Of a DNA stretch of 64,000 nt, positions 1 through 64,000 are shown in pieces. Origin of the DNA: Wickerhamiella versatilis. Taxonomy: Eukaryota. The notes under the pieces are model-generated. The model did not search any database. It was not told where the DNA came from and saw only the letters and a program-made list of their open reading frames with translations. How positions within the stretch are numbered: the first letter of the stretch is position 1; each line of letters begins with the position of its first letter. The translations under genes and the position numbers were made by a program. Location of the stretch: positions 1,054,001 through 1,118,000 of the forward strand of contig JAQOWU010000003.1 in assembly GCA_030867685.1 (NCBI GenBank), in the 5' to 3' direction.

Positions 1-53
1 GTGAAATCTGCCTTGGGACAATTGCTACTGTAGCTAGTAGTCTAAATAGAGCT

Positions 54-1397
54 CTAAATAGAGATATATGGCTTTAGACCCTTGAGCCTTTCCACGGCAT
101 CGTCCAGTACGTCGTCGTCCTTGCAGATGGCAAAGCGGAGGTAGTTCTCCAATAGGGGTGCAGCCCTCGGTGTGGTGAATTCGCTCGGGGGAATTGCGAC
201 CACACCAAGAGTGTAAATGAGCCAAATAGCGAGGGCAAAGTCACGAGGACGGTGCGCCACTTCCTCAGGAACCTTCCAGTCTGCCGGTACCTTAACCCGG
301 GAAAAGTTCACCAGGACAAAGTATCCACCTTCTGGAATGGAATAGGTGAGTCCCAGCTCATCAAAAACACTGGTGAAGCGCTTGATCTTGCCCTTGAAAG
401 CCTCTATTGTCTTGTTATAGTAGTCATGCTTTGGTGCTTGCTCAAATGCTTCGGTAATTGCGACCTGGCAGGGGCTATTAATGCTGAACACGATACGAGT
501 GTGGGCCGCTGCAACCCATTTGATCAATTCAGCGGGACCTATCAGCCATCCAATGCGCCATCCGGTGGCAGCAAACGTTTTCCCACCACTACCCACCGTA
601 AGAGTGTGCTGGTATATTTCCGGAGAGAGGGTAGCGATACGGGTGAATTCAGAATAGTATAGCCGGTCATATACCTCATCACTGAGTATGATGATCCCAT
701 GCTTGACACAGGTGTCCCCAATTCGTTGTAATTCGTCGCGGGTGAATACCTTGCCTAGAGGATTATGCGGGCTGTTCAAGACAACAATCTTGGTACGTGG
801 GGTAATGGCTTGTTCAAATTCTTCCCAGTCAATAGACCATTCATTTGCTGATGAGCTCCTTGTATCAGCGTCTTTAGGCGGGTGCAGGGGCACGTATTTA
901 ACCTTGCCGCCAGGAAGCTTGATGTTTGGAATGTACTGATCAAAGTATGGTTCAAAGACAATTGCCTCATCATCCTGGTCCAGGAACGCTGTAAAGGCGG
1001 AATACATTCCTTCGTTGGCACCTGCGGTCACCACGACATCCGTCTTGGGGTTGATGTTATATCCCTTGAATAACGGATTATAAGCATCTGCAATAGCTTT
1101 CTGTAACTGGGGACGCCCACGGGTGGGGCTATATTGGTTCTGGCTCGGCACATCAAACGCCTTCTTTGCCGCATCGATCGCGAATTTAGGCGGGGAGTAA
1201 CTAAAGAATCCCTGGCCGAGGTTGGCAACAGGCTTGCCTAGAGCAGCTTCAGCTTCAGCAGCTGTAGTATTAATTAATGTCCACACATCCTTCTCCTGCT
1301 GTGAAACGTGACTGCTTGGTTTGATCCAGCTCATCTTGGACTGGAGTCGACGGGCACAGGTTGATAAGGCACGTGACATTACATCACCACTGAGCAT
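54..1397 (-). CDS. BNA3: Kynurenine aminotransferase (class I PLP aminotransferase)
   Basis: Motifs NLGQGFF, NQYSPTRG, NSPHNPLGK, SDEVY and GSGGKTFAATGWRIG. The track starts at TTG 1460; the first ATG is 1397, with further in-frame ATGs at 1379 and 1334. Confidence 0.9.
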   Translation of the reverse strand: MLSGDVMSRALSTCARRLQSKMSWIKPSSHVSQQEKDVWTLINTTAAEAEAALGKPVANLGQGFFSYSPPKFAIDAAKKAFDVPSQNQYSPTRGRPQLQKAIADAYNPLFKGYNINPKTDVVVTAGANEGMYSAFTAFLDQDDEAIVFEPYFDQYIPNIKLPGGKVKYVPLHPPKDADTRSSSANEWSIDWEEFEQAITPRTKIVVLNSPHNPLGKVFTRDELQRIGDTCVKHGIIILSDEVYDRLYYSEFTRIATLSPEIYQHTLTVGSGGKTFAATGWRIGWLIGPAELIKWVAAAHTRIVFSINSPCQVAITEAFEQAPKHDYYNKTIEAFKGKIKRFTSVFDELGLTYSIPEGGYFVLVNFSRVKVPADWKVPEEVAHRPRDFALAIWLIYTLGVVAIPPSEFTTPRAAPLLENYLRFAICKDDDVLDDAVERLKGLKPYISI

Positions 1398-1750
1398 CCT
1401 TACCGGGGTATCAGTCAGATGGTGCTTTAGCTTAATCGCTGCTGACAAGCTAGTTGACAAGCTAGATAGTCATATATATATATATGTATTGTCCAACCAG
1501 TCTCAGGTAGTATATGTTTGACCAAAAACATGGCAAATTTTATTCTTTTTTTAAAAAAAGTATCTATAGATATTGACGAAAGTCTAACTAATGGGTCAAT
1601 ATCTATGTATACTGGTTTCTACGGTCAGTAAAATAAGTGAAAATTATTAGATATTCTTGGTTCTTTATAAAAGAGATTTCGAGAAAACGTCTTAGCTTAG
1701 GCAACTTGCACCGGATATTGTGTGACGACATTGTTCCATTCCATCAGGGG

Positions 1751-3208
1751 CTATGGCAAAATATTGCTATCAAGAGACCGGAGATGGTGCCGCACTTTGT
1801 CCTTAGAATGAACAGGACTTGGTTTAGCAGGCTGCTCTGGGAATAGTGCACGTCCCAGGGACATTCCAGGTGCTAGTGAACTGTTACTTTGCTGCCTCCA
1901 CCTCATATGCCCAGCACGCGTAAATTCATCAGCGGCTTGTGGAGAACCCCACGTGTGATCAAACTGTTTCCCGGCAAGACCAGTCAAATGACTCAATGTT
2001 CCTGTTGCAATGGCTGGTGTTGAATAGCCGCCTTCCAGAAGACTCAGGAGATGCCCTTCAGTACACCTCTGTGAGAGCGTTACGCAGTCCCTGGCAAACC
2101 TGTTGAAGAATGAAGTGGGTACGTGTACACTATGCCTTTGCATATTTGTTGACTCGAATTCGGAACCATCAAAGCCCGCAGAAATCAATACGAGTCCGCG
2201 ACCCTCTGTTCTATTGAGAAATTCCTCCGCTCGACGGAATAGCGCGCAGTACTTCTGATTGTACAAGGTGTCAAACTCCTCCTGGGTCTTATACTGTTCG
2301 AGGTGAACATTCCAAATCGCGAGACCGTGAGCGTCAAGGCATGTTGACGCGGCACATAGCCGTTCGGGATCAGCATACCCAGCCTCAACGGGGAAAGAAT
2401 TTACATCATGAATACTGAAATATCCCATGGCTACTGGGGGCTTCGATTCAGTCGAGTAGCCCAACTTCCACAATAAGTCCTGGGTACCATCGCCGTGATG
2501 AAGATCGCAATCCAATATCGCAACCTTAGTGATACCATGATTGTTCCGGGCGTATTGGATGGCGATGTGCGCATTGTTGATCAAGCAAAACCCCGAGGGG
2601 AAGGAGGCATTACAGTGATGTCCCGGGGGTCTCAGACATACAAAACACTTACCGTACGTGAATGCAAGGTCTACCCCAGTCTTGAGCGCGCTTAAGTTGC
2701 TTTCCAATGCATCCACTGTGGAAGAGGCGAGGTAAATGTCCCCACTGGGCCAATCCTCGGGAACCTCAAGCTTATCGTCCGCAAGTTTGGTCTTGGTCTG
2801 GGAGCACAGGTCGTAGAGCTGCTCAGCCCACTCCCGACTATGTACCGTCAAGAACTCTGGGGACTCGAGTAGATTTCTTTGGGATTTGGTCTCGACGACG
2901 CCAATTGTGTGGTCGACGGTCTTGGCCACACCGAGGCCCAGAGCGCATCCATTGAGTCTTTCTGGTCTCTCAACAATACTCTTTAAGTACGATTTCGATA
3001 CCCAAGGCCGCGAAAAAATGTGTTCCCGCCCTTTGGGTGCCCAGACTACCATGAGTGATGGCCTGTGTGGTTCGACGCCGCCAAATTCACGTGCCAGAAG
3101 GGCGAAACGAGAGAATTCTGGTGATCCGGGGTCGCTAATTTCCTCCTCTATATCCACTGCATCTGCCAATGACAGATTTGCCAACGACGCTTCAACGTCG
3201 ATTTCCAT
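1751..3208 (-). CDS. HOS3: Hos3-type histone deacetylase
   Basis: RPPGHH, SGFCLINN, DCDLHHGDGTQD, SAGFD and LEGGYS; the N-terminal 'FSRPWVSKSYLKSIVERPERL' is typical of Hos3. Confidence 0.88.
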   Translation of the reverse strand: MEIDVEASLANLSLADAVDIEEEISDPGSPEFSRFALLAREFGGVEPHRPSLMVVWAPKGREHIFSRPWVSKSYLKSIVERPERLNGCALGLGVAKTVDHTIGVVETKSQRNLLESPEFLTVHSREWAEQLYDLCSQTKTKLADDKLEVPEDWPSGDIYLASSTVDALESNLSALKTGVDLAFTYGKCFVCLRPPGHHCNASFPSGFCLINNAHIAIQYARNNHGITKVAILDCDLHHGDGTQDLLWKLGYSTESKPPVAMGYFSIHDVNSFPVEAGYADPERLCAASTCLDAHGLAIWNVHLEQYKTQEEFDTLYNQKYCALFRRAEEFLNRTEGRGLVLISAGFDGSEFESTNMQRHSVHVPTSFFNRFARDCVTLSQRCTEGHLLSLLEGGYSTPAIATGTLSHLTGLAGKQFDHTWGSPQAADEFTRAGHMRWRQQSNSSLAPGMSLGRALFPEQPAKPSPVHSKDKVRHHLRSLDSNILP

Positions 3209-3255
3209 GTTGTTTACCTGGACGCGTTATTATACCCTAGCCCTTATAAAACGTG

Positions 3256-4260
3256 CTAACCTAGTGGGACGAGACGCAGGTACCGGGAAAGTGCCACTGC
3301 AAGTGCGAATTGGTCCCCATTTGGTTCTTGATTGAAGTAATATGAAAAAATATTATCACATTGGTCATGCAATTGGTCCCCAATTTGAGAATTTAGACAT
3401 AAAATAAATAACGTATAATGCAGACAGTTTTCCTGGATGTTGCATTGGAGCCACAGAAGTATCACAGGAAAGCACCGTGGGAAGTGATTGACCTTATTCA
3501 GAGCAACGCTAAGGACGTACTCGCGATCAACTGGATCCAATGTGCGCAATAACAAGTCTGATGGCCTCAGAAGAACGTGCAGAATGGCAAGATAAACAGC
3601 TGACTGCAGCTTGTCCGCCAAAAAATAAATGGCATCTGCCCAGAAGTCCAACAATGGTCGCTGCAGCTCGCTTAGGAGCAGCATCTGGGGCATGGTATCC
3701 TCTAGACATAACGTTCTGACAGCGTTCAGCAGGTCGCTATGCTGCGAACCACGCATGGCAGTACGAAGTTGTAAGAGCACAAATTTATATTCAGAGATAT
3801 CCGCTTTTACCTGCTCATTTTCGTCGAGAGCGGCTGGCGAGGGTGTATCGGGAACTTTTTGTTGTGCCAGCTGTGGACTCAAAATAAATTCATAGGAGTT
3901 CGTGCTACATGTTTCAGGGCTGTCGAGAAGACTGAGTAAAGATATGGCATTCATAAGTCGGCTTTTCATGGGGCGTAGGCCGTCCACGAGATCCTGAAGT
4001 GGTCTTACCCCCCCATAAGGCGGCAGTGCTACCTTCTTCTTGTGGGTAAGTCCATCAGCCCTTAATTGAGCAACGGAATTCATGGTTTCTAGAGATTCAT
4101 GGGTCACTAAGGAAGCGCGGTTGGCCGCGGCGATAGCACCCCGCAATTTGTTTGGTTCCTTGCAATAGGTGCGCGCATATAATAAACCGGCTATTTCCCA
4201 CAGGTAGCATCCTGCTATTAGAATGCTTGCCAAAATCAATGCGTTCTGAAGATAAGCCAT
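3256..4260 (-). CDS. Hypothetical protein, 334 aa, hydrophobic N-terminus and helical Leu-rich C-terminal half
   Basis: Long ATG-initiated ORF filling the gap between genes; no family recognised with confidence. Confidence 0.6.
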   Translation of the reverse strand: MAYLQNALILASILIAGCYLWEIAGLLYARTYCKEPNKLRGAIAAANRASLVTHESLETMNSVAQLRADGLTHKKKVALPPYGGVRPLQDLVDGLRPMKSRLMNAISLLSLLDSPETCSTNSYEFILSPQLAQQKVPDTPSPAALDENEQVKADISEYKFVLLQLRTAMRGSQHSDLLNAVRTLCLEDTMPQMLLLSELQRPLLDFWADAIYFLADKLQSAVYLAILHVLLRPSDLLLRTLDPVDREYVLSVALNKVNHFPRCFPVILLWLQCNIQENCLHYTLFILCLNSQIGDQLHDQCDNIFSYYFNQEPNGDQFALAVALSRYLRLVPLG

Positions 4261-4983
4261 ACTGAAGAACCAGGCTGCGCCGGTTTAGGGTATAACGGTG
4301 TTATATTATATGATCCCTACCCATTGAAGTCAAAGGATTTGAGAAATGAAATCGAGGATTGAATAATTAATTGATTGACTAGATAGTCCATCAAAAGCAA
4401 TATTCAGCCCCTTCATCATTGTTTGACTGAGACCGGCTGTGTGTGCAACTGGGGCACGCCTAACACAGCAGTCTGAGCCAAAATATAGCGGCATTGATGA
4501 CCAGCAGGAGCCCCCAAAGACAATTATCGAACCATGAACTCACTACTGGATGTCTAGCAAAGTCAGATATCAACTTGATAGCACTGATGTCTATTCCAGT
4601 TGAGGGCTCTACTTCCACTAAGTCTCACACTTTGGGAAGTTTCAAGTCGTAGAAAATTAATCATAAATTCCAAACGAAACCAAACGATACAACGTACACA
4701 CTGCCTGCCGGCCGGGCCTGCTGATAGAGTGACAGCTTAATAAGCCACCCGTATTAAGCACTAATCACGTAGTAGCTCATTATTGAGAAGGAAATTAGAA
4801 TTTTAAGGCGTCTCAAACTCGGCACTCCTTTCCGATTTGCACACAGAAGGTTAGTTTCTCTTGTCTGAGCTGATATCATGATTGGAATCGTGAACCATAT
4901 ATATTATATAAAGTCCCCAACCCTACTGGCGAACCTTTTTCAAAAAAGCGTGACAAAAGGTTCCTTTGGGTAATTGAGGTACG

Positions 4984-6591
4984 ATGAGTAGCTCTGAGGT
5001 TGGATTCAAGCGGAACAGAGCTCACAGTGAAAACTTTACCGACCCTACATACTTCGTAAACCACCCCTGGGCCGAGTATGCTTTCGTGGTGTCTGCTTTC
5101 TTATCGCAGGTGTTCACACAAGCCTCCACCAATACGCCTCTGGTTCAACTAAATGCTATCAGCAAACATTATGATGCGTCCTCTCTCGAGAGAACTTGGT
5201 TTCAGGCAAGCTTTTCCTTGAGCGCAGGTGCGTTGATTTTGGTTAGTGGCCGGATTGGTGATGTATATGGTCTGCGGCTGACCGCCCTATGGGGGTACTT
5301 GTGGTCAATTGTCTGGACTTTTCTCATAGGCGTATCTTTCTGGACTCGCAACATCGAGTTCTACATCGTCGGACGCGCATTACAAGGTGCTGGCATAGCG
5401 TTCGTGCTACCGAACCTTATGGGAATTGTTGGTAGGGTATATCAGCCCGGTACACATCGAAAAAATATGGTATTTGCTCTAATTGGAATGGGTGCACCCT
5501 TGGGTGGAATTTCAGGTGTCTTGTTTAGCGGGCTAATTACTGAGGAGACACCTGCATTCTATTGGGCATATTTCTCTACAGGAATCTCGATGTGCTTTGC
5601 TTTGGGACTTACTTGGTGGTCGGCACCTAAGGTTCCGGCTCTGGCAGATAGCGCAGCAGACGTAGATTGGATTGGATGTGGGTTGAGCGTTTCTGGACTT
5701 GTGCTTCTTAACTTCGTACTCAATCAAGCGCCAATAGTGGGATGGGATACCCCATACGTCATTGCGCTCATTGTGATATCAGTGGTTGTCTTGGCTGTGT
5801 TCATTTGGTATGAGCTCCATATACCCAAGACACCGCTGATCCCACCTGCTGTACTAAAAGCACCGCGGTTATTGACAGTGCTTTTGATGAAAAGCCTGGG
5901 CTGGGGCTCCTTTGGCATTCTTTTTTTCCATTACTTTACGTTTCTAATGGACTTTCGGCACTATAATCCTCTAGAAGCTGGCGCTTCTATTACGCACTGT
6001 TATTTATTTGGGTCTGTGGCTGCTGTAGCGTGTGGATATGCTATTCGTCATATACCGATACATTTCATTTTGATCTTTTCCATGGTTTGTTTCACCGGCG
6101 CTAGTGTCATGCAGGCAGTAACACCCGTTGATCAGACTTACTGGGCCTTAACATTTCCAACATGGATAGTATCGGTACTCTCTACCGACTCATCTTTTCC
6201 CTCTGGTTCCATTATCCTCAGTGAACATCTTCCTCCTGAGTATCAGGGTATGGCAGGTTCATTAATCAACACTGTAGTGAATTACTCGAACTCATTATTT
6301 CTCGGACTGTCCACCACTGTAGAGACTCAATATCAGAAAATGTATCCCGATAACCCGTTAATTGCATTCAGAGCGGCAATGTATTTCGCCATTGGGCTTG
6401 CAGCTGCAGGGCTCTTGCTGTCAATTGCGTTTACTGGACTTGAGATGTGGGAGGGCAAGGTGTTTCGCCCACACCCTGCGGCACGCACTTCGTCGGATGA
6501 TTATATAGGGCAAGACAATGACGCTGCGGAAAAAGAGTTTACTCCTGATATTACAGAAAAACAGGCCACTGTAAGTCTCGGCGAGAGATAG
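4984..6591 (+). CDS. ATR1: MFS drug:H+ antiporter (DHA2, Atr1-like)
   Basis: About 14 hydrophobic segments; SGRIGDVYG, RALQGAG, 'RKNMVFALIGMGAPLG' and 'QGMAGSLINTVVNYS' as in the Atr1 family. Confidence 0.8.
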   Translation: MSSSEVGFKRNRAHSENFTDPTYFVNHPWAEYAFVVSAFLSQVFTQASTNTPLVQLNAISKHYDASSLERTWFQASFSLSAGALILVSGRIGDVYGLRLTALWGYLWSIVWTFLIGVSFWTRNIEFYIVGRALQGAGIAFVLPNLMGIVGRVYQPGTHRKNMVFALIGMGAPLGGISGVLFSGLITEETPAFYWAYFSTGISMCFALGLTWWSAPKVPALADSAADVDWIGCGLSVSGLVLLNFVLNQAPIVGWDTPYVIALIVISVVVLAVFIWYELHIPKTPLIPPAVLKAPRLLTVLLMKSLGWGSFGILFFHYFTFLMDFRHYNPLEAGASITHCYLFGSVAAVACGYAIRHIPIHFILIFSMVCFTGASVMQAVTPVDQTYWALTFPTWIVSVLSTDSSFPSGSIILSEHLPPEYQGMAGSLINTVVNYSNSLFLGLSTTVETQYQKMYPDNPLIAFRAAMYFAIGLAAAGLLLSIAFTGLEMWEGKVFRPHPAARTSSDDYIGQDNDAAEKEFTPDITEKQATVSLGER

Positions 6592-6935
6592 ACCTATGCT
6601 ATCCAGTCTCAATACAATTCGTTAATTGATCGGGAATTGACGACTACAGTGACAGCAACTCAGAATCCAGCCTCATGCAATGCTTTATAATGTCAATTCT
6701 TTATTTTATTTATTCGTGTGTTATGTTTATACCCATATTCGTTTTTATAACTAACATTATGCAGTAATAATTAACTTACTACTTGAGACTGGCTAGAAAA
6801 TTTAAGACTGATGAATACCAAAACCAACGAGATTTCAACTTTTTATTTTCAAAGTGAGGCGTAAAGTGCTTCTAATTTTTCATATGCCGGAGTGGGGCTT
6901 CTAGTACCCGGGTTCGAGCTGAGTCAGCTTACCAA

Positions 6936-7793
6936 ATGTCGAACCAGGTCGGCAAGCTGTACCGAGAAGTCATTGACGGTGTGTTGAAGGAAGCTCGTCT
7001 TGACTTTGAGGACACAGGGAAGGATGTTGGAGTTCTAGACATGCTGCAGCAAGAATGGTTCAAACGCCTTGATGCTATGCACGTTACTGGCTCAACCTCA
7101 ATTTTTGGGGAGGAAGAGTCACTGGGCGTAGGTTCAGACCGTGTTGGTATGCCACCGCTGGTCGGCGGCAACTTTTATGGAATGGATCTATCGGATCCAA
7201 CCGGTGGCGGTGCTGGTGCTGCCCTTGGGGGCCCGAGCGGGGTGGCATCGTCATCCAGCCCTCGTGGGATGCCAAACCTTTTTGTGAAGGACGAGGAAGT
7301 AACATATCCAAATGATGCAACTGCTGCGATGCGTGCGGCACAAAATATTCAACAATATGCAAAAGATGAGCACTTGAGTCTACCAGGCATGCCTCGAAGT
7401 GTGCAAGGTCTTATGGGGCGGGCACAGAACCAAAACATACCCATCCAGCAAGGGATGCCACAACAACCTGAAGTTCTTTCTTCTGGGTTAAGACAGCAGC
7501 TTGAAACAGTTATGAATCAAGGTAGACCAGGAAGCGGGCAGGTCCCGCAGACAGATGGTATTGCAGCCGACGACGAGGAAATTGGGTCAGATCTCGATGA
7601 CGAGCTTGATCAGGATGAGCTCAATTCTGAAAATGAAGATGAGGAAACCGAGCAAAGTCAAATAATGCTTTGCCTTTATGATAAGGTTCAAAGAGTTAAA
7701 AATAAATGGAAGTATACCCTCAAGGACGGGGTAGCAAATGTCAATGGCCTTGACTATGTGTTTAACCGGGCCACGGGAGAGAGTGAATGGTAA
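6936..7793 (+). CDS. TOA1: TFIIA large subunit
   Basis: N-terminal helical region plus C-terminal 'MLCLYDKVQRVKNKWKYTLKDGVANVNGLDYVFNRATGESEW'. Confidence 0.93.
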   Translation: MSNQVGKLYREVIDGVLKEARLDFEDTGKDVGVLDMLQQEWFKRLDAMHVTGSTSIFGEEESLGVGSDRVGMPPLVGGNFYGMDLSDPTGGGAGAALGGPSGVASSSSPRGMPNLFVKDEEVTYPNDATAAMRAAQNIQQYAKDEHLSLPGMPRSVQGLMGRAQNQNIPIQQGMPQQPEVLSSGLRQQLETVMNQGRPGSGQVPQTDGIAADDEEIGSDLDDELDQDELNSENEDEETEQSQIMLCLYDKVQRVKNKWKYTLKDGVANVNGLDYVFNRATGESEW

Positions 7794-7848
7794 ACAACTA
7801 CAATTATTTGATTTGATAGAATCACGTACACACCATAGGTTACTAATC

Positions 7849-10020
7849 ATGGACTCGTTCGCAGGCCTGGATGGGCTGGCCAAAAGCCAAAGGCCGAAGA
7901 GGATGGCCGACCAGAAGGTAGCTCAGGCACAGGCTAAGAATGTAACATGGTCTGGTCTAGATATCCTAGGTAATGCATCTTCTCAGAACTCGAGCAGTTC
8001 GTCCCTTGGGTCTTCACTTCAGCCGAACCAAGGGCCTAGAGCCCCCTCTGCACCTCAAATGCAGCAAGTAGATGTCAGGAAGCAAGTTAATAGTTCATCA
8101 GAAGCCCCAAAGCCCTCAGGGAGTCTTCTGGATGATTTCGACGAGTTTGTATCAGCTCCTGCAGCTCCTGCAGCACCCTCGGCCCCGGCAGCCAAGCTCA
8201 CGAGGCCTCCAGCCAATGAACCTCTATCTATCTTTGACTCAAAACCGTCAAAATCTGGGGAGGATGCCCAGGCAAAGGCTAGTTTTAGTTTCTACAGAGA
8301 AGAAGAAGCTTCGAAACCTATGCCAGCGCGCCAACCTCCGAAATTTGAGGATAATGCTCCTCCTCGCCCACCCCGGTCGCGCCCAAACACTTATAATGAT
8401 CAAAAGATCGCTCAGATGGTGGACATGGGGTTTGAAGTTCAGGATGCTGAGCGAGCTCTAGATGCAATGGAGGGTAGTGTGCGTGGTGCCGTGAGCTGGC
8501 TTATGGCTGACGCGCAAGGTTTGGAATTACCAACTCCTAAGAGAAATGTGGGCAGGGATGGAGATTTTGGTGAGGTGGCAAGCCAGATTGGAGCTTCGAT
8601 GTTCGCCACTGCAACTAGTCTTTTTAACAAAGGGCGCAAGGAGATCTCTAAAGCGTATAAGGAATGGGAAGGAACCTCTTCCGGTGCTGCAAGTTCTGAT
8701 GGACAGCCTGCATGGATGCGGAATCAGGAAAAATATGAGCGAAGAGCTCGTAGATTAGAACAAGATCAGAGACGTGAGACGAAGCAGCCACAGTTTAGAG
8801 AAACAGGGGAACATCTCAGCGCAGCAAAATCGCCATCTATCGATGCAAGGAGGGCTACAAGTGATGATTCAATGCCCTCCAGGCCGCCGAGACCGGCAAG
8901 GATAAGTCGAGCCCAGATGTTTCGTGAGAAGCAAGCCCAGAGACTTAAGTCATCTCCGTCTCCGTCTCCATCTCCAGCTCCGTCTACAGCTCCAGCTCCA
9001 GCTCCAGCTCCAGCTCAGCCCTCAAACTCAGAGAAATCTAGCTCTCCTGCAGTTGCATCTTCATACAAGGAACCTGAGGTCGATTTGCTGAACCTGACTG
9101 AAACGAACGCGACGCCGACCAGCGTGGCAGGTATCCAGTCAGAGCTTGCTGTGGCAGCCAAGGCAGCAGGACTGAATGCATTCACTCGGGGTGACTATGA
9201 CACTGCAGTTAATGAGTTCAGTGCAGCCCTAAGTGCGGTCCCGTCAGGCCACATCGGCCGTGTTGTGCTGCTGTCAAATCGTGCTGCGGCATTTCTGAAT
9301 GCCGGAGACATGAAAGCGGCTCTTGACGACGCTAATGAAGGCATTGCATCCCTTCCTGATAAAGGCCAGGGAATTAATTTTGAAGGAAAGGACATGAAGG
9401 ATATTTGGGTCAAGTTGGTTACGAGGCAAGGCCAGGCTGCCGAGAATCTTGAACGATTTAGTCTTGCACTTGATGCGTACAAGCTATTGCTAGATAATGG
9501 CTATGCAACTGCTAAAATACTTGAGGCTAAACGGAGATGCCAGCAGGCTCTTGATCCTGATATCGACAAAAAGGCGACAAAGCCAGATAAACCGAAACCG
9601 AGGCGCCGAGGCTGGGGTACCACGGGTGCTGAACCGACTACTGCGGCAGGAAAGGCTGCACTTGAGAAGGTGCGTCGGGAGCACCGTGCTGAAGCCCAGG
9701 ATGATGCAGAGCGAGACCGACTTCGTGAGGTGGTTTCGACTCGTGTGGAGAACTGGAAAGCGGGTAAGGAAGAGAACTTACGAGCATTACTAGCGAGTCT
9801 TCATGAGGTCCTATGGGCTAATAGTGGGTGGCTACCGGTTAATATGACAGACTTGGTAGTGCCGAAGAAAGTAAGACTTAGTTATATGAAGGCGATTGCC
9901 AAAACCCACCCAGATAAGGTGCCTTCCACGGCGCCGATGGAGGTAAAGTTGATTTCTCAATCGGTTTTTGTGGTCATTCAAAGCGCCTGGGAAAAATTTC
10001 GTACCGAAAATGGACTCTAA
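7849..10020 (+). CDS. SWA2: Auxilin-like clathrin uncoating factor (UBA, TPR, J domain)
   Basis: UBA (QMVDMGF), TPR (LLSNRAAAF) and C-terminal J-like domain (NLRALLASL...AIAKTHPDK). Start set at ATG 7849 to avoid overlap with TOA1. Confidence 0.85.
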   Translation: MDSFAGLDGLAKSQRPKRMADQKVAQAQAKNVTWSGLDILGNASSQNSSSSSLGSSLQPNQGPRAPSAPQMQQVDVRKQVNSSSEAPKPSGSLLDDFDEFVSAPAAPAAPSAPAAKLTRPPANEPLSIFDSKPSKSGEDAQAKASFSFYREEEASKPMPARQPPKFEDNAPPRPPRSRPNTYNDQKIAQMVDMGFEVQDAERALDAMEGSVRGAVSWLMADAQGLELPTPKRNVGRDGDFGEVASQIGASMFATATSLFNKGRKEISKAYKEWEGTSSGAASSDGQPAWMRNQEKYERRARRLEQDQRRETKQPQFRETGEHLSAAKSPSIDARRATSDDSMPSRPPRPARISRAQMFREKQAQRLKSSPSPSPSPAPSTAPAPAPAPAQPSNSEKSSSPAVASSYKEPEVDLLNLTETNATPTSVAGIQSELAVAAKAAGLNAFTRGDYDTAVNEFSAALSAVPSGHIGRVVLLSNRAAAFLNAGDMKAALDDANEGIASLPDKGQGINFEGKDMKDIWVKLVTRQGQAAENLERFSLALDAYKLLLDNGYATAKILEAKRRCQQALDPDIDKKATKPDKPKPRRRGWGTTGAEPTTAAGKAALEKVRREHRAEAQDDAERDRLREVVSTRVENWKAGKEENLRALLASLHEVLWANSGWLPVNMTDLVVPKKVRLSYMKAIAKTHPDKVPSTAPMEVKLISQSVFVVIQSAWEKFRTENGL
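8950..9015 (+). repeat. Coding hexamer repeat (TCTCCG/GCTCCA)n encoding a PS/PA linker in SWA2
   Basis: tctccgtctccgtctccatctccagct...ccagctccagctccagctccagct is visible directly; bounds approximate. Confidence 0.7.
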
Positions 10021-10076
10021 GGTCTAATTAACTATATAAATATATACGTTGCATGTGAAAACAGAATGTTGCAAAT

Positions 10077-11699
10077 TTAGGCTGGCTGTGCTGTATTTGG
10101 CTGTGCTGTATCTAGTTTCATGGGTGTTTCTAGCGCGCATTCAACCGCTTTGACCAGCGGGGCCATCGCCGTAGCCACTGAATCCCTGAACGAACCCGAA
10201 TCTTGTAATACAGCAGCAATACGGTCCAAAGATTTTCTGAGGCCCTGCCTGAACTGCTTCGTGGGCTGATTTTGGGTCTGAGCTCTCCAGAAATGACGCA
10301 GGAATTCCTGGGTTGTAGCATGACAGCTAGTTACAGCATCTGTTTCAGCTAAGTGCTGATCTCCTGTCTCTTGCTGAACCAATTGATGCTCCAACAGCTC
10401 GTTTAGCGATGACTGAACTTGGGCACAAGCATCGTCCTCGCAGATCTCCTCGAGATTAATTGGAGCATTTCCTTTCAGAAGCTGGTAGCATAGCGTGTCA
10501 TTTTCTGTATGCTTATCATCAGAAACGTGGGTCTGCTGTTGAGAAGATACAGTGCGGACCTTCAAGGAAACAGTATTAGTGTCCTTTGGAGGATTCTCTA
10601 AATCCTCTAATCGTAGCTCTTGCTCCATATTCTCATCAGTGCGGCGTGCGTCCGCTTTTGTCCACTTTCCAACAAGCAATCTTTGACTTAAGCTATTCAT
10701 AGATCTGATGAGTCCAACCGCTGATCCACCATCGCCGATGTCATCCAGCCGCATTGTGAAGTCAGGCAGATTACCCAGAGTCTCTGGATTATCTTCCGCA
10801 TTACCCTCAGTATCCAAAAATAAAGGTACATGCTCATTCGAGGGATTCAGCTTCCTTCTCTTCCGCTGTTCATCAAGCAGGGTAATGTAACGATCAAGCA
10901 CACTATCTGGCTGAACGCTATTAACCTTTTCACCTTTGAGAGTCCGGAACAGCTTGGATTGAAAGAAACGTTGCCAAAAGAGACCTTCAGGCATTGGGGA
11001 TGGTACATTATCGTTGTAAGCCTTTCTAACAATAGGATATTGATCGAATATATCAGTGATTTTTTCGCGAGTTAGTGAAATATTGACCTGATTGTCACTA
11101 CCAGTAACAGGCTTGATTGTGCTCAAAACATTATAAGATCCTCGTACTTGTGCTCTTTCTTGTGCAGAGGTTATTAGGAGATCCATTCTTAGCTCCCAAA
11201 ATTGTTCATTCGTTAGAGCTCCTTTAATCACAGTTTCTTGGAAAGTCGCCATGAGCCCAGGGATTGCCTTCAATATCTGTCTTTGCAATTCCAGATTATG
11301 CAAGAGTTTTTTTGGATTTAAGTCTACCGTCGCTCGTTTTCGAGCGGCAGCTGGCTGTGGTTGGTTTTGTTTTTGTTGTTGAGCTGGTGCTGGCTTGGGG
11401 GTTTCAGGTTCAGCAGCGGCGGGTGAATGTGTTCGCTCTCTCGCAGACTTTATGGACAACTGTATGGAATTACGCGCGGTCTCGAGATGTGAAAGCTCAG
11501 AAAACTCAAGCATGAGCACGGTCGAGCCACTACTCAGCTTTATTCGTGGTTTCGCTGAGGTGGGTGGGGTCGCCTGCATACCAGTCACATCGACAAGTTT
11601 TATTGATTGCGTCTCTCCAGTATCAGCCACCCACTGAGCAACCTCATCGCTTAGGATTAAACGCCCTGGACGCTTCTTCACAGCGGCAGGAACCTGCAT
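10077..11699 (-). CDS. TFB1: TFIIH subunit p62 (PH + BSD domains)
   Basis: MQATP (PH domain) and BSD motifs 'EQFWELR', 'YNVLSTIKP', 'IFDQYPIVRKAY', 'FWQRFFQS'. Probable start ATG 11699; upstream in-frame ATG at 11777. Confidence 0.88.
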   Translation of the reverse strand: MQVPAAVKKRPGRLILSDEVAQWVADTGETQSIKLVDVTGMQATPPTSAKPRIKLSSGSTVLMLEFSELSHLETARNSIQLSIKSARERTHSPAAAEPETPKPAPAQQQKQNQPQPAAARKRATVDLNPKKLLHNLELQRQILKAIPGLMATFQETVIKGALTNEQFWELRMDLLITSAQERAQVRGSYNVLSTIKPVTGSDNQVNISLTREKITDIFDQYPIVRKAYNDNVPSPMPEGLFWQRFFQSKLFRTLKGEKVNSVQPDSVLDRYITLLDEQRKRRKLNPSNEHVPLFLDTEGNAEDNPETLGNLPDFTMRLDDIGDGGSAVGLIRSMNSLSQRLLVGKWTKADARRTDENMEQELRLEDLENPPKDTNTVSLKVRTVSSQQQTHVSDDKHTENDTLCYQLLKGNAPINLEEICEDDACAQVQSSLNELLEHQLVQQETGDQHLAETDAVTSCHATTQEFLRHFWRAQTQNQPTKQFRQGLRKSLDRIAAVLQDSGSFRDSVATAMAPLVKAVECALETPMKLDTAQPNTAQPA

Positions 11700-11720
11700 G
11701 TGCGCACGTAAGCGAGCGAA

Positions 11721-11756
11721 GTAGGTGTAGGTGTTGGTGTTGGTGTAGGTGTAGGT
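11721..11756. repeat. (GTWGGT)6 hexamer microsatellite just upstream of TFB1
   Basis: gtaggt gtaggt gttggt gttggt gtaggt gtaggt. Confidence 0.85.
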
Positions 11757-12192
11757 ATCCCCCCTGTTTCTGACCATATATAGGGACAGAAATGTGGGAT
11801 TATCATGAGATGGTTAGAATGATAATAACTTGAGTGGATACGGCAGCCTTGCATTTTGGCCAAGAGAATCTATGAGTTGACAGGAATTGCCAGCAAACAA
11901 ATTATTTTTTGGGGGAAAGTTGCCGTTTTTTTGCCAATGGAACATTTCAATTTGCGTTGGACTTCGAGGTAACGCCACACCCGTGAAAAGTCTGATATAT
12001 GTATCGTGGAAAAACATGGCATCCTTGTCCCTATTTATCAATATAAGCATTGAGACTATTCACGGTAGGTGCTACTTTTAGGTGAGATCGCAATTTATTC
12101 CTTGTACTACGTCAGTGTACCCATAAATCGTTGCTCCTGCATAAATGACACATTCTCGCATATACTTAACTAATCGGGATGAATTTACGAGC

Positions 12193-12200
12193 TATATAAA
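12193..12200 (+). promoter_or_regulatory. TATA box of THI4
   Basis: TATATAAA 48 nt upstream of the THI4 ATG. Confidence 0.6.
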
Positions 12201-12239
12201 GGGCCCGTTACCCACATTGCTTATTTCACAGAACATTAA

Positions 12240-13190
<951 letters not shown>

Positions 13191-13309
13191 CCATAACAAC
13201 ACTTCACGCAATACCTTCGTTTTAAGGAAGCGCACTCAGCCCTTAGGGCTTAGCAGCATGAAGGTAAGTATATATGAAAAACTAACAGAAACAGAGAAAA
13301 GGAAATCTT

Positions 13310-13386
13310 CCACAGCGGGTGCCCCTTCAGGGCTGAGATTATACCGTTTGCACTCGATCAAATTCGTATTTGCGAGAGGATTGTGG
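13310..13386 (+). ncRNA. TPP riboswitch aptamer 1 (THI4 3' region)
   Basis: P1 CCACA/TGTGG; P2 GCGG/CCGT; GGTGC; P3 GCCC/GGGC; CTGAGA; ATAC; P4 CTC/GAG; GATC; P5 CAAAT/ATTTG; GCG...GGA. All core TPP aptamer elements are present in the correct order. Confidence 0.88.
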
Positions 13387-13412
13387 GTGATCTAGATTAG
13401 TTTTCATTTTAT

Positions 13413-13494
13413 GGTCACGGCGGGTGCCTTGTAACGAGGCTGAGAGTATACCGTTTGCACTCGATCAAGTTCATGCTTGCGTGAGGACGCGACC
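13413..13494 (+). ncRNA. TPP riboswitch aptamer 2 (tandem copy)
   Basis: P1 GGTCACG/CGCGACC (6 of 7 pairs); GCGGGTGC; P3 GCCTTG/CGAGGC; CTGAGA; ATACCGT; P4 CTC/GAG; GATC; P5 CAAG-TTCAT-GCTTG; GCGTGAGGA. Confidence 0.9.
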
Positions 13495-13908
13495 CAATTA
13501 GAATTAGTTACTATCTTTAAAATACCTGTTCAGGGTTATGTGCAGGCGACGGTCTCCTGTGTCCTTAGAGAGGGTCTTTGTATTGCCCAAATATACACAA
13601 GGACAATGATCTGGGATTTGATTTGCACTACGCAAAGGAAACGAAGGTCGATTATTGGGTACAGGGAGTCGAAGTCGAGCGGTCTTAGAATTATTACTTG
13701 TTTATTGAAAGACACCCATATATTCCAGTACAATCAATAAATTTGCATCTTTGAGCAAATAAATTTTACCTGCCCAGAAATAGAAAGGTGGAAACTGCTT
13801 AATCCGTATGAAAATAGGGCCACCGAGCTTAGTACATAATACGACAATGACGTATGTGTGTCTGCAAGTTTAGTTAGCTATCTCGCTTAGTTAATCTGCG
13901 CATTGCAC

Positions 13909-14266
13909 ATGTCTGTCTCAAGTGCGGACTTGATGCCAACCAATATACCTGGTTCTGTCTTAGCAGCACTTCAGAAAGATTACTACATTTCTCCCTGCGG
14001 TAATCGTGTTGATGCGTTGCCTAAAGGTGCAAGTGCTTATTGTTGTGAAGACGGATCGTCTCGTATGCTAGAGCCAATTAATGAAAACGAACATGTAAAG
14101 TGTAGCAATGGTGAAGGTGGAAAAAAACTTTCTTGACGTTGGAGATATTTTGTGCTCTACAGAGGTTGAATTCAGTGAGGATGGCGTGAAAACATCATTT
14201 AAGGCTGAGAGGCTCATCGATGAAGCTCCACCATTACTTTCGGAGGTAGCACGGAAATTCTTATAA
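13909..14266 (+). pseudogene. Frameshifted paralogue of the adjacent Cys-rich orphan gene
   Basis: Aligns with 14520-14909 over its length. One extra A in the A7 run (14121-14127) causes TGA at 14134-14136, while the homologous frame continues (DVGDILCSTEVEFSEDG...PPLLSEVARKFL) to TAA 14264-14266. Confidence 0.7.
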
Positions 14267-14519
14267 TTCTTAACATCAGATACGTGTGGCTGAGGGTCAA
14301 ATTATGATTGCATAGAGATCAAATGACTTACGTGTTTAACATATTGACTCTCATAATGTGTACTAGGCGATAATTGTAATTTTTAGTGTTTAATATCAAT
14401 GCGTCGTTACATTACAAGTAGTTATGAGGCTGATAATTCAAGTCTAACACAGAATACACCAATGACGTATGTACCTGTAAGGTTAGTCAATTATCTTGCT
14501 TACTTAGTGCAGTTAGCAC

Positions 14520-14909
14520 ATGTCTATCTCAAGCATAATCGCAAATTCAACCAATACGCCTACTACCAGTTTAGCAACTTCGAGTGGCCCAGCTATAATA
14601 GAGTTTCATCCAGCTCCGTCTGGTTACTACAATACTGGTTGTGGAGATCACGCTTATGCGGTGCCTCATGGTGTGGTTACTTACTGTTGTGAAAATGGAG
14701 TATCCCATATACTATCGCCATTTGGTGCGAATGAACATCCGAAGTGTAGTAATGGTGAAGGTGGCAAGAACTTTCTTAGCGTTGGTGATGTGCTATGTAC
14801 AACTGAAGTTGAATTTAATGAGGATGGCTTGAAAACATCATTTAAGGCTTATAGGCTCATCGATGAGACCCCACCATTACTATCTGATGTGGTAAAGGGA
14901 CTGATATGA
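14520..14909 (+). CDS. Small Cys-containing orphan protein (129 aa), tandem-duplicated
   Basis: Codon-wise conservation with the upstream copy (YCCE.G.S..L.P...NEH.KCSNGEGGK) supports coding status. Confidence 0.7.
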   Translation: MSISSIIANSTNTPTTSLATSSGPAIIEFHPAPSGYYNTGCGDHAYAVPHGVVTYCCENGVSHILSPFGANEHPKCSNGEGGKNFLSVGDVLCTTEVEFNEDGLKTSFKAYRLIDETPPLLSDVVKGLI

Positions 14910-15448
14910 TGTAGATTTGTATCACCGCAAAAAAGAATAATGATTGCAGAGAGTTCAGCTAATTTATGCCAGAAATATATGGACTCTCTTGATGTACTTT
15001 GATTCTATATAGCCAATATTACTGTATATTAATGTTACAAGGCCCTGCCAAGTTTTCAATTCAGATAAAGGTCTTTGCATTGCATTGTCCAACCCTTACA
15101 AACTTTAAATGACCAGGATGCATAGCATGTAGAATACAAATCTTGGTTCTGATGGAAAAATTGGAAGCTAATTCGATAACTTGTATTACCGGAGCCCTCT
15201 CTGGGTGAAAACTGGCTACTCAAGGTACCCGGTTCAACTCAAGTTAGCAGTTCTTTCATTCCCAGCTTGATGCACAAACTAGGCGTTTAGATACGGTCTA
15301 CATCAGATCTTTTCTATAGCACTTTCCTGATTCGGTTTATCGTGTTTAAGCGATGTGAATATGGCAATATCCCGAATGTGGAAAGAATAAGAATGGTGTG
15401 GGACAAAAGAACCAGCCCTAGAGTGGTCTATAGACGTAGTTTACACAA

Positions 15449-15868
15449 ATGATAGATGCACTAGTGCACCTTCTTGAAGTTACGTCTTCTACCAAGGACC
15501 CGCAGATGGTCAACTGGTTTGAGACAGTGCACTGTGGAGTATGCGGCCGCTTCACTCTACGTCCGTATTTTTTTGGTTGTTGCGATCCTGGTAACAGCTC
15601 ACCACATACATTTTGTGGTGAGTGTCTGCAAGTGCATCTCACGTCACAGGGACCTCAGTGCCCAAGTTGCCATACAAAAATTATATTACAGCCAGAATCT
15701 CTGACTTTTCGAGGATGGGCCGGTGCGATTCTCGGCCTACTCTACGTAAAAATGCCATCTGAAGCTGAAAAGATTGAAGGGGAAGCTACTGACCGGGAAA
15801 AATCTGATAATGACAATCTATTCAGCGACTTCTTTTCCACTGTGGGCCGTGCCTGTGTTATTCATTGA
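15449..15868 (+). CDS. Small RING-finger-like protein
   Basis: CGVC...CC...HTFCGEC...CPSC spacing fits a RING-HC domain. Confidence 0.6.
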   Translation: MIDALVHLLEVTSSTKDPQMVNWFETVHCGVCGRFTLRPYFFGCCDPGNSSPHTFCGECLQVHLTSQGPQCPSCHTKIILQPESLTFRGWAGAILGLLYVKMPSEAEKIEGEATDREKSDNDNLFSDFFSTVGRACVIH

Positions 15869-16064
15869 TTCGAGCGAGACTTGCTAGGTAGGGTGGTTTC
15901 ACTTAAGAGTATAAGATAGTAACTTCAGAAACTAATATAAAAAGTTATTAAACTTCGATTCAACTCAGATAAAACTTACAATATCTTGTCGTAACGCTGA
16001 TAGAATTACTCTGATATTTTTGCTTAAATCACGAGAATTCACTATTACATAAACAACAAAAAAG

Positions 16065-17687
16065 ATGAGTATCGTGATCGGACTCAGTTTTGGAAATACG
16101 TCTTCCTCGATCGCGTATCTCAAAGAGGGAAAAGTCGAGGTAATTGCAAATCAGGATGGTGACCGTGCTATCCCGTCCATGCTAAGTTATGCCCAGGGTG
16201 ATGAGTACCATGGCCTACAGGCTAAACTACAGCTGGTCCGCAACTCCAAGAACACAATCGGGAACTTCAGGGACTTTTTGGAAAAACCATTTTCATCGGT
16301 CGAGACTAAATTTTTCGGTTCAAAGCCTTTGAATGCTGGAGGTGATACTCCCGGCTTCGAGGTAACTCAAGGCGAGGATAAGGTTGTTTTGAACGTTGAT
16401 GAAGTGGTTAAGCGTCACTTTGCAAAGCTCTACGAGGCTGCTAGAGAATACATAGGACGTGATATTGATGGTGTTGTCTTGGCAGTGCCCTCGGATTTTT
16501 CTCAAGGACAGCGGGCCAAGCTCGTAGAACTCGCCAAGGCCGAGAAGCTTCCTGTACTACAAGTTATCCATGAGGCATCAGCGGCGCTTTTAGCACATGT
16601 TTCGCGCCCAGATTTGCCACGCGAAGAGGATAGATTGTTCGTGGTAGCAGACTTTGGCGGATCCCGCTCCGATGCCGCAGTAATTAGCTACAACGGTGGT
16701 ATATTCACCACATTAGCCACAGCCCATGATGTTACTTTGGGTGGTGATCAGATTGATAATGCTTTGGTCAACTTTTTGGCATCGGAATTCCAGAAGCAGT
16801 TTGGTTCGGATCCATTGACTGATGAACGGGCCCAGGCCAAATTGCTTCAGGAGGCTGAGCAGCTCAAGAAGACTTTGTCTAATTCCACCACCACTACTTA
16901 CGGTATTGAGAGCTTGTTCCAGGGTCTGGATTTCAGTGGTTCTTTGAACCGGCTCCGGTTTGAATTGACGACTCGCACATTGTGGTCTCGGTTTGCCGAG
17001 TTCGTTGTCAATCTTATAGGCAAGGCAGGCGTTTCTCCTCTCGAGGTAGACGATGTGCTTCTTGTTGGTGGTACCTCTCACATCCCTAAGGTAGCTTCAA
17101 TCATCTCTTCTGTGTTTGAGGGTTCCAAGGCTCAAATTCATTCACCAAGCACTGATCCTAAGGCTATCCCTCCGGAGGAATTGATAGCTCGTGGTGCCGC
17201 TATCCAAGGGTCTCTAATTAGTGGTTACGACAAAGAGGAGATCGATGAGAGCTTAGAGGCTCCTGTGGTCAATGGACCTCATCTATCGCAGGCTATTGGT
17301 ATTGAGCAAGCAGATGGCTCGGTTGTACCAATTATCGCATCTAATACTCTACTCCCTATCCGAAAGGTTGTCAAGCTTTCAGCATCGGGCTCTGGGCTCA
17401 TCCGCATTATTGAAGTGGCCAAAGAAATCAAAACTGAGGTTCACAAGCCCGAACCGAAGGAAAAATCTGAGGATAAAGATGATGAAGATGAGTCTGACTG
17501 GAGCGAGGATGAGGACGAGGAGTACGAAACCAAGAAACTCGTCCTACTGCCCGGCCGCACTCTTCTGGAGCTTGGCCTGAAGCAGGTTACCGATGATATT
17601 CAACTTGTTGTGACTGTCACCGCAGGCAGAAAACTGCAGGCAATCGCTAAGTCGGGCGCAGAGACAGTGCAAGGTACGTCAGCTTAA
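16065..17687 (+). CDS. SSZ1: Ribosome-associated atypical Hsp70
   Basis: 'VIGLSFGNTSSSIAY', 'VIANQDGDRAIPS', 'VADFGGSRSD', and a truncated substrate-binding domain with an acidic insert. Confidence 0.93.
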   Translation: MSIVIGLSFGNTSSSIAYLKEGKVEVIANQDGDRAIPSMLSYAQGDEYHGLQAKLQLVRNSKNTIGNFRDFLEKPFSSVETKFFGSKPLNAGGDTPGFEVTQGEDKVVLNVDEVVKRHFAKLYEAAREYIGRDIDGVVLAVPSDFSQGQRAKLVELAKAEKLPVLQVIHEASAALLAHVSRPDLPREEDRLFVVADFGGSRSDAAVISYNGGIFTTLATAHDVTLGGDQIDNALVNFLASEFQKQFGSDPLTDERAQAKLLQEAEQLKKTLSNSTTTTYGIESLFQGLDFSGSLNRLRFELTTRTLWSRFAEFVVNLIGKAGVSPLEVDDVLLVGGTSHIPKVASIISSVFEGSKAQIHSPSTDPKAIPPEELIARGAAIQGSLISGYDKEEIDESLEAPVVNGPHLSQAIGIEQADGSVVPIIASNTLLPIRKVVKLSASGSGLIRIIEVAKEIKTEVHKPEPKEKSEDKDDEDESDWSEDEDEEYETKKLVLLPGRTLLELGLKQVTDDIQLVVTVTAGRKLQAIAKSGAETVQGTSA

Positions 17688-17748
17688 CTTAAAATGGACC
17701 TAGACTAGTCAAAGGACTATATTACATAAGACACTAGCAGTTGACTGT

Positions 17749-18648
17749 ATGGCCTACGCATGGTCAGATACCATGTACGCCTCGCCTGCTGCGGCAGTGT
17801 ATCCGCCAGTCGTGCCGGAAGCGGCTGATATGCCACTGTGTGAGGTGTGGAAATGGAATCTTAGCGCTCAGATGCTGATCCTGCGGCAGCTCGTTCCGCA
17901 GTACGGATACATTACAGTTGACGTTAAGTTCCCAGGAATTCTTGCTCGACCCATAGGAACATTTCACAGTACAACAGAGTTCCACTACCAGACCTTACGT
18001 GCCAATATTGACTTGATTGAGCCCGTCCAAATTGGCCTCACCATAACTGATGCACAAGGAAATATACCACCTGGAACACCTGGAACTTGGCAGTTTAATA
18101 TGAAATTCGACCCTAATGATCAGATGTGTTCTCAAGATGGCCTTGAAATATTGAGACGAAGTGGACTGGATCTAGAGAAACATCGTTCAGATGGTATTGA
18201 GCCTTTTGAGCTAGCAGAGGTTCTAACCTCGTCTGGATTACTTTTAAGTGATGAGGTTACGTGGATAACCTTCCATGCTGGCTATGACTTGGGCCTAGTA
18301 CTTGCTATGCTTCGACAGAAGGCGGTGCCTGCAGAACGTAGTGACTTTCTCAAGCTGCTTGAAGTATATTTCCCTATAGTATGGGATGTGAAGACGTTGG
18401 TCAAAGCTTTTAATTTAAGTGCAAAGAACTTCTTGCATGAGGTTGCAGAAGATTTCCAGTTAATTCGCGGCACAGCATTTCTACCTGCGGGCGCAGACTC
18501 GAGATTAGCAGCATTGTGTTTTTACGAAATCCTTAGGAGTTATGGTGAGAACTTGAGACCTGCTCGTAACTGTCTATTTGGTCTTGGAGAGGAGCCAACC
18601 GCGTTCCTGAATCCTCCAGTCGCCCCGCGTATGTATTACCCACAATAG
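17749..18648 (+). CDS. POP2: CCR4-NOT deadenylase subunit Caf1
   Basis: 'FPGILARPIGTF', 'YQTLRANIDL', 'TWQFN', 'WITFHAGYDLG'. Confidence 0.9.
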   Translation: MAYAWSDTMYASPAAAVYPPVVPEAADMPLCEVWKWNLSAQMLILRQLVPQYGYITVDVKFPGILARPIGTFHSTTEFHYQTLRANIDLIEPVQIGLTITDAQGNIPPGTPGTWQFNMKFDPNDQMCSQDGLEILRRSGLDLEKHRSDGIEPFELAEVLTSSGLLLSDEVTWITFHAGYDLGLVLAMLRQKAVPAERSDFLKLLEVYFPIVWDVKTLVKAFNLSAKNFLHEVAEDFQLIRGTAFLPAGADSRLAALCFYEILRSYGENLRPARNCLFGLGEEPTAFLNPPVAPRMYYPQ

Positions 18649-19003
18649 GTTTTATCCACAATTTGACTTAAACTAGGCGCTGGCGAAGACAAGGATAGAT
18701 ATCATTCCAGTCATTCTTGAAACGGTATCCGTAATACCGACAGTATCATGGAATGATGGTCGCCGATAACGAGCTTTATGTAGAATGTGACTGTTGAATG
18801 AATAGCGAATAAAACAAGGTTGCTTCTTATGCATATCTACCAAAACGCTCTAGCTATTACTATACGGACTACTACTCAAGTGAGTTAACATCTAGATATG
18901 TCCCCAGCCGATCAATCATCAACTGAAACATGAACCAGTTAATGTAAACAATTATATTTCCTCTATTCGAGATCTTCACAACAATCCAATCACACCGGGA
19001 AGA

Positions 19004-19273
19004 ATGAACGCTGCCTCGTCATACGAAGCGAATTTGTTTTCTTATGAGATAACTAATGAAGCTAATAGTTTCTTCGTTGATCAAAGCGAGCTTTCAATGA
19101 GCTCACTATTCGATGGGCTAAACCCATCACAAAAAATGGAAACTAGCAGAGATCAAAGCCTCACTAAGAGATTGGGGAAAAAATTGTTTTCGTTTAAACT
19201 GTCACTAGACCTGAGAAAGCGTCAGAAGCGTGAGTTTGACATCATCACACCTCAAACTGACCTCTACCTCTGA
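19004..19273 (+). CDS. Hypothetical small protein (89 aa)
   Basis: ATG-initiated ORF in an otherwise empty gap of about 900 bp; no recognisable motif. Confidence 0.35.
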   Translation: MNAASSYEANLFSYEITNEANSFFVDQSELSMSSLFDGLNPSQKMETSRDQSLTKRLGKKLFSFKLSLDLRKRQKREFDIITPQTDLYL

Positions 19274-19538
19274 GACTACGAATTCAACTACTGTTTAGAG
19301 TAATTGAAGAATTTTAAATAGTAATATGCTTTTTTATTTGGACTGCAGGAAACTTTGATAGATTACTGGCTATCTCAGCTCGAAACATCTCAATTGTACT
19401 AAGCTAAGCACAATGCACAGGCGTAAATTGCGGCATAAGCACCTAAAATCTCTAGCAATATAGACTTGTAAGTGATATTTTTCACTTTTCTTCCCTGCCA
19501 TAAATTAAACATCAAGTACCTCTTTCGCACATAACGTA

Positions 19539-20429
19539 ATGCAACAATTATTGAACTTATCCTGTATACCGTTGCAATACGAAAATCCTGATAAACTTGA
19601 CAAGGCTCTAGAGAGTATACCTCCAGAAGTATGGAGTGAGGCGGATGTAGCTTCCGAGAAAGACCCAAGTTGGGGCTATGAGGATCATCTTGTGATGGCG
19701 TTATTGAAATGGTTCAAGAAAACATTTCAATGGGTTAACAATGCTCATTGTGACAAATGTGGGTGTAGCGAGACCCGAGGAATCCAGCCTTGGGCGCCTT
19801 ACGCTGAGGAGCACAAAAAGTTTGGTGCCTCAGTCGTAGAAAGGTATGAATGTTCACGATGTCACAATGTCACGGAATTTCCACGCTACAATGATCCAGT
19901 CAAACTTCTTGAAACTCGTAAAGGTCGTTGTGGTGAGTGGGCAAACGCAGCGACCTTGCTTCTCCGGGCAATAGGTCGCGACGTACGGTACATATGGAAC
20001 TCAGAGGACCATGTTTGGAATGAGATATGGTCGACGAAACAAAATAGATGGGTTCATGTTGATAGCTGTGAGCAAGCCTTCGATCGTCCGCTTATCTATA
20101 CTGATGGTTGGGGGAAGAAAATGGCCTATGTTCTAGCTTTTTCTGTAGGTGGGTGTGCAGACGTTACTCGCCGCTACGTACGGCGACCAGAAATGCAGTT
20201 GAAACGTGACCGCTTTAATGAGACACAATTGGAAGTATTTCTGGAGACTCGCACCGTGGAGATGCGAGCAGAACTGGAACCAGAGGATCAGGTTGAGTGG
20301 TTTGAAAGGTCGGAGCAAGAAACGAAGGAACTCGCACAATATGTTCCCACGCAGACCTCAAATGAATTGCCTCGTCAGAGTGGAGATGCTGATTGGACCA
20401 AGGCTAGAGGAGAGGCCGGATCTCATTGA
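19539..20429 (+). CDS. PNG1: Peptide:N-glycanase
   Basis: LLKWFK..F.WVN, CxxC pairs, FPRYNDP.KLLETRKGRCGEW, EDHVW and RWVHVDSCE. Confidence 0.93.
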   Translation: MQQLLNLSCIPLQYENPDKLDKALESIPPEVWSEADVASEKDPSWGYEDHLVMALLKWFKKTFQWVNNAHCDKCGCSETRGIQPWAPYAEEHKKFGASVVERYECSRCHNVTEFPRYNDPVKLLETRKGRCGEWANAATLLLRAIGRDVRYIWNSEDHVWNEIWSTKQNRWVHVDSCEQAFDRPLIYTDGWGKKMAYVLAFSVGGCADVTRRYVRRPEMQLKRDRFNETQLEVFLETRTVEMRAELEPEDQVEWFERSEQETKELAQYVPTQTSNELPRQSGDADWTKARGEAGSH

Positions 20430-20571
20430 GGCTGGTTTACTATCATGAACTAATAACGAGGTCGTGAATCTCTCCTAAAAAAGTACAGAAAGTTGTTTCA
20501 GACCAATAATTAGTGTAGTTTTTAAAAAAACTAGTAATCTATTTAATGTTTTCTTCTTCATTTTTCTTAGC

Positions 20572-20587
20572 CTAGCTAGCTAGCTAG
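20572..20587. repeat. (CTAG)4 palindromic microsatellite upstream of SRB7
   Basis: ctagctagctagctag. Confidence 0.7.
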
Positions 20588-20624
20588 CCAGCTCTTGACA
20601 CCAACACCAGCTGCTGAATAATTC

Positions 20625-21041
20625 ATGGATCGCTTAAGCCAGTTGCAGAAGAGTCTGGACCAGCTGGTGACCCAGTTCTTTTCATCGCTAAATTACATCA
20701 ATACAAACCACGATTTCCAACCACTCAATGGGGAGGCGAAAGTAGAAGATCCACAGCTTAATCCTGCACCTGGAGACCAATTTCAGGCATCCCTCGGTGA
20801 GCTCTCTCAAGACATAGCCAAGAAGGCCAAGCAAATTGAGAATTTAATAGATAGTCTACCCGGTATTGAGACATCAGAAAAAGATCAGCTCGAATCACTC
20901 AGCAGTCTTGAGAAAGAGTTACGTGCTGTGAGAGCAGAAGAGGCGAAGGTGGTCAAGGAACGGCAAAATCTCCTCGCTCGTTGTGATAAATTGGTCATGC
21001 AAATAACAAAATATAAAGCAGAAATCGAGGAAGGTCCCTAA
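20625..21041 (+). CDS. SRB7: Mediator subunit Med21
   Basis: 'MDRLSQLQ..LDQL' and 'KAKQIENLIDSLPG'. Confidence 0.92.
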   Translation: MDRLSQLQKSLDQLVTQFFSSLNYINTNHDFQPLNGEAKVEDPQLNPAPGDQFQASLGELSQDIAKKAKQIENLIDSLPGIETSEKDQLESLSSLEKELRAVRAEEAKVVKERQNLLARCDKLVMQITKYKAEIEEGP

Positions 21042-21400
21042 AGTTCTAATTCGAGGTCGTCCAATTCTTTGCGAAGATACAGAGAACGCACCTCCGCAAC
21101 CAGTGCATCTTTAAAGCTCCTCTGAGCCTGTTTTAGGCTTTCAGGGGGCCACGCTCCAAATGCAGGAAGTATAATTGGTTTCTCAGAAAAAATTACTCTT
21201 CCTTTGTTATTTACTCGAGTTGCTGCTTCTGCACTGCCGTCGAAGTCAAAAGCTCTTACCATGCGCTCATTACGTGCTCTTGCTAAGTCGATGTAACCGT
21301 TCTTCCATGAAGTTGATGCTTTTTTCTTTGCTGTTTCGTATTCGGCCAGCTTCTCAAGCCAGGTTTCTACGACCTCATCACCTGGTTTCGTAAGCAACAT
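21038..21400 (-). CDS. VMA22: V-ATPase assembly factor, Vma22/CCDC115 family
   Basis: 'GYIDLARA' and 'FGAWPPESLKQAQRSF' motifs; first ATG at 21400. Confidence 0.7.
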   Translation of the reverse strand: MLLTKPGDEVVETWLEKLAEYETAKKKASTSWKNGYIDLARARNERMVRAFDFDGSAEAATRVNNKGRVIFSEKPIILPAFGAWPPESLKQAQRSFKDALVAEVRSLYLRKELDDLELEL

Positions 21401-21838
21401 GGTTGAGGCGCCAGAATCCGAGAGATTGATATTAACACCTCTCGAAATCGGAGCAGGACAGGGAATAAGATTGATATCGTGTCGGGAGCTGAAAGAATTC
21501 AAACGTGAGCTCGCAGCTCACGCAGCTCAGCTTTCTTATGATTCCCTTGGTAGCACCGCGGGGTACTCTCAATCTCAGTATTTATCGCACGGCAGCGCAT
21601 CTGGTTATCAATATTGGGGTTCGCAATCAACCTACTACAGCCCTCCTTGATTTGGTTTCAGAAATAAAAGCATGCAGGTACATGCATTCTAATTTATTAG
21701 GGTTTAACTAAGATCGCAGGTAGTAAATTTTTACCACGCAAATCGCATGGAATTATCCGAAATAAAAACTAGAGGACACCAACATTTAGTTAGCCATACC
21801 TAGTACTTATGTTATATCAATCTTTCATCTTTCACTTG

Positions 21839-24160
21839 TTACTCCATTCCAATAGGCTGTTGCTCTTTTTCAGGTGATTCTTCCTCTACGGCGTTAGCTT
21901 CGAAAACTTCAGCAGAGGAATCACCTGTAGGTACGGGCAGACCTTGTCGTGCATACGAAATAGATTCGGAAATCTTGCGATTAGCCTCTGTATAGTCGCC
22001 GTAAGACTCAGGGAACAAGTTGCAATCCCAGTCCATATCGCCGAATACAGAGCTCTGGCACATAGACTTAGTCCAACTAGATCCATAGATGAGGGGTGAG
22101 TACCACACGTACCAGGTACCGGCGACTAGTACAGCCAAGGCAGGCAACGCCATGGCAAGATACCGACATTTGATTGTCGACACACCGAGTTCCAAAGCTT
22201 GTCCCAAGGCCAAAACACCAAAATAAAGTGAGCCGAGGTAGTGGTGCAGGAACAGCTGTCTCTCCATAAGGAAAGAGGGGAAATAGTGAAGCCACCATCC
22301 CAAAATGTAGTTACCAAAGTTGTGATCAAAGATACCCCATACCTGAGTTTTTGGCGCATAGCTGTTATTAGCAGCGAGTGCACCACCACGCCTTTGCCAT
22401 AGAAGTAGGGCGATGATCTTGTATGCCACGAGTATTCCTACTCCTATCGCAATGGACAAATAAATGGGAAGATTACCCACGAGATAGACCTGGTGAGAGG
22501 AATCACCCCACATATTAATACCACGACGCAGGGTGAGCCACTGGAGAGGTCTTGTTTCCCAGTTGTGGGGCTCAGTAAGGCCCTTGTTGACGTTCCACAT
22601 GACCTTCTGAAGCTCTAAGAAGTTCTGGAAGAACCCTGGCTTCTTATAGTCAACACGCTCCATCTCTGGCAGGAGAGGGTTTTCATTGTGTTCCACATAC
22701 CATACTGTATTATGGAGTTTACCATTCTTAATACAAGACACTTCTTGCTGATCGAAACCCCAGTCAGGCAACCTGACATTCTTCGAATACAGCAAACAGC
22801 CAGTCATTGTATGCTCAAGTTGGAAATAAGTGCGGAGTGCGCGAATACGATGTTTAGCTTCTTCGCCAATCGACTCTTTTCCAACAATTTTCACACGCCA
22901 GTTATCATTATAATCACCCTCAAAGCCAGGGAAACCGTAACCACTTACCTCGTTGATATAGTCATGGCTGGTGACAGGTGCCCTGTGGTCATGTGAATGA
23001 AGTCGTTTCTCAGTTGTGACATGCTCCAAGCGAATTACATCCCCATCCTTTACCCACACAGGAGAGCCATCTTCGTTAGGCTGATAGGCAGTGGTTCCAT
23101 TTTCAATTCTCCACAAATTGTTTTCGTCTGCATGAGGGTATAGTGTGACCTGTTGCTGCTTCGAACCAGTTTCGTACTGCTGTATGTGTGAATGCAACCA
23201 GCCACCGGCGGTATCAAGGTGTCGAATCGAGACAATGGATCCATAACCAACCTCCGCGGGAATATTCGTAGGAAGATCGTTGTGTTTCAACGTGGCTTGG
23301 AACGCACGAGGCAAGAACTCAGCACCTTCACCATAGTTATCAACACAGAAAAAGTGCAGGTAGAACATGCCAACATAAAAAGTAACAGGCACCAAAATTA
23401 AACACAACGCACGTGCTCCAAAATGTTGCAGGAAGCGACGCGGTGTAATACTGAGATCTCCCCATATCCACCAAAGCTGATAAATTGTGAGACATCCTAC
23501 CCATGCGATAGTGAAGAGTCCGACCCACTTAGAAGAAACAGTCGCGCCAAGACTAACACCAGTAAGGAGGAGATGGCGCCACCAATCGCTTGTGAAAGGT
23601 ACGTCAGTCTCAAACTTCTTAAAGCCAAAAGTAGAAAGGGCAATGAAGAAAACAAGTGGACTATCAAGCAGAATGTAGCGTGACTCCGTAGCGTGCGTAT
23701 TCTCAAATGTAAGGAGAAGGGCCGCAGCTGCGGCTACGTATGTTCTGCAACCAGACGCACGTAAAGTGGAAAACGAGAGAGCGATAGTTCCGAGTCCCAT
23801 GAGTGCAGGAAGCATACGTATTGCTACATAAGGCACTCCTGCAGAAATGTAGTCGTCACCAATGTTCTTAAATTCAAATTCACCATCATAACCACCAAAC
23901 CAAGCAGCTACAGCTATAAGCATCTTGGCAAGAGGAGGATGTACATCAAAAAAGAAGCGTCCTATAACGTATTTTCGTGCAAAGCCACCAAAATGTACTT
24001 CGTCGAAAACGACTGATGCAGGCCAGGCAAGTCCATACAATCTGACAGCAGTAGCTATTGTCATTACAACACCAAGAACTTTCCAGTCGACCGGGGAAAG
24101 CTTGCGGCTTTGCGCAAAAGCAGCGTCTACCGACGTCGCGCGATACTGCGCTTTCTCCAT
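21839..24160 (-). CDS. PMT1: Dolichyl-phosphate-mannose:protein O-mannosyltransferase, PMT1 subfamily
   Basis: 'VFDEVHFGGFA', 'DVHPPLAKML', MIR repeats (LHSH) and 'RQLFLHHY'. Confidence 0.88.
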   Translation of the reverse strand: MEKAQYRATSVDAAFAQSRKLSPVDWKVLGVVMTIATAVRLYGLAWPASVVFDEVHFGGFARKYVIGRFFFDVHPPLAKMLIAVAAWFGGYDGEFEFKNIGDDYISAGVPYVAIRMLPALMGLGTIALSFSTLRASGCRTYVAAAAALLLTFENTHATESRYILLDSPLVFFIALSTFGFKKFETDVPFTSDWWRHLLLTGVSLGATVSSKWVGLFTIAWVGCLTIYQLWWIWGDLSITPRRFLQHFGARALCLILVPVTFYVGMFYLHFFCVDNYGEGAEFLPRAFQATLKHNDLPTNIPAEVGYGSIVSIRHLDTAGGWLHSHIQQYETGSKQQQVTLYPHADENNLWRIENGTTAYQPNEDGSPVWVKDGDVIRLEHVTTEKRLHSHDHRAPVTSHDYINEVSGYGFPGFEGDYNDNWRVKIVGKESIGEEAKHRIRALRTYFQLEHTMTGCLLYSKNVRLPDWGFDQQEVSCIKNGKLHNTVWYVEHNENPLLPEMERVDYKKPGFFQNFLELQKVMWNVNKGLTEPHNWETRPLQWLTLRRGINMWGDSSHQVYLVGNLPIYLSIAIGVGILVAYKIIALLLWQRRGGALAANNSYAPKTQVWGIFDHNFGNYILGWWLHYFPSFLMERQLFLHHYLGSLYFGVLALGQALELGVSTIKCRYLAMALPALAVLVAGTWYVWYSPLIYGSSWTKSMCQSSVFGDMDWDCNLFPESYGDYTEANRKISESISYARQGLPVPTGDSSAEVFEANAVEEESPEKEQQPIGME

Positions 24161-24564
24161 GGTGACACGTTCACTTCGTAGTAATCCCAGCGACCTATTA
24201 ACAGGTACCCGTACCCTAATTTCTGACGCGCGTCGCGTTGGCTTTGTTCGAAACTCAAATTATTTTACCGGGGGGAGTATTTAGGGGCAGAAAAAAAAGC
24301 AACTAAGGCTTAGCCCTCGTTGGCTGGATAAGTTGTTTGATTCCTAGGAGTTACCACTTTGGGAAAGGTCTCCTGTAAATTATAAATTTTTATGGACGTA
24401 TCATGATACTCCACATTAGAGTGTGAAACTTAAGTTTTGATTGGCTAAATATAAGCCATTTCACTGGTATATGTAGCTTGCAGTTTCAGTCACAGCAAGC
24501 ACGTGATAATCGTGGCAGGTTATCGGATAAATATTTATTAAATTATAAATACATGAGGGGTACT

Positions 24565-25716
24565 CTATTCGAGCCATACCCCGCCACCACGCTCATTGAG
24601 TATTTCTATTAAGGCATTAAGTGAGTCTGATTGTGGGTTCCAGCCCAACTGGAAGCTAACGCTCAACCGCGTTAGTTGCGTAAGATGCTCTGTAGCTAGC
24701 AGTAAGTCACTGGGTCGAAGTTTATTAGCATGCCCCATCATTCCCGACGATGCTATCGACAGGTTACGAAGAGGGTGATCTGGTACATCAAGTAGACGAG
24801 ACGACGCATAGTCCACGCTCAAGCGTAGCGATACCACGAAAGGGCACATGATAAGAACAGTATCCAAGGCTGTAGCGCTCAATAATGGCATTGGATAAAA
24901 CAATCCAAGCGTACGCAATTGGTGGCCGATCCGGCTAAGAAATATTAAAAGGCTTTCAGTTGTCACAAACGGACAGTGAGCCATAGTCAAGTCGCGTAGA
25001 GTCGGTGGGAAGTTTGTTACTGCCAGGAAGTCTCCAGATATTCCACCGGCCAAATGCAGAGACTTTAAGTTTGGTGGCCACTTTAATTTTGAGCAATCGT
25101 CACATCGAATTGACGATCGAGGAAAGCTCATCGCTTCCAGAAATGGAAATGTTGATATCGTGGCAAGAAGTTTTGGCAGATCAACCATCTCCGTTACCAG
25201 CCTCAAATCCAGAACCTTCAAGCGATGACATGATCCTAAGGCTAACACTGGTGAAAACCCGAAGTGGCCCTGAGGGGCGATAAAGCGTTCAAGCCGTGGA
25301 GAGCATCGACGCAACAAACGAGCCGTCATCGAATTTTTGCCCATCTGTGCAATGTCAATGAGATCCAAGTCTGTAACAAAGCTACCAAGCCTACGATCAC
25401 GGGTTATCGCTTCAACAAATTGTGCGAAGTTTTTTGAGGTGAGCGTCGGACGAGAATACATATGTGAGAGAGTAGCATTATACCACTGCGAGTTGATAAA
25501 TAGTAGTGGGAACCGTCTTGGGCATTTTGCCACAATCATCTCAATAAGTTCATAGGGTAGTTTTAGCCTACTACTGTTAGACTCGACTACCTGCACAGAA
25601 TCCTCATTCGACTCTTCTTCTTGACTGACCTCTGGGGCAATCCCATCAATGCTACCTGTACCCACATAGCGCTTGAATGGTGGACGGGTCTTGCGAGCCC
25701 TCCTTTTGCCTACCAT
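24565..25716 (-). CDS. F-box/LRR protein, YDR306C (PFU1)-like
   Basis: F-box 'LPYELIEMI'; 'PTLTSKNF', 'LLRRC', 'FIAPQ..FG' and 'SFPRSSI' recall YDR306C. Confidence 0.8.
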   Translation of the reverse strand: MVGKRRARKTRPPFKRYVGTGSIDGIAPEVSQEEESNEDSVQVVESNSSRLKLPYELIEMIVAKCPRRFPLLFINSQWYNATLSHMYSRPTLTSKNFAQFVEAITRDRRLGSFVTDLDLIDIAQMGKNSMTARLLRRCSPRLERFIAPQGHFGFSPVLALGSCHRLKVLDLRLVTEMVDLPKLLATISTFPFLEAMSFPRSSIRCDDCSKLKWPPNLKSLHLAGGISGDFLAVTNFPPTLRDLTMAHCPFVTTESLLIFLSRIGHQLRTLGLFYPMPLLSATALDTVLIMCPFVVSLRLSVDYASSRLLDVPDHPLRNLSIASSGMMGHANKLRPSDLLLATEHLTQLTRLSVSFQLGWNPQSDSLNALIEILNERGGGVWLE

Positions 25717-26409
25717 CAGTAAGCAAATATCATACTGGTCCAGAGTAATTTAAGTGAGTGTTGCTAACTGTAATGTCGTCATATTTCAATGAATTATACT
25801 GAGATATTTCGAGATCACCTCATAATTGACCACCAGTTAGAGGTATTGTGATTGAGTGGGCTTCATCATGTGCATAATGCACTACTAAGCTCAAAAGGTG
25901 AATATGACCAAATAATACTTTTGATAACGCTTTCATGGTCCTAGGTAGCCCCCATGGCACTCAATCTAGGTCACAGAGGATAACTGTAAAAATATGCTGA
26001 ACTATATAAATAGACACTTATAGTTTCTGCGTTAGATGGCAAAGACATCTAGCTTCGCAAAAATATAACGCGCCAAACACAGAATATTAGCACTCAGCAA
26101 TCCAGGAAATTGGAGATGAAATGGACTTGTTAAAGAGCCAGATTAGCATGTTAACAAATGTTTGTAAATATATATATGCTAATCAAGATCCATAAGATCC
26201 TTGCGTTAAAGCGATATATAATTAAAACATAAGGATACAAGGACCGCAAAACTTTCTTAAGTTGTAATAATTTAAACTATAACCTGTAGATAGCAGCGGT
26301 ACCATTAATGCAGGCATTACATAATTAGGTCTTCAGGGCTGATTACTCACAACCCACTCACCGACTCCCATATAGGCTCCGAAGTAGCACTCACTTACTA
26401 CTAACCAAG

Positions 26410-26487
26410 ATGCGTGATAAGTGGAAGAAGAAGCGCACTCGCCGCTTGAAGAAGAAGCGGCGGAAGATGCGGCAGCGGTCCAAATAA
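26410..26487 (+). CDS. RPL41: Ribosomal protein L41 (eL41/eS32), 25 aa; absent from the ORF track
   Basis: Manual translation gives MRDKWKKKRTRRLKKKRRKMRQRSK*. Confidence 0.95.
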   Translation: MRDKWKKKRTRRLKKKRRKMRQRSK

Positions 26488-26946
26488 GCAGAACGCCTTT
26501 TTGAGGGCGCTGCCGCTTAAGCCCAGCGGCCATGTGGTTGCTCTCCTGCACTGCCAAGCAATGATTCACTGGTGCAGGACCCTGCGGACAATCGGCTAGC
26601 CTTTACGGCAGCGACCGGCAAGCACCGGAAATTAGGATTGTTAGTATATAGTAAACATGTGGTTGAGCACGTCTACGTTGTTTTAGGATATTTCTGTTCT
26701 CTTAGAGTGTCATTACAGGGAGCATTTGTCAGGAGGGCTTCGCTCACTGTACCCGGGGAGCCGTGCATTTATTTGTATCGCCTGCCATATATATCTGAGA
26801 GATTTTAGCTGATGCCAGTTAGAATTAATACCCAAAGACAGATGTTTCCTAGCTCGACAGTCAGAAAATTCTAGATACTAGCCCTCATTGACTGTGTAAG
26901 TGCTTGGTATAGTTTAGTATATGAGATTGGAATACAATAGTTTATT

Positions 26947-27663
26947 TTAATCCCGTTTCCAGAACACACTGGGCTCGTGCTCTGCAGCCCCGTATATACC
27001 TCCGTATCCACGATATGTGTTCCACGCCTCGATGTAACATATTAGGGCAGTGGCAATCACCATCTCTGGATTCAAGTCCTTGTTGAATGTCAAATCAAAG
27101 CCTTTCTTTCCAGGGTAGATTGTTGCTTGACCGACGCGCTCTCTCACTTCAGCCTCTTTGGCTCCTGCATTATAGATACGCTCTAGAAAATGACCCTTGG
27201 TAGTCCAGTGATATTCATTACCATCACTGAGTCGAAAAATGCGATAGTTGTCAAGAACGTCATTCTTGTGTGACACGACATGCCAACCAAGCTCCAGTTC
27301 ACTGTCATCGGCCAATTTAAATAGTAGGACATTCGAGCGGAACCCCGCACGTATGGCGCCAACTGGGAGGTCATTTTCGGGGCCATACATTTTGTACGAA
27401 CCCTTGACTGCGCGGCTACGTTTCATCCACCATATTTTTTCGTCGTAGGTCTTTTTCACCTCTGGATTTGAATTATCATACACCCCGAAGACCTTGGAGC
27501 CAGTCCCAAACTCGAGCCTAATGGCATAGTTGACTGCTTGTGACTGGTCAAGTTCGATTATCCTCGGTGTATAATGGCTACTATCACGATGAAAGCTCAT
27601 AAGATAGGCTTGGAGTTGTGCCACTGGGCGGAGAATTGGACTCAGAAAGAGCTCAACCGGCAT
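26947..27663 (-). CDS. Uncharacterised fungal protein (238 aa)
   Basis: Clean ATG ORF with globular, aromatic-rich composition; family not identified with confidence. Confidence 0.7.
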   Translation of the reverse strand: MPVELFLSPILRPVAQLQAYLMSFHRDSSHYTPRIIELDQSQAVNYAIRLEFGTGSKVFGVYDNSNPEVKKTYDEKIWWMKRSRAVKGSYKMYGPENDLPVGAIRAGFRSNVLLFKLADDSELELGWHVVSHKNDVLDNYRIFRLSDGNEYHWTTKGHFLERIYNAGAKEAEVRERVGQATIYPGKKGFDLTFNKDLNPEMVIATALICYIEAWNTYRGYGGIYGAAEHEPSVFWKRD

Positions 27664-27842
27664 TAAGATTTATCGTTGATGCAGGCCTAGCTGGAGAATT
27701 GACCAGTTTATATGGCACTAGAAACCTGCTCTAAAATGCGATTTACCATATTTCGTAAAAAATTGAGACCTAAAAGGGTATAACAGGGTTGTCGACTTCC
27801 CAAAGAAGATATCTTATTAGGGGCATTGGTAAAAATGTGTAT

Positions 27843-27856
27843 TAGTCACGTGACTA
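27843..27856. promoter_or_regulatory. Perfect 14-bp palindrome with GTCACGTGAC core (Cbf1/bHLH-type site)
   Basis: TAGTCACGTGACTA. Confidence 0.55.
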
Positions 27857-27880
27857 TACAATCCAAAAAAAGAATCAAAG

Positions 27881-27964
27881 TGCCACCTAGCGGAATTGAA
27901 CCACTGACCTTTGCATGACTTCGTAAGTACAAGTGCAACGTTCTACCACTGAACTAAGGATGGC
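27881..27964 (-). tRNA. tRNA-Thr(UGU) with an 11-nt intron (27917-27927)
   Basis: Reverse complement: GCCATCCT TA GTTC AGTGGTA GAAC G TTGCA CT TGT A [CTTACGAAGTC] A TGCAA AGGTC AGTGG TTCAATT CCGCT AGGTGGC A. A T7 Pol III terminator follows at 27865-27871. Confidence 0.92.
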
Positions 27965-28104
27965 TATATGTGGACGGAATTGCATTTAAGAGATATATAT
28001 TGCAACTGCAAAACAGTGGCAAACCTAACATATTCGCTATTCTCCTTGTCCACTTATATAGATATCAGGCATCTGATTTACATTACCGCTCATACTATAT
28101 TATT

Positions 28105-29124
28105 TTAATTTTCTTTTATAGCAGCCGTCCGGATAGCCGTACGCTCAGCATAAGATTGGCGTTTGACGCGGCTCCATAGAGTGACCTTGGGGTCAAAGAT
28201 GAAGTCAAATAAAACCTTGAACCAGGACATATGGTGTGGCAGAGGGTCGTAGAATTCTGAAGCTATTCTTCGAAGCTCGGGAAGTCGGGACCAAGCAATG
28301 TAAGGAAAGTCATGATGCTCGTTGTGGTAACCTGCATTATAGACGAAAATGTTCAATGGACCATAGTAACTGAAAGTCTCTGGGTAGTGAATAGAGGGAT
28401 CCCTCACCTTTGGTGGATCAAGATTGTAATGTTCTGCAATAAAATGCGCTGCTATTGGATGCAATGAGCCACTCAATAGTGCAGAGAGTAAGAGATACTG
28501 ATAAGATCGCCAACCACACGTTTTGATCAGAACATAATTGGCAGCGAACTGAACAACAATGTTCAAGTAGTGCACCCATGTAAACGGCACTTGAAAGATA
28601 AATATAGGTCTTATCGCGTAGAAGAGGAGTTGGAATGTGGCAAAAAAAGCCTTTCCGGCAACGTTGGAAAGAACCACAGCCTCTAGCTTCGTGGGCAGAT
28701 CTGCGTCAAGATCAGGCTCCCCAAGATGCTTATGGTGAAGCAGATGATAGGGGCCAAAGCTCGCAGAATAGGGCAAACCGACAGGTAAGTTGGCTATAAT
28801 AGCGAACAGCCGATTGGGCAGTGGTTTTTTAAAGACTAGGTTGTGGCAGAGCTCATGGATACCCAAGAATACATTCGAGTCACAGGTCGCTCCTATGAAA
28901 TAGGCGGTAAGCCATAGTTTTGGATCCCAAAAGCCTGTGTTTCGTAGTAAATATGCACAGGTAATCTGTGTAGCGACCACCCCTAAGATAATCCATTTCG
29001 TGAATGGATCGGGACCTACCAGCTTCGTAACTTCTGGGTGCGCCGCAATTATCTCCATTCGACGCGTTCTGTGTGGTTCTTCCTGAAAAGTCAGAAAAAA
29101 CCGAGGATCAATCGCCTCTCCCAT
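28105..29124 (-). CDS. DES1: Sphingolipid delta-4 desaturase
   Basis: 'EPHRTRR.EI..AHPE' and His boxes HELCH, HLLHH and HNEHHDFP. Confidence 0.92.
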   Translation of the reverse strand: MGEAIDPRFFLTFQEEPHRTRRMEIIAAHPEVTKLVGPDPFTKWIILGVVATQITCAYLLRNTGFWDPKLWLTAYFIGATCDSNVFLGIHELCHNLVFKKPLPNRLFAIIANLPVGLPYSASFGPYHLLHHKHLGEPDLDADLPTKLEAVVLSNVAGKAFFATFQLLFYAIRPIFIFQVPFTWVHYLNIVVQFAANYVLIKTCGWRSYQYLLLSALLSGSLHPIAAHFIAEHYNLDPPKVRDPSIHYPETFSYYGPLNIFVYNAGYHNEHHDFPYIAWSRLPELRRIASEFYDPLPHHMSWFKVLFDFIFDPKVTLWSRVKRQSYAERTAIRTAAIKEN

Positions 29125-30080
29125 GTTGAAACTTGTGGCTTTTGGGGATTTGTAAGATATTCGCGTAGAAGCGAAATTTATGTCTGGCCCTGTAAAAACC
29201 TCACATAATTATATATTTCGCAAATATTAGGGCATATTTCCTCACGTTTTTTGAAATACTTTACTTATAATGTTGAGGTTGGATAAAGATAATTTGCATG
29301 ATGGTACCACCCCTTTTGTCATGCGTTTTTTTTTAGCTGGTACGTTAAATTTTTATACTGGTTTCCCGCGATTTAGCTGTATCAAAAGTAAGAAGTAACA
29401 CACTCTATTTCGCTTTAGGCTTGTTTGTCTCTAATGCATTGATGACAGGATATTCTTGGATGCGACAGAAAGTATCGGCGCCGTATGGTGGCTATGCTAT
29501 CTTACAATTTCCATAGGTACACTGAGATATCCAATTCTATCGTGTTACAAGCTGAAAAAAAAGGATGCTGTAGAGCTCAATAAGTTTTGCTTGTTAGTTA
29601 ATACATCATGGAGACTCAAACCAAGTTACCTATACACTTGCGTAAATACCACCATAAATATATCGAGGGATTTCCGAAAGATGTGCAGATCATCAAGTCA
29701 TTACAGCACTTTTGTTAATAACAGCAGCCTTGTTAGTCTCCAGGTGTATATTTAGGAAATACAAGACATCAAATAATGGGCAGCAACTAAGCAATTTAAT
29801 TGAGATGCAACAGTACCTTTACTTTGCGAAACTAATGTATAGTTTCTTAAGTTGCTCAACGTCCATGTCGAGACGTGGAATTTATTCAGTTTGCTGCGGG
29901 ATACCGCTCAACAGGCACTGGTGGCTCATTGGCCTGAATTTAAACCAATTACCCATCTAGGGGGTCATAAAAGGTCTCAATGGCTATAAATTTAAATTCC
30001 AATAACCAGTTAAGGGCGTAAGAACCCCGCACAGCTCACGTGGTTTAACCTTACTAAGGAAACTTCTATAAAGTGGTGGG

Positions 30081-31517
30081 ATGATCAGGAGGTTCGCAAT
30101 GCCACTAAAGGCAAAGATCGATCCGCGGAAACTTCCGCAGCTTCCACGGCTTCAGAGCACGTCAGCTTCGAGTCCAGCCAGTGATGAAGTGCTATTTCGT
30201 ACTCTTGGAGCTGTGCGTGAAGTGACCCTCAACCGACCACGCAAGCTGAACGCAATCAATCTGAATATGTGTGACATTATAATTCCTCGCCTTCAGGAGT
30301 ACGCCAAGTCAGATTTGGCTGGTGTCATTGTGGTGAAAGGAGCTGGAGGCAAGGCTCTCTGTGCAGGAGGCGATGTTGGTTCGCTTGCTGCAAGATCCCG
30401 TGAGGTCGGGCTCGCGGAGGCAGGACCCGAAAATGGGCATTTTTTCGCAGTGGAATTCGGCATGGATCACTTAGTGGGTACTTATAAAAAGCCTATCGTC
30501 AGTTTCTGGGATGGCATTGTCATGGGCGGCGGTGTTGGTTTGACCGTGCATGGCCCGTTCCGTATAGCGACGGAGCGAACTCTGTGGGCTATGCCAGAAA
30601 CCAGCATCGGTTACTATCCTGACTGCGGTCTTCTTTTCTATCTATCTAAGCTGGGTGGAGGACTAGGATTATTTTTTGCTCTCACGTCTGCGCGAATTCA
30701 GGGTTATGATGCTTACCGGCTAGGTCTTGCTACTCATTACGTGCCATCGAACAAACTCGCTGGTCTGCAAGATCGCCTTTCTGAGCTGGCCCCGTCAAAT
30801 CACTGCCCTGCTGATCATCCTGATTATTACAGGTTGGTCAACTCATCTATTGAGGACTTCTCAGGTGATGAACCAACTGATTACACTCCTATGCTGTCAA
30901 ATGAAGAGCGCGAAACCATTGATTCTTGCTTCAAATTCCACACTATTGAGGAGATTATTGTAGCTTTGCAAAAAGATGGCTCGGATTTTGCGCTTCAGAC
31001 AGTTAAAACTCTGAGGCAGCGCTCGCCCCTGAGCCTTAAAGTGACCTTGGCCGCTTATCACCAAATTTCCCATCTGGACTTTAAGTCGGCATTCGAGCGG
31101 GAGCTGGAAATCTGCCATCACTTCGCCCGTTCGGAGAACTTTGTTGAAGGAGTTGGTGCTCTTCTCCTTGACAAGCGTTCAGCCAAGTGGAATCCCGCAT
31201 CGATAGAAGACGTGACTGAGAAGGATGTTCATGCATTTTTCACCCCGCTGGAAGGAGTGGAGCCTGTTAATTTCACAAATGATGAGACGTTTAACGACTA
31301 TCATCACCACTTTGGCCTTCCAAGTGAACAGGAGTTGAAGGACTTTATCACAGGGGAGACGTCGCCCTCGGAATCAAAGGCCACTCGCAATGATGTAGTT
31401 GAGTTTTTCCGCTCTCGCACAATAAAGTCTGGGCTAGAAGGCTATATTGACAGTGTCCTTGCGCGTAAGTGCAAATCTGACCCTGAGCATCCCGAACTTT
31501 TGGATTGGATATACTAA
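30081..31517 (+). CDS. EHD3: 3-hydroxyisobutyryl-CoA hydrolase-like mitochondrial protein
   Basis: LNRPRKLNA, CAGGDV, DGIVMGGGVG and AMPETSIG; basic N-terminal presequence. Confidence 0.88.
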   Translation: MIRRFAMPLKAKIDPRKLPQLPRLQSTSASSPASDEVLFRTLGAVREVTLNRPRKLNAINLNMCDIIIPRLQEYAKSDLAGVIVVKGAGGKALCAGGDVGSLAARSREVGLAEAGPENGHFFAVEFGMDHLVGTYKKPIVSFWDGIVMGGGVGLTVHGPFRIATERTLWAMPETSIGYYPDCGLLFYLSKLGGGLGLFFALTSARIQGYDAYRLGLATHYVPSNKLAGLQDRLSELAPSNHCPADHPDYYRLVNSSIEDFSGDEPTDYTPMLSNEERETIDSCFKFHTIEEIIVALQKDGSDFALQTVKTLRQRSPLSLKVTLAAYHQISHLDFKSAFERELEICHHFARSENFVEGVGALLLDKRSAKWNPASIEDVTEKDVHAFFTPLEGVEPVNFTNDETFNDYHHHFGLPSEQELKDFITGETSPSESKATRNDVVEFFRSRTIKSGLEGYIDSVLARKCKSDPEHPELLDWIY

Positions 31518-31618
31518 TTTGCTAAGATGTACATAGTTAGAGGGTGTTTTTTCACTAGCTTTTCTTGGCCGCCTGAGGGTGTACCGGAGGTGGCTTACGT
31601 TAGGAGACAAGCAGAGCC

Positions 31619-33712
31619 ATGCAGGTGTACAAGGAGGACTGCGTGTATACATTTGATACGCCTGACAGTCCACATGGATTGGATGTATGCCTAGATTGTT
31701 ATATAGGTACATCACCAGATCCCGCTCATGATTTCACTTCCCTTCATTCTCTTTTGACGGGACACAAACTCTTTGTAAATCTCCGGCGCCACCAGATGCC
31801 TATGAAGCCATTGCCCACCGATAAACTTGCAATTGCACCTGAGCCAAAATACGAAACCACTGCTATTGTCAGAGACTTGGGCGGGTCACCAGTAGACCAG
31901 GATGATTATCGTGCTCAGGTTCAAAAGATACTTGATGCTGATTCCTATTCCAAGTCTCGAGAAATCGAATCATGGGAGCTCCAGATCACTCCCTGCGAGC
32001 ATGTACTCACGCATAGCGCTGATTTAGCGCATCCTTTATCTCGTGAGAAGTTGTCAAAGTGTGCGGCTTGTGACCTTGACTCGAATCTATGGCTTTGTCT
32101 CACTTGTGGAAGCCTAGGTTGCGGACGGCAGCAGTTTGGTGGAGGTGGTGGTAATGGACATGCGTTGACTCACTTTGATGAGACGAAACACCCACTAGCT
32201 GTGAAACTAGGAAGCATTAGTCCTGAGGGGCAAGCAGATGTTTATTGCTACTCCTGCGATGAGGAGGTTAAGGACCCCGAGATCCCCACACATCTAGCTT
32301 CTTGGGGTATTGATGTGGCAACACGCACTAAAACAGAGAAATCTACCACAGAATTGCAGGTTGAGCAGAATATAAACTGGGACTTCAAAACTGACCTAGG
32401 AGAAGCAGTGAGTGGCCCAGGCTTCACTGGAATGAAGAACTTAGGAAATACATGTTACTTCAACTCAGTTATGCAGTGTCTCATAGACTTACCTATTTTT
32501 CAGAAAGCTTTTCCGGCAAACACCCCAGCAACTGCGAGCCATGTCATAGACCCGCCATTTGATTTATGGACACAGATGCGTAAACTTCAGGATGGGTTAA
32601 TGAGTGGCCGATACGATGTGATAACTCCTTCGATGCTGAGATACGTGATAGGACGAGGCCACCCAGAATTTGCCACGACTCGCCAACAGGATGCGTTTGA
32701 GTTCTTAACATACATCTTGACCCAAATTTCACATGCTGCGAAAGTTGGAGAGAAACATGATCCTGCAAGTGCTCTGGGTTTTGTCACTGAAAGAAAGATT
32801 CGGTGTACGGCTTGCAATGGGGTTAGACTTGTTGATGAACCTCAGGAAAATATCTCGGTTAGTGTCCCCATTCGCAAAACTACTGATGGATATGAATCTG
32901 TGGATGTGTCGGAGTTATTTGACAGCTTTTCTGGCCCTGAAAAGCTCGAGGTAAACTGTCCAAGGTGTGCGCATAAGTATGCCTCGTCAAGCGTGGGCTT
33001 TAAAACCTATCCTGATGTGCTGGTTTTAAACGTTAGAAGGTTCGAGATAGTCGATTGGGTACCTCGCAAAGTTGACGTACCCGTGAAGGTACCCTCTGAG
33101 TTGCCGTTAGAGCGCTATCGGTCAGAGGGCTTACTTTCGGGTGAGGAAGTAGTTGAAGAACCAAAATTCCAGCTCGACCCCGAAGCTTTGCAGACTTTAG
33201 AAGGCATGGGGTTCCCACACGAACAAGTAGCACGTGCGTTGGAAGTGCGAAATAACAATATAGAATCCGCCATGGAATACATTTTAGGCGGAGGGGGCGT
33301 AGATGCGGCACCTGATGGACCTTCAGCAGAGGCAATGTCTGCACTCGAGTCAATGGGTTTCTCCTCAGGGCAAGCTTCAGCTGCGCTACGTGCCAATGGT
33401 GGAACCGTCGAGTCTGCGGTCGAGTGGCTCTTTGCTGGTCATACTGAGGATGAGGTGCCACCAGAAGACCCTGAATCCCAGAAAAATGATGTTAAGGAGC
33501 TTGGATCCGCGGAGCTCCCCACGGATTATGAGTTGCGTAGCATTGTATGCCACAAGGGTACCAGTGTGCATGCTGGCCACTATGTTGCTGCAATTCGACG
33601 CGATGGGAAATGGTATTTGTTTAACGATGAACGTGTTGTTGAAGGCACTGATGCAGAGGAGCTTCAGAAGTATGCTTATATCTATATTTTTGTGAGAAAA
33701 CAAGGGAAATAA
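31619..33712 (+). CDS. UBP14: Ubiquitin C-terminal hydrolase (ZnF-UBP, UBA), USP5 orthologue
   Basis: NLWLCLTCG, GNGHAL, GMKNLGNTCY, QQDAFEF, two UBA domains and HKGTSVHAGHYV. Confidence 0.93.
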   Translation: MQVYKEDCVYTFDTPDSPHGLDVCLDCYIGTSPDPAHDFTSLHSLLTGHKLFVNLRRHQMPMKPLPTDKLAIAPEPKYETTAIVRDLGGSPVDQDDYRAQVQKILDADSYSKSREIESWELQITPCEHVLTHSADLAHPLSREKLSKCAACDLDSNLWLCLTCGSLGCGRQQFGGGGGNGHALTHFDETKHPLAVKLGSISPEGQADVYCYSCDEEVKDPEIPTHLASWGIDVATRTKTEKSTTELQVEQNINWDFKTDLGEAVSGPGFTGMKNLGNTCYFNSVMQCLIDLPIFQKAFPANTPATASHVIDPPFDLWTQMRKLQDGLMSGRYDVITPSMLRYVIGRGHPEFATTRQQDAFEFLTYILTQISHAAKVGEKHDPASALGFVTERKIRCTACNGVRLVDEPQENISVSVPIRKTTDGYESVDVSELFDSFSGPEKLEVNCPRCAHKYASSSVGFKTYPDVLVLNVRRFEIVDWVPRKVDVPVKVPSELPLERYRSEGLLSGEEVVEEPKFQLDPEALQTLEGMGFPHEQVARALEVRNNNIESAMEYILGGGGVDAAPDGPSAEAMSALESMGFSSGQASAALRANGGTVESAVEWLFAGHTEDEVPPEDPESQKNDVKELGSAELPTDYELRSIVCHKGTSVHAGHYVAAIRRDGKWYLFNDERVVEGTDAEELQKYAYIYIFVRKQGK

Positions 33713-33877
33713 ATGTATCCATAGGAACCAAAAACTATTTCAAACTCTAAACCCCGAATTAGAATAATGTTCAAATTTATCAATTACTGACTCTTAAAAG
33801 CCTGGTCATGCCACAGCAGTCTGTTGCGGGTGAGATTGGTCTGGGTGTGGGTGTGTGACGTTAGGTATCGTAAGCGC

Positions 33878-34552
33878 ATGGAGGAAGCTCAGTACAAGCT
33901 GAGATGCGCGGACCTGCGCCGGCAAGTGGGCGAAACAGAACGTCTAAATGAATCTCTTTATGCCACAATTGAGCGCACAAAGAGACTCATTCAGCGGGCT
34001 CGGCTTGAGCGAAGCCTGTTGCTGGAAAAGCTTGAGCAAGCTGCAGGGCCACCATTAAACGCAAGTGCGGACTCTCCCCCACCTTCACCACTGGTAAGTA
34101 ACCCAGAACCGACTGCTCAAACCACAACGAAACGTCGAATCCCTAGAGAGCGGGATCCGCGCCTGCCAAAGAAACCGGTGCAAAGTCCCTTCCACGTCTT
34201 TCAGGAACGGCATTCTAATGACTCTACTTTTGATGCAGCAGATGCATGGAAAAAGATGAGCGAGCAAGATCGCGAGCCATTTGTTGAGGCTGCTACGGAA
34301 GACCGAAATCGCTACCTGCGAGAGATGGCCTCCGTTCCTCCCAAGGGACTCACTTCAGCGGTACAAAAAGAGCGGGAAAGGGCAATTAAGGCCCTTAAGG
34401 AAAAGAAGGATTCTATTCCTGGTACAGGCGATGTTGAGATGGAGGACGCGACAGAGGATGAAAAGGCAGGAGCGGCTCCAACGTCAGCATCAGAGTCAGA
34501 GCAGGATTATCCCCACGCACCAGCATCATCTGAACCACCCTCTGAGATTTAA
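33878..34552 (+). CDS. NHP10: HMG-box protein, INO80 subunit
   Basis: N-terminal coiled coil 'IQRARLERSLLLEKLE' and 'RDPRLPKKP..PF' HMG box; first ATG at 33878. Confidence 0.75.
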   Translation: MEEAQYKLRCADLRRQVGETERLNESLYATIERTKRLIQRARLERSLLLEKLEQAAGPPLNASADSPPPSPLVSNPEPTAQTTTKRRIPRERDPRLPKKPVQSPFHVFQERHSNDSTFDAADAWKKMSEQDREPFVEAATEDRNRYLREMASVPPKGLTSAVQKERERAIKALKEKKDSIPGTGDVEMEDATEDEKAGAAPTSASESEQDYPHAPASSEPPSEI

Positions 34553-34638
34553 ATTTCATTTACATGAGCCCCCATTCGTCATGCCCTATGTATAAGATTC
34601 ATATGAAATGTTTGTGATTAAGGATACAATATGTACTT

Positions 34639-35940
<1,302 letters not shown>

Positions 35941-35954
35941 TTAGTCAGGACGTA

Positions 35955-38210
35955 ATGGAGACTCAGGTACGGCAGGCTGTGCCAGCCATTGATGAGGTGG
36001 TATCGGACTATGCTGCAGACTACGTGGCCTATATTAAGCAGCAGGCAGAGAATCCCGAGTCGGCTCAAGATCTTGACGTTGCTTCAGAGCTAGCATTTGT
36101 TCAGGAGGTTTTATTGAGTGCCGGCGGCGATAGTTTGGCGCTAGATGATTTACAAAACAAACTCCAAAAAGAGCTTGAAAAACTTCGAGAGGATAATCTA
36201 CATCGTACGGTGGCCAACTTGGCCCGACTCAAGCTTGACAAAGATACTCTATTAAGTGCTCAAAAACGCAATGCTGTTTCCATGGACGCAATGGAGGTCC
36301 CGATAGATATTGACCTTGTTAGTGGGAATCGTAAGGTTGGTTCACGTGTTGACAAAAAGAAACTCGCCAAACAGGAGAAGAAGATCCAACAGAAATTAGC
36401 GAAGCGTGAGGCCGGCTTTATGAAGGATCTCACTTATGAAACATCGAAGTTATTAGAGGAGAAGGACAACAATAATTTTGACGAGTTCTTCCTGACCGTG
36501 AACCCACTTGAGCTAGGTCCCTCTGAGGGTCGCACAAAGGATATTAAGATCGACAACTTTGACTTGAGTGTCGGCTCAGGCATTCGTATTTTACAGGATT
36601 CTACATTAACACTGAGTTATGGCCATCGCTATGGTCTGGTAGGTGCTAATGGTATAGGTAAATCTACTCTTCTAAAGGCGCTTTCCCGGCGTGAGCTTCC
36701 AGTTCCGAAGCACATTACCATTCTATATGTTGAGCAGGAAGTTACAGGTGATGACAATACCGTCCTACAGACTGTTCTGGATGCAGATGTGTGGCGTAAA
36801 TATCTTCTTAAGGACCAGACGCGTATATCAGAGAGGACCGCACAAATAAATTCAGAACAAGAATCGCTGGATGATGAAGATCCACTTTCTAAACAGCTCG
36901 ATGAAGAACTTGGTGAGTTGCAACAGCAATTGAATGATATATATGAGAAACTTCAGGAGATAGATTCAGATACAGCAGAGTCACGTGCAGCAACAATTCT
37001 GAATGGCTTGGGATTCTCCCAGGAATCACAGCATAGACCAACCAACACGTTCAGTGGTGGTTGGCGGATGCGCCTGTCGCTTGCCCGTGCCTTGTTTTGC
37101 AAACCTGATTTGCTTATGCTGGATGAACCCTCGAATATGTTGGATGTTCCATCTATTACATTCTTAGCAAACTATCTTCAGAGTTATACATCCACTGTGC
37201 TTGTTGTAAGCCATGACCGTGCATTCCTTAATGATGTGGCAACAGATATAGTACACCAGCATTCGGAGCGCTTGGACTATTATCGTGGTTGCGACTTTGA
37301 CACGTTTTATGCTACCAAGGAGGAACGCTATAAGAACGCTAAACGCGAGTACGACAATCAGATGGCCTACAGGCAGCATTTGCAGGCTTTCATCGATAAG
37401 TTCCGGTATAATGCTGCCAAGTCTAGCGAAGCACAGTCTCGAATTAAGAAACTAGAGAGACTTCCAGTACTGGAAGAACCAATGCAGGAAGGTGGAGTTT
37501 CATTCTCTTTCCCAGAGCCCGAGAAGCTCTCGCCTCCTATTCTCCAGCTCAATGGTGCAACGTTCTCTTATTCTGACAATGGACCACGGGTCCTTGACGA
37601 CGTGGATCTGACTGTAGATATGGAATCACGCATTGCATTAGTAGGAGGAAATGGTTGCGGTAAAACTACACTCCTGAAACTTCTTTTGGGCACATTGCAG
37701 CCTCAAGTTGGTCATGTATCGCGGCATCCTCGATTGAGAATTGGCTATTTTGCTCAGCACCACGTGGATGGTATGGATCTCAGTCTCAGTGCTATTGAGT
37801 GGATGGCGAAGGTCAAACCTGGCAAATCAGATGAGGAGTATCGTCGTTTGCTCGGTGCGTTTGGTATAAGTGGTCCACTAGGATTGCAGAAGCTGGCCCT
37901 TTTATCTGGTGGTCAAAAGTCTCGTGTAGCTTTTGCCTGCCTTGGACTGAGCCAACCCCATATCTTAATTCTTGATGAGCCGTCTAACCATTTGGATATT
38001 GCAGGATTGGATGCACTTGCAGATGCTCTGAAGAATTTCAAGGGAGGCATTCTCATGGTTTCCCATGACGTTACTACAATTAAGCGTGTCGCCAACGAAA
38101 TATACGTTTCGGAGAATGGTAAAGTTGTCCGATCACAAGGCACGATTGATGATTACAAGCGGCGTATCCTAAAGCAGGCTGGTGTTACTGGTGTTGTTCA
38201 ACGCCATTGA
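35955..38210 (+). CDS. GCN20: ABC-F protein, Gcn2 activator
   Basis: Two ABC domains (GANGIGKS/FSGGW and GGNGCGKT/LSGGQ), no TM segments, 'FIDKFRYNAAKSSEAQSRIKKL'. Confidence 0.9.
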   Translation: METQVRQAVPAIDEVVSDYAADYVAYIKQQAENPESAQDLDVASELAFVQEVLLSAGGDSLALDDLQNKLQKELEKLREDNLHRTVANLARLKLDKDTLLSAQKRNAVSMDAMEVPIDIDLVSGNRKVGSRVDKKKLAKQEKKIQQKLAKREAGFMKDLTYETSKLLEEKDNNNFDEFFLTVNPLELGPSEGRTKDIKIDNFDLSVGSGIRILQDSTLTLSYGHRYGLVGANGIGKSTLLKALSRRELPVPKHITILYVEQEVTGDDNTVLQTVLDADVWRKYLLKDQTRISERTAQINSEQESLDDEDPLSKQLDEELGELQQQLNDIYEKLQEIDSDTAESRAATILNGLGFSQESQHRPTNTFSGGWRMRLSLARALFCKPDLLMLDEPSNMLDVPSITFLANYLQSYTSTVLVVSHDRAFLNDVATDIVHQHSERLDYYRGCDFDTFYATKEERYKNAKREYDNQMAYRQHLQAFIDKFRYNAAKSSEAQSRIKKLERLPVLEEPMQEGGVSFSFPEPEKLSPPILQLNGATFSYSDNGPRVLDDVDLTVDMESRIALVGGNGCGKTTLLKLLLGTLQPQVGHVSRHPRLRIGYFAQHHVDGMDLSLSAIEWMAKVKPGKSDEEYRRLLGAFGISGPLGLQKLALLSGGQKSRVAFACLGLSQPHILILDEPSNHLDIAGLDALADALKNFKGGILMVSHDVTTIKRVANEIYVSENGKVVRSQGTIDDYKRRILKQAGVTGVVQRH

Positions 38211-38583
38211 ATCGTCTAGTTTTAAACGAGATATAGCCGTCCTAGCAATATGCTTATTGATGTTTCTTACCGTTGAAGCATAATATGACCAGGCGTGGAG
38301 TATATAGTAGAATAATGCGGTCCCTTAAACTCATTGCTGAACGTATATGCAAACCTTATACTGCGACTAGCATGATTAAAGACAACAAAAAAAAATCCAT
38401 AAAAATCATTAAAAAACTACAATATACAATTACATTTACGCTTGAATTTCATGAATTTGGGTGGATCAGACAACATAATCCTCTGTATTATGTAAGTCAG
38501 GGCATCAGCCCTAAAATGCATTTGCTAACGCTGATAATTCACACAGTGCTTGGTCCTTAGGAATATACGAATAGTATACTAAC

Positions 38584-39086
38584 ATGGCGCCACAGGTATG
38601 TTAGCTGGTTTTGCTGAGCTCACTGCTAACACATGCTAAAGGGATTAACCTCTAGTATGTGTTTTTGCTGGTGGGACAAAAGCGCAGTAGGCTGGATGCT
38701 AACAATTACAGAAAAAGACCGCAAAGCAGGCTAAGAAGATTGTCTTGGATGCGTCCCACGCAAACCAGGAGACCACTATCTTCGACGTTGATGCTTTTGT
38801 GAAGTATTTGCGTGAACACATCAAGGTTGAGGGACGCACTGGCCAACTCGAGGACAAGATCACCGTCGAGGCAAAGGGCAACAAAGTCACCATCCTTTCG
38901 TTCATTGGATTCTCTGGCAAGTACCTTAAGTTCTTGACCAAGCGTTTCTTGAAGAAGAACGAGCTCCGGGACTGGCTCCGTGTTGTGGCCACCGCCCGCT
39001 CTTATTACGAAGTCCGCTTCTACAACTTGTCTGCCGATGAGGAGGAAGAGGAAGAAGAGGAGGAAGAAGAAGAGGACGAAGAGTAA
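38584..39086 (+). CDS. RPL22: 60S ribosomal protein L22 (eL22), spliced: join(38584..38595,38712..39086)
   Basis: ATG GCG CCA CAG|GTATGT...GCTAAC AATTA CAG|AAA AAG gives in-frame MAPQKKTAK...; 'FSGKYLKFLTKRFLKKNELRDWLRVVA'. Confidence 0.93.
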
Positions 39087-39284
39087 ATAGTGTTGTCACA
39101 TAGAAAAGAAAATTTAAAATTGTATCAGACTTAGTTGAAGTCCGTGGTTCATACGGTTCTGGGTATAAGTCCCACTGTTGGTGCCAAGAGCATTCTTAAT
39201 TCTTAATTTTGCTATTGTAACCTCTGACTGTTATGACGTTTGACTGTTATAGCATATCATAGCGTTACATTATATAACTCGAGA

Positions 39285-40280
39285 ATGACTCAAGATCTGG
39301 CAGATGCCAGAGGAGCCTCTGCAAGAATTGATGTGGAAACGGCTCATGCTAATTATAATTACGACGAAGCTCGTTATTTGAAGCACTCCAGTACAATAAA
39401 GATAAATCCTGATCCAGTTGCACTTAAGGCGTTCCTTGTTCTAGCGGAGCACGCAATTGAGAAAGGCCTTGCAATAGAATCCCCGCGACCAGGGTTTGGC
39501 AGCGAGAAAATACATAGTATTATACTTGCTGTAACTGAACTAGAGAGGTCTGGACATTCAGATGAAGCAGTCGTTGCTGCGCGGGCTTGCCTGAAGCAGT
39601 ACTTAGAACTTCATGACAATCGAAAATGGTCGCTTGCCCCAGAATTGGATTCTACAATTCGGGAATTTCTGGCACAAAAACCGTGCGGCAGCTCAGGTGG
39701 GACAATTCCTCTGACTCGGACTGATGTTGAACAAGCTACAAGCTTCGACTACGATAGATTTATTTTCTCCAGACACAGCGTGCGCCATTTCACCGGCGAG
39801 CCTATTGCGCGAGAAACCATACGGGATGCCGTTAGATTGGCAATTAAAAGCCCTCGTGTATGTAACAGGGAGGCTAGGCATGTTTATGTTGCACTTGATC
39901 CAGAAGTGCGATCAAAGCTGCTCACTTATCATCATGGTCATGCAGGCTTCGATGAGAAGTTGGGAGCAGTCTTTGTTGTTACGGTTGATGTTAGACATTA
40001 TCACATGATAGGCGAACGAAATCAAGGATGGATTGATGGTGGCCTGTTTGCAATGTCTCTGTGCTACGCCCTTCACTCCAAAGGCCTTGGGACCTGCATG
40101 ATGAATTGGTCGGAACCATGCTCTCAGGATATAAAACTTCGGGAAGCATTTGAAATCCCTGATAATGAGATTGTAATTACGTTCTTAGGAGCTGGTCACA
40201 TCCCTCCTAAAATAGACGTTGCATACTCTATGCCCCCTGATGTGGATGAGGTTTTATCCGACATTCAGGAACGTAGCTAG
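39285..40280 (+). CDS. Nitroreductase-family flavoprotein, bacterial type
   Basis: 'SRHSVRHF', 'SPRVCNRE', 'IDGGLFAMSL.YALHSKGLGTC.MNW', and an N-terminal 'HAIEKGL...RPGFG.EK' extension; intronless. Confidence 0.85.
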   Translation: MTQDLADARGASARIDVETAHANYNYDEARYLKHSSTIKINPDPVALKAFLVLAEHAIEKGLAIESPRPGFGSEKIHSIILAVTELERSGHSDEAVVAARACLKQYLELHDNRKWSLAPELDSTIREFLAQKPCGSSGGTIPLTRTDVEQATSFDYDRFIFSRHSVRHFTGEPIARETIRDAVRLAIKSPRVCNREARHVYVALDPEVRSKLLTYHHGHAGFDEKLGAVFVVTVDVRHYHMIGERNQGWIDGGLFAMSLCYALHSKGLGTCMMNWSEPCSQDIKLREAFEIPDNEIVITFLGAGHIPPKIDVAYSMPPDVDEVLSDIQERS

Positions 40281-40371
40281 TTATAAAGGTCGCCGTAAGA
40301 TCATAAATTAGATATTAGAAACAACAACAAGCAGGACTACATCACCAGCGCCTGCATGCTGTTTACACTAT

Positions 40372-41169
40372 TTACTGTGAAGAGGATTGTCGCTCGTACA
40401 CGCGAAGAAAGTATCTCATATTCTGTAATTCTAGGGGGTAGCAGGATGCAATTTCAGAGGATATTCTGTACCATTCGGAATCTTTTTCGTCCTTTAGCTG
40501 CCATGCACCAGCTGTGGTCAAGGCGTGGTGAATAAGAAAATATATTGGAAACTTTTTATTTCCCACCTGGATTTCAGAGTAAGACCCCGCAGACTCGATA
40601 ACGACAAACAAGCAACCCGGGGGGCATCGAACAAGGCTATGAAGGAACCGTATTGCCTTCGCCTTCGACTCTGCGAACAACTCGTTGGTCGTGAACAGGC
40701 AGGTAACCATTTGGAAAGACTCAAGTTTCAATGGCATAGTCATGGCATCACCATGCAAAAAAGTCGTATTAACATTGAGATTGCGCGCCAATGGACCCGT
40801 TACGGCCTCCCAGTCTCCAAGATCAGCCGCCCACACCTTGATCTCAGGGAATGTGCTGAGGGCTGCGATTTCCGCGCCTGCTCCACCACCAATGCATAGT
40901 ACATTGGAAGGCTGTGCTAGAACGTTGCGTATACTGGAGTAGTTCTGGAATATATGAGCGTAAGCAAGAGCTCGTGAAGGGGACCAGCGTACTACGTAGG
41001 CACAGAGATTTTCTTTAGACCCAAAAGCCTCCTCATAGCTTCTGCGGTACAAAGCATCCTTTACCTGCTGGATTCGGGCCTGCAGTGCGTAATCGTGCAG
41101 CGTCTCCGTATAAACATGCTCGAACGCAGCGAGAAGATTCGACTCCATCCCTAACCCGGGGTTGCACAT
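40372..41169 (-). CDS. BMT6: 25S rRNA uridine-N3 methyltransferase
   Basis: 'QVKDALY.RSY..AF', 'YVVRWSPSRALAY', 'LCIGGGAGAE', 'FTTNELF', 'ESAGSYS' and 'LQNMRYF'. Confidence 0.85.
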   Translation of the reverse strand: MCNPGLGMESNLLAAFEHVYTETLHDYALQARIQQVKDALYRRSYEEAFGSKENLCAYVVRWSPSRALAYAHIFQNYSSIRNVLAQPSNVLCIGGGAGAEIAALSTFPEIKVWAADLGDWEAVTGPLARNLNVNTTFLHGDAMTMPLKLESFQMVTCLFTTNELFAESKAKAIRFLHSLVRCPPGCLFVVIESAGSYSEIQVGNKKFPIYFLIHHALTTAGAWQLKDEKDSEWYRISSEIASCYPLELQNMRYFLRVYERQSSSQ

Positions 41170-41560
41170 CTGCTCCTTAACCCAAAATTAATTTCGTCCA
41201 GCGAGAGTGTAATATCAACGCTTTCTACGCTACATACTTATGGATTGGTCGCAAGCAAAAAATTGAAATCTTCATTTGGTAAAGCGAAACCTAAAAACGC
41301 AAACACAAACATAATAATAAATTCAATTCATAATTGTGGAAATCCCGACCAGCCAGTTTCAGGTAGATAATTTTTTAAAGCTGATGCTTTTCACTGCTCT
41401 TAATATGAAGCTTCCCAAAGAAAATATTGCTTTTTGCCGCTATCCGCACTGGATTGTCGCCATGACACCTCTGTGAACCCAAACCCTCGACATTCACTTA
41501 GCTCACAGTCGGGTAAGTTCGGAATTCTCAGATTAATAACACCCCCCGCGGTTTGGACAC

Positions 41561-43084
41561 ATGACGGGGGCATCCTCTGTAGCGTCCTTTCTCCGGATAG
41601 GGAGCCTACCACCAATGTTTTCATCAGCTATAAGCGTATTATGCAAATACGCGAAATTCGTCGGTCCCGGGATCATGGTAAGTGTTGCGTACATGGACCC
41701 GGGCAACTATTCGACGGCCGTCAGCGCGGGCGCTGAATACCAGTACCATCTTTTGTTCACGGTGATGTTGTCTAATATTTTCGCTGTAGTACTTCAAATT
41801 CTCTGCGCGAAGCTTGGTGCAGTGACTGGACTCAATCTGGCGGAGAACTGTCGTAAGCACCTTCCAAGATGGCTCAACATTATCCTTTATGTCTTGACTG
41901 AGATTGCTATTATTGCCACAGACCTCGCAGAGGTTGTGGGTACTGCTATAGCGTTAAATATTCTGCTGCGCATACCGCTCACCATTGGCATCATTCTGAC
42001 TGTGGTGGATGTACTGATTGTTCTAGCTGTGTATAACCCAGAGGGACCCATGCGTGCAGTGCGCTACTTTGAGTATTTTGTAAGTATACTTGTTGCTGTC
42101 GTGGTTGTCTGCTTTGCGGTTGAGTTGGCACATATCCGTGTTGAAGAGCCAATGCAGGTTCTGGAAGGGTTCCTTCCATCGAAGGAATTGACGGAAAAAT
42201 CGAGCCTCTATCTGAGCTGTGGTATCCTAGGTGCCACAGTCATGCCTCATTCGCTCTATTTGGGCAGTGGAATAGTACAGCCGCGTCTGAAAGACTTCGA
42301 TATGAAGCGTGGAACCTACAAGGGCTCCTTGGAAACAGACTCCCAGCCAGATCAACAAGAATACCACCCGTCTCTAGCAGCAGTTAAATACTGCATGAAC
42401 TATACACTCGCAGAATTAGTGATTTCTTTGTGTACTGTTGCAATCTTCGTCAATGCAGCTATTTTGATTGTGGCCGGTGCGACTATGTACAAGACCGAGG
42501 AAGCATATGATGCAGATCTGTTCTCAATATATCAGATGCTTGTTCAGTACCTGGGTCAAGCCGCAGGTACTGTATTTGCTTTGGCTTTGCTTTTTAGTGG
42601 CCAGTCCTCCGGGGTGATCTGTACCCTGTCAGGGCAGATGGTCGCGGAAGGTTTTATTCATTGGTCAGTAAAGCCCTGGATTCGCCGTATAGTTACAAGA
42701 TCACTGGCAATTGCCCCCTGTTTCTTCGTGTCTACATTTGTTGGTCGCAGCGGGTTGGCGTCGGTGCTCAATGCCAGCCAAGTGGTTCTCTCTCTACTTT
42801 TGCCCTTTGTTTGCGCTCCACTGATTTTCTTTACTGGATCCAAGAAAGTCATGCGGGTGCCCATTGAAACAGAAACACACTCTTCCGAGGGTGAGGACAA
42901 TGGCGAGGTAGTGGAAACTGTACCGGCATCTGAGTCCTATTCTCGTCTTGAAGATGGTGGCACTACTTACCAGGACCTTAGCAATTCGCTAACGTTGCAA
43001 GTTGTTTCTGGTGCTATTTTCGCCTTTGTATCAGCACTCAATCTGTTCCTCATTGCATCTATGGCATTTGGAGGAACTGGCTAA
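41561..43084 (+). CDS. SMF2: NRAMP divalent metal transporter (Smf2-like)
   Basis: AYMDPGN, ATDLAEV and GATVMPHSLYL; paralogue assignment and start (41561 vs the later ATG at 41615) are uncertain. Confidence 0.8.
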   Translation: MTGASSVASFLRIGSLPPMFSSAISVLCKYAKFVGPGIMVSVAYMDPGNYSTAVSAGAEYQYHLLFTVMLSNIFAVVLQILCAKLGAVTGLNLAENCRKHLPRWLNIILYVLTEIAIIATDLAEVVGTAIALNILLRIPLTIGIILTVVDVLIVLAVYNPEGPMRAVRYFEYFVSILVAVVVVCFAVELAHIRVEEPMQVLEGFLPSKELTEKSSLYLSCGILGATVMPHSLYLGSGIVQPRLKDFDMKRGTYKGSLETDSQPDQQEYHPSLAAVKYCMNYTLAELVISLCTVAIFVNAAILIVAGATMYKTEEAYDADLFSIYQMLVQYLGQAAGTVFALALLFSGQSSGVICTLSGQMVAEGFIHWSVKPWIRRIVTRSLAIAPCFFVSTFVGRSGLASVLNASQVVLSLLLPFVCAPLIFFTGSKKVMRVPIETETHSSEGEDNGEVVETVPASESYSRLEDGGTTYQDLSNSLTLQVVSGAIFAFVSALNLFLIASMAFGGTG

Positions 43085-43414
43085 AGAGAGTAAACCATCA
43101 TGATTGATGATATTTGCAATGTATGTAATGTGAAAGAGAGGTACGGTAGGGTTATTCCAATGTGGAAAGCACCTTCTGCCAATAATGTGAATTCGTTTAT
43201 CTCGGCTTTAATGAAAGATTCCATCATCATTTTATTTTATTTTTTTTCGTGGTTGTCTGCCTAGTGACCCGCATATCTCTGTTAGATGGTTCAATTATAT
43301 TATAAGTACAAATTCTAGTTGATGTCACTGGACACACACACATATATATATATCCTCAAATTGCAAGTCTCGACATTAGCATCAATTCCGAGAAATTTGC
43401 GGCGCTGAAGCCAG

Positions 43415-44716
43415 TCAGCGTTTACCATTAGGCTTCGTAGATAGCCCTGCTAACCTCTGTGGACCTACTTGTGGGGCAGTAGTTTTGAAATCGGCAGTGG
43501 GGAGAGTGCCCTGGTAGTTTCTCATCAACACAGGCATATTTTTGGATAGCGAAGAGTCAATGTCATCAGGTGAGGCATCTGAAACAAGCCTTCCGAGAAC
43601 ATTATGGGCTTTGAGAGCCACGTGCCGTTCCTCGTCGCTGATATCAAGCTCTCCTGGAGCGGCCAGACGCTCACGCTGAAGATATTGAAGTTCTAGAAGC
43701 AGGTGAGCAGCCAACTCTCTTTCAGTACCATTCTTGGCTGCGTCAATTTCGTCTTGGTCAATAAAACTGTATGGTGTCCATTCCAAAAGAGCTTCGACAT
43801 CAACATCCGACGACTCAATAATATAATTTTGTTGTTGCTGCTGCGGTTCTGCATCATTTTGGACTAATGGTATATCAGAAGGCTCGGGTTTTGCCTCTGG
43901 CTTTGGGGATTCAGGAGACGACGCGGGTCTACCGGCCTCCCAAACGCCAATAGCCTCGTGCGGCGTGATCGACGACCCAATGGTATCAATACGAGGGGCA
44001 AATGACGCATAAGGGTCCGTATTGAGCCAGCGTGGGGCTCCTAATGGAGCTCTTGCTGGATGAGTGAACTGACCTAAGATATCGGTTGGTGGTACAAATG
44101 GGTATGGTACTTGCGAGGAAGGTGAGGCATAACCAAGGGTGACTTCTGGCAACGGTGCCAAATGTGGTAAGAGCTTAACTGTGTGAACCGAGCCTCCGAC
44201 CTTGGATTCTCGGGGATCTATAGTGGCTTTTCCCGTTTCCGTAGTAAATAGTGGACCGTTTTGAGCAATGAGGTAGTAGGCCTCACCATACCACTCCTTA
44301 GCATCGGCATATACGCACTCAAAACTTTGTTGTAATTGACGCATGTACTGATCACCAATATTAGCTGGTTCTTGGAATGCTAGAAGTCCCAGGCGGCGAG
44401 CATCGCGTAACAACAAGTCTACCGCTGCACGAAAGAACCCGCGAAGCTTCTGATATCCTGGTGATCCCACTGGGTGCATTGAGAGTTTTTGCGATACGAC
44501 GAATTTGAGATCTGCGTATAGTGACATTGGCTGAGCGGTGTTATAGCTACCCGCATTATATTTGGTCAGAATACTCTCCTCAGATCCTTGTGGTACACCA
44601 TTTTCAGCTGCAGCATCCGCTACTGGTAAAATCTTTTCATTCAAAACTTCATCTCCTGCTGGCTGTTTGCTCAGTACGTCTAAAAAGTCAGTGTACAACT
44701 CAGCCAGCGTGCTCAT
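43415..44716 (-). CDS. RSC58: RSC chromatin-remodelling subunit, Rsc58-like
   Basis: 'LYADLK' bromodomain-like N-terminus and 'WL..DPYASFAP..D' motif; first ATG at 44716. Confidence 0.6.
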   Translation of the reverse strand: MSTLAELYTDFLDVLSKQPAGDEVLNEKILPVADAAAENGVPQGSEESILTKYNAGSYNTAQPMSLYADLKFVVSQKLSMHPVGSPGYQKLRGFFRAAVDLLLRDARRLGLLAFQEPANIGDQYMRQLQQSFECVYADAKEWYGEAYYLIAQNGPLFTTETGKATIDPRESKVGGSVHTVKLLPHLAPLPEVTLGYASPSSQVPYPFVPPTDILGQFTHPARAPLGAPRWLNTDPYASFAPRIDTIGSSITPHEAIGVWEAGRPASSPESPKPEAKPEPSDIPLVQNDAEPQQQQQNYIIESSDVDVEALLEWTPYSFIDQDEIDAAKNGTERELAAHLLLELQYLQRERLAAPGELDISDEERHVALKAHNVLGRLVSDASPDDIDSSLSKNMPVLMRNYQGTLPTADFKTTAPQVGPQRLAGLSTKPNGKR

Positions 44717-44750
44717 CAGTGTGGCCGGCACGCTTACTCACCACCCTTCG

Positions 44751-45983
44751 ATGGATTCAAGCGATGATGAATATGTTGATGATTTCGAACCCACAGAGGC
44801 ACCACGTCGTCGCAATTTAAGAAATAATAAAGTTAAATCGAATGGAACGACTGGTTATTCCTGGGAGGACGAATACTATAGGTCTTGGGATGTTGTACAA
44901 GAAGATAGCGCCGGTTCTCTGGCGGGAGCGGTTGCTGGAATGGTAGAAACAACAAAAAGGAAACGTATTCTGCATGATACACGTCCAGTTCAGCGAGGAA
45001 TCATTCGAAACCTCGTATTAATCGTTGACTTGAGTTTTGCAATGGCAGACAATGATATGCGACCTACACGCTTGCAACGGACCATAACGATAATGGGGGA
45101 TTTTATTCAGGAATATTTTGGTCAAAATCCGATTAGCCAGCTAGCTATCGTAGGGATGGCAGATGGCCTGGCTCATCTTGTGAGCCCTCTCGATGGTAAT
45201 CCCCATTTGCATTTGGCAAATCTTCAGAAACTAAAGAAGGGAGAACCTTCAGGAATTCCATCATTGCAAAATGCGCTTGAGATGGCACGAGCTGTTCTTT
45301 ATCATGTTCCTAGACATTGCACCAAAGAGGTGCTTGTTGTTTTTGGTGCGCTGATGTCGAATGATCCCAAGGACATCGAAAAAACAATAAAGACATTGTG
45401 TGAGGAGCGTGTTCGTGTACGTATCATCGGATTAGCTGCCCAGGTTGCGGTATGTCAACGTATATGCGAGGCGACCAACTTTGGAGACAAAAAGGCCTAT
45501 CAGGTTGTCCTTAATGAACAACATTTTCGCGAGCTTATGCTTTCTGTGACAGTACCTTTGAGTATTTCAGCCCAGACTGCAAAAAAGGCTTCGACTCTAG
45601 TACTGATGGGATTTCCCTCGCGCGTGACAAGTGCTGAGGGGTCATTATGTGCATGCCACGGCCGTCTCACTAAACATGGCTATGTATGTCCTCGTTGTAA
45701 GGCGAAGATATGTACCTTACCTATGCTATGCCCTTACTGCTCTTTGACCCTCATATTGAGTACTCACTTGGCTCGATCCTACCATCACCTTTTCCCTCTC
45801 AATAATTTCGAGCAGATAGACGCCGACGAAAGCAAATCATGTTACGCTTGCCTTTCACCTTTTCAAGAACATAGCTATCAATGCCCTGATTGTAAAGAAT
45901 TATTCTGTGTTGATTGCGATGTATTTTGTCATGAATCTCTCCATAATTGCCCTGGGTGCGAATCGAAAGTAACAACTTCATAA
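44751..45983 (+). CDS. SSL1: TFIIH subunit p44
   Basis: 'GYSWEDEY.RSWD', 'QRGIIRNL', VWA 'QNPISQL', 'PSLQNALEMAR', C4 zinc finger and C-terminal RING 'CHESLHNCPGC'. Confidence 0.95.
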   Translation: MDSSDDEYVDDFEPTEAPRRRNLRNNKVKSNGTTGYSWEDEYYRSWDVVQEDSAGSLAGAVAGMVETTKRKRILHDTRPVQRGIIRNLVLIVDLSFAMADNDMRPTRLQRTITIMGDFIQEYFGQNPISQLAIVGMADGLAHLVSPLDGNPHLHLANLQKLKKGEPSGIPSLQNALEMARAVLYHVPRHCTKEVLVVFGALMSNDPKDIEKTIKTLCEERVRVRIIGLAAQVAVCQRICEATNFGDKKAYQVVLNEQHFRELMLSVTVPLSISAQTAKKASTLVLMGFPSRVTSAEGSLCACHGRLTKHGYVCPRCKAKICTLPMLCPYCSLTLILSTHLARSYHHLFPLNNFEQIDADESKSCYACLSPFQEHSYQCPDCKELFCVDCDVFCHESLHNCPGCESKVTTS

Positions 45984-46103
45984 TGGAAGCTTTCCCACTA
46001 TTTTCCTACAAAGTTTTATTACCATTTATTTATATCACATTGAGCGCCGCTCAGTAAAAAGTATCATAATTGTGATTTTAGCGAATGCATTTAGAAAACT
46101 GTG

Positions 46104-49100
46104 CTATAGCTCGGTAACCCACTCACCATTACGTCGGACTTGAATAACTTTGCGAGCAGGAAGGTCTAAACTCACTGCTCCAATATGAGGAACAACCCAA
46201 GCCTGGCGTCTAGTAGGATTTATCATTGTAGGCGCATATGCACCCATTAGAGGCTTTGAAAACGTTATCAAAGGAGTACCTGAGGCTATGTGTCCAAGAA
46301 TTGCGGCAGAAATATCTACTAGTGGCCGAAGCCTTATCTTGGCTGCATCATCACTAGCAGTCAGTGCTGAATATACCAGATATTCTGGAGGCTGCGAGCC
46401 CGAATGCCCCAAAATAGAGCTTGGGTGAATAAATATACGTTGAGAATCCTCTAAATTGAGGTATGGAGTCTGCATTATTATTTTTGTGGGTGCCGTTTCC
46501 TCCACGAGATCTGCACGCACCGCGACCTGATCAATATAACCCGCGGCTAAAATCTGCTTGAGAGCTAAAAGTTGCACTTTTTCGGGGATAGATAAGGGAT
46601 TCACAAGAGATTGTGCAACTGTATCAACAGCATCAGGCCTTGTTGCAGTTGCAACAAGTCTTGAAAGTTGACCACGAAGCTTTTCTATCTCGAACATAAC
46701 TTTGGCTCTGAGGAATGAGATTTGGCAGAATTCATCCCTATCTTTCGCGAAGGAGTACCCAGCAATGGCTGCTAGTAATCTGAACGCATCAGATCTAGGA
46801 TCCAATGCTCCGAGTCGGCTCTGTGCCTTTCCCCACGCCTCTCTGATAGCACGCGCCTTTTCCTTCTCATGCACATTTCCATCATTAGCAGATGGAAGTT
46901 CCCATTGTGACATCATGGGATCACCAACAGATAATGCCGCCACGAGAGCGACCACATACGGTAGACAGTTATGTTGATTTCCGATCAATAACATTTTCGA
47001 ATGACGAGGATGCAAAGGAAACTGATTCATTTGCTGCCCAATTGGTGTTACTGCTCCATCATTGTCTAATGCACCAAGAACTTTGAGTGTAAAAATTCCT
47101 TGTTCCAATCTCTTAGAAGATGGTGGAGATGGGAATGGAAAATTCGTAATATGATGAATACCCATACTTTTCATTTGGAGCACTAGTGATTCAATAGGCA
47201 TACGTTGAATTTCAGGATCTGAGAACTGAGGGAAATCGCGCTCATATACTGCACTGCTGTATACCCCATAGCAGTGTCCTGGACCTGTACGACCTGCACG
47301 GCCTGCTCGTTGATTTGCAGCGGCCTTTGAAATCCAACTTACTTTGAATTTTTGCACATTATTTTCATAAACCCGTTGCTTTACACGGCCACTATCAACA
47401 ACATAACGAATGCCAGGAATGGTTAATGACGTTTCTGCAACGTTTGTGGCCACAACACAGAGTCTATGACCTTTTGGGGGCTTTTCGAAAACCTTCATTT
47501 GCTGGGATGTTGGTAGCAACGAATAGAGTGGAAGAACATGTAATTTTGTTTCTTCTCCATCGTACTCTTCCTCGAAACCTTCCTCATCAGACTCCTCATC
47601 TTCTTCATCATGGTCACTATCATTGTCACTATTTTCGGTGTCAGACCCGAAATTAAGATCAATTGCCTCTTCATCGAGGTCGTCTTGCGCTGAAGCACGA
47701 ACAGTAACATCCACAGCATCGGCACGTGAGCCTGAGGCCTCATGGAGAAGCTTGCACGCTTGAGTAATTTCATTTTGTCCAGTTAAGAATATTAAAATAC
47801 CACCCTTAGGTAGACGTGTGTGGATCTTTAATGCCTTTGCAATACATTCCTTCACGTATTCTCTGCTGGTGCGGCGACTGAAATGCATACTCACCGGGTA
47901 TTGCCGAGATTCAACAGAGACTACCGGAGGACGCTCTAAAAACAACTGCCTATTATCGACAAAGTCTGAGACTCGTAATGTTGCACTCATCACCACTAGT
48001 TTCAATGGTCTTTTCTTCTCCCGCCGAAGTCTGACTATTCGACTAAGAAGACCTAGGAGAATATCTGTGTTCACACTTCGTTCGTGAGCTTCGTCAACTA
48101 TAAGTGCCGAATACTTGGAGAGCTCAAAATCTGACGACATCTCACGAAGCAAGACACCATCTGTCATGAATTTAACGCGTGTATCATCGCCAACTCTTGT
48201 GTCGAACCTAATCTGGTAACCAACGTGACTGCCATGCTCGGGGCCAAGCTCCTCTCCGACACGCTTTGCCATGGAAACAGCAGCTACTCTTCGCGGCTGC
48301 GTAATTCCAATCATACCCTTAATATGCGTACCAAAGCCTGCCTCGTATAGGAATTGTGGCACTTGAGTTGTCTTTCCTGAACCAGTTTCACCTGTAAGGA
48401 CCACAACGTCATTGTTATGTATGGCTTCCATGATTTCTTGTTCTTGAGCGATAGCAGGCAGGTGTTCACGCTGAGATTGAACTTGAGGCGTTCTTGAGAT
48501 ATCAACGTGATAAGTTGCTTCTCTTTTTACTGTCATACGTTCCTCTGGAGGAGCCTCCAAGTCGACTTCAGCAGGCCTAGGCACATGTTTATAGTTAAGA
48601 GGCTGCTGCGTTGGGATCGGACCCGAATCAGGCTCCAAAGAACGAGCCCAGGACACAAATTCTTTACCCTTCTTATGTGGATCCTCTTCCGCATCACTGG
48701 AATTATCTGGCATATTAGATTCAGAGATTTCTTCAGACTCACTAGACTCAGAGCTATTATCTGAAAAACCTTCGAATTCGGATTCCGCAGTCTCATCCTC
48801 ACTTTTGCTATCCTCCTCTTGCTCACCTAGAAGCTCACGCCAACTGGCTTTCTTAGGTTTATTGGTTTTGTTATTCTTCGCGATAGTAGGCAGGTCTTTG
48901 AAACCGAAGCCTCCTACCGCCGCTTTTCCAACGTTTGTGTAGTTTCCATTTTTTTCACCGGCAGATACCACATTAGATTTCTCTTCTTTGTTTTCTCTCT
49001 CATACTCCTCATCTTCATCCTCATCTCCATCTTCATCATCCTCATCTTCACTCTCATTCTCATCCGAAGAACCTGATTTTTCGGGAGCGGTTGATACTGC

Positions 49101-49499
49101 CTGCGAACCAGTCCCCAGTCGACTCAGTGGCTGCAAATGCCCTGTATCCACCCGCGTATGGGCCAATTTAGCGAAAATCTCGTCTCTTTCCTGTCTTTTG
49201 ACTTGTCTGTCTATATACTTGTCAAGTCGTTTTCGCTTATTACGAGACGTCTTAGTTTCCTGTTTTGAATAGAGATCATCACTAATTTTACGCTTTTTCT
49301 CTTCTTTTTCTGCTTGTGTCAAAGGAAATAAGGCATCGGCTTGTGACCCTTCACCATAGTGGTCAATCGAACCATTAGAGGGTTCATGATCATGATCCTC
49401 GTGATGGAATTGCTTCTGACGCTTTGCACGAAGAGCATTACGCTTTGCAACACCACCTGCGCGAGCTTTATCGTTGAAACGCTGGCGATATTTTGCCAT
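46104..49499 (-). CDS. DHR1: DEAH-box RNA helicase of the SSU processome
   Basis: GETGSGKTTQVPQFLYEAG, DEAH, MSAT and QRAGRAGR; N-terminal 'MAKYRQRFNDKAR' as in Dhr1/Ecm16. Confidence 0.92.
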   Translation of the reverse strand: MAKYRQRFNDKARAGGVAKRNALRAKRQKQFHHEDHDHEPSNGSIDHYGEGSQADALFPLTQAEKEEKKRKISDDLYSKQETKTSRNKRKRLDKYIDRQVKRQERDEIFAKLAHTRVDTGHLQPLSRLGTGSQAVSTAPEKSGSSDENESEDEDDEDGDEDEDEEYERENKEEKSNVVSAGEKNGNYTNVGKAAVGGFGFKDLPTIAKNNKTNKPKKASWRELLGEQEEDSKSEDETAESEFEGFSDNSSESSESEEISESNMPDNSSDAEEDPHKKGKEFVSWARSLEPDSGPIPTQQPLNYKHVPRPAEVDLEAPPEERMTVKREATYHVDISRTPQVQSQREHLPAIAQEQEIMEAIHNNDVVVLTGETGSGKTTQVPQFLYEAGFGTHIKGMIGITQPRRVAAVSMAKRVGEELGPEHGSHVGYQIRFDTRVGDDTRVKFMTDGVLLREMSSDFELSKYSALIVDEAHERSVNTDILLGLLSRIVRLRREKKRPLKLVVMSATLRVSDFVDNRQLFLERPPVVSVESRQYPVSMHFSRRTSREYVKECIAKALKIHTRLPKGGILIFLTGQNEITQACKLLHEASGSRADAVDVTVRASAQDDLDEEAIDLNFGSDTENSDNDSDHDEEDEESDEEGFEEEYDGEETKLHVLPLYSLLPTSQQMKVFEKPPKGHRLCVVATNVAETSLTIPGIRYVVDSGRVKQRVYENNVQKFKVSWISKAAANQRAGRAGRTGPGHCYGVYSSAVYERDFPQFSDPEIQRMPIESLVLQMKSMGIHHITNFPFPSPPSSKRLEQGIFTLKVLGALDNDGAVTPIGQQMNQFPLHPRHSKMLLIGNQHNCLPYVVALVAALSVGDPMMSQWELPSANDGNVHEKEKARAIREAWGKAQSRLGALDPRSDAFRLLAAIAGYSFAKDRDEFCQISFLRAKVMFEIEKLRGQLSRLVATATRPDAVDTVAQSLVNPLSIPEKVQLLALKQILAAGYIDQVAVRADLVEETAPTKIIMQTPYLNLEDSQRIFIHPSSILGHSGSQPPEYLVYSALTASDDAAKIRLRPLVDISAAILGHIASGTPLITFSKPLMGAYAPTMINPTRRQAWVVPHIGAVSLDLPARKVIQVRRNGEWVTEL

Positions 49500-49621
49500 G
49501 AATCTTCCACGCTTATTTAATTTTTTGTGAAACCCTCAACCCATCATTCAGGCTTCCCCGTCCACTCACCTACCTAGGACTGATTGGCAGGTGGTGTGAC
49601 AGTTGATACTGTAGGAGGGTA

Positions 49622-50521
49622 ATGATAAGATTGGTACACTATGGTCAACACAAATTTGCCCCATGGTATCAGAGTCCTGGATATATCGATATGGAGGCCA
49701 AAACTTTAAAGAGCTACCGTTCCAAAGAGCCTCAGACTCTATGGAAAGGAATCTCGCTTGAGAATGGAGAGACCGAACTGGATATACATATATGCCCAAA
49801 TTGTTTCTTGTATTCATCACAGGCCTCAGATATCACTGCTCACCAGAAATTTTGCCACTTCAGGTCAAGCTCTCCAGGCCAACTGGTTTATAAAGGGGAA
49901 GATTTTCTGATCCGGCGTCTTGAATACGAAGAGACGCCCGAAGAACCAAATCGTATGAAGCTTTTCATGCAGGCAATTTCGTTGTTTGGCCGAATGTTTC
50001 TTGAAACTAAAAGTATATGCTTTGCGCTTGACGGATTTGAATTTTTCGTGGCCTACGATGCAGTTTCTGGCCTTCCAGCTGGGTTTTTCAGTAAGGAAAA
50101 GCAAAGCTGGCATGATTACAATTTAGCGTGCATTGTTGTGTTTCCTCCATTTCAACGACGGGGCCTAGGTCAGCTATTAATTGGGTATTCATATTACTTG
50201 TCACGAAAAGTAGGAAAACTAGGTGGCCCTGAACACCCATTGAGCAAGCATGGTCGTAAGACCTACCTCGCATATTGGAACCAAGCTCTGTCTCAAGCTC
50301 TGACCACAATGGATAGGCCTCCCAAAACATTGCGTGAGTTATGTGATATTACGGGAATAGCATCAACAGATGTTGTGATTACTCTGGAAGATATGGGTGC
50401 ATTGAAGCATGATAAAAAGAAGACTGAGCTTGATATGGCATTGGTATGTCGATATGTGGTCGAACATCCTCCTAAACTCCCCTTTGATGAAACAAAAGTA
50501 ATTCATAATGAAGAGGCGTAG
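49622..50521 (+). CDS. SAS2: MYST histone acetyltransferase
   Basis: 'GFFSKEK', 'NLACIVVFPPFQRRGLGQLLI' and 'GGPEHPLS'; a short stand-alone MYST domain as in Sas2. Confidence 0.75.
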   Translation: MIRLVHYGQHKFAPWYQSPGYIDMEAKTLKSYRSKEPQTLWKGISLENGETELDIHICPNCFLYSSQASDITAHQKFCHFRSSSPGQLVYKGEDFLIRRLEYEETPEEPNRMKLFMQAISLFGRMFLETKSICFALDGFEFFVAYDAVSGLPAGFFSKEKQSWHDYNLACIVVFPPFQRRGLGQLLIGYSYYLSRKVGKLGGPEHPLSKHGRKTYLAYWNQALSQALTTMDRPPKTLRELCDITGIASTDVVITLEDMGALKHDKKKTELDMALVCRYVVEHPPKLPFDETKVIHNEEA

Positions 50522-50665
50522 ATTCTGGTTGAAATATTTATTTTCTAGTTGGCACTTAATCTCACTTTATTAAACAGTCAGTATTTAAGATGAAATATGC
50601 CACAGCCGTTAGCTTAGGCAGATGGTTGTTGAAACGGCTTAGGTAGTATCAACGTCTTATAGTGA

Positions 50666-52348
50666 TCAAACAGAACTTACAACGAGGTCTAGAAGTTTAT
50701 CCAGTATAATTTCAGGTCCGTCGTAGGCATATGCAGGCGGTAGTTGCTCAGCTAGGGCTACAACAGATTCAGGAATAGAGGGTCCAGATTCCACAGGTGC
50801 TGAAGGCTGGAGGTGGAGCTCAGCTCCTACCGGATCAGCCCCTATAGTGCTGAAACTCCTGCTATAAACTTCGACAGGATCAGCATCTCGATAAAGCTCA
50901 ATGTAGCGCTGCTGTGATCTTGCCAACGAAATGGCATCGCCGCGATCTGCCTCGTAACGCAGCCATGAGTCGAATATCGGTCGCAACTGCATCGGGCTTA
51001 ATGTGGCAACAGCTTTTTCAAAGAGTACGTTTGCATTCGAGCGGTCATTTTGATTAATTAGATAAACAAGATATGCGCGTACAAAGTTTGGCTCAGAAGC
51101 AAATTTGCGATTGGCAATTTCATATATTTTGTTTGCGACAGAATTTGATCCTGCCATGAGTTCGAGATCCGCTGAAGCAGTGTAAATCTGGAAAGAAGCA
51201 CTATTTTGCTTGCGACATTCAGAACTAATTTTTCTTGCTTCTCCAAGTCCAGATAATCGGTATGTTGCACGCATGAGCTCGCAGTAAGCGATTGTGGGCA
51301 ATTCAGAGTGTTTGATCAATGACCGCCACACTTCGTCAACTTTATCAAGCTTTCCTTGGAATTCATAAATATCTGACAGGCGTGCGGTAAGTAAGAATGA
51401 AGTTGGACTTGTTTTCAAGCCTACATCAAGGAATTTGAAGGCCTCGTCAACCATCTCACCGATCCCGGCACAAAATTGTGCTGCTTCAAACCACCATTCT
51501 GCGCACCATTGTAAAGAAAGGGATGCCCGGCGGTAGACCCATAGTATACGCTGGCGCGGATCAGGTAGCTGAAGAGGATTAGTTAGTTCGTACTTAACAA
51601 GAGCACGCCATTTTGCGATCTGATCCCGATAATCATCCCCATTTTTCTCAAATTCTCGCTCAGGGGGAATAGTTGATGTGTGAATACCTTTAGCCAGGTT
51701 GACACGCCTTTGTAGACACTGTCGCGCTCTCATATATGCAGCAGCCCGCTCTCCAATGAATTTTGCCGCAGTTGCTCGTGATATTTCTTGTTCAAACTCG
51801 TCATAACGGCGCCAGAGTTGTTCAAGACCAGATATAGGCAATGAAACGGCTCTTTTATAGGCCTTACGTGTCTCGTCCATACGGTGCTGGGCCTGCCAGC
51901 CCACCGTCGCTGGGCGTGATTCGAGGAAATCTAAGTACTCGGCCCAAATTTTGCCACTTTCTGTATCATGTTGTACTTCCTTGAGTGCATATTCATAGGC
52001 CTGAACGATTGTTTCTGCTGTTTCATCATCTTTACCTGTGTGTATTCGCCGTACATAACCTAAATAGGCCATCCATAGTCTGATATCTGGACAAATTGGA
52101 AGTGATCGAGCAAACAGCTTTTCGGCTTCACTGAACTCCTCAAGCGCCAAGTGGTGTTCGATGTACGTCACCCAAAGTTCCGCACTCCGAGGCCATATGT
52201 CAAGAGCACTCTCAAGAGTTTTGCGCAGCTGACCATGCATCCCTGGCTGAGACCTCATCTCAGATATTAATGCCAGCCATCGCTTAGGGGTCGCTGCACT
52301 CACACCCTCGACATCGACCTTCCGGCGCTTCGAAGCATCCTCATCCAT
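50666..52348 (-). CDS. RNA14: mRNA 3'-end processing factor (HAT repeats, CstF-77)
   Basis: HAT repeats 'LWMAYLGYVRR', 'IWAEYLDFL', 'LEQLWRRYDEFEQ' and 'NPLQL'. Confidence 0.85.
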   Translation of the reverse strand: MDEDASKRRKVDVEGVSAATPKRWLALISEMRSQPGMHGQLRKTLESALDIWPRSAELWVTYIEHHLALEEFSEAEKLFARSLPICPDIRLWMAYLGYVRRIHTGKDDETAETIVQAYEYALKEVQHDTESGKIWAEYLDFLESRPATVGWQAQHRMDETRKAYKRAVSLPISGLEQLWRRYDEFEQEISRATAAKFIGERAAAYMRARQCLQRRVNLAKGIHTSTIPPEREFEKNGDDYRDQIAKWRALVKYELTNPLQLPDPRQRILWVYRRASLSLQWCAEWWFEAAQFCAGIGEMVDEAFKFLDVGLKTSPTSFLLTARLSDIYEFQGKLDKVDEVWRSLIKHSELPTIAYCELMRATYRLSGLGEARKISSECRKQNSASFQIYTASADLELMAGSNSVANKIYEIANRKFASEPNFVRAYLVYLINQNDRSNANVLFEKAVATLSPMQLRPIFDSWLRYEADRGDAISLARSQQRYIELYRDADPVEVYSRSFSTIGADPVGAELHLQPSAPVESGPSIPESVVALAEQLPPAYAYDGPEIILDKLLDLVVSSV

Positions 52349-52674
52349 GATGACTGAGCGATATAGAATAGGAATGCTTGTATGAAAGAAAGAGAGGGGA
52401 CCGTTAGGAAAATATATTTCGCATTACACCGAAACAAGGATATTTTTAAGAGTACACAACAAATAAAATGGAGTAAAAAAAGCATGATGCTTCGAGGTAA
52501 CAGTAAAAATAATTGCTTTTTTTTAGACTCTAGCAACCATTAAGATATGATAGGAATTGGTGGAACTAACCAGAGGGTCATTCAAAGGACAGAAATAGCT
52601 AAGTACAACTAAGTTTCTTTGTATTGGACACTTACGAGTCACTCATGTACTGATCTCGCCTCTACTGTGTAAGC

Positions 52675-53520
52675 ATGGAACTACATACTTGGACACCACT
52701 TGGCACACTAGCTGCAAGTATAGATCCAGAATGTCTCGCTGCTATCTGGTTTACATCTGTCACAAAGGTGCCTATAAGGATTGTACCAAGCAGTAATGTA
52801 TATGTCTCCCCGGAGCGCCGTTTGCCATGCCTGATTAACAACGGTGTTACTGTCAGTGGTTACACCGAAATTACGCACTACTTGAGTTCACTGGGTTACT
52901 CTTTAGGTGAGCAAAGGCCTCAAGATGTTGCTCTTCTAGCTCTTGCTGAACAGCTTAAGATATTCACAGATTGGACGTTATTCTGTCAGGATAATAATTA
53001 TCGTGCTATTACGCGCCCTTTGATTTCGGCAGCCATACCATTTCCCATGCAATATAATGTTGCTATCTCGCTTCAACGGAGTGCAACCGCAAAAGCTCGC
53101 GCACGAGGTCTCACTAAACGACTCGCAGATGAAAAAAGTCCTCGCCTCAGCAAACTACATTCAGAGCTTCTTGAGCAAAGAAATGAGCAGGAAAAGGCCC
53201 GCCAGGCACCACAAAATATCATGAGAGTAGTCGCCAGAGCTGAAGAAATCTATAAGACAGCTATGGTTCTTCACGGCGAAACGTCACCCGCAAGCTTGTT
53301 GCTTGCTGCGAATTTATTGCTGCAGACTCTCCCATCGCTTCCTTCTCATCCTCTCGAAATAATAGCACAACGGTATCCCGATCTGAGAAAGCTTCGCGAC
53401 AACACATCAATAATTCCGTTTACTCTTGATGAGCCAACTTCAGATAGCGAGTATAACTTGCAAAATTTCTTGTTGAGCTGGACTCCATGGACGCCATGGA
53501 CGGCGTCATCTCTAGCTTAA
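52675..53520 (+). CDS. SAM37: Metaxin/Sam37-like mitochondrial SAM complex subunit
   Basis: 'ASIDPECLAAIW', 'SSN..VSP...LP.L' and 'PFPMQYN'. Confidence 0.7.
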   Translation: MELHTWTPLGTLAASIDPECLAAIWFTSVTKVPIRIVPSSNVYVSPERRLPCLINNGVTVSGYTEITHYLSSLGYSLGEQRPQDVALLALAEQLKIFTDWTLFCQDNNYRAITRPLISAAIPFPMQYNVAISLQRSATAKARARGLTKRLADEKSPRLSKLHSELLEQRNEQEKARQAPQNIMRVVARAEEIYKTAMVLHGETSPASLLLAANLLLQTLPSLPSHPLEIIAQRYPDLRKLRDNTSIIPFTLDEPTSDSEYNLQNFLLSWTPWTPWTASSLA

Positions 53521-53521
53521 G

Positions 53522-53863
53522 TTAATTTTTACGGGGAGCCTGTAATCCATTATAGACGATGTAGTAGACGACTGTAGAATCATTTGTTATCATGGAATGA
53601 ATGAGTCTTCGAGGCTCTTGATCCAAATCCAATGCAGATTTTATGGCTGCAAACGCGTGGGCCCACTCCTTAACCGTCCAGTTGTCCTCTGTATGGGTTG
53701 CCAGTACATACTCACGATTTGGAGCTTCACCATCATCTGGATGCAGCTTTTTGGGTGGAATCCCTGCGCAGAACGAAAATTCAGGCACGTTGAGTATTTC
53801 CACGTCTCTCCATAATTGCTGGTATGTCAGATTGGTGGCCACCAGCTCTGCCTCTGTTTGCAT
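53522..53863 (-). CDS. SEN15: tRNA-splicing endonuclease subunit
   Basis: 'NLTYQQLW', 'EYVLA' and 'DSTVVYYIVYNGL.APRKN'. Confidence 0.85.
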   Translation of the reverse strand: MQTEAELVATNLTYQQLWRDVEILNVPEFSFCAGIPPKKLHPDDGEAPNREYVLATHTEDNWTVKEWAHAFAAIKSALDLDQEPRRLIHSMITNDSTVVYYIVYNGLQAPRKN

Positions 53864-53994
53864 ACGATTACAGAAGCGGGACAACGGGATAAAGATATCA
53901 GCTTGTGAATATCATTGCTTTAGGCGAGCTGATTTAATTTTATATCACATATATGGGAGTTTATATCTATGTACATAGCGCCTTCTTGTAGTTT

Positions 53995-54165
53995 TTATGC
54001 GACCTCGAATCCGTAACCCTTCATGCACTCCTTGTACTGCTGGATGATTGGGCCACACTTGTCCGAGTCGGTTCCATTGTGAAGCAGACATTCATCACGT
54101 TCTGCCTTCTGCGGCTTGCAAACGCAGCATGGCTTTGGCTTCGACTCACTTGCGGCGGGTTGCAT
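53995..54165 (-). CDS. COX17: Mitochondrial copper chaperone (56 aa); absent from the ORF track
   Basis: Manual translation gives MQPAASESKPKPCCVCKPQKAERDECLLHNGTDSDKCGPIIQQYKECMKGYGFEVA*. Confidence 0.96.
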   Translation of the reverse strand: MQPAASESKPKPCCVCKPQKAERDECLLHNGTDSDKCGPIIQQYKECMKGYGFEVA

Positions 54166-54288
54166 TGAAAGTGTGCGTGCTGGTGGGAGGAAATCACGTG
54201 CAGTGGCAATCTATGGTATACCCGTTGTGACTATTAATCAAAGAGCTCAAAGAAAAAATTATTAGGTAATTCTCAAATTCAGTTGAAG

Positions 54289-54873
54289 ATGGGAAAACCA
54301 CGAAGAAAGAGCGAAGGAGCTAGAAGGTCAGGCAACGGTGAACGCGAGATAAAGCCCGAGGTGTTTAATGACAAGGCCGCAGCAAATTCCCTGAGCTTTA
54401 AGCGCCCTGAGTACAGAGGCGTGGGCAAAGACAACAAGGCCCGTAATCGTCTAGTTGATAAAGGGAAAATCCAGCGAAAGAAGGCTACTCGTGAGTATAC
54501 TCCTGAGGAATTAGGTATTCCAAAGCTTAACACTTCGTTGCAGCCACAGGGTGTCGTTAAAAAAGGTGGAAAGAAAGGTAAAAAGTTCGTTACTGATTCG
54601 AAACTCCAGATAATATTGGCCGAGGTCCAACAGAAATCCAACGATGATACTGCGTCTAAGCTTGAGCGGGCCCGGCAAATTGAGGCGATTCGGGAGCAGA
54701 AGCGTCTAGAGATGGAGGAGCGCGAACAAGCCAGGGAAGAGAAACTCGAGCAAAAGAAACGTGACGTTAGAAAGAAAGGAAAAGGCAAAACTCAGCAACG
54801 GTCAAGCGATGATGATCTTGTGGAACGACCTAGTAAGTCCAACTCCAAGAGACGGGTTGCATTTGCTGTTTGA
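54289..54873 (+). CDS. LOC1: 60S biogenesis / mRNA localisation protein
   Basis: 'REIKPEVF.DKAA.N', 'EELGIPKLN', 'GKKGKKFV.D' and 'SKLERAR..EAIRE.KR.E'. Confidence 0.85.
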   Translation: MGKPRRKSEGARRSGNGEREIKPEVFNDKAAANSLSFKRPEYRGVGKDNKARNRLVDKGKIQRKKATREYTPEELGIPKLNTSLQPQGVVKKGGKKGKKFVTDSKLQIILAEVQQKSNDDTASKLERARQIEAIREQKRLEMEEREQAREEKLEQKKRDVRKKGKGKTQQRSSDDDLVERPSKSNSKRRVAFAV

Positions 54874-55742
54874 TAGGCATGTTTATTTATAGTTTAGGTA
54901 TCTTACAGAAACTCATGTAGCTACGTTTTTAGCCTCAGTAACTGAATATTGCACCGATCTGTGTAATCTTTGGCAGCGTTTGTGCATTCTTCTACCAATT
55001 ACTCAACTCGAGATAGGTAGATGAGCAGGAGGCATTATAAAGCTATTGAAGAAATAACAGTGATACGCTCATTATTTTTCATGTTATATTGGTGAATCCT
55101 TCTTGGGCACTGTCATGTCATTTCTACACTGGGGCAAATGAGTATAGATGTTTGACGGGGACTTCAGTAATATGAATGAACAATTTTAGGCAACTAGACT
55201 TTAACCTGAAATGGATATTCTGTACACAGAGACGGCTGCTTTAAAATGGCATCGTCAATTAAGTGCTAATGCATCTCCACATGATCTTCTCTGATCAGCA
55301 TTACGTTATACTTTATACGACAGGGTAATAAGATTATACGCCGTCTCGGCATTTAACGACCAAAAAGATGCAGATTGAAAAGTGCCTTTGATATTTTCGC
55401 GATATTTTATATTTATTATATGATAAATAGGTCTGGAAAGTTGCATACTTATGTTTGAACTTTCATCAGGGGCCCTATAAGAATGCAATACCCGTACCCT
55501 AAATGTAAGAAAGTGTTTCATATTTGCCGACCTACAGCTTAGCGATATTCGGTATAAAATAGGTATAGTGATGCAGAAATTTAATTATTACCGTGAACCG
55601 TAGGTTAATCACGCCAAATACTTTTTGTAAGAGTCATAGTATAAAGCTAGCAGAATTTTCATCAGGCAGGGCTTGGGACATAGATAACGAATTTAGTAAT
55701 TAAAGATTTTATAACCCCAGTCTTGTGACAAAACCCCCCTTA

Positions 55743-57857
55743 ATGAAACTGCCCATTTTTGGTGGTAAGGAAAAACAGGCCACGGTGGCCGAAACCGAAC
55801 TCCCTAACACTCCGTCTGAGGAGAATAGTGTTAATGATGCTGTGGAAGAAACGCCTCTCGGACCTGAGCCGACAGACGAGGAGCTTGCCACGCTGCGTAA
55901 AGTCAGGGATCATTTCCCATTCTCTGCGTTCTTGGTAGCTATCGTAGAACTTGCCGAGCGGTTTACGTATTATGGTCTTACTGGTCCGTTTCAGAACTAC
56001 ATTCAAAGACCGATTAAGGCAACTACAAAGAATGGTCCTGGTTATCATGGTGATGGTCCAGGTGGTATTGGACAAAATAAGTATGATATAACAAAAAATC
56101 AGAGTATGGCTACTGGCCTAACTACTTTCTTTACTTTTTGGTGCTATGTGACGCCAATCCCGATGGCCATACTAGCTGACATGAAACTGGGGAAGTACTG
56201 GACCATTTGCTTATCTAGTGGTATTTATGTGATTGGTCTGCTGGTTCTTTTTGTAACTTCATTACCTCAGTACCGTAACGAGAACAATACAGGACTTGGT
56301 GGTCTCATTGCTTCAATGATTATAATAGGTATTGGAACAGGAGGTATTAAGTCCAACGTGTCAACATTGATTGCAGAGCAGTACACAGTCACAAGACCAT
56401 ACGTAAGAACGGAAAAGAGTGGTGAAAGGGTTATTGTAGACCCGTCGACCACGGTTCAGTATATTTATTTGATATTTTATTGGGCAATTAACATCGGCTC
56501 CTTATCTGCTATTGCCACGACAGAATTGGAGCGGAATGTTGATTTCTGGCCTGCGTTCTTGCTCCCCTTTGCTTTCTTTGGTGTAGCGATCGTTGTGCTT
56601 ATTATTGGCCGTAAGAAGTACATTGTGCGCAAGCCTGAAGGATCCCCTATCCCGTGGTCGACGCAAATTGTGTGGATGGCGTTTAAAAACGGCCTCCAGT
56701 CGAAAGAGAAAAGGTTTGTGGCTCCAAGAGAAGATGAAATCGACCGCACCATTGTTATTCCGAAGAGCAAATTTGTAGAAACCTTGAATAAGTATGTCTA
56801 TTCTGGTTTTACGTGGTGGAGACCATTTGCCGAGCGGTTTACAGTGGATATTGCGAAACCAACTGTCCGTTCACATTTGGGCCTCTCACCAGTGCCTTGG
56901 ACTGATACCTTCGTTGAAGAGGTATCCAGGGCTGTTAATGCAGCTAAGGTTTTTGTCTTCTTCCCTATATACTGGATATGCTACTCACAAATTACGAACA
57001 ACCTTACCTCCCAAGCTGGGCAAACTCAGACCCATGAGCTTCCAAATGACATTCTTCAAAATTTGGACCCTATCACAATCATTATATTTGTGCCTATCTT
57101 CGATAGGCTAATTTATCCAGGTCTTCGTAGACTCGGATTCCAATTACTACCGATAACGCGCATTACATTCGGTTTCTTTGTAACCGCAATTTCTATGGGG
57201 TACACAGCAGGTTTCCAGAAACTAATTTACAGCCGAGGCCCTTGCTTTGATCACCCTCTCGACAAACTATGCAAGCCATTGTACCACAATAATGACCCAG
57301 ATTTTCCTGAAACCGGCAAGAATAATGACGTTCATGTGGCAATCCAGACTCCTTCTTGGTTTTTTATGGGCATATCCGAGATCCTTGCTTCAGCGACTGG
57401 AAATGAGTTTGCCTTCAAGTACGCCCCCGCGTCCATGAAGTCTTTTGTAATGTCTCTCTTCTTGCTCACAAATGCATTTGGCTCTGCAATTAACGAAGCG
57501 CTTAATCCAACACTGGTGAACCCAAAGATCATGTATATGTATACTGGTATTTCGGTTGCGGCATTCATCGCAGGTATCGTATTTTGGTTTGTGTACCAGG
57601 ACCTCAACGACCGAGAGCTTTACTATGAGAAGCTTAGCATACTTGTACACAAGGAAGAAGAACATACCGATAGGGATTTGGATTCCGAAGAATACTTCGG
57701 AATTAATCATGGAAAGAATCCTGGTGATCACCTACAACCCATAGCCAGCGCGGCGTCTGGCAAGATATTAGACCGGCAACCGCAGAAGGATGTGGCTGAG
57801 GAAGAAAAAATTGATGAAGGTCTCGCCAACGCAGCAGTGTTTTCACCAGCACCATAG
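55743..57857 (+). CDS. PTR2: POT-family di/tripeptide transporter
   Basis: ELAERFTYYG, GTGGIKSNVS and FYWAINIGS. Confidence 0.92.
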   Translation: MKLPIFGGKEKQATVAETELPNTPSEENSVNDAVEETPLGPEPTDEELATLRKVRDHFPFSAFLVAIVELAERFTYYGLTGPFQNYIQRPIKATTKNGPGYHGDGPGGIGQNKYDITKNQSMATGLTTFFTFWCYVTPIPMAILADMKLGKYWTICLSSGIYVIGLLVLFVTSLPQYRNENNTGLGGLIASMIIIGIGTGGIKSNVSTLIAEQYTVTRPYVRTEKSGERVIVDPSTTVQYIYLIFYWAINIGSLSAIATTELERNVDFWPAFLLPFAFFGVAIVVLIIGRKKYIVRKPEGSPIPWSTQIVWMAFKNGLQSKEKRFVAPREDEIDRTIVIPKSKFVETLNKYVYSGFTWWRPFAERFTVDIAKPTVRSHLGLSPVPWTDTFVEEVSRAVNAAKVFVFFPIYWICYSQITNNLTSQAGQTQTHELPNDILQNLDPITIIIFVPIFDRLIYPGLRRLGFQLLPITRITFGFFVTAISMGYTAGFQKLIYSRGPCFDHPLDKLCKPLYHNNDPDFPETGKNNDVHVAIQTPSWFFMGISEILASATGNEFAFKYAPASMKSFVMSLFLLTNAFGSAINEALNPTLVNPKIMYMYTGISVAAFIAGIVFWFVYQDLNDRELYYEKLSILVHKEEEHTDRDLDSEEYFGINHGKNPGDHLQPIASAASGKILDRQPQKDVAEEEKIDEGLANAAVFSPAP

Positions 57858-58321
57858 CGAGTTTAATTTTTCATGACCACTACTAACCGATGTTTTGAGG
57901 AAGTATTTCGACTTATAATCTTAATCATGGATCCCTATTTTGACAAAATTCCATATCGAACGTTTTGAATAATAATTCTTAATTTTCTAAAGTATTGGTA
58001 GGATTGATAGACACTTATATCCATATCCTAGAAGGCTGCGAGTTGTTTGTATATGGATAGAAAAAACATGTAGAGCGAAGCTGAATGCAAGTGATCTAGC
58101 GGACTTGTACTGTCTGGCTAATATTTCTGATATCGACTCTACTCAGATAACTGTGTTTCTATACTATAAAAAAAGGAAACCTTTCAAATATCTGGCACTC
58201 GCGTTACGTTCCGATGACAAATAGACATGAGAAAAAACGTGATATTGCGTCATACCAGAGTGCGTGCCCTAGCCACGACTCGGTCACCAGAGAAAAATAA
58301 TTCCAAACAAGCAAGTTTACC

Positions 58322-59488
58322 ATGTCGAGATTTGGAACACAGGCTGTCCATGCCGGAGCCTCGCCTGATACCAAAACAGGTGCAGTGATTCATCCGATTT
58401 CTCTCTCAACGACATTCGCGCAGACTGCTGCCGCCACGCCAGTTGGTGGGTTTGAATACAGTCGTAGTGACAATCCCAACCGGTCTTTTTTCGAAGAGGC
58501 AATCGCAGCCTTGGAAAAAGGGAAATATGGCGTGGCCTTCAGCTCAGGAAGTGCTGCTACGGCTTCAATTCTCCAGGCATTGGCCCCGGGCGGCCACATA
58601 GTATCCATTAGCGATGTATATGGGGGCACACACCGGTACTTCACACAAGTTGCCGGTGCTCATAATATTAGCATCAGCTTTTCAAGCAAATTAGGCGAGG
58701 ACTTGCCACGTCTCCTCCAGCCTAACACAAAATTGGTGTGGATTGAATCTCCTTCCAATCCTACACTTAGCATTACGGATATTCGAGCCATTGCCAACCA
58801 ATTGAAGGATCATCCGGCAAAGCTAGTTGTTGACAATACATTCTTGAGCCCATTCATTCAAAATCCAATTGCATTAGGGGCTGATATTGCAGTGCACTCG
58901 GTCACCAAGTTCCTAAATGGACACTCAGATGTCGTCATGGGGGTTGCCGTCACCAGTGACGATGATATTCACCAGAAGCTGAGATTCATGCAAAATGCTA
59001 TTGGTGCAGTCCCATCACCGTTTGACTGTTGGCTTGCGCACAGAGGCGTTAAGACATTACACCTGAGGTTAACACAGTCTTCTCACAATGCGCAAGCCAT
59101 AGCTGAGCTGCTTGAAGAACGAGTAGGCAAGGAGGTTGTCTCTGTATCGTATCCTGGACTGGAGACGAATCCGCAGCGCGAAATTGTCAGAAGGCAACAT
59201 CGAGATGGTCTCGGTGGAGGCATGATAAGTTTCCGCATTAAGGGTGGTGCAAAGGAAGCTTCGGACTTCTGTGCATTTGCCAAGATTTTCACGCTGGCGG
59301 AATCACTAGGTGGAATCGAAAGCCTTTGCGAGGTTCCTGCAGCCATGACGCATGCTGGTATCCCCGAAGAAGAACGTGCGGTGAGTGGTGTATACGACAA
59401 CCTCATTCGCGTCAGTGTTGGTATTGAGGATACACAGGACCTTCTCGATGACGTTAAACAGGCACTTGAGAGAGCAGCCGCCATCTAA
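58322..59488 (+). CDS. CYS3: Cystathionine gamma-lyase
   Basis: PISLSTTF, YSRS.NPNR, DVYGGT, ESPSNP, HSVTKFLNGHSD and AESLGGIESL. Confidence 0.92.
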   Translation: MSRFGTQAVHAGASPDTKTGAVIHPISLSTTFAQTAAATPVGGFEYSRSDNPNRSFFEEAIAALEKGKYGVAFSSGSAATASILQALAPGGHIVSISDVYGGTHRYFTQVAGAHNISISFSSKLGEDLPRLLQPNTKLVWIESPSNPTLSITDIRAIANQLKDHPAKLVVDNTFLSPFIQNPIALGADIAVHSVTKFLNGHSDVVMGVAVTSDDDIHQKLRFMQNAIGAVPSPFDCWLAHRGVKTLHLRLTQSSHNAQAIAELLEERVGKEVVSVSYPGLETNPQREIVRRQHRDGLGGGMISFRIKGGAKEASDFCAFAKIFTLAESLGGIESLCEVPAAMTHAGIPEEERAVSGVYDNLIRVSVGIEDTQDLLDDVKQALERAAAI

Positions 59489-59778
59489 TTTAGTGTGCTC
59501 TACATGTAAATAGGAAGTGTGCTCCCCTATGGAGTTTTTGAATTCACGTTTAAAGTAATTTCTTTACTTATAAATGCAGTGATTGCAAATGCAATGATGG
59601 AGGTAGCGATGCTGGCTGAGGTAGCGGCGTTGGATTCAGTTGACGTGCTGTATAAAGGAAATTCAATTTACTGTTAAAGTATGAGCATGGCTAGAGCACT
59701 TCAAAAAAAACAACTATCTTGTTAACGTTATTTAGGTGACATATAAAGATTAGAGCAAATGTGCCAAAACTAAGATGG

Positions 59779-60507
59779 CTAAAGTTCAGCATGCATTTGA
59801 CAATCAGGAGCTGCCACAAACTCTCCTTCGTGCGAAATAATTTTACGGGTAAGGGCCATAAGTTCGGCCTTTGTCGTTGGTGAGTTGACTGATGCAGCGG
59901 CAATGGCCCCGGCCCAGTCACACAACCACGAGCTCTCACCTGACACTGCCAAATTCGTTATCAGGCTTTCAATTCGGCTGGCTTGCGACTTGTTAAGATC
60001 TTTGCTGGGGACTTCCTTGACAATCTCCTTCAGAACAGGGCGGGTGAGATGTAGACCTTGTTGTGTAGATATAAGGGCACTAAGTATATTAAAAGCCTGG
60101 GAATCTTCCCAAACATGCTTTCGAAGTTGTTCAGGAGCGTCACTAGGAAGGTTTGCTGCTGCCTCTCTGTTGTTTCGGAGTGATCCACTAAGAATGCGGC
60201 CTGCCTGCGCACTACCGTCAAGAAATTTCTCAATCAACTGCTCTCCGAAGGACGCCACAATTTCTGCGCCATCATCATAGCCATGCGCCTTTTCTTCCAA
60301 TGTATCAAGTGGTGGCAAATTGGGAAGTGCCAGATCCTGGGTGTGCTCTTGTTCCATTTCGGCTGCTTCCTCTTCAGCTTCCTTGACCCACGTTCCGCCA
60401 TTCTCAAAATCAAATCTGATATCTAGTCCAGCATCTACAACTTCTCCCTCAGGCACATGGCGCCATGCAGCAGCCACAACTGCCGCCAGCACAGTGTAAC
60501 ACTTCAT
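59779..60507 (-). CDS. SIL1: ER Hsp70 nucleotide-exchange factor, Sil1-like (short)
   Basis: Signal peptide, 'W..V.EG..V.AGLDIRFDFENG', 'LEEKAH..DDG', 'SLRNN' and C-terminal HAEL. Confidence 0.65.
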   Translation of the reverse strand: MKCYTVLAAVVAAAWRHVPEGEVVDAGLDIRFDFENGGTWVKEAEEEAAEMEQEHTQDLALPNLPPLDTLEEKAHGYDDGAEIVASFGEQLIEKFLDGSAQAGRILSGSLRNNREAAANLPSDAPEQLRKHVWEDSQAFNILSALISTQQGLHLTRPVLKEIVKEVPSKDLNKSQASRIESLITNLAVSGESSWLCDWAGAIAAASVNSPTTKAELMALTRKIISHEGEFVAAPDCQMHAEL

Positions 60508-60710
60508 ACGGGTTAGGTTGCAATGTAACGACACTTGGGCGAAGGGAGGATAATCCGACTAAGTGTATGCATAATGACATGACATATTAATGTATTTTTA
60601 ATTTTATTTACTTCCTCATTATACCCCGAATAGAATAAATATCATAGGACATGACTTCGATTCCCGGAGATCTCTTCTGTGACATCCTTTGTGTGTCCTG
60701 AGTCAGGTGG

Positions 60711-63539
60711 ATGGCCCTAGTGTATCCGTTAATACCCCCTAGGCGGGTATTAGCTGCAGCTTATGGCCGATTTCTTAGCCTTGATGCAGAGTCGTTGTGC
60801 CTGGCGTATGTCGGAGAGCTAGAATTCCGCGAAATTTCCGACAGTGACGAGTTGGGTCCAGCACAGCGAATACCACTACCTGGCATTGTCTGCAGCTTGA
60901 AAGCATTAGATGGAAGTCCCCAGAGAATAGCAGCGCTCTTGAATGATGGTAGTGTTCATGTATTGGCTTATCGTAATGGAGAGATGAAAGAGACACATCA
61001 CTTTGTTAGTCCACAGCCTACCAAGGCTTTGGTGCCGTCTATAAACACGAAGCAGACAGCAATGGTGGCTCCTACATCATTGAGGACTTTATTTATTGGT
61101 GATATTGGGAACCAGGGACTGTGGTTCACCGCACCTCTGACTGGGCTCGTACTCAGTGCGGTGTTCGTTGAGTCAAGGCTCATAGCTATTGCTTTTCTCA
61201 CAGTCCAAAGATCAACATCGTTGTCATTTTATCGAATAAAGGTACAGTCTAAATCTCTGGGTCCTCCGATACGTACGGTTGCGATTTCTGACGTAGAGCC
61301 TGTAGATATGACGGTCATTGAAAGTAGCATCGTAATTACTTTTCGTCAATCAGTCGTCGTTGTAACAACTTTGTCGAGCTTCACATCTCAGCCTCCCAAG
61401 GAGATTGTTGCTTGTGAGTATATGGGTGACAACAGATTTCTTTGGGTACACCCCACGGGTAGTGTGTCGGAAGCATCTGTAAATCTAGAAAATGGTGGAT
61501 TGACATCAAAAATTTTATGGGATTTTGGAAAACCTATCAATGATGCTCTTGTCGTCGCTGCGGGACCAAAAAGAGTTTTCTTGCAAATCCCAGGTGGGCT
61601 CACGGCTCTGGCACTAATTGAGAGGCAAGAACTAAAGTTCACTCACACACTGTCCACCACCCAGAATATACCTACGTTGCTGAGACACACAGTTGATGAT
61701 AATGGGGCGTCAACGTTATACTGTGGAGGATATCAAAATGATCCCATGTTCTACGAGTCCGTATTCTTTGGTGCCAGTGCGATTGTACAGGAACCTTTAG
61801 AATATACCAATGGGCTATCTGGTGTTTGGAATATAGGCGATGGACTATTTGCAATATCATCTGCTCAGCAAACATGCGTGCTTGCTCGTCGGGAGGGCAT
61901 GCTTCGACCACTGGTATTATCCGGTTGGATCACTAATGAATCAACCATCGCTGCTTCAGAGTCTATACAAGTGACGCCCAAGAATATCGTTTCTAAGGGC
62001 CATCATCATCCTCTGCCCTATACTGCTCGCTTCGCTTGTATAGCAGGATCCACGGTTGTAGTTGCCCATCTTAGCGGTGAGGAGAGCTTAGTCCAGTGGC
62101 TTGAAACAGGAAAGAATCTATCGGTACGAGAGGAAAAACATTACCCTGGTGCTATCACAGCTCTTAGCCCCAGTGTGGTTTGCTGCAACCAGCGTCTTTA
62201 TGTTGAGGACCGTCAACTAGAACTGCCAAGTTTGCCGAGCTCGGTACTCGTTGATGAGGATTGCGTTTATGTTGGACTTGTATGTGGCACTGTCATTTTA
62301 TACAGATTGCCCGAGCTAATTGAAGTTGCCACTTATGACATAGGGAAGGGTACACCACCACGGCTGCTCACCTTAGGCGATGGCCGTAAAATTGCATCAG
62401 GGGAAAGGACAATAGCTATTTCATCAAACCATAGCACAGAAATATCTAGTTGCCCCCCAATTCTTGGTGTAGCAAGCCTAGGGATAGGTGGTTACCATTT
62501 AATTATCTCCGAGAAGGGGATGCATGTTTGCGAATTTGAAGGATGGAATTCAGTTTCAGTAAAAAGGTATGAAGGGGTCCCTGGCAGTACTCTTGATGTG
62601 GGTACGTCTCAGGAATTGTGGTCAGCAGCAGGCTATCTCGTACGACATAAAAAAGCCATTCATCGATTAGACTTCAGTCAGTCAATTGATAAAATTTATG
62701 CCTTACCGGGAGGAAACTGCCTATATGCATCGAATAATGAAATTGGCATACTGAATAGTTCATTCGAGCGAGTTGATCATAGAGAATTCGCTGAAATATC
62801 TCGGGTGTACCGCAATGACAATACATCATTTCTTGTACTGCATCAGGGTGGCTTTTTCTTAGTAGAAATCACCTTGGAGCCGCCCAAGCTTCATGTTGGT
62901 GATAACTTAGAGGAGTCACCAGTTTGGGATTTTGAACGGTGTGATGTATCAGATGGCGTTATTTTATTCCGATCAGATCATGCAGAATATAGCATGGCAG
63001 AGTGGCATGATATGTCGCGTTTGCCTTATGTCTACCCAATTGTAGCGCGGGATGAGCCACCTGCAGCTGCACTGCTCTCTCAAAAACACTGGTGCATGGT
63101 ATTTGACCAGAACAAAACATTACATACTTTCTATAGGGATTCGAAAATGGGCGAATTTGTGCTTGGGGATGCAATCAGCGCTTTCTGCCGTCCCGCGCCT
63201 ATGCTTTTACGTATGACCGAAAAGTTGCCATTAAAGCCTTCTCTGTTCTTTGCCACAGAAAACGGAGGCCTCTATTTGTATGCTTTGCTGGAAGAAGATG
63301 TTGTAGAGCCTCTAAAAAGACTTCAAGATGTTATATCCCACAGCTACAAAGTTATAACGAGACCACTTGCAGACTTTCAAGGGTTTTCACAAAGCGAGAA
63401 CACTGATATCGATGGATCTTTACTAAATTCCTACATGAGCCTTGCGCAGAATGTGAGAGAGGATATGTGCCGAGAAGCTGGTATCCTGCCGTCGGTTATT
63501 TCCAATGTAGTCAATGGGATTTATACTATTTTGCATTAA
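60711..63539 (+). CDS. Divergent DDB1/Mms1/CPSF-A family beta-propeller protein
   Basis: Beta-rich 942-aa ORF with C-terminal 'LFFATENGGLY', 'L.RLQ..I' and 'DIDGSLL..Y..L', typical of the CPSF_A/DDB1 C-terminus. Confidence 0.6.
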   Translation: MALVYPLIPPRRVLAAAYGRFLSLDAESLCLAYVGELEFREISDSDELGPAQRIPLPGIVCSLKALDGSPQRIAALLNDGSVHVLAYRNGEMKETHHFVSPQPTKALVPSINTKQTAMVAPTSLRTLFIGDIGNQGLWFTAPLTGLVLSAVFVESRLIAIAFLTVQRSTSLSFYRIKVQSKSLGPPIRTVAISDVEPVDMTVIESSIVITFRQSVVVVTTLSSFTSQPPKEIVACEYMGDNRFLWVHPTGSVSEASVNLENGGLTSKILWDFGKPINDALVVAAGPKRVFLQIPGGLTALALIERQELKFTHTLSTTQNIPTLLRHTVDDNGASTLYCGGYQNDPMFYESVFFGASAIVQEPLEYTNGLSGVWNIGDGLFAISSAQQTCVLARREGMLRPLVLSGWITNESTIAASESIQVTPKNIVSKGHHHPLPYTARFACIAGSTVVVAHLSGEESLVQWLETGKNLSVREEKHYPGAITALSPSVVCCNQRLYVEDRQLELPSLPSSVLVDEDCVYVGLVCGTVILYRLPELIEVATYDIGKGTPPRLLTLGDGRKIASGERTIAISSNHSTEISSCPPILGVASLGIGGYHLIISEKGMHVCEFEGWNSVSVKRYEGVPGSTLDVGTSQELWSAAGYLVRHKKAIHRLDFSQSIDKIYALPGGNCLYASNNEIGILNSSFERVDHREFAEISRVYRNDNTSFLVLHQGGFFLVEITLEPPKLHVGDNLEESPVWDFERCDVSDGVILFRSDHAEYSMAEWHDMSRLPYVYPIVARDEPPAAALLSQKHWCMVFDQNKTLHTFYRDSKMGEFVLGDAISAFCRPAPMLLRMTEKLPLKPSLFFATENGGLYLYALLEEDVVEPLKRLQDVISHSYKVITRPLADFQGFSQSENTDIDGSLLNSYMSLAQNVREDMCREAGILPSVISNVVNGIYTILH

Positions 63540-63637
63540 ATCCATGCTTATATTATTTCGAGGCCTTTGCAATGCCCCTAAGTAGATACGATTTGGTACA
63601 TACATGTAACCAGCACAAATGATCATCGACACACATG

Positions 63638-64000
63638 TTAGTCCATATTGTTCAAGAAGGCTGGGTTGACTTGTATCTTAGACTTGAACTTGTTCCACCA
63701 TTCATCGAAAGCCTTAATTGGAACCTTACCAGTTGAGTCAACAAAGCCAGACATATAGTTGTATGCATGTGAAACGATTTTGTTGGCTAAGCTGGCAATG
63801 TCTTGTGGGGAATCTGGAGCAGGCGCTGGGGCAGCTTGAAGTAGCTTTGGTGGCTTCGCAACGGCAGCACGGGCTTGCTCCAGAGCAGCTTGTGTCTGTT
63901 GGATCGGCTCCAAAGCAATTCCAAGCACTATGTCATGTCCCGAAACAACGTCCGAGTCGTCCATCATTACATCCACATCGTTGACATTCGCGGACACCGC
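63638..64000 (-). CDS. OPI10: Hikeshi/Opi10 family protein, C-terminal part (5' end outside the window)
   Basis: 'LGIALEP', 'LANKIV.HAYNYMSGF' and 'VPIKAFDEWWNKFKSKI..NPAFL'. Confidence 0.8.
   Translation of the reverse strand, partial: AVSANVNDVDVMMDDSDVVSGHDIVLGIALEPIQQTQAALEQARAAVAKPPKLLQAAPAPAPDSPQDIASLANKIVSHAYNYMSGFVDSTGKVPIKAFDEWWNKFKSKIQVNPAFLNNMD

Follow-up and report, generated by a model that had tools for sequence, protein, structure and literature searches.

The flank of a thiamine thiazole synthase (THI4) gene raises the question with which this analysis is concerned. Within the 64-kb stretch of DNA that we analysed (hereafter the window), the stop codon of this gene is followed by two sequences resembling thiamine pyrophosphate (TPP) riboswitch aptamers, and the original prediction held that a short segment lying between the stop codon and the first of them can fold either as its own hairpin or onto aptamer 1. 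We ask whether this segment is a working switching arm of the riboswitch, or whether its match to the aptamer has another origin.

Tandem TPP aptamers downstream of THI4

The genes and aptamers on which the argument depends are as follows.

Upstream of THI4, opposite strand: TFB1, with BSD and PH_TFIIH domains
12249-13190, forward strand: THI4 coding sequence in a single exon, stop codon TAG at 13188-13190 (ORF 12240-13190)
13305-13398, forward strand: TPP aptamer 1 (RF00059, 60.4 bits, E 2.3e-09)
13410-13504, forward strand: TPP aptamer 2 (RF00059, 67.0 bits, E 5.5e-11)
13909-14136 and 14517-14909: two tandem small Cys-containing paralogous ORFs without a Pfam family

Compared with solved structures, the THI4 product is best matched by that of N. 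crassa (3jsk, E 4.5e-126), followed by that of S. cerevisiae (3fpz, 8.3e-108), and 2746 homologues were found at E<=1e-50. Among the best 120 of these 2746, the nearest relatives are P0001, P0002 and P0003, at 98, 88 and 89% identity, respectively, and the named relatives, at 70-77% identity, belong to Nadsonia, Sugiyamaella, Dipodascopsis, Lipomyces, Blastobotrys, Limtongia and several Pezizomycotina. On protein sequence, the host of this THI4 gene is a fungus, probably a yeast of an early-branching lineage.

Both aptamer matches score above the RF00059 gathering score of 54.3 and cover the model completely (1-105). Aligned to the RF00059 consensus, each contains the CUGAGA and ACC...GAUC...GCG...GGA core, each has P3a deleted, and a non-canonical pair is found in P3 of aptamer 1 and another in P1 of aptamer 2. 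By covariance model, both elements are TPP riboswitch aptamers, for which TPP binding is predicted. Aptamer 1 starts 115 nt past the THI4 stop codon on the same strand; its P3 is formed by 13321-13324 and 13330-13333, and the 3' strand of its P1 is 13382-13386. The aptamers are 88% identical over a 50-nt core at a spacing of 107 nt, with a linker of 11 nt (13399-13409) between the two Rfam matches, and their sequences identify the pair as a local tandem duplication. An Rfam search of 12000-15500, with the threshold relaxed to E<=10, revealed no TPP match beyond these two, and we therefore rejected the idea of a decayed third aptamer beneath 13235-13253. An exact 19-nt string from the aptamer core was found only twice in a scan of genome contigs (L001 and L002, both contigs of Verrucomicrobia MAGs); these loci have no Rfam matches, so we rejected them as TPP riboswitches and regard them as chance matches.

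We judged it unlikely that the aptamers are the 5' UTR of a downstream gene, because the common homology of the two paralogous ORFs starts only at about 13830, well past the aptamers. Relative to ORF 14517-14909, ORF 13909-14136 has a one-base frameshift in a run of A. Elsewhere in the window, a tRNA gene (27881-27963, minus strand; Rfam, 45.8 bits) has a 13-nt insertion after the anticodon-loop position that fits an intron.

Complementarity of the flank to aptamer 1

13235-13243, forward strand: CTCAGCCCT, the segment in question, exact complement of 13329-13337
13235-13253, forward strand: near-palindrome CTCAGCCCTTAGGGCTTAG, able to form a local hairpin and a direct near-copy of P3 and CUGAG of aptamer 1

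We checked the coordinates and letters of the predicted pairing and found them correct: CTCAGCCCT is the exact reverse complement, over 9 nt, of AGGGCTGAG at 13329-13337, which is the 3' strand of P3 together with the universally conserved CUGAG of aptamer 1 (target strand AGGGCUGAG). The proposed extension, AGGG at 13245-13248 on CCCT at 13323-13326, agrees with the letters, as does the 7-nt match to aptamer 2, in which GGCTGAG recurs at 13438-13444. Taken together, the inverted arms 13235-13248 and 13324-13337 are 86% complementary over 14 nt. The alternative hairpin, AGCCC-UUA-GGGCU, is likewise borne out by the letters: the arms 13235-13243 and 13245-13253 form a near-palindrome (89%), and 13235-13253 folds at -6.9 kcal/mol. 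The near-palindrome occurs once in the 64-kb window at up to 3 mismatches, and on this single occurrence we rejected the idea that it is a repeated DNA motif.

As a control for chance, we made dinucleotide shuffles of the 114-nt flank 13191-13304. Perfect complements of at least 9 nt to aptamer 1 were found in 71/5000 shuffles, to either aptamer in 159/5000, and to 13326-13340, a target picked after seeing the data, in 2/5000. The RNAduplex energy of the flank with P3a+J (13319-13339) is -26.0 kcal/mol, compared with -15.4 ± 2.8 kcal/mol for shuffles, two of 2000 reaching the real value; this is the sole outlier of six aptamer sub-targets, the other five being reached by 135 to 1732 of the 2000. 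For whole aptamers, the duplex energy of the flank is reached by 6/1000 shuffles with aptamer 1 and by 354/1000 with aptamer 2. The flank also holds ten complementary 7-mers where 1.23 are expected (one of 3000 shuffles, and 54 of 126505 genomic windows, reach ten) and five complementary 8-mers where 0.32 are expected (5/3000 shuffles). When 114-nt windows are instead taken from both strands of the 64-kb window, 7241 of 126505 (5.7%) contain one or more 9-mers that are complements of sequence in the two aptamers. Since the flank has a higher AT content than the genome, 140 of 738 genomic windows also attain the duplex energy of the full flank with aptamer 1. The match exceeds chance for a flank of this composition; the 9-mer by itself is indecisive.

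Other elements of the flank

Besides the segment, the flank and the sequence beyond it contain further elements that may take part in switching or processing.

13202-13211, forward strand: arm against the P5'/P4' 3' strand of aptamer 2 (13477-13486), with a perfect 8-mer, 13204-13211 on 13477-13484
13212-13220, forward strand: UACCUUCGU, pairing with the GTAAGT region AUGAAGGUA (13258-13266) to give stem-loop 13212-13266, which masks GTAAGT
13255-13262, forward strand: AGCATGAA, perfect complement of loop L5/P5' of aptamer 2 (13470-13477), two nt before GTAAGT
13264-13269, forward strand: GTAAGT, a consensus-like 5' splice site by motif only, the sole GT[AG]NGT in 13100-13382
13266-13304, forward strand: A-rich stretch with TATATA (13269-13274) and ACTAAC (13281-13286) followed by AG; loop of the predicted long-range helix
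13736-13763, forward strand: two AATAAA (at 13736 and 13758), candidate distal poly(A) signals by motif only

The perfect 8-mers at 13204-13211 and 13255-13262 are directed at 17 consecutive nt of aptamer 2, 13470-13486 (L5-P5'-P4'), and are separated by a 43-nt insert that bears the hairpin. Given that aptamer 2 is matched by these separate flank 8-mers of its own, the suggestion that the two aptamers are served by different arms is a fair reading. The arm 13202-13211 forms 9-10 bp in the minimum free energy (MFE) structure, and does so too when aptamer 1 is folded but aptamer 2 is not. The stem-loop 13212-13266 is present in every structure in which aptamer 1 is enforced.

The stretch 13266-13304, with TATATA and ACTAAC, we take to be a candidate poly(A) or branch-point region, on the assumption that these motifs have the meanings that they have in yeast. 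ACTAAC at 13281 is the sole one within 13100-14200 and lies 17 nt past GTAAGT, which is too close for an ordinary intron; we consequently rejected an intron running from GTAAGT to ACTAAC-AG (13264-13288). A crude intron screen of the window gave six candidates, of 36-183 nt, without a clear rule. Two further complementarities were observed in this region. AAAACTAA (13278-13285), which overlaps ACTAAC, is perfectly complementary to TTAGTTTT (13397-13404) in the inter-aptamer linker, and the last codons of THI4 (13177-13186) are 90% complementary, over 10 nt, to the P1 5' strand of aptamer 1 (13306-13315).

Predicted folding of the flank and the aptamers

In the ligand-free ensemble that ViennaRNA predicts for 13191-13520, the nine pairs of the long-range helix between the segment and aptamer 1 have probabilities of 0.91-0.95, compared with about 0.05 each for the local hairpin and for aptamer 1's own P3. 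Of five sequence contexts, four have the helix in their MFE structure, and in the remaining one a structure with the helix comes to within 0.2 kcal/mol of the MFE. In the MFE structure it continues through 13246-13249 / 13321-13324 and 13260-13265 / 13305-13310, closing a 39-nt A-rich loop with TATATA and ACTAAC that is predicted to be more open without ligand, in agreement with the claim that the pairing would loop out the poly(A) region. The mean unpaired probability of 13275-13304 is 0.81 in the ligand-free state versus 0.53 with the aptamers enforced, and ACTAAC and the CACAG of P1 are likewise predicted to be more open in the ligand-free state. GTAAGT itself is unpaired with a probability of 0.50 ligand-free versus 0.24-0.33 with the aptamers folded; this does not agree with a donor that is simply released when TPP is high, as in the plant type.

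We also computed constrained folds and folds of the growing transcript. Enforcing aptamer 1 costs 4.3-8.2 kcal/mol in these models, which binding of the ligand could cover; for both aptamers the cost is 9.5-13.7 kcal/mol. Several alternative states lie 4-8 kcal/mol from the MFE. As the transcript grows, the hairpin, held within the stem-loop 13212-13266, is predicted to dominate (0.91-0.97) until 13337 is out, whereupon the long-range helix takes over (0.99); at transcript ends 13411-13417 the two are near balance. To reach the fused helix from two preformed hairpins by the direct path, the RNA would have to cross a predicted barrier of about 12-13 kcal/mol, and switching may therefore be slow.

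The prediction of mutually exclusive folds that disable aptamer 1 thus divides into two parts. The folds are indeed exclusive and close in predicted energy, but shuffled flanks are predicted to disable the aptamers similarly. Among 400 shuffled flanks, the MFE was -78.9 ± 3.4 kcal/mol, compared with -81.2 for the real sequence, and 80 reached the real value; the energy gap between the free and aptamer-containing states was reached by 136 and the number of flank-aptamer pairs by 78. Because these values are reached so often, the predicted disabling of the aptamers is generic, and because shuffled flanks disrupt the aptamers about equally often in MFE predictions, the argument from folding energy is weak. 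We accordingly rejected MFE-level significance as evidence. Near-total loss of both aptamers together, a measure picked after seeing the data, was found with one of the 400 shuffled flanks. The fold of 13230-13342 has a z-score of -1.24, and 21/200 shuffles fold equally well.

Origin of the segment and alternative explanations

Given that the segment is a near-direct copy of P3 and CUGAG, its origin by duplication is a live rival: 13235-13253 would be a decayed partial copy of that part of the aptamer, and its match would need no function. Descent can explain the GCCC/GGGC part of the pairing, because a copied hairpin is automatically complementary to the hairpin from which it was copied. Consistent with this, 13240-13253 is a direct repeat of 13324-13337 at 79%; the direct local alignment, CCCTT-AGGGCTTAG with CCCTTCAGGGCTGAG, has the same score as the complementary one and is reached by 34/1000 shuffles, against 41/1000 for the complementary one; the AGCG upstream of the element aligns by eye with the AGCG before P3; and the aptamers have themselves been duplicated locally. 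Against it stand the lack of a third TPP match noted above, a spacing of 84 nt instead of 105-107, and the CUCA of the segment, which has no counterpart in the aptamer, where GGGU occupies the corresponding position. Four of the nine pairs, those of CUCA with UGAG, accordingly lie outside the part that a duplication of P3 would explain, and CUCA matches the UGAG of the aptamer perfectly, where the segment's own arm, UUAG, leaves a C-U mismatch. We take this as a hint, at the level of sequence, of selection for the long-range partner. We consider a mere relic somewhat unlikely, and a relic origin would be compatible with a present function.

A different possibility is that the element is simply the tip of the GTAAGT-masking stem-loop, that its match to aptamer 1 is incidental, and that switching operates through P4-P5 of aptamer 2. 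The stem-loop is indeed stable as predicted (-18.8 kcal/mol for 13208-13270, z -2.07, equalled by 6/200 shuffles), the state with both aptamer 2 8-mers paired and the hairpin intact has an energy of -77.7 against the MFE of -81.2, and P4-P5 is the switching strand established in fungi and plants, as far as the portion of PMC3597705 that we consulted describes them. The energy of the flank with aptamer 2 is, however, ordinary, both for the whole aptamer and for the P4-P5 3' strand (135/2000 shuffles), and it is the complementarity to P3a that is unusual; we regard this explanation as rather improbable. Plain coincidence, in which a GC-rich 9-mer has neither structural nor evolutionary meaning, could appeal to the frequency of such 9-mers in genomic windows, to the recurrence of AGGGCTGAG at 9014 on the minus strand and to the insignificance of the MFE-level controls. 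It is at odds with the composition-matched tests for aptamer 1 (71/5000, 2/2000 and 6/1000), with the presence of several more perfect aptamer complements in the flank, and with the identity of the matched strand, which is the one whose pairing would most surely abolish ligand binding. We hold it to be decidedly unlikely.

Relatives of the locus were sought through translations. P0122, found by translating 13213-13392 (spurious ORFs), represents a relative that is about 98% identical and is available as a protein translation only; it has the same residues across both arms and, in the A-rich loop, one extra base. At so low a divergence, this identity over the arms is uninformative. A phmmer search of the full library with P0122 found P0124 and also matched P0123, an unrelated repeat protein; P0124 used as query matched itself alone, and these translation searches with P0122 to P0124 yielded no diverged relative in which the upstream arm is covered. 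P0124 represents a more diverged relative and spans two aptamers at a spacing of about 99 nt, its first repeat resembling aptamer 1 (..CERIV) and its second matching aptamer 2 (QVH.CVR.). Although amino acids cannot prove nucleotides, the residues of P0124 would allow GCCC/GGGC in P3 of aptamer 1, and also a CUAAC some 19 nt ahead of P1. The duplication of the aptamers appears, from these sequences, to be older than the split from P0124, both copies having been kept one-to-one, and this apparent retention in the P0124 relative suggests that the locus is under selection.

A possible switching mechanism

From the composition-matched complementarity and the predicted folds, we consider it plausible, and partly supported, that the pairing of segment 13235-13243 is a working switching arm of the tandem TPP riboswitch; we put the probability of this prediction at roughly 40%. 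On the switching-arm reading, the segment would be one arm of an expression platform located past the THI4 stop codon. The P3-mimic hairpin 13235-13253 would be the first fold of the segment in the nascent transcript and would cap the stem-loop 13212-13266, which also holds GTAAGT. When TPP is absent, CUGAG of aptamer 1 would be free and could nucleate on CUCA, and the two hairpins would fuse into a long imperfect helix, 13235-13265 / 13305-13337, which would consume P1-5', P2-5' and P3 of aptamer 1, so that TPP could not bind it, and would display TATATA and ACTAAC in an open 39-nt loop. With TPP, CUGAG and P3 would be locked in the aptamer and the flank would keep its local stem-loop, leaving the A-rich region and the CACAG of P1 less accessible.

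What this analysis shows directly comprises the sequences and aptamers, the complementarity with its statistics, and the energies as predicted; formation of the helix in vivo, use of the motifs and the direction of regulation are inferences. The ligand-free fold would favour proximal 3'-end formation and give a short, productive THI4 mRNA, and the TPP-bound fold would lead, by the logic of plant THIC, to read-through or alternative processing, a long 3' UTR bearing the aptamers, and lower expression.

A wider hypothesis can be built on this scheme, which we think doubtful in its entirety. The locus would be a conserved two-aptamer riboswitch in the THI4 3' UTR of a budding-yeast-like fungus, with an evolutionary origin independent of that of plant THIC, each aptamer having its own arm in the shared flank: the P3-mimic would invade the pyrimidine-sensor helix of aptamer 1, and a split anti-P4/P5 around the donor would capture aptamer 2, so that two inputs would jointly decide between polyadenylation at the proximal site and unproductive processing.

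Comparison with known TPP riboswitches

The TPP riboswitch in the 3' UTR of plant THIC, reportedly the subject of work by Wachter and by Bocobza in 2007, resembles this locus in several respects. In both, the aptamer lies past the stop codon of a thiamine-biosynthesis gene (here THI4), and the stretch separating that codon from the aptamer contains a 5' splice-site-like GTAAGT and a candidate processing signal; in both, too, flank sequence adjoining the donor complements P4-P5, in our case that of aptamer 2. Unlike plant THIC, the present locus is fungal, belongs to THI4 and has tandem aptamers, its segment 13235-13243 targets P3/CUGAG, and no usable intron can be defined. Bacterial tandem TPP aptamers are complete riboswitches, each with its own terminator; as in these and in Saprolegnia NMT1, two similar TPP aptamers here stand in a row as a result of duplication, but, unlike the bacterial tandems, the THI4 aptamers share one upstream flank.

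In eukaryotic TPP riboswitches, as described in the part of Li & Breaker 2013 (PMC3597705) on which we draw throughout, a strand of the aptamer pairs alternatively with a flank near splice sites. Two switching strands, P4-P5 and the 5' portion of P1, were known before that work, which added the 3' shoulder of P1; the strands described there are P4-P5 (NMT1, THI4, THIC), the 5' part of P1 (Chlamydomonas) and the P1 3' shoulder (NCU01977), and P3/J3-2 is absent from them. Our segment pairs with P3-3'/J3-2 (13329-13337), and so belongs neither with the P4-P5 pairing of NMT1/THIC-type platforms nor, since its target is not the P1 3' strand (13382-13386), with the alpha' pairing of the NCU01977 type. 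It is nevertheless like the alpha-alpha' pairing of N. crassa NCU01977 in that a ligand-free long-range helix joins an aptamer strand to an upstream element near, but not overlapping, a 5' splice site, and in that the sequence between the two is looped out by this helix, which cannot coexist with bound TPP, here as predicted (PMC3597705). In NCU01977, alpha' is the P1 3' shoulder, the distance is about 530 nt, the helix lies in an intron of the coding region, and covariation and mutants have been reported (PMC3597705); unlike this, the helix considered here targets P3-3'/J3-2 at 85 nt, lies past the stop codon, and is a prediction from sequence.

The locus also shares with the 5'-UTR intron riboswitches of N. 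crassa NMT1 and THI4 a fungal TPP aptamer and flank complementarity near the donor; those riboswitches are upstream of the ORF and act through splice forms that retain a uORF (PMC3597705, PMC5997356, in the parts consulted). The part of the supplementary table of Mukherjee 2018 (PMC5882874) covered here assigns every THI4 riboswitch to a 5' UTR or an intron, and two TPP aptamers are noted, within the portion of that article consulted, just in Saprolegnia NMT1, in a 5'-UTR intron, with the mechanism given as unknown. According to the section of Donovan 2018 (PMC5997356) that we used, Brettanomyces has orphan TPP riboswitches with no obvious ORF, within 1.5 kb of a thiamine biosynthesis gene; like these, the present riboswitch is a yeast element outside an obvious ORF and close to a thiamine gene. 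Brettanomyces is not among the named proteins noted in the best 120 of 2746 THI4 matches, from which we conclude that the locus probably belongs to another lineage. We found no description of tandem TPP aptamers past the stop codon of a fungal gene in the literature searched; an earlier description elsewhere is possible.

The locus is small, at about 330 nt. The known riboswitch mechanisms of eukaryotes are few, and an arm that attacks P3/CUGAG would, if the prediction is true and validated, be a further kind. If it is true, a fungal 3' UTR with two aptamers on one platform would mean that plant-like control of 3'-end formation arose independently.

Follow-up and report, generated by a model that had tools for sequence, protein, structure and literature searches.

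Two tandem TPP aptamers follow THI4 in Wickerhamiella versatilis and are preceded by a probable 3′-UTR expression platform

Two TPP riboswitch aptamers lie in series downstream of THI4 (thiamine thiazole synthase) in the early-branching budding yeast Wickerhamiella versatilis, and the 114-nt segment that separates them from the THI4 stop codon is probably the platform that turns TPP sensing into control of THI4. We tentatively propose, at slightly under an even chance, that this segment is the expression platform of a 3′-UTR riboswitch that acts on the THI4 pre-mRNA through mutually exclusive pairing with the aptamers, as set out below. All structural inference was drawn from a single sequence, the W. 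versatilis locus, and "the window" denotes the whole 64-kb stretch of DNA that was analyzed.

Results

The THI4 ORF (12249 to 13190, + strand; 313 aa) is intact, needs no intron and ends with TAG at 13188 to 13190. Residues 51 to 290 of its product match the Pfam Thi4 family (E = 8.9e-105), and the named relatives closest to it, at 70 to 77% identity, come from Nadsonia, Sugiyamaella, Dipodascopsis, Lipomyces and Blastobotrys; other Thi4 proteins match it at 88 to 98% identity. On the same strand, 3′ of the stop, cmscan placed aptamer 1 at 13305 to 13398 (Rfam RF00059, 60.4 bits, E = 2.3e-9) and aptamer 2 at 13410 to 13504 (67.0 bits, E = 5.5e-11), with about 11 nt between the two matches. Both exceed the gathering cut-off of RF00059 (54.3 bits), both span model positions 1 to 105, and the CUGAGA junction, the GCG of the P4/P5 arm and stems P1 to P5 are present in both alignments. 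By Rfam membership, both elements are TPP riboswitch aptamers, and both are predicted to bind TPP. Their 50-nt cores are 88% identical and lie 107 nt apart, the repeat unit being 105 to 107 nt long. At four stem pairs (two in P1, one in P3 and one in P5) both partners are different in the two aptamers and pairing is preserved, an argument that each aptamer has been kept functional. When the units are aligned, aptamer 1 has an AG at the P1/P2 junction (13314 to 13315) where aptamer 2 has GG.

The same two matches were recovered at a looser threshold. A third aptamer, or one located 5′ of the gene, was rejected after a search of 11000 to 15200 at E ≤ 5 returned these two TPP matches and otherwise only a sub-threshold rox2 match (24.9 bits); upstream of the aptamers, 11000 to 13190 held none 5′ of THI4 even at this threshold. 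In a collection of bacterial and archaeal genomes, an exact-pattern scan for the aptamer core found no match.

The segment between the THI4 stop and aptamer 1 combines splicing and 3′-end motifs, and every motif coordinate named in the initial annotation was confirmed by direct reading and motif search. A consensus 5′ splice site, GTAAGT, follows AAG at 13264 to 13269 (+), its G lying 74 nt past the stop as had been noted; it is the only consensus donor in the UTR, and the RPL22 intron of this genome uses the same hexamer as its donor, at 38492. Its last base is shared with TATATA (13269 to 13274, +), a candidate poly(A) efficiency element, and next comes a tract that is 63% A (13275 to 13304, +), a candidate positioning element and cleavage zone; together, UAUAUA and the A-rich tract form a candidate proximal 3′-end signal about 80 to 110 nt past the stop. 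In 200-nt 3′ flanks taken from 35 ORFs, TATATA reaches 1.89 per kb, 3.8 times its genome-wide density of 0.50 per kb, and is present in the flanks of 8 of them, which agrees with the earlier view that the donor overlaps a plausible 3′-end efficiency element. Farther downstream, a cluster resembling distal poly(A) signals (13718 to 13763, +) consists of ATATAT at 13718 and AATAAA at 13736 and 13758, and AATAAA is also about 3-fold enriched in 3′ flanks (1.60 versus 0.52 per kb); we infer that both the proximal and the distal sites may be used.

A branch site and 3′ splice site motif, ACTAAC-AGAAA-CAG (13281 to 13294, +), lies inside the A-rich tract, with ACTAAC at 13281 to 13286, AG at 13287 to 13288 and CAG at 13292 to 13294. 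Its ACTAAC-N5-CAG spacing is the same as that of the RPL22 intron end, GCTAAC-AATTA-CAG (38698 to 38711). The donor and ACTAAC are separated by 11 nt (17 nt from start to start, and 21 nt from the donor to the branch site), and an intron starting at 13264 would be 31 nt long if it ended at CAG 13294 or 52 nt long if it ended at AG 13315. The shortest Saccharomyces cerevisiae introns are about 52 nt. By that S. cerevisiae standard, the donor and the branch site leave too little room between them for an ordinary yeast intron.

Two other ways of completing an intron were considered and rejected. TTCAG at 13529 to 13533 (+), with CAG at 13531 to 13533, is a distal acceptor candidate by direct reading and motif search, but no NCTRAY branch motif is found within 13287 to 13684, and the motif at 13281 is the only one in 13249 to 13684, as the initial annotation had anticipated when it described this CAG as having no canonical branch site. 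An upstream donor for ACTAAC-CAG could be GTAAGT at 12297 (codons 16 to 18), the sole consensus donor in THI4; its use would excise nearly all of the CDS, its occurrence by chance in a 942-nt ORF has a probability of about 0.2, and it has no other support.

The two strands of the 64-kb window hold 33 copies of GTAAGT and 21 of ACTAAC. When 12,739 windows of 114 nt were scored, GTAAGT was found in 2.7%, ACTAAC in 1.7% and both in 0.024%, the co-occurrence being 0.9% with relaxed motifs, and GTAAGT, ACTAAC and TATATA were found together in none (0 of 12,739).

The same segment is complementary to the aptamers in four perfect runs of at least 8 nt, which we call blocks A to D. The 5′ strand of block C (CUUCACGCAA, 13202 to 13211, +) pairs with 13477 to 13486 in the P5/P4 3′ strand of aptamer 2, GCG motif included, through a perfect 8-nt run (13204 to 13211 with 13477 to 13484) that extends to 10 bp with one G-U pair in the MFE structure. 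Block D is a perfect 9-nt anti-aptamer run whose 5′ strand (CUCAGCCCU, 13235 to 13243, +) targets the P3 3′ strand and the CUGAG core of aptamer 1 (13329 to 13337), and which also makes 7 bp with 13438 to 13444 of aptamer 2. The 5′ strand of block A (AGCAUGAA, 13255 to 13262, +) is the exact complement of 13470 to 13477, as initially annotated: AGCATGAA (13255 to 13262) and TTCATGCT (13470 to 13477) are exact reverse complements that each occur once per strand in the 64-kb window, and the Rfam alignment assigns 13470 to 13475 to loop L5 of aptamer 2 and makes 13476 to 13477 the opening two bases of its P5 3′ strand. In that aptamer, the 3′ sides of blocks A and C together span 13470 to 13486. 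Block B, whose 5′ strand lies in the A-rich tract, is a perfect 8-nt run between 13278 to 13285 and 13397 to 13404 (+).

Taken alone, the 8-nt complement next to the donor is marginal, as a match of at least 8 nt from the 28-nt donor window to the aptamers was found in 5.0% of 20,000 shuffles and for 4.7% of 18,150 genomic 28-mers. The number of runs is far more unusual: for runs of at least 8 nt, dinucleotide shuffles of the segment averaged 0.24 against the observed four, and 0 of 400 reached four, while for runs of at least 7 nt the segment has six, the shuffle mean is 0.93, and 0 of 400 reached six. Among 2210 genomic windows of 114 nt, 1 has at least four runs and 14 have at least three, and neither the CDS end nor three downstream 114-nt flanks have any run of at least 8 nt to the array. 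The complementarity signal is the number of perfect blocks, not the total duplex energy, and the strongest individual duplex that the UTR can form with the array is no better than in shuffles (P = 0.54). Descent of the platform from a decayed aptamer copy, direct or inverted, was rejected, as local collinear alignment did not exceed that of shuffles (P = 0.34 to 0.48) and a three-way alignment was unconvincing.

Tandem aptamers, splicing and 3′-end motifs, an excess of complementarity and a signal grammar specific to this genome are all present at the locus. The excess of blocks (0 of 400 shuffles, 1 of 2210 windows), the clean flanks, the co-occurrence of GTAAGT with ACTAAC and the enrichment of TATATA together argue that the segment is probably an expression platform, and in this respect the initial annotation is supported. 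Because the blocks begin 12 nt past the stop codon, the aptamers would have to act within the THI4 transcript.

Folding predictions indicate which of these blocks may matter in the ligand-free RNA. Block D had pairing probabilities of 0.94, 0.94, 0.94, 0.98 and 0.39 in five contexts, and block C, which four of these contexts include, had 0.88, 0.86, 0.43 and 0.00. In contrast, the helix formed by block A (helix A; isolated duplex energy, −9.1 kcal/mol) had probabilities of 0.02, 0.02, 0.01 and 0.00 and reached 0.54 only in a truncated context. Forcing blocks C and D placed the ensemble at −95.2 kcal/mol, versus −95.8 kcal/mol for the free ensemble, and forcing helix A placed it 2.8 kcal/mol above the free ensemble. 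The ligand-free ensemble is therefore predicted to be dominated by blocks C and D, which outcompete helix A, so that the donor mask proposed in the initial annotation is not favored by the models (0.00 to 0.02 in four of five contexts). Helix A was predicted at 0.22 to 0.89 when aptamer 1 alone was forced native and at 0 when aptamer 2 was native.

Forcing both aptamers into their native fold gave −85.6 kcal/mol, a cost of about 10 kcal/mol. From the free to the native state, the unpaired probability of the A-tract fell in all three contexts (0.87 to 0.33, 0.53 to 0.29 and 0.89 to 0.23), as did that of the branch site (0.69 to 0.20, 0.39 to 0.18 and 0.70 to 0.14), and the accessibility of the efficiency element fell in only two of the three. 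Donor accessibility changed with inconsistent sign (0.50 to 0.20, 0.48 to 0.84 and 0.50 to 0.14), and the idea that TPP frees the donor found no consistent predicted rise with native aptamers in these three contexts. With aptamer 1 native, the constrained MFE includes a local anti-donor, UACCUUCGU (13212 to 13220, +), which can pair with 13258 to 13266 (AUGAAGGUA) across the exon/intron junction; in free ensembles, this helix has a probability of only 0.01 to 0.03. The constrained MFE also makes the linker after aptamer 1 (13387 to 13407, +) the 3′ strand of a possible P0 stem with 13274 to 13292, which would lengthen P1 of aptamer 1 so that it covered the A-tract and the branch site; its duplex energy of −9.4 kcal/mol is no better than that of shuffles (P = 0.14 to 0.16). 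The region-wide fold is likewise no more stable than shuffles (MFE z = 0.06 and 0.96).

Discussion

In the mechanism that we propose, both aptamers would be held open without TPP: aptamer 1 by block D, paired with its P3 and CUGAG core, and aptamer 2 by blocks C and A, paired with its P4/P5 3′ strand and L5. The 3′-end signal would then be single-stranded, and proximal cleavage and polyadenylation would yield a short, productive mRNA. With TPP, both aptamers would fold and release the blocks; P1 of aptamer 1 could extend over the A-tract and the branch site, and aptamer 2 would let the donor flank go. The proximal site would be used less, and the RNA would either read on to the distal signals at about 13718 to 13763 or have its GUAAGU engaged by the splicing machinery, the outcome being a long-3′UTR or spliced RNA that is poorly expressed and, with it, feedback repression of THI4. 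Which helices form in the cell, in which direction the switch works and what becomes of the long RNA are parts of this scheme that we infer from the motifs and the predicted structures.

A dual-aptamer riboswitch with one shared platform could also gate poly(A)-site choice directly, through competition between U1 and cleavage/polyadenylation, a reading to which we give a minor share of belief. On the composite GUAAGUAUAUA, U1 at GUAAGU would compete with the cleavage/polyadenylation machinery at UAUAUA and the A-tract, and the winner would be decided by TPP occupancy of the two aptamers, relayed by blocks C, D and A and by the extension of P1. The donor and the branch site would then serve as a decoy that is not spliced, as a retention signal or as a micro-intron, and would not be ordinary intron ends. 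The initial annotation had instead envisaged that, at low TPP, helix A masks the donor and gives a short, stable mRNA and that, at high TPP, a true intron is spliced to give an unstable long-UTR mRNA, and we consider it unlikely that this model holds literally. It is equally doubtful that an intron runs from 13264 to 13288 or 13294, to AG 13315 or to 13533 and deletes the 3′-end signal as in plant THIC. In favor of the model, the 8-nt complement is exact and has no second copy in the window, it targets the L5/P5 arm that known plant and fungal switches use, helix A gains probability when aptamer 1 alone is native, and the donor, ACTAAC-N5-CAG and co-occurrence statistics apply to this model too. 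According to the available text of PMC9544697, the 3′ splice site of plants and green algae lies within P2, which the AG at 13314 to 13315 at the P1/P2 junction of aptamer 1 parallels, and in the related yeast Yarrowia lipolytica, RNA-seq called 118 introns with donors in 3′ UTRs and intron sizes down to 20 nt (PMC13309789, in the part available). However, helix A by itself is at P ≈ 0.05 and is energetically disfavored, the branch site follows the donor by only 21 nt, which makes for an intron of 31 nt or, with AG 13315 as acceptor, of 52 nt, CAG 13533 has no branch motif, and in the predicted structures the native aptamers mask the branch site where they would have to expose it. The two intron-end examples of the window, moreover, put the AG 9 to 10 nt past the branch A (RPL22 being confirmed and an MFS gene at motif level only). 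What stands of the THIC-like model is the platform, the overlap of the donor with a 3′-end signal and the precedent for P4/P5 masking of a 5′ splice site, documented in plants and fungi in the available text of PMC3597705; helix A, the donor accessibility and a workable acceptor, of which none was found, do not.

It is quite unlikely, in our judgment, that the splice-like motifs are unused and that the aptamers regulate or mark the THI4 RNA purely structurally, for instance through effects on decay or on 3′ processing, or do not respond measurably to thiamine. A good 3′-UTR aptamer is no guarantee of regulation, because the conserved 3′-UTR aptamers of diatoms were unresponsive to thiamine (PMC9544697, as far as its available text goes), and the impossible-looking 31-nt intron, the missing distal branch site and the ordinary region-wide folding energy fit such a reading. 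Against it are the joint occurrence of GTAAGT and ACTAAC, which is rare among 114-nt windows, the spacing shared with a verified intron of the same genome, and the excess of complementarity, which argues for an RNA switch. The aptamers might otherwise belong to a separate downstream transcript, either a non-coding RNA or the leader of the small-protein genes at 13909 to 14266 and 14520 to 14909, with TATATA 13269 as its TATA box; this is improbable, and so, to the same degree, is the corollary that neither the donor nor the branch motif has anything to do with THI4. TATATA does lie 36 nt upstream of aptamer 1, the aptamers are beyond a normal-looking THI4 3′-end signal, and Brettanomyces TPP riboswitches occur in small transcripts of low coding potential at most 1.5 kb from a thiamine gene, according to the available text of PMC5997356. 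Three of the four blocks (13204 to 13211, 13235 to 13243 and 13255 to 13262), however, are upstream of TATATA, so that the pairing needs a transcript that starts in THI4, and no intron architecture surrounds the aptamers on the downstream side. The nearer of the two small-protein copies is frameshifted, and a downstream small-protein gene was rejected as the regulated gene, since these proteins have no Pfam family, no Atlas match, no thiamine link and only two database relatives among 19 candidates.

Eukaryotic riboswitches are few, and every characterized one, to our knowledge, senses TPP. All characterized eukaryotic TPP riboswitches act through alternative splicing, as stated in the available text of PMC9544697. 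Our literature search found no report of a fungal 3′-UTR or tandem TPP riboswitch; in the texts available, fungal examples were found only in 5′-UTR or internal introns and tandem TPP sensors only in bacteria. If direct poly(A)-site gating were true, the locus would be the first fungal 3′-UTR riboswitch and the first eukaryotic tandem TPP sensor, with a mechanism unlike alternative splicing. More generally, two aptamers behind the THI4 stop with a platform combining a donor, a branch site and a poly(A) signal would make a compact, genetically tractable yeast system in which to ask how RNA structure arbitrates between splicing and 3′-end formation, and the locus may be a natural part for ligand-controlled 3′-UTR switches in yeast engineering. 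If the aptamers are instead unresponsive like those of diatoms, the question of what conserved 3′-UTR aptamers are for becomes sharper.

Comparison with known systems

Bacterial tandem TPP riboswitches, such as that of Bacillus anthracis tenA, share with this locus two complete aptamers in series on one mRNA, an arrangement that could sharpen the dose response. In bacteria, each aptamer of such a pair belongs to a full riboswitch with a terminator platform of its own (PMC9481103, available text), whereas here about 11 nt separate the aptamers, the 105- to 107-nt repeat unit leaves no room for a platform after each aptamer, and the candidate platform is shared and upstream. Eukaryotes and fungi are not mentioned in the accessible part of that review of tandem riboswitches. 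THIC of the diatom Phaeodactylum likewise has 3′-UTR aptamers, with a poly(A) signal near or overlapping P1, and alternative polyadenylation has been proposed for it; according to the available text of PMC9544697, these aptamers showed no response to thiamine and have no splice signals, whereas strong splice signals and significant anti-aptamer complementarity are found here.

Budding-yeast TPP riboswitches have been described in introns, at DUR31 and, in Pichiaceae, the Yarrowia clade and Ascoidea, at THI4 (Donovan et al. 2018; PMC5997356, available text), and the THI4 riboswitch of Blastobotrys adeninivorans is in the 5′ region (PMC4022394, available text). The W. versatilis locus shares with the THI4 examples the subphylum, the gene, the clade-typical GTAAGT and ACTAAC-type signals and the short branch-to-AG spacing, and neither a 3′-UTR location nor tandem aptamers are mentioned in the accessible main texts searched on these riboswitches.

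Riboswitches in 5′-UTR introns of Neurospora crassa NMT1 and THI4 were reportedly described by Cheah et al. in 2007. With these and the long-range type of NCU01977, the locus has in common a fungal thiamine gene, the ligand-free pairing of P4/P5 with the donor flank (PMC3597705, available text) and aptamer strands that pair over a long range with distant upstream sequence. The Neurospora aptamers lie inside 5′-UTR or coding introns with alternative donors, uORFs or stop codons, as far as the available text describes them. Here, in contrast, the search of 11000 to 13190 gave no aptamer 5′ of THI4, and the aptamers come after the stop and outside any recognizable intron, so that an aptamer within a 5′-UTR or coding intron with alternative 5′ splice sites, as expected of fungal intron riboswitches, is not what is found.

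The plant (Arabidopsis) THIC 3′-UTR TPP riboswitch, reportedly described by Wachter et al. in 2007, has an aptamer in the 3′ UTR of a thiamine-biosynthesis gene, as is the case here. Comparable here are a consensus 5′ splice site upstream, whose flank has the individually marginal 8-nt complement to the P4/P5 arm (the candidate helix A), a candidate 3′-end processing signal between the donor and the aptamer, and an AG at the aptamer start, at the P1/P2 junction of aptamer 1 here and in P2 in plants (PMC9544697, available text). In plants and fungi, P4/P5 pairs with the flank of the 5′ splice site in the ligand-free state, according to the available text of PMC3597705, and the logic of a short productive versus a long unproductive 3′ UTR, as we propose it here, is that of THIC. 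Unlike THIC, the locus is fungal, the gene is THI4 and the aptamers are two in tandem. Its donor shares a base with the efficiency element, its sole branch site lies 17 nt from that donor, and the folding models have at least two additional anti-aptamer blocks (C and D) prevail over the helix at the donor flank. If the proposal is correct, the principle of plant THIC would hold in fungi as well, having either arisen there convergently or been in place for much longer than thought.

Tandem TPP aptamers downstream of THI4

The complete THI4 ORF, encoding thiamine thiazole synthase (12249-13190, + strand; Pfam Thi4, E=8.9e-105), lies in a gene-dense, intron-poor window whose long ORFs belong to ordinary eukaryotic housekeeping families. 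In a search with the THI4 protein, 2920 of 6769 candidates had E<=0.001; the top matches shared 98%, 88%, and 89% identity, and the nearest named relatives (70-77% identity) were from Nadsonia, Sugiyamaella, Dipodascopsis, Lipomyces, Blastobotrys, and Limtongia, which places the host among the early-branching budding yeasts. Only three Rfam matches exceeded the cut-off in the 64 kb: two tandem TPP aptamers on the + strand at 13305-13398 (aptamer 1, 60.4 bits) and 13410-13504 (aptamer 2, 67.0 bits; TPP cut-off, 54.3 bits), and a tRNA gene with a 13-nt intron (27880-27964, - strand, 45.8 bits), to which ARAGORN in bacterial mode assigned no anticodon. A looser Rfam scan of 11000-15200 revealed no further aptamers, including 5' of THI4, and a scan of prokaryote genomes gave no match to the aptamer core.

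Each aptamer is a copy of a ~105-107-nt unit, with a 50-nt core that is 88% identical between the two. Four stem pairs (two in P1 and one each in P3 and P5) differ on both sides between the aptamers and still pair, which argues that both have been kept foldable. The stretch 3' of aptamer 2 at 13622-13705 (+), where TTTGCACT and TTAGAATTA recur, could represent a third, degenerate copy of the repeat; its local alignment to unit 2 scored 34 (shuffles, 21.2 +/- 4.0; P=0.008), and it gave no Rfam signal in the looser scan. Separately, the last THI4 codons, CTATGGAAGA (13177-13186), are 90% complementary to TCTTCCACAG (13306-13315) in the 5' flank and P1 5' strand of aptamer 1, a possible anti-P1 contact reaching into the coding sequence.

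Complementarity between the intervening segment and the aptamers

The initial annotation had proposed a THIC-like switch in which AGCATGAA (13255-62) pairs with TTCATGCT (13470-77) and masks a splice donor at low TPP. That complement (block A; as a duplex, helix A) is indeed exact, and its target in aptamer 2 corresponds in the Rfam alignment to L5 together with the two initial bases of the P5 3' strand. Taken alone, it is marginal: a perfect complement of at least 8 nt to the aptamers occurred in 5.0% of 20,000 shuffles of the 28-nt donor window and in 4.7% of 18,150 genomic 28-mers. The whole 114-nt segment between the THI4 stop and aptamer 1 (13191-13304), however, holds four perfect Watson-Crick blocks of at least 8 nt to the aptamer array, of which only A had been named. 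Block C (13204-11 with 13477-84) covers the aptamer 2 P5/P4 3' strand with its GCG motif and extends to 10 bp in the minimum free energy (MFE) structure; block D (9 nt, 13235-43 with 13329-37) covers the P3 3' strand and CUGAG core of aptamer 1, with 7 nt also complementary to aptamer 2; and block B (13278-85 with 13397-404) involves the linker following aptamer 1. Together, A and C span 13470-13486 unbroken, which makes up the complete 3' half of the arm that senses pyrophosphate in aptamer 2.

This excess of complementarity is clear. Dinucleotide shuffles averaged 0.24 blocks of at least 8 nt, and 0.93 of at least 7 nt against six in the segment; none of 400 shuffles reached four or six, respectively. 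Among 2210 genomic 114-nt windows, one had at least four blocks and 14 at least three, and there were none in the last 114 nt of the THI4 coding sequence or in three 114-nt downstream flanks. An origin of the blocks as remnants of an aptamer copy, whether direct or inverted, was considered and rejected, as collinear alignments were no better than shuffles (P=0.34-0.48).

3'-end and splice signals

Direct inspection bore out every motif position in the initial annotation. On the + strand, a GTAAGT donor preceded by AAG (13264-69) lies 74 nt past the THI4 stop and shares its last base with TATATA (13269-74), a candidate 3'-end efficiency element; an A-tract (13275-13304, 63% A) follows and includes a candidate branch site, ACTAAC (13281-86), with AG (13287-88) and CAG (13292-94) as candidate acceptors. 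The co-occurrence of these splice signals is beyond marginal: GTAAGT and ACTAAC appear together in 0.024% of 12,739 114-nt windows (0.9% with relaxed motifs), and with TATATA in none of them. In the 200 nt past the stops of 35 ORFs, TATATA is 3.8-fold enriched (1.89 versus 0.50 per kb; present in 8 of 35 flanks), which makes its reading as an efficiency element reasonable in this genome, and AATAAA is enriched ~3-fold. Two 10-nt segments lying 416 nt apart, at 13213-13222 and 13639-13648, form a perfect inverted repeat (ACCTTCGTTT / AAACGAAGGT); the former doubles as a candidate local anti-donor sequence and the latter mimics the donor-region GAAGGT.

The only verified intron in the window, that of RPL22, places GTAAGT after the ATG (38489-91) and begins exon 2 at 38712 after GCTAAC-AATTA-CAG (Pfam Ribosomal_L22e from profile position 1, E=2.3e-36); ACTAAC-AGAAA-CAG (13281-94) has the same five-base spacing. 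Published accounts of the related yeasts Yarrowia and Blastobotrys describe short branch-to-AG distances and, throughout, ACTAAC/GCTAAC branch motifs, with GTAAGT donors in Blastobotrys and a preference for GTGAGT in Yarrowia (PMC4022394, PMC2911113, PMC13309789). Here, only 21 nt separate the donor from the branch adenosine, giving a prospective intron of 31 nt, or of 52 nt if it ended at AG 13314-15. This AG lies at the aptamer 1 P1/P2 junction; the corresponding dinucleotide of aptamer 2 is GG. In S. cerevisiae, even the shortest introns reach ~52 nt and keep the branch site much farther from the donor; a literature search yielded no citable minimum yeast intron length. In Yarrowia RNA-seq, introns were called down to 20 nt, and the 118 introns with 3' UTR donors showed the lowest splicing efficiency of all classes (PMC13309789). 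The distal CAG (13531-33, +) has a good pyrimidine context and, as had been noted, lacks a canonical branch site, with no NCTRAY motif in 13287-13684.

Two further splice-like arrangements were seen elsewhere. The 220-nt RPL22 intron (38489-38711, +), which begins directly after the ATG, contains TACTAAC-ATGGCGCCA-CAG directly abutted by GTATGT (38577-38601), an acceptor next to a donor, which raises the possibility of nested or recursive splicing. Close to the end of one MFS transporter ORF (4984-6591, +), GTAAGT falls at a codon boundary (region 6571-6767), and ACTAAC-ATTATG-CAG follows 179 nt on with TAA directly after, which could be a stop-codon-spanning intron; by chance alone, roughly six donor/branch pairs of this kind would be expected in the window, and the observed number was also six.

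Predicted folding of the segment

In ViennaRNA models, which are indicative only, the whole region shows no unusual stability (z=0.06 and 0.96), and blocks C and D dominate the predicted ligand-free ensemble of 13191-13545. The predicted probability of D in five contexts was 0.94, 0.94, 0.94, 0.98, and 0.39, and that of C in the four contexts containing it was 0.88, 0.86, 0.43, and 0.00; helix A reached 0.02, 0.02, 0.01, 0.00, and 0.54, becoming prominent (0.22-0.89) only with aptamer 1 native and aptamer 2 not. Forcing helix A gave -93.0 versus -95.8 kcal/mol for the free ensemble, a predicted cost of 2.8, compared with 0.6 kcal/mol for C and D and ~10 for both aptamers in native form (-85.6 kcal/mol). 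In the free-state MFE structure, D runs on into an irregular hairpin (13235-65 with 13305-37) whose predicted 39-nt loop leaves UAUAUA, the A-tract, and the branch site exposed, with the donor GAAG|GU paired to AUCUUC (13305-10). The polarity put forward initially is thus retained in the models, in that ligand-free RNA exposes the 3'-end signal and partly masks the donor; its cause is not, with exposure and masking predicted to come mainly from aptamer 1 and block D rather than from helix A.

With both aptamers native, unpaired probability fell in all three contexts for the A-tract (0.87 to 0.33, 0.53 to 0.29, and 0.89 to 0.23) and the branch site (0.69 to 0.20, 0.39 to 0.18, and 0.70 to 0.14) and in two of three for the efficiency element; the donor changed without consistent direction (0.50 to 0.20, 0.48 to 0.84, and 0.50 to 0.14). 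These shifts are attributed to a predicted stem (13274-92 with 13387-407, -9.4 kcal/mol) that would extend P1 of aptamer 1. The stem does not outperform shuffled sequences (P=0.14-0.16), which reflects the pairing of an A-rich strand with a U-rich one.

Proposed working and alternatives

At a little short of an even chance, we tentatively read the segment as a riboswitch platform that either lets the proximal 3'-end signal be used or commits the RNA to a non-productive fate. The aptamers, the motifs, and the excess complementarity are established; which helices form in the cell, the polarity, and what becomes of the long RNA are inferred. Use of the proximal signal would give a short, productive THI4 mRNA; in the alternative, either the donor would be engaged or the RNA would read through to a distal ATATAT/AATAAA cluster (13718-13763), leaving a 3' UTR of ~550-600 nt. 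The initial interpretation is partly supported, but the THIC-like model taken literally, with a true intron governed by helix A alone, seems unlikely: neither a dominant helix A nor a canonical branch site for the distal acceptor was found. That the element is purely structural or unresponsive is rather improbable.

It is very doubtful that the aptamers belong to an independent downstream transcript. The chief objection is positional: all blocks but B are located 5' of TATATA, the first starting 12 nt past the THI4 stop, so that the aptamers would meet these three only in RNA begun in THI4. Further downstream on the + strand, 13909-14266 and 14520-14909 hold paralogous copies, in tandem, of a small protein (129 aa) specific to the lineage, with no Pfam family and two database relatives. 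A frameshift at an A-run near 14120 interrupts the upstream copy, and both copies are preceded by a common CAATGACGTATGT, ~45-50 nt before the ATG.

Comparison with known TPP riboswitches

Literature searches turned up no TPP riboswitch in fungi that is tandem or located in a 3' UTR. No fungal TPP riboswitch outside the 5'-UTR or internal introns appeared in the texts searched, which were main texts, and an earlier listing is possible. The main text of Mukherjee 2018 has no occurrence of "3 UTR," the ACS Omega 2024 survey none of "3 UTR" or "tandem," and a tandem-riboswitch review no mention of eukaryotes or fungi (PMC9481103). For diatom 3'-UTR aptamers, an effect on polyadenylation was proposed and no response observed; in the same study, plant and green-algal aptamers carry an acceptor in P2, which AG 13314-15 recalls (PMC9544697). 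In plants and fungi, the documented mechanism is for P4/P5 to mask a 5' splice site (PMC3597705). In Donovan 2018, THI4 riboswitches are placed "in introns," and Brettanomyces has orphan TPP riboswitches close to a thiamine gene (PMC5997356). The THI4 riboswitch of B. adeninivorans lies in the 5' region, unlike the 3' position of the tandem aptamers here (PMC4022394).

Follow-up and report, generated by a model that had tools for sequence, protein, structure and literature searches.

What are two TPP riboswitch aptamers doing behind the stop codon of a yeast THI4 gene, and which RNA carries them? The question arises from one locus of the window, that is, the whole 64-kb stretch of DNA that was analysed. 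The host is a yeast-like fungus whose genes are compact and mostly intron-free, and ordinary fungal housekeeping genes are present. The THI4 coding region occupies 12249-13190 on the + strand and encodes a thiazole synthase of 313 aa. This assignment comes from the ORF list and from a match to the whole Pfam Thi4 domain (E 8.9e-105, residues 51-290). A TATA-like box precedes the ATG by ~55 nt, and the stop codon is a TAG at 13188-13190. THI4 is a costly single-turnover enzyme.

Two TPP aptamers downstream of THI4

The region between the stop codon and the first aptamer (13191-13309, +) is referred to as the leader. It was delimited by sequence, inverted repeats, and RNA coverage, and its RNA depth is about equal to that of the THI4 coding region. 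The leader contains, all on the + strand, a hairpin (13235-13253), a GTAAGT that resembles a 5' splice site (13264-13269), a TATATAT (13269-13275), and an A-rich run (13277-13305), inside which lies a branch-point-like ACTAAC (13281-13286). The TATATAT and the A-rich run are taken here to resemble a budding-yeast poly(A) signal.

A cmscan of the whole 64 kb with Rfam returned the TPP family RF00059 twice on the + strand, at 13305-13398 (60.4 bits, E 2.3e-09) and at 13410-13504 (67.0 bits, E 5.5e-11). Both matches exceed the gathering score of 54.3 and span model positions 1-105. The third and last match in the 64 kb at the gathering score was a tRNA. A sequence-only reading of this DNA had described two complete aptamers on the THI4 sense strand and had named RF00059 as the check for the region after THI4. 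Both full-model matches bear this out. The geometry it gave also holds: P1 of aptamer 1 begins at 13310, 120 nt past the stop codon, P1 of aptamer 2 at 13413, 223 nt past it, and the spacer between the aptamers (13387-13412) is 26 nt long. Likewise, the 22-mer it reported as shared occurs exactly twice, at 13340-13361 and 13447-13468, and no match to it with up to three mismatches arose in any of 100 shuffles of the window.

No further aptamer was found, as the same reading had stated for the region upstream of THI4 and within the gene. A permissive cmscan at E up to 10 over 11700-14400 gave no TPP match beyond the two, and a covariance model built from six aptamers (model R1) found none besides them in the whole window. 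In other words, the position used by fungal type I switches, a 5'UTR intron before the start codon, is without a TPP match here, both upstream of and inside THI4. A degenerate third aptamer in the leader was considered and rejected; 13240-13253 is 79% identical to P3 plus CTGAG of aptamer 1, with no cmscan TPP match at E up to 10.

Aptamer 1 runs from P1 to P1' over 13310-13386 (+) and scores 90.6 bits with model R1, whose seed includes it. Its stems are P1 (13310-14/13382-86), P2 (13315-18/13344-47), P3 (13321-24/13330-33), P4 (13353-55/13376-78), and P5 (13359-62/13369-72), with CTGAGA at 13333-38. Aptamer 2 occupies 13413-13494 (+). It consists of a P1 of 7 bp (13413-19/13488-94), P2 (13420-23/13451-54), P3 (13426-30/13436-40), P4 (13460-63/13482-85), and P5 (13466-69/13476-79), with CTGAGA at 13440-45. 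The minimum-energy fold of aptamer 2 alone is the canonical TPP fold. Stability z-scores of -0.70 and +0.14 are unexceptional for the two aptamers, which is normal for ligand-dependent aptamers.

The P1-P5 architecture was assessed in an alignment of six aptamers comprising the pair and four others. Standard pairs filled 85.6% of its pair cells, compared with 31-54% in a control in which partners were shifted by 1-3 columns, and 11 of the 22 pairs showed changes on both sides. The GCG of J5-4, a ligand-contact motif, and the CUGAGA of J3-2 are present in both copies and form invariant columns of this alignment, all of whose other invariant columns are also kept by both copies. CUGAGA is described as universally conserved (PMC9544697, in the part of the text available). 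Non-standard positions are an A.C mismatch in the middle of aptamer 2 P1, a C.A pair at the tip of aptamer 1 P3, and the innermost P4 pair of aptamer 1, which is G.A there and G.U in aptamer 2. The L5 loops, TTCGTA and TTCATG, lack the usual AUAAU type. Because L5 docks on P3, an unusual L5 could mean a lower affinity. The AUAAU type is a common trait of L5 rather than a strictly defining one, and both copies pass the RF00059 threshold regardless.

The aptamer pair, judging from its repeats, is the product of a tandem duplication of a ~107-nt unit. The unit extends past the aptamer into a common TAG-ATTAGTT tail, and direct repeats are spaced 105-107 nt apart. The U-rich spacer (+), which was delimited by the unit alignment and the direct repeats, carries the tail of the first unit (TAGATTAGTT...), and the same tail follows 3' of aptamer 2. 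P2, J2-4, and the three outermost pairs of both P4 and P5 are identical between the copies. The suggestion that duplication had been followed by compensatory change in P1, P3, and P5 was confirmed in the cmscan alignment, where four pairs are altered on both sides with pairing kept. From aptamer 1 to aptamer 2, P1 pair 1 is C-G and U-A, P1 pair 5 is A-U and G-C, P3 pair 4 is C-G and U-A, and the innermost P5 pair is A-U and G-C.

Position and number of TPP aptamers at other THI4 loci

How unusual is a downstream pair at THI4? The comparison set consisted of 80 metagenome THI4 loci with 50-78% protein identity, and no close relative was among them. RF00059 at its gathering score detected an aptamer in only 4 of these loci. 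This is a severe undercount, because fungal aptamers with a long P3 score low, a point also made in the accessible part of PMC11683625, and model R1 was therefore used. R1 found one aptamer each in 40 of the 80 loci at E <=1.4e-4. Thirty-eight of the 40 lie upstream on the sense strand, and the median distance from their ends to the THI4 match is 142 nt (range 60-285). One lies on the opposite strand, far upstream, on a GC-rich contig (L066), and one lies downstream on the sense strand (L045). At this last locus a GTAAGT stands ~25 nt and the aptamer ~235 nt after the stop codon, and the protein has a long C-terminal extension, which we take to be a trait of plant THI1. The same layout has been reported for THI1 of embryophytes other than seed plants (PMC11521341). 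Two aptamers at one locus were found by R1 in none of the 80, of which 41 have at least 350 nt past the THI4 match and so are able to show a 3' pair. The arrangement is thus as unusual as the sequence-only reading had held: no other locus is tandem, and the single other 3' aptamer is plant-like. Exact-pattern scans for the aptamer core gave nothing in viral_contigs or genome_contigs, collections with few or no yeasts and hence no bearing on rarity.

The pair also differs from the common fungal THI4 type in sequence. P2 is GCGG/CCGT compared with GCCGG/ACGGC in the common type, P4 is CTC/GAG compared with CTTG, and L5 is TTCGTA or TTCATG compared with ATAATA/G, which is found in most other THI4-linked aptamers. 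The P4 of CUC/GAG, which the sequence-only reading had pointed out in both copies, is absent from all 40 of the other THI4-linked aptamers aligned. Since P2, P4, and L5 are all unlike the common fungal THI4 type, a separate descent is possible, and the window pair may not have descended from the ancestral 5' THI4 switch.

Tandem and 3'UTR arrangements of TPP aptamers are known from several other systems. Bacterial tandem TPP switches have two aptamers in a 5' leader, each with a terminator, and differ in that location from the 3'UTR pair here. The view that tandem TPP aptamers are mainly bacterial was too narrow: according to the available part of Mukherjee et al. 2018 (PMC5882874), the 5'UTR intron of Saprolegnia NMT1 holds two TPP aptamers, which are ascribed to duplication. 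That case shares with the window pair two similar TPP aptamers per transcript, but it is placed in a 5'UTR intron rather than a 3'UTR. Similarly, the 3'UTR site is not confined to the plant THIC arrangement to which it had been likened. Sections of the literature describe 3'UTR TPP aptamers in THI1, the THI4 orthologue, of embryophytes other than seed plants (PMC11521341), predicted 3'UTR aptamers with good sequence conservation in diatom THIC and SSSP (PMC9544697), and 3'UTR aptamers in Postia eIF5B (PMC5882874).

Within fungi, the Neurospora type I switches in 5'UTR introns of THI4 and NMT1 resemble the window pair in ligand class, in the THI4 gene, and in kingdom. They differ in being single and upstream and in acting on alternative 5' splice sites, whereas the window pair lies in a 3'UTR and has another P2, P4, and L5. 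The DUR31 intron riboswitch of Candida parapsilosis and Ogataea polymorpha is also a TPP switch in Saccharomycotina, but as described in parts of PMC5997356 it acts on the splicing of a transporter gene, in whose 5'-proximal intron it sits. In a 2024 survey of 156 fungi (PMC11683625), the word 'tandem' is absent from the main text, and the portions available contain no 3'UTR aptamer placement. A full-text literature search found no paper on a tandem or 3'UTR TPP riboswitch at yeast THI4, in keeping with the proposal that the arrangement is possibly undescribed; the supplementary data of Donovan et al. may list the locus or its relatives. What appears to be new is a predicted TPP switch pair that is in tandem, in a fungal host, in a 3'UTR, and apparently unspliced.

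The RNA that carries the aptamers

Four public RNA-seq runs labelled with the same species were mapped to 12800-14300. X19 is random-primed and paired and comes from a different strain; X22-X24 are poly(A), single-read runs. In all four, the THI4 coding region and both aptamers are covered without a gap, and depth drops just past aptamer 2. Summed depth in X19, X22, X23, and X24, respectively, is 545, 100, 199, and 96 around the stop codon (13157-13207); 245, 61, 161, and 77 over 13310-13360 in aptamer 1; 157, 60, 162, and 57 over 13412-13462 in aptamer 2; 23, 33, 37, and 18 over 13514-13564; and 0, 3.9, 1.9, and 0.3 over 13820-13870. Depth at aptamer 2 is therefore 29%, 60%, 82%, and 60% of that at the stop codon. 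The aptamer signal is not DNA carry-over, because depth is about zero in 13769-13870. The reads are 101-151 nt long and the libraries unstranded, and a single molecule across both aptamers is inferred from the unbroken coverage.

Could the aptamers belong to a transcript other than the THI4 mRNA? They could lie in a 5' intron of the downstream gene, or in a small non-coding RNA that starts with ATG-AAG-GTAAGT at 13258. The ATGAAG-GTAAGT at 13258-13269 does resemble a mini first exon, and riboswitches in small, poorly coding transcripts of two Brettanomyces species are described by Donovan et al. (PMC5997356, available in part). The RNA data speak against such a transcript. Loose ends with an oligo-like sequence ending in GGG occur just before 13900 and 13902 (29 and 8 reads in X22, 10 and 10 in X23, 13 and 18 in X24). 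The oligo is presumably a cap-switch primer. These ends place the transcription start of the next + strand gene, with a small ORF at 13909-14136, at 13900-13902, which marks the limit of the THI4 unit. No such 5'-end signature was seen in 13190-13500 except for 3 reads at 13435 in X23. Furthermore, coverage is continuous with THI4 and free of joints. Over 13412-13513, reads of minus orientation outnumber those of plus orientation by ~3:1 in X22-X24. The same minus excess is seen at the 3' end of a neighbouring gene and the reverse at that gene's 5' end, and thus the excess marks a 3' end rather than a 5' end. A separate transcript is largely refuted by these observations and is very improbable.

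Continuous coverage, the absence of joints, and a downstream gene that starts only at 13900 together put the aptamers in the mature THI4 3'UTR. The data support a polyadenylated THI4 message of the + strand that has both aptamers in its 3'UTR and ends mostly at ~13490-13560, and with it the 3'UTR location given by the sequence-only reading. The 3' tail at 13495-13564 (+), where coverage collapses, is the zone in which most THI4 messages of the poly(A) libraries end. Run X19 has a cluster of 43 fragment ends at 13491-13493, the last P1 bases of aptamer 2, where depth is ~50 per orientation. No poly(A) loose ends were listed at this cluster or elsewhere in 12800-14300 in the four runs. X19 also shows a step in depth before aptamer 1, from 380 over 13259-13309 to 245 over 13310-13360, after which depth is flat to 13411. 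This step, seen in one run, is at most suggestive of an additional, proximal group of ends. In X22-X24, reads also pile up at 13276 and 13344; these positions were considered as RNA ends and rejected, and a pair at 12863 (+) and 12871 (-), 9 nt apart, looks like library cut-site bias.

Beyond the tail, 5-20% of the depth persists past 13565 in X22-X24. One explanation for the aptamers builds on this read-through: they would gate THI4 termination, and thiamine status would tune the small downstream genes by interference. The next gene start, ~400 nt after aptamer 2, is near enough to fit. That gene has its own strong start, with a depth far above the read-through, and its product is without a known thiamine link; no Pfam family was found for it, and its 129-aa paralogue had no Atlas match. 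Control of this kind is accordingly very unlikely.

Splicing is the mode of action of all characterised eukaryotic TPP switches, as stated in the available parts of PMC9544697 and PMC5997356. A plant-type model follows this precedent: TPP would control the GTAAGT at 13264 as the donor of a 3'UTR intron, and, as in plant THIC and THI1, the proximal poly(A) signal would be lost with the intron. The acceptor would be either the CAG at 13313-15, on the P1/P2 border of aptamer 1, or the CAG at 13531-33. The plant switches and the window pair share a sense-strand position in the 3'UTR of an mRNA for thiamine synthesis, and THI1 is the orthologous gene (parts of PMC11521341 and PMC5997356). The order of stop codon, GTAAGT-type 5' splice site, TATATA/A-rich processing signal, and aptamer is the plant layout and is also that of the plant-like downstream locus. 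In plant-type switches the 5' splice-site region pairs with P4/P5 when ligand is absent; here, perfect 8-nt complements link AGCATGAA (13255-62), just 5' of GTAAGT, to L5/P5' of aptamer 2 and the ACTAAC box to the spacer. However, plants have one aptamer and a spliced 3'UTR intron, whereas here there are two aptamers, a fungal host, and no joints. None of the four runs contains a splice joint in 12800-14300, even with depth reaching ~500 (80-470 over 13264), although unstable isoforms could escape such a search, and the long unspliced form dominates every run. The distance from GTAAGT to ACTAAC is only ~21 nt, which is short for a donor and branch point in a budding-yeast intron. The complementarities are at chance level by both the shuffled-leader control and the inverted-repeat estimate given below. 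Control through splicing is, on balance, unlikely at this locus.

Candidate modes of action without splicing

How might two aptamers in an unspliced 3'UTR act on THI4? The preferred reading, which is held tentatively and could well be right, is that TPP controls how the 3' end of THI4 mRNA is formed or how stable the mRNA is, independently of splicing. At high TPP, each aptamer would fold around its ligand and the 3'UTR would refold. The refolded 3'UTR would change the end or the lifetime of the message and so lower THI4 output. A candidate proximal end lies just before aptamer 1, at the TATATA and A-rich run. The candidate distal ends lie at or just past P1 of aptamer 2 and would give a 3'UTR of 300-370 nt, which is long for a yeast and might target the message for decay. 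Were each aptamer in charge of a separate step, the full effect would require ligand on both, and the response would be steeper; by analogy with bacterial tandem switches, two aptamers may give sharper feedback. This reading is preferred because the aptamers are above the Rfam threshold, keep their motifs, show compensatory changes, and sit behind THI4, and because the RNA is continuous and unspliced, has ends at P1 of aptamer 2, and steps down in X19 before aptamer 1. Counting against regulation are the diatom precedent, the divergent L5, leader pairings at chance level, and a proximal site that comes from one run.

The leader pairings concern a possible expression platform. Three stretches of the leader are perfect 8-nt complements of the aptamer region: 13204-11 of P5'/P4' of aptamer 2 (13477-84), 13255-62 of L5/P5' of aptamer 2 (13470-77), and 13278-85 at the ACTAAC box of the spacer (13397-404). 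A fourth, 13235-48, matches P3 plus CTGAG of aptamer 1 (13324-37) at 12 of 14 positions. In the free fold of 13191-13560, 13202-10 pairs with 13478-86 (p 0.98) and 13235-43 with 13329-37 (p 0.95), and this fold lies 13.7 kcal/mol below the fold in which both aptamers are enforced. It is plausible as a model of the ligand-free state, but its control fails. Across 150 dinucleotide-shuffled leaders the energy gap was 11.5 +/- 3.3 kcal/mol compared with the 13.7 observed; a gap at least this large arose in 31 of the 150, and at least as many leader-aptamer pairs as observed in 17. Duplex energies gave a mixed picture: for aptamer 1 the observed value was reached by 6 of 500 mononucleotide shuffles, for aptamer 2 by 129 of 500. 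Perfect inverted repeats of at least 8 nt number 4 in 501 nt, compared with ~2 expected by our own estimate. An evolved anti-aptamer in the leader was dropped as a candidate, shuffled leaders doing about as well, and the leader-aptamer pairings are not claimed because the shuffled-leader control shows no excess.

The diatom precedent leads to another explanation, in which the aptamers bind or once bound TPP and no longer regulate THI4, being either a recent insertion or duplication or unresponsive as in diatoms. The diatom THIC and SSSP aptamers resemble the window pair in their 3'UTR location, in that no splicing was seen, and in a P1 that overlaps or abuts the mRNA 3' end. For example, the predicted poly(A) site of PtTHIC overlaps P1, comparable to the X19 ends at 13491-13493. 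They differ in being single, in residing in other genes, and in having been found experimentally unresponsive to thiamine in RT-qPCR, 3'RACE, and reporters (all in the accessible part of PMC9544697). A silent pair would also be in keeping with the divergent L5 loops, with the mismatches in aptamer 2 P1 and aptamer 1 P4, and with an expression platform that has no statistical support.

A hint of recent copying comes from a third aptamer elsewhere in the genome. It was seen in a few reads of each of the four runs that match the locus only over 13330-13386 and continue into other flanks, with a different left flank in 3-8 reads each in all four runs and a different right flank in 4-5 reads each in X19, X22, and X23. 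This third copy has 3 differences from the core of aptamer 1 (13330-13386), a closeness that suggests recent copying and so would suit a silent pair. Two of the three differences (13362 and 13369) together form a compensatory A-U to G-C swap in P5. Since four pairs changed on both sides between the tandem copies and the third copy shares the A-U to G-C swap in P5, the changed-but-paired positions point to selection on structure after duplication. The retention of two copies with four compensatory pair changes, the scores of both above the Rfam threshold, the lack of strain differences within the aptamers, and the odd coincidence of a place behind a thiamine-synthesis gene argue against a silent pair, which is considered unlikely.

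An extended form of the preferred reading describes a splicing-free eukaryotic riboswitch. Serial aptamers would gate cleavage and polyadenylation or exonucleolytic decay, P1 of aptamer 2 would set the 3' end, two ligands would make the response steep, and the pair would stem from another riboswitch lineage, taken up after loss of the ancestral 5' switch. This form is less likely than not, though it merits consideration. The mechanistically known eukaryotic TPP riboswitches all steer splicing, and the well-tested unspliced 3'UTR set, that of the diatoms, is thiamine-unresponsive. Here, two intact-looking aptamers lie in a mature, unspliced THI4 3'UTR whose expression is visible in public RNA-seq. 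Because such yeasts are commonly cultured and engineered, it would be feasible to test directly whether a eukaryotic riboswitch can act on mRNA decay or 3'-end formation and what the second aptamer contributes. The locus also bears on the movement of riboswitches within a gene, the aptamer being 5' in 38 of the 40 aptamer-bearing THI4 loci. If true, a compact vitamin-responsive 3'UTR cassette would be a useful tool for yeast engineering.

The different strain behind X19 allows a comparison of the sequence itself. Over 12800-13552 it differs from the window by 2 SNPs, located in 12800-13190, and one inserted G, and no X19-specific difference falls in 13292-13552, which includes the aptamers. 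The low divergence over the UTR may reflect a haplotype block instead of UTR constraint, and the two are inseparable because the THI4 coding region is equally similar. The X19 sequence breaks at 13552, beyond which ~7% of positions differ.

A third TPP aptamer in the genome

The two aptamers downstream of THI4 are accompanied by a further copy. In each of the four RNA-seq runs, a few reads matched the window only over the core of aptamer 1 (13330-13386), and their flanks differed from it. Within the core these reads departed from aptamer 1 at positions 13342, 13362 and 13369. The differences at 13362 and 13369 together make a compensatory change in the P5 stem, in which an A-U pair is replaced by G-C. 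The reads with foreign flanks represent a third, expressed TPP aptamer located elsewhere in the genome, outside the window.

TPP aptamers near THI4 genes in metagenomes

Among the 80 THI4 loci from the metagenome scan (L001-L080), the Rfam TPP model RF00059 at its gathering score found 4 of the 40 THI4-linked aptamers detected by a small home-made covariance model; fungal aptamers with long P3 inserts scored under the Rfam threshold. One of the loci, the metagenome contig L045 (region of interest 1311-1643), encodes a THI1 protein with a plant-like C-terminus. Its stop codon is followed by GTAAGT at ~25 nt and by a TPP aptamer at ~235 nt (RF00059, 68.1 bits). The same 3'UTR layout is known for THI1 of embryophytes other than seed plants. 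At another locus, L066, the aptamer (106-216, minus strand) lies ~2.6 kb from the Thi4-family match and on the opposite strand, in a GC-rich contig (GC content 0.67). This aptamer is probably the switch of another gene, bacterial or archaeal in origin.

Surroundings of the tandem aptamers

The entire aptamer region is enclosed by a perfect 10-nt inverted repeat whose arms, 13213-13222 and 13639-13648, are 416 nt apart. By our own estimate, ~0.1 such repeats are expected by chance, and the distal arm is reached by only 5-20% of transcripts. A border of another kind emerged within 12800-14300 from run X19, the random-primed run, which derives from a different strain. This strain is nearly identical to the window across THI4 and its 3'UTR, with two SNPs and one G inserted after 13291. 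The identity breaks at 13552, past which ~7% of positions differ. Position 13552 is a sharp border between a conserved and a diverged block.

Other genes of the window

Two small Cys-rich ORFs on the plus strand, of 75 aa (13909-14136) and 129 aa (14520-14909), form a tandem paralogous pair with 42% identity. Neither matched a Pfam family, and an Atlas search with the 129-aa ORF returned no match. The first ORF is well expressed, its transcript starting at 13900-13902. In the X19 strain, the A-run at 14121-14127 has lost one A relative to the window (25 of 27 reads), which alters the frame of this first ORF; its length of 75 aa may therefore reflect a truncation specific to one strain. Further along, a tRNA gene on the minus strand (27881-27963; Rfam tRNA, 45.8 bits) contains an intron, 13 extra nucleotides that follow the anticodon loop, which fits the nuclear genome of a eukaryote.
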